Shown: positions 1-20,000 of the stretch, piece by piece
How positions within the stretch are numbered: the first letter of the stretch is position 1
How the letters are laid out: every line of letters begins with the position of its first letter
Virus record (IMG/VR): IMGVR_UViG_3300024359_000004
From: an uncultured virus (IMG/VR IMGVR_UViG_3300024359_000004)
Lineage: Duplodnaviria; Heunggongvirae; Uroviricota; Caudoviricetes
DNA length: 20,000 bases
Reading direction: 5' to 3' (one strand)
Program-made: the position numbers and the translations under genes
Notes under the pieces: generated by a model
Told to the model about the DNA's origin: nothing
The model's input: only the letters and a program-made list of their open reading frames with translations
Database searches by the model: none

Positions 1-776
1 AGACTATTACCTTTAGCAAGACTAATTGGGTTTAAATTAACTCTACCTAATGTATTTTCTTGTAACTCAAATGCTATATTATTACCAATAGCTGTTGCTA
101 GGTATCCAGCAGCAAGTTGACCTAATCTTGTATCATTTATTACACCTGTTGCAGTAAGTACTCTACCAGCTAATGAACTTCTAACATCAAAGTCAGATGT
201 TAATCCACCGCCATTTGGGTCAAATCCAATACCACCACCTTGAGTAACGCTACCAATTATATCTAACGGTTGAGTTGAAGGACCGCCAACATTTAAGTTA
301 TTATTTTCATCTAAATAAGAACCTGTTTGATTTCCAAATTTCTTATAAACTATATCAACTGGTGTTAACTTAGTAACATCTAAATATTGGTTGTTGATAA
401 CATTTGACTCTAAGTTATCTTCATTAGCTTCTAATAATTGAGCAGCAATATTACTATAAGGTTCATTATTCCATACATTACCAGCAATTGTTGAATTTGT
501 ATTACCTGGAAGGAAATTAACATTATATTGTTGGTAATCAATATTATCACCTTGGTATTTATTAACAGATATATTACCATCCTTATAAAAAACACCATCA
601 TCTTCTATATTAGGTGAACTTTGGACTGATAAAGGTTGTGTTGATGGGTCTGCTGGATACCCAATACCAACTAATTCTGATAATAAACCATTATCGGTTA
701 TTGTATCAGTAATTACATTTCTATTAAGTAATATATCCCTAAAAGTTGGTGATAACGTATTTATTCCATTTGGCAT
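1..776 (-). CDS. Virion structural protein downstream of tape measure (probable baseplate/hub region), 3' end outside window
   Basis: Not in the ORF track; translated by hand from ATG at 776 (MPNGINTLSPTFRDILLNRNVITDTITDNGLLSELVGIG...QENTLGRVNLNPISLAKGNS), open to position 1. GTATTTAT motif at 794-801 upstream. Function inferred from gene position only. Confidence 0.8.
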   Translation of the reverse strand, partial: MPNGINTLSPTFRDILLNRNVITDTITDNGLLSELVGIGYPADPSTQPLSVQSSPNIEDDGVFYKDGNISVNKYQGDNIDYQQYNVNFLPGNTNSTIAGNVWNNEPYSNIAAQLLEANEDNLESNVINNQYLDVTKLTPVDIVYKKFGNQTGSYLDENNNLNVGGPSTQPLDIIGSVTQGGGIGFDPNGGGLTSDFDVRSSLAGRVLTATGVINDTRLGQLAAGYLATAIGNNIAFELQENTLGRVNLNPISLAKGNS

Positions 777-869
777 AATAAAATCTTTTTATTATAAATA
801 CTATGTTAACTAAAAATTTTAGAAAATAAATAGTTGATAAAATGAAAAAAATACTATATATTATATAAA

Positions 870-975
870 TTATATTATATTAATTATATTATATAGTTAT
901 ATTATATTAATTATATTATATAGTTATATTATATTATATTATATAGTTATATTATATTATATAGTTATATTATAG
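870..975. repeat. A/T-rich tandem array of TTATA pentamers punctuated by TAG
   Basis: Units: TTATATTATATTAATTATATTATATAG x2 (870-896, 897-923), (TTATA)4TAG (924-946), (TTATA)3TAG (947-964), TTATATTATAG (965-975). Confidence 0.95.
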
Positions 976-1006
976 TTAATATATATATTATATTATATAT
1001 ATAATA

Positions 1007-1037
1007 CAAAAATAATAGGATAAAACTTGAAAAGCAA
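1007..1037 (-). promoter_or_regulatory. Bacteroidota primary-sigma-type promoter (-33 TTG / -7 TAnnTTTG) pointing into the A/T array
   Basis: Minus strand reads TTG(1037-1035)-cttttcaagttttatcctat (20 nt)-TATTTTTG(1014-1007), matching the established Bacteroidetes consensus and spacing. Confidence 0.7.
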
Positions 1038-1072
1038 CTTTTTTATAAACTTTTTTTTTATTTTTTTTTAGA

Positions 1073-3601
1073 TTATCCAAATTGAGGGTTAGGAGTTAGT
1101 TTATTTTCATTTCTATTTCCAGCAATTCGTTGTGCTATCATTGATATTAATCTTTCTTGTGTATCTGGATTGTTAAGATGTTCCGCACCATCACCTTCAA
1201 ACCTAATAGTTCCTTTAATATCATCAAATTTATGTTTAACTTCTGATGAACCACCATTACCAAAATGCTTATCAGCAACTTTACTCAATTGGTTTTCTGA
1301 TGTGGATGCCATCATAACATCATTAACTTTCATAAATTTATCTCTAGGATTAAATTCTATTATAGCATCATTAGCTGATACTGTTTTTGCTTGTGGAATC
1401 ATTGCTTGTGGTCCTCTTCCATTATTACCAGTATCAGAGTTTTTACCAAATTCATTATAAAGGCCGTATAAAGCACCTAAACCACCACCAACTAAACCAC
1501 CTAATGGACCAAGAAGCATACCTAATGAAGCACCTGTTAAAGCTGAACTACCAACACCTAAAGCTTTACCAGCACCACTATTATAAAATTCTTCATCTTC
1601 ACTACCTCTAAGATAATCCACTCCCATACCAGCTAAACCAAGACCCATACCACCAACAAGTGAACCCATGCTACCAGCTGCAAATCTAGAACCACCACCA
1701 GCCAATTTAGCTAATGTCTTATTGCCACCAAACCTATTTAATGTAGCAGCACCTCTACTCATTCTAGAACCGCCTAAACCCATAAATCCAGTACCTCTAG
1801 AAGCAACACCACCAGCAACTCCAGAACCACCTCCGAAGCCACCTCCTAAGCCACCACCCATATTAAATCCCGTTCTGAGTAATTTACCAGTAGCTATCCA
1901 AGACGCAGCTTTAAATAACCCAATACCTAAAAGTGATTTAATAGGGTTTTCTATAATAAATTTACCGATACTACCAGCTAATTTAGCAGCCCCACCAGCA
2001 AAATTTCTAAGAGTAGTATAAAACCCTTCTTTATTCCATTTCTCTTGTAAATCCTGTAATGGTTTACCTAAAAATTCTTTTAAGTCTTTAGCTACAGGAA
2101 CTAATACTTGCTTAAGTGTCATTGTCAAGTCTGTAATAACTTCTTCAAATGTTCTTGCAGCTTTAGCCCTTTTTTCAAGTGTTTCTTTTTCATTTCTAAT
2201 TGAATCTAATTGACTTGCTTCTAAATTTTTAACTAATTCGTCTTTACCATCAATATTAATATAAAACTCACCATTTTTTAATTCAGCTACACTTGATATA
2301 AACTCCTTATCTTTATCTTCAAAATTTATTGGTGTTATTGAACCTATGGATTCTATCTTCTTTTGCTGAACAGCCATTTCTTGAAGTTTCTCAACACTAA
2401 GACCTGTCATCTTAGATATTTCCCTCATTCTATCTCTTGCAAGACCTCCCATAACCTCGAAAGAGCCCGTCTCCTTGTTGAACTCAACAAATTCAGAGGT
2501 AGCCTTACCAATATCCTTAGCGAAGCCTTCCATGTCATTTCTAGCCTTAAACATAAGTGTCATAGGGTCACCTAGTTTTGCGAACTCTCCACCCATTACA
2601 GATAGTTGTGCTGCCATTTCTATAGCACCTTCTGGTCTAAACACCTTATCAGCTAGACTGGCGATGCCATCCATATCTAATTTAAGTCTAAGAGCATCAG
2701 ACGACATTTTACCTAATGCCTTAACACCACCCTTAAAGTTATATTTTTGAGCTAATTTAAGATTCTTTTGTAATGCTTGTGAAGCCGCTGCACCATTAAC
2801 ACCCATTTCACCAGCGATGTTCATAGTGTCTTCAACCATCTTAGCACTAGCTTCAGCACCAACACCAAAATTATCCATAGCTGAAGCCATACCTATAGCA
2901 AACTGTTCGCCAAGTCCAGTACCTTCAGCCATTCCAGCCATAGCTTTAAGACCACCTTCTGTAAGTCTTACACTTCTACCAATTTCTTTACTATAACCAC
3001 CTTGTAATATTGCTAACTTTTTCAAGTTAACACCCATCATTGTGGTACTATCAGCTGCGGAATATAAATTTTTTGAGAAAGAATCAAACTGGGAACTACC
3101 AAGAGCCATGCTTCTTGATGCGTTACGGATTTCTTTATCCATATCAAACACACCATAAGACCTAAGCTTATCCCAACCCCACTTTTTAACAAAGTTACCT
3201 GTTGAATTAGCTATTGATTTAAGCTTATTAGCTTCTTTAACTGATTCTTTTAAATTTTTAAGAGCCTCTTTATGTTCTTTGTTTTGTTGATTTAAGTAAC
3301 CAATTCTAGATTTTATATATGGTTCCTGTTCTTTTAAGACAGCTAAAGTCTTTTTTTCTTGGTCGGTTAGTTTTGAAGCTTCTTTTTTTCTTAATTTAGT
3401 TAAAGTTTCTAATTCTTTCTCACTAGCCTTAATTTGTTTTTGAGTATTAATTATATCCTTCTCTACTTCATTAATCTTTTTAGTAGCTTCATACCATTTA
3501 CCAATACCCTTCTCAACTTCTTGAGAACCCTTACGAACATCAGCTAAGTTTCTTTTAAACTTATCAAATTCGTCATTAAAATCTTTAAAATTATCAGCCA
3601 T
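1073..3601 (-). CDS. Tail tape measure protein
   Basis: 842 aa, helical/coiled-coil N-terminus, Ala/Gly/Met-rich middle, Gly-rich hydrophobic C-terminal segments (GMLLGPLGGLVGGGLGALYG); lies downstream of tube and chaperone genes. Confidence 0.8.
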   Translation of the reverse strand: MADNFKDFNDEFDKFKRNLADVRKGSQEVEKGIGKWYEATKKINEVEKDIINTQKQIKASEKELETLTKLRKKEASKLTDQEKKTLAVLKEQEPYIKSRIGYLNQQNKEHKEALKNLKESVKEANKLKSIANSTGNFVKKWGWDKLRSYGVFDMDKEIRNASRSMALGSSQFDSFSKNLYSAADSTTMMGVNLKKLAILQGGYSKEIGRSVRLTEGGLKAMAGMAEGTGLGEQFAIGMASAMDNFGVGAEASAKMVEDTMNIAGEMGVNGAAASQALQKNLKLAQKYNFKGGVKALGKMSSDALRLKLDMDGIASLADKVFRPEGAIEMAAQLSVMGGEFAKLGDPMTLMFKARNDMEGFAKDIGKATSEFVEFNKETGSFEVMGGLARDRMREISKMTGLSVEKLQEMAVQQKKIESIGSITPINFEDKDKEFISSVAELKNGEFYINIDGKDELVKNLEASQLDSIRNEKETLEKRAKAARTFEEVITDLTMTLKQVLVPVAKDLKEFLGKPLQDLQEKWNKEGFYTTLRNFAGGAAKLAGSIGKFIIENPIKSLLGIGLFKAASWIATGKLLRTGFNMGGGLGGGFGGGSGVAGGVASRGTGFMGLGGSRMSRGAATLNRFGGNKTLAKLAGGGSRFAAGSMGSLVGGMGLGLAGMGVDYLRGSEDEEFYNSGAGKALGVGSSALTGASLGMLLGPLGGLVGGGLGALYGLYNEFGKNSDTGNNGRGPQAMIPQAKTVSANDAIIEFNPRDKFMKVNDVMMASTSENQLSKVADKHFGNGGSSEVKHKFDDIKGTIRFEGDGAEHLNNPDTQERLISMIAQRIAGNRNENKLTPNPQFG

Positions 3602-3624
3602 TAGAACTTATACTTAAATTAATC

Positions 3625-5172
3625 TTACTTTTTTTCTTTATTTTTATTCTTACTAGATTTAACTATTTTAATCTTACCTTCACCAATATCTACCAATTTT
3701 TTACCCTTATCTAGTTTTCCTTTTAAAATGACTTCATATATTTTGAAATTATCATTATCTTGTAATTCCTTTAATATATCTATTCTGTATTTAAAAGCAC
3801 CACTAGTTCTTTTATCTTGAAAGTTAGTTGCTAGGTTAGGATAAATATCACCAGGACCTCTTTTTTTAACAATTGTGTAATATCTTCTACCTTCTTTCAT
3901 AGGCATATCTTTAGTATTACTATCTGTAACTCTAAACTGAGTAAACTCAATCATCTTCTGTTCACCAGTTTTAAAATCCTTTAATAACTTTGAATTTTTT
4001 TCAGCTGACTTAAGCCATCCAGATAATTTTTCATCAGCTGGTATAATACCTCTTTCTTTAGCAACGCCTATAAATTCTAAAAATGCGTTAGGTTTTCTCC
4101 AAAGAGCATTCCTAAGGATTTTATCATCTTTCATGAATTCTTTAAACTGAGCTTCTATTTCATCATCAGACAAACCATTAAACTCATCTTCTTCAGAATC
4201 TATTTGACTCTTAATATCTGATGATATGTAATTATCTATAGCATAAATTACAAAATCTTCTGACTTAGATTTAACATTACCACCATCTTCAGCACCACCA
4301 ACATACTTTTTCATTTTTATATCAGCGTAATCGGGTTTGAATATAACTTTACCAGTTTTATCATCCTTAACTTCTTTAACCTTTAAATCTATATTTTTAG
4401 AGTCTAATTTAAATTCTATTTGATTACCAACTAATTCTTTATACCTATCAGCCTCTTCACTTCCGTAAGCACTATCAATCTCCCAAGAAACACTACTTGA
4501 ATCTTTACTAGTAACAATTAGATTTAATTGCCCACCACCCTTAAATTCAAATAGATAAGTATTATCTAATTTAGACTCTCTAATAGTATTTAATAAATCA
4601 TTTACAGCATCAGTTCTAGTATCTTCTTCAGTTGGTTCTGAATTATCTATATTATCTTGTCCAGGCTCTTCAATTGCACCAGTATCAACATTAACATTAA
4701 ACTTAGCTTTTAAATTAGAATCTAAATTACAATTTAAATCAGTACCAGCACCCTCAAAAACTTTAAAATCTTTAATTTTATTATTTTTTTGTTTCCAGTT
4801 TTTAACGTCTGATTTAATAGATTTTATAGAACTAGTATCCTTTATATTCTTATGTTGTTCAATATCTGCTGATAACTTACCATCACCTTGTAAACTAGAA
4901 GCAGTTAAGAACCAGAATTCATTCTTATGAACACCATTATTACAATTAATCATTAATATTTGACCACTAAAAGCATCAATAACTTTGAAATGTAATTCAC
5001 TACCACCCAATGTAGTAACCATTATAGCATCACCAGCTTTGATTTTTCTAATAGCATCGGACATATTCTGTTCCAATATCAATCTATTATACTGGGATTC
5101 AGTAATAACTAACTTAGTTTTGGGTTTATTGAATACCCTGTTATATTGTGATTCATTAATAACTAACTTCAT
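3625..5172 (-). CDS. Hypothetical protein with duplicated N-terminal KLVI(N/T)ESQYNR(V/L) motif, possibly virion-internal
   Basis: 515-aa ORF with ATATTTAT motif at 5191-5198; ends 23 nt before the tape measure start. Confidence 0.75.
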   Translation of the reverse strand: MKLVINESQYNRVFNKPKTKLVITESQYNRLILEQNMSDAIRKIKAGDAIMVTTLGGSELHFKVIDAFSGQILMINCNNGVHKNEFWFLTASSLQGDGKLSADIEQHKNIKDTSSIKSIKSDVKNWKQKNNKIKDFKVFEGAGTDLNCNLDSNLKAKFNVNVDTGAIEEPGQDNIDNSEPTEEDTRTDAVNDLLNTIRESKLDNTYLFEFKGGGQLNLIVTSKDSSSVSWEIDSAYGSEEADRYKELVGNQIEFKLDSKNIDLKVKEVKDDKTGKVIFKPDYADIKMKKYVGGAEDGGNVKSKSEDFVIYAIDNYISSDIKSQIDSEEDEFNGLSDDEIEAQFKEFMKDDKILRNALWRKPNAFLEFIGVAKERGIIPADEKLSGWLKSAEKNSKLLKDFKTGEQKMIEFTQFRVTDSNTKDMPMKEGRRYYTIVKKRGPGDIYPNLATNFQDKRTSGAFKYRIDILKELQDNDNFKIYEVILKGKLDKGKKLVDIGEGKIKIVKSSKNKNKEKK

Positions 5173-5207
5173 AAAGATGTCTTTTTTATAATAAATATCT
5201 AAAACAT

Positions 5208-5243
5208 AAAAAAATACCCAACTATTTAATTAGTTAGGTATTT
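5208..5243 (-). terminator. Intrinsic terminator overlapping the stop of the chaperone extension ORF
   Basis: Minus strand: AAATACCTAACTA-attaaa-TAGTTGGGTATTT (one G.U pair) followed by a T run. Confidence 0.7.
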
Positions 5244-5502
5244 GTCCTGTTTTTAATTTAGACTTTAATTGTTCACCACCTATCCTTGTGGTTCTAGAAC
5301 CCTTAGCGTTTTTATTCCTAGCACTCTGCATTTGCTCCTCCATCATTTCATTTTTCTTATTATTTTCATTAATAAGTGTTAATAAGAAAAACTTTCTTTC
5401 ATGGGTTGGTGCTGATAAAACGTCTTGATAAGTCATACCTAAATGTTTTATACAAATATATATCTCCTCTAATAGTCCTGGTTTATATTCTGGCGTTAGG
5501 CC
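5230..5502 (-). CDS. C-terminal extension of tail assembly chaperone (gpT-like / gp51-like), probably made by frameshift
   Basis: The track gives a 68-aa ORF from 5436, but the frame is open upstream through the T7 run: FF-GLTPEYKPGLLEEIYICIKHLG-MTYQDVLSAPTHERKFFL..., overlapping the end of the 374-aa gene in the +1 frame. Confidence 0.7.
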   Translation of the reverse strand, partial: GLTPEYKPGLLEEIYICIKHLGMTYQDVLSAPTHERKFFLLTLINENNKKNEMMEEQMQSARNKNAKGSRTTRIGGEQLKSKLKTGQIPN

Positions 5503-6607
5503 AAAAAAACCTTGGCGTAATGGGAAGAAACATATTTATGGACCCACCTCCAGGAGTCCTTACATCGATATTCATATCAATGCCACATTCTATCTTAGAT
5601 ATGTAATTTCTTAGACCTTGAGCATCTCCTACTCTCATAGAGTTTGCGAACTCTTTTATGTATGTTCTGTCTTTATTTCCATCAATATCAACTAACTGCC
5701 TTTCCAAAATAAGTGTTTGTTCTTCATTAATTGGATTATCTTTATTTTCTTCTACTAATTTCTCAAGATTCTCTAACTCACCAACTGTAAGCATCTTAAA
5801 CCTAACAGTTTTTTTACTTAACGGTAATTCATAAGTGAAAAGACCATCAGATTCTGGCTCAACACTTAAATTAACCGTCTTAAGGTCAGATAAGTTAACT
5901 TCAGTCTCAAAAGGTTCATCATTCTCATCATAAGCTAATATTGGATACATTTCACCATACCCTGTAGCTCTAAGCCAAATCATAATTGCATTTCTATCAC
6001 CAGGCACCAAATTCTCATACCTTAAATCTGGTTCAAGTAATTTTCTATTAATAAGAATCTCTAAAAATTCACCACTTTCAACTAAGTTTGGTGAAGTAAG
6101 AATATTTTCATCTGCTGTGGTTAAATAAGCAACCTTAACACCTTTCTTTTTAGTTTTATATAATTTACCCTCAGAAGGTAATGGAATAACATCAAATGGT
6201 TGATTAAATTGAGGCTGACTAATAGATTCAATGTAAGCATCATTATTATCCTTATTAGGTTCTTCATTAGAATCACCAGAATTATTATTATTATTATTAT
6301 TATTTGTTGGTGGTGGGGTTGTTGGAGGAGGTGTTCTATCAGCTCTCTTTTGTTCCATTTTTTTAGCTCTTTTCTCATCCATCTGTCTAGCAATTTCTTC
6401 TTGTTTTCTTAATTGCTCATCCCTATTCCTTATTAACTCTTCATTATTCTTTCTCATTTCAGCAGCAGCTTCAGCTTCTTTTTGAGAACCATAATCTGTT
6501 TCAAGATTATTTTCACTAGCTAATTGATTAGCAATTCTTTCACCAGTATCATTAGCTTCATTGATTTGTTCTTTTGTTGGAAAAACATTAGGTTTTACAT
6601 CACTCAT
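5483..6607 (-). CDS. Tail/baseplate hub assembly chaperone (T4 gp26-like)
   Basis: Motifs DVIPLPSEGKLY, VAYLTTADENIL, GDRNAIMIWLRATGYG, ELPLSKKTVRFKMLT and C-terminal FFWP are typical of gp26-like chaperones; lies between tube and tape measure. Has a ~130-aa charged/low-complexity N-terminal extension with PPPTTPPPT-N8. Confidence 0.75.
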   Translation of the reverse strand: MSDVKPNVFPTKEQINEANDTGERIANQLASENNLETDYGSQKEAEAAAEMRKNNEELIRNRDEQLRKQEEIARQMDEKRAKKMEQKRADRTPPPTTPPPTNNNNNNNNSGDSNEEPNKDNNDAYIESISQPQFNQPFDVIPLPSEGKLYKTKKKGVKVAYLTTADENILTSPNLVESGEFLEILINRKLLEPDLRYENLVPGDRNAIMIWLRATGYGEMYPILAYDENDEPFETEVNLSDLKTVNLSVEPESDGLFTYELPLSKKTVRFKMLTVGELENLEKLVEENKDNPINEEQTLILERQLVDIDGNKDRTYIKEFANSMRVGDAQGLRNYISKIECGIDMNIDVRTPGGGSINMFLPITPRFFWPNARI

Positions 6608-6676
6608 AATTAAAACGTTTTAATAAATTTTTATATCCTAAATCTACTTAATAAATATCCTAAGTAAAGTTTTTTA

Positions 6677-6707
6677 TTGCTTTTTTAATCATATAGTATT
6701 ATATTTG
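6677..6707 (+). promoter_or_regulatory. Bacteroidota primary-sigma-type promoter for the 71-aa gene
   Basis: TTG(6677-6679)-20 nt-TATATTTG(6700-6707), 23 nt upstream of the ATG at 6731. Confidence 0.75.
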
Positions 6708-6730
6708 GTTTAATATTAAAATTAATTATT

Positions 6731-6946
6731 ATGGAAATAAACGATATTAAAAAAGAATTATACAAACAAAAACCTACAGCTAACATTCTTTTTATTAGAA
6801 AAGGTGTTGCATATTACACAACAATAATTGAATTTGAAGAACAAACACATTCTGTTAGATTTGAAGTACCTGTAGACGATATGGGTGATGCTGATTTTTT
6901 CCCAGAAATGGATGGTAAATTATTAATTAGGTATATAAGTAAATAA
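6731..6946 (+). CDS. Small hypothetical protein, opposite in orientation to the tail genes
   Basis: 71 aa with its own promoter and terminator; protein-like composition (FEVPVDDMGDADFFPEMDGKLLIRYI). Confidence 0.8.
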   Translation: MEINDIKKELYKQKPTANILFIRKGVAYYTTIIEFEEQTHSVRFEVPVDDMGDADFFPEMDGKLLIRYISK

Positions 6947-6975
6947 AAAAAGACCTCTTAATTGAGGTCTTTTTA
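6943..6975. terminator. Bidirectional intrinsic terminator (copy 1 of 33-bp repeat)
   Basis: A7-GACCTC-ttaatt-GAGGTC-T5 between convergent genes. Confidence 0.85.
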
Positions 6976-6987
6976 TTTATTTTTTTT

Positions 6988-7623
6988 TTAATTACTAGGT
7001 ATAGTACCGTTAGTTGTTGCTATATCACCACGTTTAGATTGACCCATGTATTCTAATTTATAATCAGTAATGGTATAATCTGCATTATTACCTTCAAGTC
7101 TACCTTTTTCTTTAAGATATAATTTTTCTTCTTCAGCTTTTCTTTCTGCTTCTGATAATTTATGGTCTTCTAGTTCATACCATGAACCCCTAGTTTTTGC
7201 AGCATAGGGTTGCATTGTCATTGTACCCCCATCATCTGTTGCTAATGTTGCATATTGATTTGGTGAAGTAGGTTCTGCTACGTCTTCGGTTCCATAAGAA
7301 AATTTATAAACATGTGGGGTTTTCTTTTGACATGAAGCGGCACCACCAACAATAGCACAAACAACTAAAGTTTTAGCTACAGCATCTTTATAAGATTTAA
7401 ATTTTTCCCCAACACCTTTAATCAAATCTTCACCTAACATATCTTCTTTAATCATTAGATTAATTTCATTTGGGTTAACACCTAATTTATCCAATTCAAG
7501 TTTAATAACATCTGGTATATCACTATTAACATCTTCATTTATTAAACCCTTTGAAGTCAAATATCTTTGTTCAGCTAATAAATTAGCCTTTCTCATGTTT
7601 TTTGTTTTATCAAATCTTCTCAT
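6988..7623 (-). CDS. Hypothetical protein with internal lipoprotein-signal-like segment
   Basis: 211 aa; ATATTTAT at 7638-7645; residues ~74-101 KFKSYKDAVAKTLVVCAIVGGAAS-C98-QKK resemble a signal peptide II. Confidence 0.75.
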   Translation of the reverse strand: MRRFDKTKNMRKANLLAEQRYLTSKGLINEDVNSDIPDVIKLELDKLGVNPNEINLMIKEDMLGEDLIKGVGEKFKSYKDAVAKTLVVCAIVGGAASCQKKTPHVYKFSYGTEDVAEPTSPNQYATLATDDGGTMTMQPYAAKTRGSWYELEDHKLSEAERKAEEEKLYLKEKGRLEGNNADYTITDYKLEYMGQSKRGDIATTNGTIPSN

Positions 7624-7654
7624 AACAGTTTTTATTTATAAATATTAACAATAT

Positions 7655-7687
7655 ATAAAAAAAGACCCCTTAATTGAGGTCTTTTTA
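7655..7687 (-). terminator. Intrinsic terminator after tail tube (copy 2 of 33-bp repeat)
   Basis: Minus strand: A5-GACCTC-aattaa-GGGGTC-T7; 32/33 identical to 6943-6975. Confidence 0.85.
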
Positions 7688-7719
7688 AAATATTTAAATG
7701 TTTTAATTTTAAAAATTAA

Positions 7720-8208
7720 TTAGAATAATAAAATCGCTCTATCAAACCTTAAATCAGCTGTGATATCAGCGATAGCATCATCATCCATTGATAAGTCACC
7801 AAAGTTAACGTTAGTCAACATAGTTCCTTGTAGTAACCACTTTTCAATAACAACACCTGTTGGGTCAAGCATTTCTAAATCAACTTCTTTTTTATAACCA
7901 GCAGCATAACCTTGCCTACCAGTGATTGATTCTGATTGCAAACGCACCCATTCCATAATAGCTTGCGCAGCTGAAGGACCAATAGGGTCTCTAAATGTAA
8001 CTGAAATTGATTCCCAAGTAAATCTACCGATTACCCAGGTAGATGTGTTAAGAAATGGAATTTCTACTTCATTTTGTGTGATTGATGGTCTAGAAGCAGA
8101 CGCTAACCACCATTCTTGAATACCTAATTCAGCTGGAAATCTTAAAAGCCATCTATTCTTTTTCTTTGGTTCGTACTGAAAGGGCATTTTCATCAATAAA
8201 TCTGCCAT
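7720..8208 (-). CDS. Tail tube protein (T4 gp19-like)
   Basis: 162 aa directly downstream of sheath; EPKKKNRW, IPFLNTSTWVIGRFTWESISVTFRD, GYAAGYKKEVDLEMLDPTGVVIEKWLLQG, FGDLS, LRFDRA. Confidence 0.93.
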   Translation of the reverse strand: MADLLMKMPFQYEPKKKNRWLLRFPAELGIQEWWLASASRPSITQNEVEIPFLNTSTWVIGRFTWESISVTFRDPIGPSAAQAIMEWVRLQSESITGRQGYAAGYKKEVDLEMLDPTGVVIEKWLLQGTMLTNVNFGDLSMDDDAIADITADLRFDRAILLF

Positions 8209-8306
8209 GTTTTATAATTTTTTTTCTTTTATTTATTATTCTTTATTAATAAATATGTGATTTGATTTTTTTTATCTATTTTATCACATTTTATATTTAT
8301 TTTTTT

Positions 8307-8340
8307 TAATATTAAGGCTCAATTAAGAGCCCTAAGATTA
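8307..8340 (-). other. Hairpin between sheath and tube genes, no U-tail in the sense direction
   Basis: Minus strand TTAGGGCTC-ttaatt-GAGCCTTAA followed by an A run; shares the core CTCAATTAAGAG with the two terminator repeats, in inverted orientation. Confidence 0.6.
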
Positions 8341-8353
8341 AATATTATATCGA

Positions 8354-11194
8354 TTAAATATCATCGAAACTTGCACCAGTGTTCATAATGTTGAACTCAA
8401 CACAAATGAATTCTAAAGCTCTTGTTGGTTTCAAGAAGATTCTACCACATAATTCGTTTCTATCTCTAGATTCTGGAGAATCATCAAGAACCACTCTAAA
8501 GTCTGTAAGACCTCTATCAGCTCTAATGTTATCTAAGATTGGGTTAACAAGACCTAAGAACTGGTTTCTTACGATATCATCATTTTGTTCGAATAACAAT
8601 CTGATTGATACAGCAGAAATTAATTTTCTAGCTTGTAATAAAAGTCTTCTAACATTAATTCTATTAAGAGCAGTATCTTTAACTTGAAGTGTTTTGTTAC
8701 CCCAAATCTTAATACCTTCTGAAGCGAAAGTAGCAATTGGGTTAACTCTACCATCGTAAAGAGTATCTCTTTCTGCAAGTGTTAATTTCTTTCTTGCTTT
8801 AATAGCTTGAACATCACCTCTGTTTACACCAGCAACTGCGAACCATGGGAATGAAATGTTGTCTGTAAGTGCAATGTTTCTTACTACGTCTCTTGTAGGT
8901 GGAACGTAAATGTAAACATTGTTTTCAGCATCATTAATCTGAATCCAAGGCCAGTAAGTAGCTGTATAGTTAGAGTCAAATTGACTATCAAGTGTATCAA
9001 CAACATCCTCTGGTAATAAAACATCACCAGCAGCATCTGTATCTGGAGTAGTAACAATATAAAGTGAATCCGCTCTATCTTGTTCTACCATTTCGATAGC
9101 TTCCTCTACTAAGTTACTATTATCAAAAGTATCGATACCTGGTGTAGAGAATATATTAACATTTGTAGCTTCTGGGTTTTTGAAAGTCCAAATAGCCTCT
9201 AAATATGCGTAGTAATCAGAGTTAATACCTGTATCACCATTTGTTAATGCTCTTTGTGTAAATACATCACTTGATAAACCAGCTTGACCAGCAGTACCAT
9301 TTATAATATACTTATCTCTATTTGTTCTTCTTGTTCTATGTACATCCCATCCATCAAAACCACCATATGGTGCGAATGTGAATTTTCTAGCATATACTTT
9401 TTCATAGTCAGTACCAACAACACCAGAATCACTCCTAAATTCAGCGTTACCTGTGTCAAATTCGTAAACTGGACTATAAGTACCACCAGTATTATTAATT
9501 ACGATTTCAACATTATCAATAGTTGCACCAGTAGCGTCAACATCCATATGGAAACCTTTAGTTAAACCAGTCCATTCATTTAAATCACCAACTGTTGGAA
9601 TACCCTTATAATCGAAAAAGTCTTGGTCAATACCTTTAGTCTCAGAAAGACCTAAATAGAATTTTCTCTTATTTTCGAAAGCACCATAAGTTTGTTTATA
9701 TTCAATTGTTGGTGTTTGAACTGAAGTGTTACCATTAGTTTGGTAATCTCTAACTGGGAATCCTACGAAACCAGCTGGGAACGCATCAGAAGTATCTGAT
9801 TCTTCCTCAAGTTCAATTAATACATAACTTGAACGTGAAGCAAATTCACCATCAAGTGTACCAACTCTCTTAGCAACATAGTTATTAGACGTTGGGTCCA
9901 TACTACATCTTGTAAATCTTTCAAATACTACAGGTTTAGCATCAGTATCATCATAAGCTCTGATTTCAATATCAAATTCTTTATCATTTAATCTAATATT
10001 CTTGATAGATATTTTAAATTGTCTGTTAGCAGCATCACCATCAGATATTGTGTGAAGTCTGAAAAGTCTTAATACCTTATTACCTCTTAACTCAGACACA
10101 ACCCAAGGACTAACCGCTGGTTGATATTCTTGTAAATAATCATTAAAGTCATCACCATAGTTAACTAATGAGTCAATATTAATACCTCTCACTTGGTCAT
10201 TATCAATATAGTCTTCTAACATTTCACTAAATAATTCTTCAACGAATAATGCAGTCTGACCATCTTGAGCAGCTCTACCTAATACTTTAGTAATATAATT
10301 ATTTTTAGTCTTATCAAGTGATAATGAATACGAGAAATTACCTTGAGTTGTAGAATCACCAGTGATTGTGAAATTACCTAATACATTAGATTCAGCTGTT
10401 GTAACTGAAGGGTCAAACCCTATATCAGTAGAACCTGTAATTTGATGTCTAACGAATTCATCAGCATCAACAGTTGCTCTACTTCTTAATAATGCAACAA
10501 TCTTATCTTCTACATTTGAGAACCCAGCTCCAGAGTAGTGAACTGTAACCCCTGAAGTTGTACCAGTTTGTAAAGAACCAAAAAGTCCTTCAGCAACTAC
10601 TTTATGATTAATACTAGCACCACTAAATGTATCACCAGACTTATCGAAAACAGGTCCTATAAGTGTTGGTGTAGCAGCAGTTGAAGCTGTAGCTAAATAC
10701 GCTAGTTCATTTGTTAATAAACCTTCATCCCATAATGATTGTACTAATGGGTCACTAGAAACAACAGTAGTAAGAGTACCACTATCAGCAGTATATGAAA
10801 TTAAAGTAGCATCTGTGATACCACCACCAGTAGTACCAGTAGTAGAACCATCTAAAGCTGCGTCAAGTGAAACACCCCAAGCTAAACCAGCATCATAACC
10901 AGAAAAACCAAGTACTCTTGTTACGAATAATTGGTTAGATTGTGATAAATACGATTTAGCGATGTAAGGTAATTCATATTTAGGCGCACCTGTATCTTTT
11001 ATTTTTGTAGCGTTGAGCCCACCAAAAAATGATGTGAACTCGTCATAGTTTGACACGAAAATCGGTTGGAAAGCTGGGCCCTTAGTTGTCTCACCAACTA
11101 AACCCAAAGTTGTTACACCAACTTGTCGCGTTACGAAAGTTAAGTCTCTTTCTGAAGTATAAACTCCAGGACTTACAAATACCTTATCAGCCAT
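8354..11194 (-). CDS. Contractile tail sheath protein (T4 gp18-like)
   Basis: 946 aa; N-terminal SPGVYTSERD...GETTKGPAFQP; C-terminal YTATYWPW, YVPPT, PWFAVAGVNRG, RDTLYDGRVNPI, IWGNKTLQ, LNRINVRRLLL, LFEQND, FLKPTRALEFI. Confidence 0.97.
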   Translation of the reverse strand: MADKVFVSPGVYTSERDLTFVTRQVGVTTLGLVGETTKGPAFQPIFVSNYDEFTSFFGGLNATKIKDTGAPKYELPYIAKSYLSQSNQLFVTRVLGFSGYDAGLAWGVSLDAALDGSTTGTTGGGITDATLISYTADSGTLTTVVSSDPLVQSLWDEGLLTNELAYLATASTAATPTLIGPVFDKSGDTFSGASINHKVVAEGLFGSLQTGTTSGVTVHYSGAGFSNVEDKIVALLRSRATVDADEFVRHQITGSTDIGFDPSVTTAESNVLGNFTITGDSTTQGNFSYSLSLDKTKNNYITKVLGRAAQDGQTALFVEELFSEMLEDYIDNDQVRGINIDSLVNYGDDFNDYLQEYQPAVSPWVVSELRGNKVLRLFRLHTISDGDAANRQFKISIKNIRLNDKEFDIEIRAYDDTDAKPVVFERFTRCSMDPTSNNYVAKRVGTLDGEFASRSSYVLIELEEESDTSDAFPAGFVGFPVRDYQTNGNTSVQTPTIEYKQTYGAFENKRKFYLGLSETKGIDQDFFDYKGIPTVGDLNEWTGLTKGFHMDVDATGATIDNVEIVINNTGGTYSPVYEFDTGNAEFRSDSGVVGTDYEKVYARKFTFAPYGGFDGWDVHRTRRTNRDKYIINGTAGQAGLSSDVFTQRALTNGDTGINSDYYAYLEAIWTFKNPEATNVNIFSTPGIDTFDNSNLVEEAIEMVEQDRADSLYIVTTPDTDAAGDVLLPEDVVDTLDSQFDSNYTATYWPWIQINDAENNVYIYVPPTRDVVRNIALTDNISFPWFAVAGVNRGDVQAIKARKKLTLAERDTLYDGRVNPIATFASEGIKIWGNKTLQVKDTALNRINVRRLLLQARKLISAVSIRLLFEQNDDIVRNQFLGLVNPILDNIRADRGLTDFRVVLDDSPESRDRNELCGRIFLKPTRALEFICVEFNIMNTGASFDDI

Positions 11195-11237
11195 TCTTTA
11201 CTTATTTTAAATTTTTATTATTTTCAGTTATCTAATA

Positions 11238-11245
11238 ATAAATAT
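11238..11245 (-). promoter_or_regulatory. Putative phage late promoter ATATTTAT (representative copy, upstream of sheath)
   Basis: Same sense-strand motif 4-45 nt upstream of eight starts: 794-801 (GTATTTAT), 5191-5198, 6651-6658, 7638-7645, 8249-8256, 11238-11245, 11527-11534 (+), 18629-18636. Confidence 0.7.
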
Positions 11246-11268
11246 GTAGTAAAAAACCAAAAGAATTT

Positions 11269-11291
11269 ATATGGTCTTAAAAAGACCATAT
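11269..11291. promoter_or_regulatory. Perfect 10-bp inverted repeat in divergent intergenic region (candidate operator)
   Basis: ATATGGTCTT-aaa-AAGACCATAT between the sheath start and the RHH-like gene. Confidence 0.5.
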
Positions 11292-11345
11292 TTAATGAGC
11301 TTTTTTTCTTACTTTTGTCATACTTATATATAAATACTATATATT

Positions 11346-11501
11346 ATGTCTATAAAACGTACAAAAAACCTTAAAATCACGCCAAACACACATAAGGCGC
11401 TTAAAGAATATTGTCAGGAAAACGGTCTTAAGATGTTCGCATTTGTTGAAAAAATAATCAAGGAGTCATGTAAAAAACCAACTGACATTTATGGTGAGTA
11501 A
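11346..11501 (+). CDS. Small ribbon-helix-helix-like DNA-binding protein
   Basis: Not in the ORF track; hand-translated 51 aa MSIKRTKNLKITPNTHKALKEYCQENGLKMFAFVEKIIKESCKKPTDIYGE. Alternating strand (KNLKI), helix, G turn, helix fits the RHH pattern. Confidence 0.75.
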   Translation: MSIKRTKNLKITPNTHKALKEYCQENGLKMFAFVEKIIKESCKKPTDIYGE

Positions 11502-11538
11502 TTTTAATTTTTATTAGTATTATAACATATTTATAAAT

Positions 11539-12729
<1,191 letters not shown>

Positions 12730-12734
12730 AAAAT

Positions 12735-13574
12735 ATGAAAGATTTAATAAAACTTTATGAAAACTTTTGTTTTTTAAAGGGTATCCCTTTTAAATTAGAT
12801 GATAGTGTTAAGAGTTATGATGATACAACTCTTTTTTGTCCAGCTGGTATGCAACAATTTAAGGACAAATTTAAAAATCCTGACAACACCACAATAGCAA
12901 ATATTCAATCTTGTATTAGACTTAATGATTTGGATGAAATTGGTGATGGCACCCATATGTTACATTTTAAAATGATTGGGTTATTTTCTTTTGGTGAAAT
13001 GACACTTAATGAGGCTGTTGATTTTTGGGTGGAGTTTATTAGGGGTTACTTAGGTATAAAGATTGATTATGTTACGATTCATCCAGATAAATTTGATAAT
13101 TGGAAGTGGTTATATGAACGTCATCGTATCCCTATTAAATTAGATAGTGAATGTATTTGGTCTGATGGTGAAATGGGTGGTTATTGTACAGAGTTTTATC
13201 ATGATAATGTTGAGATTGGTAATATCGTAAATACAATGGATAAGTTTATTGATGTTGGTTTTGGATTCTCCAGAATTAATGATATTATTAATGGTAAAAA
13301 TGAATTAACAAAAAACGATATACTTATTGACGCTATTAACAAGATAATTGAATCTGGATTTAAACCAGGACCACAAAAACAAGGTTACATACTTAGGAAA
13401 CTTCTCAGACAACTATATGTAGGTGGTGGTAGTATTGAACACCCATTATTTACAAAAGAGGTTGAAAGACAAGAAAAGGCTAAGGTTAGATACGAAAGAC
13501 TTAAAGATAAACATTCTGATAAACCAAAAGAATGGTGGTTTGATACTCATGGTATTGACTTAGACGAAATGTAA
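12735..13574 (+). CDS. alaS: Miniature alanyl-tRNA synthetase-like protein (catalytic plus compacted tRNA-recognition region; no editing or C-Ala domain)
   Basis: Collinear AlaRS motifs: DTTLFCPAGMQQFK, QSCIRLNDLDEIG..H..HFKMIGLFSFG, W...GGYCTEFY, EIGNIV, IDVGFGFSRI, GFKPGPQKQGYILRKLLR, FDTHGI; only 279 aa. Confidence 0.88.
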   Translation: MKDLIKLYENFCFLKGIPFKLDDSVKSYDDTTLFCPAGMQQFKDKFKNPDNTTIANIQSCIRLNDLDEIGDGTHMLHFKMIGLFSFGEMTLNEAVDFWVEFIRGYLGIKIDYVTIHPDKFDNWKWLYERHRIPIKLDSECIWSDGEMGGYCTEFYHDNVEIGNIVNTMDKFIDVGFGFSRINDIINGKNELTKNDILIDAINKIIESGFKPGPQKQGYILRKLLRQLYVGGGSIEHPLFTKEVERQEKAKVRYERLKDKHSDKPKEWWFDTHGIDLDEM

Positions 13575-13623
13575 TCTAATTACCCTTAATTCAGTGTAAT
13601 TAATTTAACACAACAGAATAATT

Positions 13624-14304
13624 ATGAATATAATATTATTAATAAGAAGTTATGATAGAGGTAATTACTTAATAAATACGATATCTTCTATAATTAAATC
13701 AGATATTAATTTATGCGATAAAAGATACATATATGACGATAACTCAAAAGATAAAATAGTAAAAGAAATATTAGAAGGAAAAGATTTAAAATTACCAAAC
13801 AAAGAATTTGATGTAGTTATTGGTGATAAAAATTTAGGTTGTAAGTATTCATTCATAGAAGCATTAAAACATATTAAAAACGAAAATAAAGATAATAAAG
13901 ATTATCTAGTTATTACTATTGATAATGATGTTATAGTCCAGAAAGACTGGATTAATAAAACATTAGATATGTATGATAAAATAAAAAATATCTTTAATAC
14001 TGATAATTTTTTATTAACAGGTTTTAACCCAACAAACTCTCATTTAAACATGATTAAAGATTATGGTAATTTCTACCAAAAAGAAACTTGTGGCGGTATT
14101 AATTTAATATTCCATAGTAATATGATAGATTTTATTATGGAAGGATGGGAGAAAGGTGATAATGACTGGGGTGTTATAGATAAATTAAAAGAGAAAGGAT
14201 TTCCCTTATTTTGTTTTAAAGAATCTATAATTAACCACATAGGTAAGTTAGGTTTATTTTCAGGTAATTTGGGTTATGACGTAGATAAAAAATTTAAACC
14301 TTAA
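13624..14304 (+). CDS. Glycosyltransferase, GT2-like (GT-A fold)
   Basis: ILLIRSYDRGNYLINTISSI, YIYDDNSKD, TIDNDVI (DxD), C-terminal HIG. Confidence 0.85.
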   Translation: MNIILLIRSYDRGNYLINTISSIIKSDINLCDKRYIYDDNSKDKIVKEILEGKDLKLPNKEFDVVIGDKNLGCKYSFIEALKHIKNENKDNKDYLVITIDNDVIVQKDWINKTLDMYDKIKNIFNTDNFLLTGFNPTNSHLNMIKDYGNFYQKETCGGINLIFHSNMIDFIMEGWEKGDNDWGVIDKLKEKGFPLFCFKESIINHIGKLGLFSGNLGYDVDKKFKP

Positions 14305-14936
14305 ATATCGTAACCATATTTTTTAGATATTCCTTTTAATTCATTATATAACTTACTATTTTTAATATCATTTATTAAAGTTTCGTTATCTATTTTTATC
14401 ACCTTTTCTTCTTTTTTTGTGTTTACCTTTTTATCTAATGGTTTTATTTTTTTACCTAAAAATTTGGATAGTGAATCATAATTAATATCCTCTAAATTTA
14501 ATATTAATCTGTTTAAATTATAACCCTCAATCATTTTAATCCAACCAATGTAATAAGACATAGTTTTTTCAACTGAGGATTCATAATTTAAATCTACATA
14601 TTTTTTAATTAATTGCACATATTCTGAGTTTTTCATATTTTCATCACTAAAAACATCTAATTCAACCCATGATTTAATCACATTTATTGGGTTTCTAACT
14701 ATATGGATAAATTTTATATTTTCGTTATATCCTTTAATTGTTGTTATAAAAGGTACCGATAACCAACTACTCTCTGATTTTAAATTGCTAGTTATAATTT
14801 GTTTTCTATAAGATTCAAGTGTTGCTGGAACACCAAAAACAGATTCGTGACCGCAACGAATATTATTCATAGTCAAAAGCTCTGACATAAATCCAGTCCC
14901 ACTCCTACCTGTTCCAATAATTAAATAATCAATCAT
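14301..14936 (-). CDS. Sulfotransferase family protein
   Basis: IIGTGRSGTGFMSELL (5'-PSB loop), GHE, FIHIVRNPINVIKS (3'-PB motif); its stop shares the palindrome TTAA (14301-14304) with the convergent GT2 gene. Confidence 0.8.
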   Translation of the reverse strand: MIDYLIIGTGRSGTGFMSELLTMNNIRCGHESVFGVPATLESYRKQIITSNLKSESSWLSVPFITTIKGYNENIKFIHIVRNPINVIKSWVELDVFSDENMKNSEYVQLIKKYVDLNYESSVEKTMSYYIGWIKMIEGYNLNRLILNLEDINYDSLSKFLGKKIKPLDKKVNTKKEEKVIKIDNETLINDIKNSKLYNELKGISKKYGYDI

Positions 14937-14949
14937 ACTTCAAATTTTT

Positions 14950-17900
14950 TTAAAAATCCCAACCATCCCTTAAATGACATCTTACATAACCAAATAAATG
15001 TATTTGTTTACCATTTTTATATTTGTCTAACATAGTTTTATAAAACAAGATATCCTCACTTGTATTACCTTCACTAACTACATTAGTCCATTTAACATCA
15101 CATGTTTTTTTATGTGATATTAAACCAGGTGATTGTAAAATCAAACTTCTTTTAACATAACTCCTAACCCACCTACTATCTAATCCATTAATCAAAGATG
15201 ATTTATTAGTTAAATGTCTATCAAAAAGCACATTATAAAATTTAACCTTATTAGGTGTTAATACCGCAAAATTATCCCACCAACATCTATTTATTATCCA
15301 ATCTAAATTAAAATTATATTCCCAATACTTTAAAAGTATCTCTAAATAATTTTTTGTTAAAAAATCATCACTATCCATATAAGTTATAATATCACCCTCA
15401 GACATATCAACACCTATTTGTCTAGGTTCACCAACATAATTTATAGTTTCAGAGTCTTTTTCATACATTTTTTTTGAGCTATTCTCATATAACTTAAATT
15501 TAACTCTATCATTTTCCTTATAATTTTCATTATATAATTTTTCAGTAATTTTACAATTATCTGAAATAACAATTAACTCTGTATTCTTATTAGTTTGGCT
15601 TAAAAATGAGTTAACCGCCCTAATAAACTTTCTTTCTGGTTCAGTTCTACTCCCTGGGTAATCACCTAAATAAGATTGCATTACAACGGATATTTTTATA
15701 CCTTTCTTACGATTGTAAGATTTTCTCCAATGCCCTACATGATTATGTATAAAATATTCATCACATTCATTTTTGGTTAAATATTTTGGTTTATCATCTA
15801 ACTTGTCAAAAACCTCACTTACAACGTCTGGACCAGTTGTATACAAAATGTCATAATCTTCCTTTATCTCTAAATCTTTTCTTTCCTTACACAAATCTAA
15901 TATTTTTTGCATATTTTTAGAATGTGGTTTAGACATCATAAAATAGTTTGAAATCCTAAGATTACATTCAGGTATATTATTTCTAATAGGTAATTTTTTA
16001 GTGGTTTCACAAAAATAATCATCAGTTGTTGTCTCCTCAAAAAATAAGTCTTCTAAATGATTATTTTCTTCATATGTTTTATAAAACCCTTTTTTACTTA
16101 ATATATCTAAATCAACATATATACCACCAAAATACTTTAAAATGATATATCTAGCATAATCAGATTTTTGTATATTATGTACATAACCTGTGTAAATATC
16201 TACCTCTTCCTCATTCATTATTTTTAAAACATCACTTTCCCTCCAAAGTATTGTATGAAAGTTTGGGTTATATTTTTTAAACTCTTTTAAATCTGTTCTT
16301 GAGTTACTTGGGTATTCATTATCATATAACAAAAGTCTATGAATTATTGGTGGTATTTTATCTTGATTCTTATATTCTTTTAAAATGTAATTTACCCCCA
16401 TAAAATCATGATAAAAATCATAAGACACTTCTTCATTAGTTTCTTCTGAGTCAGACTTAATAACATCAACCAGTGAAGTCTTTGGTGATAATATCATACC
16501 TTCATTTTCCTTTAAGTATTCTCTAATTAATAGTTTATAATTTTCACTATTAAATAAATCTTTTAAACCCTCATATAATTCAGACTTAAACCCAATATTT
16601 TTAAAATCTAAATTAGAATGTGCTATATAATCCTTTTTAAAATGAATAACCTTACGTAAAGTTTCATTAGTTAAATCTTTAACAAAACCAGTTATTATAG
16701 AATTATCATATAGTTTATCACTAAAATACTCAAATGTTTTAAATAATTCAACTAACCAATCTTGTCTCATTATTAAATCATTATCTAACTTTATTAAGTA
16801 ATCACACTTAAAGTTATTATATAGAATATCTAAACCTAATTTTTGATTTTGAAGTTTTGTATCTTTATTTGTTTTTGAAATTTTAATAGTATTAAATTTT
16901 GTGAATTTATAATTATTAATTAAATCTATAACATCTTTAGGTAAATGGTTATCACATATAAATAAAACTAATAATTTTTTATTTATAATCACATTATTTA
17001 AACTATCTAACATTTTTTTAGTTATATGATAATTATCAGTTATGTGAATAAATAAACCACTATCATATTCTAAATTAATATTTTGATATTCTTCTGGTGT
17101 GTAACCCTTATCATTTATTAAAACACCATCAAAAGAATCGAATAAAGGTAAATTGTTTTTAGTGTTAAGGTTGAAATATGAAACACCTTCGTATTTTTTA
17201 CTATATTTTATTATTCTTTCATAAAGGTTATTATAACCCCATGTATTATCTGAATGGACTCTATAAACATAAAGTTCTGGTTTATATAAGACTGATAAAT
17301 CGTCTTTTATATTTTCAATAAAAGTAGTATCTTCACCTTTTTTTAACGATGGATATAAAGTTTTAAGTTCGGACTTTTTATACATAAAAGAACCCTCCCA
17401 ACCAATAAATGAAATTCTTTTACATTCTAATAATTCATTTTTTACATTATCATAAACTAACCAACTACTTAATATTGACCCATTTTTATTATTTATTTTT
17501 AAGTCTCTAAATTGTTCCCAAAGTCTTAAAGGGTGATACCAATCATCATCGTCCCATTGACATACATATTCACCACTAGATTCATTTATAGATATATTTC
17601 TTAACTCACCTAAAGTTTTTTTATTTTTTGATGAATCTACTTCAATAAATTTAATATCGATATTATTTTTAAATTCTTTAATTACCTTGTTTATCTCAGT
17701 ATTATCGTTCTCGTAAATAATTATTAATTCCTTATTTGGGTATATTTGTTTATTATAACATGTTATAGTGTTTTTTAATAAATCATAACCATTTTTAGTG
17801 ACACATAAACAAGATATTTTAGGTAATAAAACCATCCCACTTTTTTTGTAATATTCTTTAGTATGGTTTGAATTTTCACTATAATTTAAATTTAATAAAT

Positions 17901-18618
17901 CATGAATTGCCACCACTTTTTTTATGTATTCCAATGAAGAGTAATGTTTATCTTGCCACCAAGTACCATCATATAAATGCATTAAGTATGAATATTGAAC
18001 GTTTTTTGAAATAACCCCATTTGATATTTCATAAAAAGTCATAGGGTTAAAATATAAATTATCTAAAATAGTTATTTCATTTTTATTTTCATATCTTTCA
18101 TAAACCCTATTAAAAAAAAGAGGCCCAGTCATATTTAAAACATCATCAGTATCGTTTGAATTAATTTTATCTGAATCTATGTTTCTAACAATATCATCTA
18201 TCAATTCTTTTATAAAACTAGTATTAGGTTTGGAAATAATTACAGCATTAGATAGAATATAGTCAGTGTTAAAATTTAAAGCGTTTTTCCTATCCTCCTC
18301 ACATATAACAACATCATTTATATTCAATAAATCTTCAATACTCTTTAAAGGTAATACATCTAAATCAACATATATCCCACCAAATTTATAAACATATAAG
18401 AGTCTTATAAAATCTAACTTCATAACAACCCTATCAAATTTATCTATAATGATTTTATATTGTGGAAAATATTTATTTACAAACGATTCATTAGTTTTAT
18501 CACTATAGAATTTTACTTTTAACCCTTTATTTAATAAAACCCACCTCTTTAAAATGAATTCTTGTTTTTCTGTTAAGTTTTCATCTTTCCAAGTAATATG
18601 TAATATTTTATTGTTCAT
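14950..18618 (-). CDS. Five-domain glycosyltransferase polyprotein (GT32-GT2-GT2-GT32-GT2)
   Basis: 1222 aa; two Och1/GT32-like domains (D..R....K.GGIYVDLD, TGP) and three GT2-like domains (KISCLCVT...QWDDDDWY; KLDNDLIMRQDW; KISVVMQSY...YMDSDDF). Confidence 0.88.
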   Translation of the reverse strand: MNNKILHITWKDENLTEKQEFILKRWVLLNKGLKVKFYSDKTNESFVNKYFPQYKIIIDKFDRVVMKLDFIRLLYVYKFGGIYVDLDVLPLKSIEDLLNINDVVICEEDRKNALNFNTDYILSNAVIISKPNTSFIKELIDDIVRNIDSDKINSNDTDDVLNMTGPLFFNRVYERYENKNEITILDNLYFNPMTFYEISNGVISKNVQYSYLMHLYDGTWWQDKHYSSLEYIKKVVAIHDLLNLNYSENSNHTKEYYKKSGMVLLPKISCLCVTKNGYDLLKNTITCYNKQIYPNKELIIIYENDNTEINKVIKEFKNNIDIKFIEVDSSKNKKTLGELRNISINESSGEYVCQWDDDDWYHPLRLWEQFRDLKINNKNGSILSSWLVYDNVKNELLECKRISFIGWEGSFMYKKSELKTLYPSLKKGEDTTFIENIKDDLSVLYKPELYVYRVHSDNTWGYNNLYERIIKYSKKYEGVSYFNLNTKNNLPLFDSFDGVLINDKGYTPEEYQNINLEYDSGLFIHITDNYHITKKMLDSLNNVIINKKLLVLFICDNHLPKDVIDLINNYKFTKFNTIKISKTNKDTKLQNQKLGLDILYNNFKCDYLIKLDNDLIMRQDWLVELFKTFEYFSDKLYDNSIITGFVKDLTNETLRKVIHFKKDYIAHSNLDFKNIGFKSELYEGLKDLFNSENYKLLIREYLKENEGMILSPKTSLVDVIKSDSEETNEEVSYDFYHDFMGVNYILKEYKNQDKIPPIIHRLLLYDNEYPSNSRTDLKEFKKYNPNFHTILWRESDVLKIMNEEEVDIYTGYVHNIQKSDYARYIILKYFGGIYVDLDILSKKGFYKTYEENNHLEDLFFEETTTDDYFCETTKKLPIRNNIPECNLRISNYFMMSKPHSKNMQKILDLCKERKDLEIKEDYDILYTTGPDVVSEVFDKLDDKPKYLTKNECDEYFIHNHVGHWRKSYNRKKGIKISVVMQSYLGDYPGSRTEPERKFIRAVNSFLSQTNKNTELIVISDNCKITEKLYNENYKENDRVKFKLYENSSKKMYEKDSETINYVGEPRQIGVDMSEGDIITYMDSDDFLTKNYLEILLKYWEYNFNLDWIINRCWWDNFAVLTPNKVKFYNVLFDRHLTNKSSLINGLDSRWVRSYVKRSLILQSPGLISHKKTCDVKWTNVVSEGNTSEDILFYKTMLDKYKNGKQIHLFGYVRCHLRDGWDF

Positions 18619-18668
18619 ATCTTTCTATATAAATATTATCTTTTTAATTAAAATAATTTTAATACAAT

Positions 18669-18703
18669 AAAAAAAGGGAGTCCCGAAAGACTCCCCTTTT
18701 TTT
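18669..18703 (-). terminator. Intrinsic terminator with UUCG loop after the fibre-like gene
   Basis: Minus strand GGGAGTCT-TTCG-GGACTCCC-T7; also T-tailed on the plus strand. Confidence 0.9.
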
Positions 18704-18755
18704 GTATATGAAATAAATTAATATTTACATATTAGAATAAATAATCAAATGATTA

Positions 18756-20000
18756 TTATGCTTCATTAGCCTCAGCTTGTAACGTAGCTATTTCAGCATT
18801 TAATGACTGTATTTGTGAATTAATACTATCCGCTAATTCTTTGAAAGCGCTCAATTCTTGAGTTCTTGCTTCTTCAAAGCTAGATAAATCAGTCTGAGCT
18901 TTAGCAGCAGTTTCAGCATCACCAGCAGCGTTTGCAGCTTCTATCTCAGCTTGTAACTTAGCTTTTAAATCTTCGAATTCTCTATCAGATTGCATGTCCT
19001 TACCCTCAGCAGTATTTAACTCTTCTTTTAAAGAGCTAATCTCTGTTTCTTTAGCAGAGATTAATGCAGCGTAGTCAATCCCGTTGAATTCAACAGAACT
19101 AAAAGAACCATGAACACCGTAAGCACCTAATTTAGCACCAGCTTGTACTAAATCTAAAGCATCACCAGTAAATTGTACTACAGAAACAGCACCATCAACT
19201 ACTTGCTCAGTATAATCATCACCTAATTCAACCATTAGACCGTTGATATATACTTGTAAAGATTCAGGTTTAACTGGGTTAGCTAATGTAGCCTCATCAT
19301 CACCATCAAAAGTAATACCTACTTTCTTAGCGTAGATTGAATCAAAGTTAGCAGCAGATACCTTATTGAATTCATTAATTACTTCAACGAATGAATCAAT
19401 TTTAGATACATCAGTGTTTTCAATGATATCAGCAACTTTTACAGTTAATTCACCTTCAGCAGCAGTAGCTCTAGCAATTTCATCTTCTAAACCTTTATTT
19501 AACTTAGCAAAGTTTTCACTAGTTTCAGCATCTTCAGTATCTTTTTTCCATGCTTCAAAGTTAACTTCATTAACTGGCATGTAAACTTCAAACGATAATA
19601 CATCAGAAGATTGAATTTCATTAATCGTATTTTTTGTTTCATCTCTTTCAGAAATACGCATTTTAAGTTCAACCTCAATATCAGCAACAGCATCAGTATT
19701 ACCATCAGCTTCAGCCTCAGCTTTATCACCTTCTAACTCAGAAATCTTAACAGTTAATTCATTCAATGAATCACTTAACTTTGCTAACTGTCGTTCAGCT
19801 TGCTCAAACTCAGCACTTGCATCTAAGTATCCTTCAAAATGAGAATTAGACGCAGCACCTCTATCATTATAACCAACAGTAGTAATGATTTCAGAATCTC
19901 TTCCAACAGATGAATCAGCTTCTTTTTTGATTGAATCAAATAATTCTGTTCTAACATCAGATAATTCAGTAGCTTCAACATCTTTTTTCCATGCTTCAAA
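18756..20000 (-). CDS. Acidic coiled-coil virion fibre/decoration-like protein, 5' end outside window
   Basis: The frame of the 336-aa track ORF stays open from 19766 to 20000 (FEAWKKDVEATELSDVRTELFDSIKKKADS...). Contains LEDEIARATAAEGEL, a VYINGL...GDDYT beta-domain motif and a long internal repeat. Confidence 0.7.
   Translation of the reverse strand, partial: FEAWKKDVEATELSDVRTELFDSIKKEADSSVGRDSEIITTVGYNDRGAASNSHFEGYLDASAEFEQAERQLAKLSDSLNELTVKISELEGDKAEAEADGNTDAVADIEVELKMRISERDETKNTINEIQSSDVLSFEVYMPVNEVNFEAWKKDTEDAETSENFAKLNKGLEDEIARATAAEGELTVKVADIIENTDVSKIDSFVEVINEFNKVSAANFDSIYAKKVGITFDGDDEATLANPVKPESLQVYINGLMVELGDDYTEQVVDGAVSVVQFTGDALDLVQAGAKLGAYGVHGSFSSVEFNGIDYAALISAKETEISSLKEELNTAEGKDMQSDREFEDLKAKLQAEIEAANAAGDAETAAKAQTDLSSFEEARTQELSAFKELADSINSQIQSLNAEIATLQAEANEA

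Follow-up and report, generated by a model that had tools for sequence, protein, structure and literature searches.

The 20,000-nucleotide window of phage DNA analysed here carries a gene for a 279-amino-acid protein (Table 1) that, judged by our computational analysis, is probably an editing-free mini alanyl-tRNA synthetase (AlaRS), which charges tRNA-Ala by recognising the acceptor stem only. What is established is that the protein is homologous to AlaRS and has its fold, that it is conserved and under purifying selection, and that its gene is linked to tRNA-Ala. Genes for tail sheath, tail tube and baseplate hub at positions 5483-11194 identify the window as phage.

The AlaRS aminoacylation motifs that a preliminary description had noticed in the protein are confirmed by Pfam, phmmer, a family profile and the fold. 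The HMM search proposed there returns PF01411 (tRNA-synt_2c) with an E-value of 6e-20 and 71.7 bits (cut-off 30.3), the match spanning residues 27-123 only (profile positions 26-136 of 552); TIGR00344 (alaS) scores 79.9 bits, well under its equivalog cut-off of 457. In a phmmer search of the PDB, three stretches match the AlaRS of A. aeolicus: CIR of motif 2 is aligned with CLR, FKMIGLFSFG lies opposite FEMLGNFSFG, IDVGFGFSR opposite IDTGMGLER and PGPQKQGYILRK opposite PSNEGRGYVIRR. The family profile finds AlaRS in the PDB with an E-value of 6.5e-42; its C-terminal wwlDTHGi falls opposite aYDTYGF of A. aeolicus, a weak stretch when taken alone. A PDB search by family profile A2 gave less information than profile A1. 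Structure prediction, also proposed earlier, yielded an AF2 model that is confident throughout (pLDDT 93.3, pTM 0.85) and that matches AlaRS in Foldseek (E 2e-16). In the VIA superposition, 278 of its 279 residues span residues 1..411 of E. coli AlaRS (Z 25.4, rmsd 4.2), in line with the suggested compaction of about 410 residues to 279; with tRNA-bound A. fulgidus AlaRS (59..459) the score is Z 20.8. The GlyRS alpha subunit (GlyQ) was considered as nearest fold and rejected (Z 16.5 over 170 residues versus Z 25 over 278 for AlaRS).

Table 1. Features of the gene and its upstream neighbour within the 20,000-nt window (residue numbers are those of the 279-aa protein; counts refer to 197 family members)
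Feature	Position	Strand	Basis or remark
Upstream gene, J-domain and DOT1/protein-lysine-methyltransferase-like domain	11539..12729	+	ends 5 bases before the CDS
CDS, predicted 279-aa mini alanyl-tRNA synthetase, stop codon included	12735..13574	+	ORF, Pfam, phmmer, AF2 model, structure alignment
Condensed class II core, aa 1-190, motif 2 through motif 3	12735..13304	+	profile-to-PDB alignment, model secondary structure
Arg62, motif-2 Arg of AlaRS	12918..12920	+	alignments; 197/197
Trp142, active-site Trp (..fW..G..)	13158..13160	+	alignments; 196/197
E160-I-G-N163-I-V165, EIxNxV of AlaRS	13212..13229	+	E 197/197, N 196/197, V 196/197
D173-V-G175-F-G177-F-S-R180, DTGMGLER of AlaRS, motif 3	13251..13274	+	D 196, G 196, G 196, R 197 of 197
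Residual tRNA-recognition region, aa 191-279, four helices	13305..13571	+	model, profile alignment, structure alignment
P211-G-P213-QKQGYILRKLLR225, PSNEGRGYV(I/L)RR of AlaRS	13365..13409	+	Pro213 at the position of the Asn (G3 reader)
W267-W-F-D270-T-H-G273, YDTYGF of AlaRS, Asp at the position of the U70 reader	13533..13553	+	D 162, T 189, G 193 of 197

The class II fold with motifs 2 and 3 is supported by PF01411, VIA and the motif alignments alike. Compared with bacterial AlaRS, the core lacks the GGKH after the motif-2 arginine, a loop of ~19 residues and a hairpin of ~13 residues. All alanine- and ATP-binding residues looked for (R62, W142, N163, V165, D173, G175 and R180) are nevertheless there and, together with D65, E153 and E160, are invariant or present in 196 of the 197 unique family members: the active site is intact, as had been claimed. 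Ser179 is a clade variant of a position with Glu in 121, Ser in 45, Gln in 23 and Asp in 8 members. For E. coli AlaRS we use the residue numbers R69, D235, N303 and D400, the last three as in the preliminary description.

The region after the core is strongly reduced: bacterial AlaRS has ~190 residues in place of residues 191-279, and the four helices of the phage protein (residues 193-272) correspond approximately to E. coli 250-411, with nothing past ~411, so that the tRNA-recognition domain is incomplete. The phmmer alignment of PGPQKQGYILRK places Pro213 under the Asn of P-S-N; the residue that reads G3 is therefore absent from this protein, and the proline noted earlier at the Asn303 position is real. 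Across the 197 members this position is Asn in 85, Pro in 82, Ser in 10, His in 7 and Ala in 6, and this alternation of Asn and Pro marks Pro213 as a clade variant rather than a sign of changed tRNA identity. Members with Asn, Pro, His or Gly at this position are all found beside tRNA-Ala genes, and G3:U70 is kept in 22/26 unique tRNA-Ala of the loci; the change of identity that had been suggested is thus not upheld. The basic segment is well conserved (R221 in 179, K222 in 166 and R225 in 178 of 197). The Asp that reads U70 is retained as D270, in agreement with the preliminary description, its placement resting on the VIA range that ends at E. coli 411 and on the weak HMM stretch.

Editing domain (tRNA_SAD) and C-Ala are absent, as the protein stops at residue 279. 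Searches of the records of four relatives (G001-G004; largest 232 kb, 27-88% complete) gave no match to PF07973 and no second PF01411 piece, the mini gene being the sole match; they also had no PF00587 (class IIa core) match and no tmRNA above cut-off, and AlaX was not found in the relatives' records examined. The data thus agree with an enzyme without editing domain and speak against a split enzyme with its other half elsewhere, although at 27-88% completeness the absence of a second piece or editing domain is unproven.

The protein belongs to a family of single origin with members of ~275-310 aa. The best 120 homologs have 259-309 aa and 55-99% identity, and at E<=1e-30 there are 46 clusters (50% identity), the longest member having at most 403 aa. 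Three unsaturated pairs gave dN/dS values of 0.09, 0.07 and 0.08. In the phylogenetic tree, the family forms one clade (SH-aLRT 98) nested within bacterial AlaRS. AlaRS-like proteins of 419-590 aa were considered as intermediates and rejected, 7 of the 8 that were placed in the tree grouping with ordinary AlaRS; P0171 (425 aa) groups with the mini clade on a long branch. With the conserved length, the invariant catalytic residues and the low dN/dS, the view that the protein is purposefully minimised rather than decayed is strengthened, and a recent truncation among full-length homologs is contradicted. The family counts hundreds of members among marine and other phages and occurs on 90 Rhizobium plasmids as well: one sits in the 634,780-bp genome LR745206.1, which we take to be from the accession series of the huge-phage study by Al-Shayeb et al. 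2020, and others belong to T4-like marine phages of much smaller size and to Rhizobium chromids. Our literature searches found no publication about an AlaRS of ~280 aa from phages or Rhizobium.

The Rhizobium plasmid and chromid proteins, annotated by PGAP as "alanine--tRNA ligase-related protein" (e.g. RL_RS26335 on pRL9 of R. johnstonii 3841), have ~300 aa and are nested inside the phage/metagenome clade, with 51-61% identity in 71 of 74 loci and 32-46% in the three outliers. They differ in being cellular and stand-alone and in an N-terminal extension of ~25 aa. Their neighbours vary and include toxin-antitoxin systems, ABC transporters and, once, rpsU (one ORF survey of these neighbourhoods effectively covered about half of the GC-rich loci), and none of the 74 loci has a tRNA-Ala within 6 kb, which hints at a role that is not bound to a dedicated tRNA. 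Literature searches found no functional study of these paralogs.

In phages, the gene is linked to tRNA-Ala and is often part of a tRNA array. Of the 71 loci, 30 have tRNAs in the flanks and 41 have none; tRNA-Ala is the commonest tRNA less than 1 kb from the gene (15/51 versus 33/228 overall), and after dereplication to 27 lineages it makes up 10/37 of the near but 11/140 of the far tRNAs (odds ratio 4.3, p 0.003). The scan of the whole genome that had been proposed was run on nine records of relatives (G001-G009): tRNA-Ala(UGC) is present in 6/9, including records with only 1-2 tRNAs in total (Ala only in G006, Arg and Ala in G004, Ala and Asp in G005), but the 20-kb window has no tRNA and no Rfam family. 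In the window's own lineage, tRNA-Ala is situated elsewhere in the genome; G001, the closest large relative, has no tRNA-Ala on its contig, the end of which falls inside the syntenic tRNA cluster. G3:U70 is present in the tRNA-Ala of all six records that have tRNA-Ala(UGC); among the tRNA-Ala of the loci, 22 of 26 unique sequences have it, the other four being doubtful predictions. Downstream of the gene, loci L010 and L011 have a permuted tmRNA at a distance of 300 bp, and L066 has a standard tmRNA at 2.2 kb. In huge phages, a GlyRS-like mini core of 246 aa adjoins the gene among tRNA-Gly genes.

The survey of homologs proposed earlier found the length conserved and the neighbourhood not: in other lineages the gene is part of a replication module or of a tRNA array. 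Among the neighbours, only the upstream J-domain/methyltransferase gene is conserved in all eight loci of the window's lineage. PHROGs suggests it to be a tRNA methyltransferase (E 5e-6); this was rejected as the PDB proteins related to it are DOT1 and protein-lysine methyltransferases, and the gene is hence not counted as a link to tRNA. For cluster c47, the PHROG families matched are annotated as "integrase" or as of unknown function. PADLOC found no defence system match for the protein, one Rhizobium homolog and three neighbours. No Shine-Dalgarno sequence is visible upstream of the CDS, and a promoter and terminator scan of 11150-14400 was uninformative, with 18 promoter-like sites versus 27 expected from shuffles. 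Contigs from four RNA-library runs match parts of the gene without a mismatch (e.g. 12429-13149 and 12832-13423); since such libraries may contain DNA, this is no proof of transcription.

We propose that the retained class II core would bind ATP and alanine to form alanyl-adenylate, presumably followed by the charging of tRNA. The reading stump may be made up of the basic helix GY(V/I)LRKLLR together with the DT(H/Y)G helix at the C-terminus. With neither an editing domain nor C-Ala, recognition would be by the acceptor stem only and tRNA-Ala wrongly loaded with Ser or Gly would be left to host factors. Likely substrates are the phage G3:U70 tRNA-Ala(UGC), host tRNA-Ala and, in a few lineages, a phage tmRNA; keeping the gene might secure Ala-tRNA for the phage's own tRNA during takeover. 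Several observations stand against this proposal. The protein has ~120-130 aminoacylation-domain residues fewer than the smallest fragments reported active (PMC10036535), and among the parts lost are four motif-2-loop residues and the region past E. coli ~411. The tRNA-free flanks of the window and of 41 of the 71 loci, the bacterial paralogs with their variable neighbours and no nearby tRNA-Ala, and the variation of the reader positions do not fit easily either, and mischarging with Ser or Gly would be costly without editing.

An alanine-adenylating ligase with an acceptor other than tRNA (a protein, carrier, glycan or small molecule), similar to acceptor-switched aminoacyl-tRNA synthetase (aaRS) paralogs, would explain an intact adenylation site alongside the loss of about half of the tRNA-recognition domain, and it would suit the stand-alone bacterial paralogs with tRNA-Ala in 0/74 loci. 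The glycosyltransferase and sulfotransferase genes that adjoin the gene in the window had led to the suggestion of a glycan or virion acceptor. This suggestion is not supported by the relatives, as the adjacency to GT2, sulfotransferase and large glycosyltransferase genes is lost even at 93% and 82% identity; no protein partner is common to all 27 lineages, and the recurrent cluster c12, considered as partner, is an HNH endonuclease. Both segments that read the acceptor stem are still under selection, and tRNA-Ala is enriched nearby and co-carried even by phages with 1-2 tRNAs. This association makes ordinary charging of tRNA-Ala the better reading, and we regard such a ligase as unlikely.

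Somewhat less likely still is a relaxed or deliberately error-prone charging of tRNA-Ala or other tRNAs, without G3:U70 specificity or with Ser and Gly as well as Ala, which would feed a tolerant phage proteome or a side reaction that depends on aminoacyl-tRNA. The relatives lack an editing domain and AlaX, the Asn and Asp reader positions vary, the alpha subunit of the N. equitans AlaRS is reported to be non-specific when alone (PMC10036535) and side uses of aminoacyl-tRNA are described for phages, such as Mom with Gly-tRNA-Gly (PMC13219725); against this, the alanine-pocket residues are invariant, G3:U70 is found in 22/26 co-carried tRNA-Ala, as expected if the pair is still read, and the Tupanvirus enzyme TuAlaRS is reported to be G3:U70-specific though it has neither the Asn nor the Asp (PMC10036535). 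That the protein is a transferase like AcmF, or a non-catalytic tRNA-Ala binder that uses or sequesters charged Ala-tRNA-Ala, is improbable: AcmF too is a truncated AlaRS-like protein with the same two domains (PMC12945691) and the linkage to tRNA-Ala equally fits a binder, but Asn163 and Asp173 in 196/197 and the arginines of motifs 2 and 3 in 197/197 members are the pattern expected from selection for adenylate synthesis. A decayed, functionless remnant of a captured full-length alaS, finally, could be short and score far under the alaS equivalog cut-off; we give this almost no credence, as it is refuted by conservation: the homologs are equally short (best 120: 259-309 aa) and form 46 short clusters, dN/dS is 0.07-0.09 and the model is confident.

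A joint reading, which we give slightly less than an even chance, goes further than a mini-AlaRS for tRNA-Ala: the protein would be a stand-alone, functional, acceptor-stem-only aaRS that forms, with the co-carried G3:U70 tRNA-Ala(UGC), a portable two-gene module for alanine charging, kept by marine T4-like and jumbo phages even with 1-2 tRNAs, extended to the phage tmRNA in some lineages and domesticated on Rhizobiales chromids: a natural minimal enzyme for the "operational RNA code" of the acceptor stem. If functional, a protein of 279 aa would be smaller than any natural aaRS known to us; TrpRS, with ~330 aa, is usually named as the smallest. An active enzyme would be far below the size of any AlaRS shown to work and would set a lower size limit for specific tRNA charging, provide a natural test of minimal G3:U70 reading and bear on the co-carriage of synthetases and cognate tRNAs by phages and on the tolerance of lost proofreading. 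If inactive on tRNA, it would be a new aaRS-derived enzyme with intact adenylation site and another acceptor. For genetic work, the Rhizobium paralog is a tractable system.

Among known systems, huge phages are described to encode synthetases beside phage tRNAs, with the suggestion that these enzymes charge tRNA variants of the phage itself; the main text, in the parts available to us, mentions no alanyl or minimised form (Al-Shayeb et al. 2020, PMC7162821). The AlaRS of N. equitans is described as split, the alpha subunit working with a beta subunit that carries the remainder (PMC10036535), while no second piece was matched in the phage relatives G001-G004 (27-88% complete). AcmF of ascamycin biosynthesis consists, by its published description, of aminoacylation and tRNA-recognition domains only, has lost most residues for ATP and alanine activation (N219Q, D232E) and uses Ala-tRNA as donor (PMC12945691); compared with this description, the phage family differs in keeping Asn163 and Asp173.

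The best structural matches are the bacterial N-terminal fragments E. coli 1-441 (3hxu/3hxz) and A. aeolicus 1riq/N453 (Z 25, 278 residues over 1..411 and 1..400, respectively). Their active-site residues are identical to those of the phage protein, but they were made in the laboratory by truncating ~875-aa enzymes and exceed the phage protein by 160-180 residues. Missing from the phage protein are the motif-2-loop GGKH, two core loops, ~27-31 residues that follow motif 3 and a large part of the helical domain. The closest biochemically characterised relative is TuAlaRS of Tupanvirus (461 aa), which with A. aeolicus N453 is among the smallest AlaRS fragments reported active; it charges G3:U70 tRNA and microhelix, has Pro at the Asn position and Thr416 in place of the Asp, and is derived from the AlaRS of its eukaryotic host (Antika et al. 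2023, PMC10036535). Like TuAlaRS as reported there, the 279-aa protein is virus-encoded, has motifs 1-3, consists of the aminoacylation domain only, without editing domain and C-Ala, has Pro at the G3-reader position and likely recognises its tRNA by the acceptor stem alone. Unlike TuAlaRS, with its intact tRNA-recognition domain and 182 additional residues, the 279-aa protein has internal deletions, and the family is of bacterial type, keeps the Asp in 162/197 members and has lost ~120-130 residues within the aminoacylation domain. AlaRS is described as the one synthetase whose four-domain prototype is kept throughout biology, and TuAlaRS is presented as the sole natural enzyme that functions normally with the aminoacylation domain only (PMC10036535); the phage family is 40% smaller than TuAlaRS, is cut within the aminoacylation domain itself and is widespread.

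Judged from its sequence, the 279-aa alanyl-tRNA synthetase-like protein (mini-AlaRS) is a member of a family and not a broken gene. A word-indexed search of 1477 candidates, which range from 153 to 489 aa, identified 997 proteins at E<=1e-3; the top 120 are 259-309 aa long, share 55-99% identity and all have PF01411. An exhaustive search of 50%-identity representatives gave 46 clusters at E<=1e-30, the longest of at most 403 aa, with the first protein above 500 aa at E 1.4e-20 and the first above 750 aa at E 9.4e-18. Across 197 unique members, R62, D65, E153, E160 and R180 are invariant, and W142, N163, V165, D173, G175 and G177 are present in 196. The three pairs with unsaturated dS had dN/dS values of 0.090 (window versus locus L005), 0.071 and 0.082; of the remaining pairs, six were saturated and one with dS 2.05 gave 0.127. 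These lengths, catalytic residues and unsaturated ratios bear out the preliminary description, which had proposed minimisation rather than decay; decay to a gene remnant is rejected on the conserved family, the invariant residues and the dN/dS of 0.071-0.090, and is extremely improbable.

In a quick IQ-TREE tree (64 rows, no bootstraps, three poor bacterial rows, L147, L152 and L154, excluded), 42 mini proteins form a single clade (SH-aLRT 98, stem 0.63) inside the bacterial-type full-length AlaRS; the divergent member P0217 falls outside, at a position that the tree does not resolve. Database proteins are called 'phage' from viral loci and Atlas cluster taxonomy (79% viruses), not per sequence, and their names are automatic only. 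Literature searches found no publication on AlaRS of ~280 aa from phages or rhizobia. Huge phages with up to 15 synthetases, proposed to charge phage tRNAs, are described by Al-Shayeb et al. (PMC7162821), the main text of which does not contain 'alanyl'. RNA-library contigs overlap the mini-AlaRS gene, and such contigs are no proof of transcription.

The mini-AlaRS passed Pfam tRNA-synt_2c (E 6e-20; 71.7 bits, cut-off 30.3) with a match restricted to the first 123 residues, and fell well short of the threshold for the alaS equivalog (79.9 versus 457 bits). In phmmer searches against PDB chains, AlaRS were the sole matches (best E 4e-13); the aligned segments, the same that had been named by eye, are motif 2, the FxMxGxFSFG strand, motif 3 and PGPQKQGYILRK, which is placed under AlaRS PSNEGRGYVIRR. 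A profile of 29 family members matched AlaRS with E 6.5e-42 and exposes the sites of sequence loss (Table). The AlphaFold2 model, fed with the family alignment, is confident (mean pLDDT 93.3, pTM 0.85, every residue at least 70), and Foldseek ranked AlaRS catalytic fragments at the top (E 2e-16, TM 0.76 on the query). The earlier estimate that about 410 AlaRS residues are compacted to 279 is correct, because VIA-align spans E. coli AlaRS 1..411 (278/279 model residues; Z 25.4, rmsd 4.2), A. aeolicus AlaRS 1..400 and A. fulgidus AlaRS 59..459 (tRNA complex; Z 20.8); GlyRS alpha subunits come next (Z 16.5 across 170 residues). In the model alignment, the C-terminal DTHGI helix coincides with the (Y)DTYG segment of AlaRS.

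Features of the window, of loci carrying family members (L) and of relatives' whole viral records (G)
Feature	Location	Strand	Remarks
Tail tube	window 7720-8208	opposite	upstream of mini-AlaRS
Tail sheath, 946 aa	window 8354-11194	opposite (-)	upstream of mini-AlaRS
Baseplate-hub-like gene		opposite	just upstream of mini-AlaRS
J-domain/methyltransferase protein, 396 aa	window 11539-12729	+	upstream of mini-AlaRS
mini-AlaRS	window 12735..13574	+	ORF, 279 residues
GT2	window 13624-14304	+	glycan-modification block
Sulfotransferase	window 14301-14936	-	glycan-modification block
1222-aa protein	window 14950-18618	-	glycan-modification block; two GT2 and two DXD sugar-binding regions
Deletion versus AlaRS	past motif-2 Arg		four residues (GGKH); profile alignment
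Deletions versus AlaRS	core		~19-residue loop, ~13-residue hairpin; profile alignment
Deletion versus AlaRS	past motif 3		~27-31 residues; profile alignment
Deletion versus AlaRS	helical tRNA-recognition domain		large share; profile alignment
Bacterial paralogs, ~300 aa	L081-L154; L155 8025-8927; L156 7974-8927		~25-aa N-terminal extension; Rhizobium, Neorhizobium, Phyllobacterium chromosomes and chromids
Permuted tmRNA, RF04321	L010 11138-11316; L011 11144-11318
Standard tmRNA, RF00023	L066 12976-13324
Class II aaRS core, 246 aa (cluster c28)	L001 9208-9945; also L030, L045	+	amid tRNA-Gly genes, huge phages
tRNA-Ala(AGC), 88 nt	L047 8567-8654; L051 and L069 9338-9425		ARAGORN
G001	232.5 kb		7 tRNAs, no Ala
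G002	205 kb		7 tRNAs incl. Ala(UGC)
G003	138 kb		8 tRNAs incl. Ala(UGC)
G004	88 kb		Arg, Ala(UGC)
G005	120 kb		Ala(UGC), Asp
G006	84 kb		Ala(UGC) only
G007	54 kb		one tRNA, at site of tRNA-Arg in locus L027
G008	49 kb		no tRNA
G009	108 kb		9 tRNAs incl. Ala(UGC)

A separately encoded missing half is likely absent from the relatives: in the incomplete records G001 (CheckV 88% complete; its mini-AlaRS is 93% identical to the window protein), G002, G003 and G004, the editing domain PF07973 had no match and the sole PF01411 match per record was the mini gene itself, which speaks against a split enzyme.

Pro213 was confirmed at the position of E. coli Asn303, the G3 reader. The 197 members mostly have N (85) or P (82) here, followed by S (10), H (7) and A (6), and at the position of the U70 reader Asp400 mostly D (162), E (14) or N (6); T271, G273 and the basic helix are well conserved (R221 in 179, K222 in 166 and R225 in 178). 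G3:U70 is present in 22 of 26 unique tRNA-Ala sequences adjoining family members, the four other calls being doubtful (two 88-nt 'AGC' genes, two with 5/7 acceptor pairs), and in all six tRNA-Ala(UGC) of the whole records, together with A73; just one of 182 non-Ala tRNAs has G:T at 3:70. The 88-nt genes carry an extended extra arm and a U3:A70 pair; they may be misassigned or may be unusual tRNAs. Genes for tRNA-Ala adjoin family members whose Asn position is N, P, H or G and whose Asp position is D, N, G or S, and G3:U70 predominates in these tRNAs. Of the altered reader in the preliminary description, the Pro stands and the changed identity is not supported: in these alignments, Pro213 varies by clade and does not point to a new tRNA identity.

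The window virus is a myovirus (GC content 22-36%) with tail genes just upstream of the mini-AlaRS; its sheath is unusually long, the sheath-family match being confined to the C-terminal ~320 residues. Among 70 viral loci and LR745206.1, the surroundings of the mini-AlaRS vary by lineage. In the window's lineage, the upstream J-domain/DOT1-like methyltransferase gene is the sole neighbour common to all eight loci. Its product has a J-domain (HPD motif), a 12-Asn run and a DOT1/protein-lysine-methyltransferase-like C-terminal domain. A lineage of ~21 loci has the mini-AlaRS between RecA/UvsX and 5'-3' exonuclease, DnaB-like helicase, RNR, gp32 and ClpP, and in many huge-phage lineages it is embedded in tRNA arrays. 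The glycan acceptor once suggested by the neighbours is not sustained: relatives at 93% and 82% identity have other genes in place of the GT2, sulfotransferase and 1222-aa glycosyltransferase genes. The block (window 13624-18618) is confined to the window's closest relatives.

ARAGORN found tRNAs in 30 of the 71 loci; tRNA-Ala makes up 33/228 overall, 21/86 within 2 kb and 15/51 within 1 kb; at this last distance no other type is as frequent. After dereplication at 80% identity, 15 of 27 lineages have a tRNA within 2 kb, seven of them tRNA-Ala, and tRNA-Ala accounts for 10/37 tRNAs within 1 kb versus 11/140 farther away (odds ratio 4.3, one-sided Fisher p 0.003). Counts over whole records carry more weight than locus counts: six of nine records have tRNA-Ala(UGC), and two of the three others are 27-30% complete. 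The third, G001, stops 127 bp past the tRNA-Asn of its cluster; the syntenic cluster of G003 reaches tRNA-Ala 2.7 kb further on. In the 7,038-base contig L048, mini-AlaRS and flanking tRNAs are present twice, inverted, probably an assembly artefact. Permuted tmRNAs lie 300 bp downstream of the mini-AlaRS in L010 and L011 (66.8 and 64.2 bits) and a standard tmRNA 2.2 kb downstream in L066 (120 bits). tmRNA is a substrate of AlaRS. Its permuted form is characteristic of Alphaproteobacteria and would be in keeping with the bacterial paralogs. In LR745206.1, L030 and L045 the mini-AlaRS adjoins a class II core of 246 aa, which matches PF00587 (E 2e-14), has GlyRS as its best PDB relative (E 7e-8) and looks like a second minimised synthetase. 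Both point the same way as the tRNA linkage, and the genomic context argues for a tRNA role.

Bacterial paralogs occur in 74 loci, mostly of Rhizobium, Neorhizobium, Phyllobacterium, Inquilinus and Caulobacteraceae, mostly with 51-61% identity (32-46% at three outlying loci), and nest among metagenome/phage members in the tree; 90 Rhizobium plasmids/chromids carry one, named 'alanine--tRNA ligase-related protein' by PGAP. Their neighbours are variable (toxin-antitoxin systems, ABC transporters, rpsU once, an extra copy on a plasmid), and none of the 74 loci has tRNA-Ala within 6 kb. Neorhizobium paralogs have a tRNA-Met 4-5 kb away.

We consider it reasonably probable that the mini-AlaRS is an editing-free AlaRS, which would charge tRNA-Ala via the acceptor stem only. 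An intact adenylation site, retained acceptor-stem segments and linkage to tRNA-Ala are what a charging enzyme would be predicted to show; against it count the extent of the deletions, the bacterial paralogs and the N. equitans AlaRS alpha subunit, which on its own is described as weakly active and non-specific (PMC10036535). It is chiefly on account of the paralogs that a non-canonical role stays under consideration. Transfer of alanine to a non-tRNA acceptor is unlikely, as a conserved partner gene is wanting, and relaxed or error-prone tRNA charging is somewhat less likely still. Less probable again is a tRNA binder or a transferase like AcmF of ascamycin biosynthesis, disfavoured because AcmF, as described in PMC12945691, has lost exactly the residues that the mini-AlaRS family retains. 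The closer likeness is to the Tupanvirus mini-AlaRS, which has P321 and T416 at the reader positions: as described in PMC10036535, it still requires G3:U70 and mutating these positions is without effect, a situation that the mini-AlaRS family resembles.
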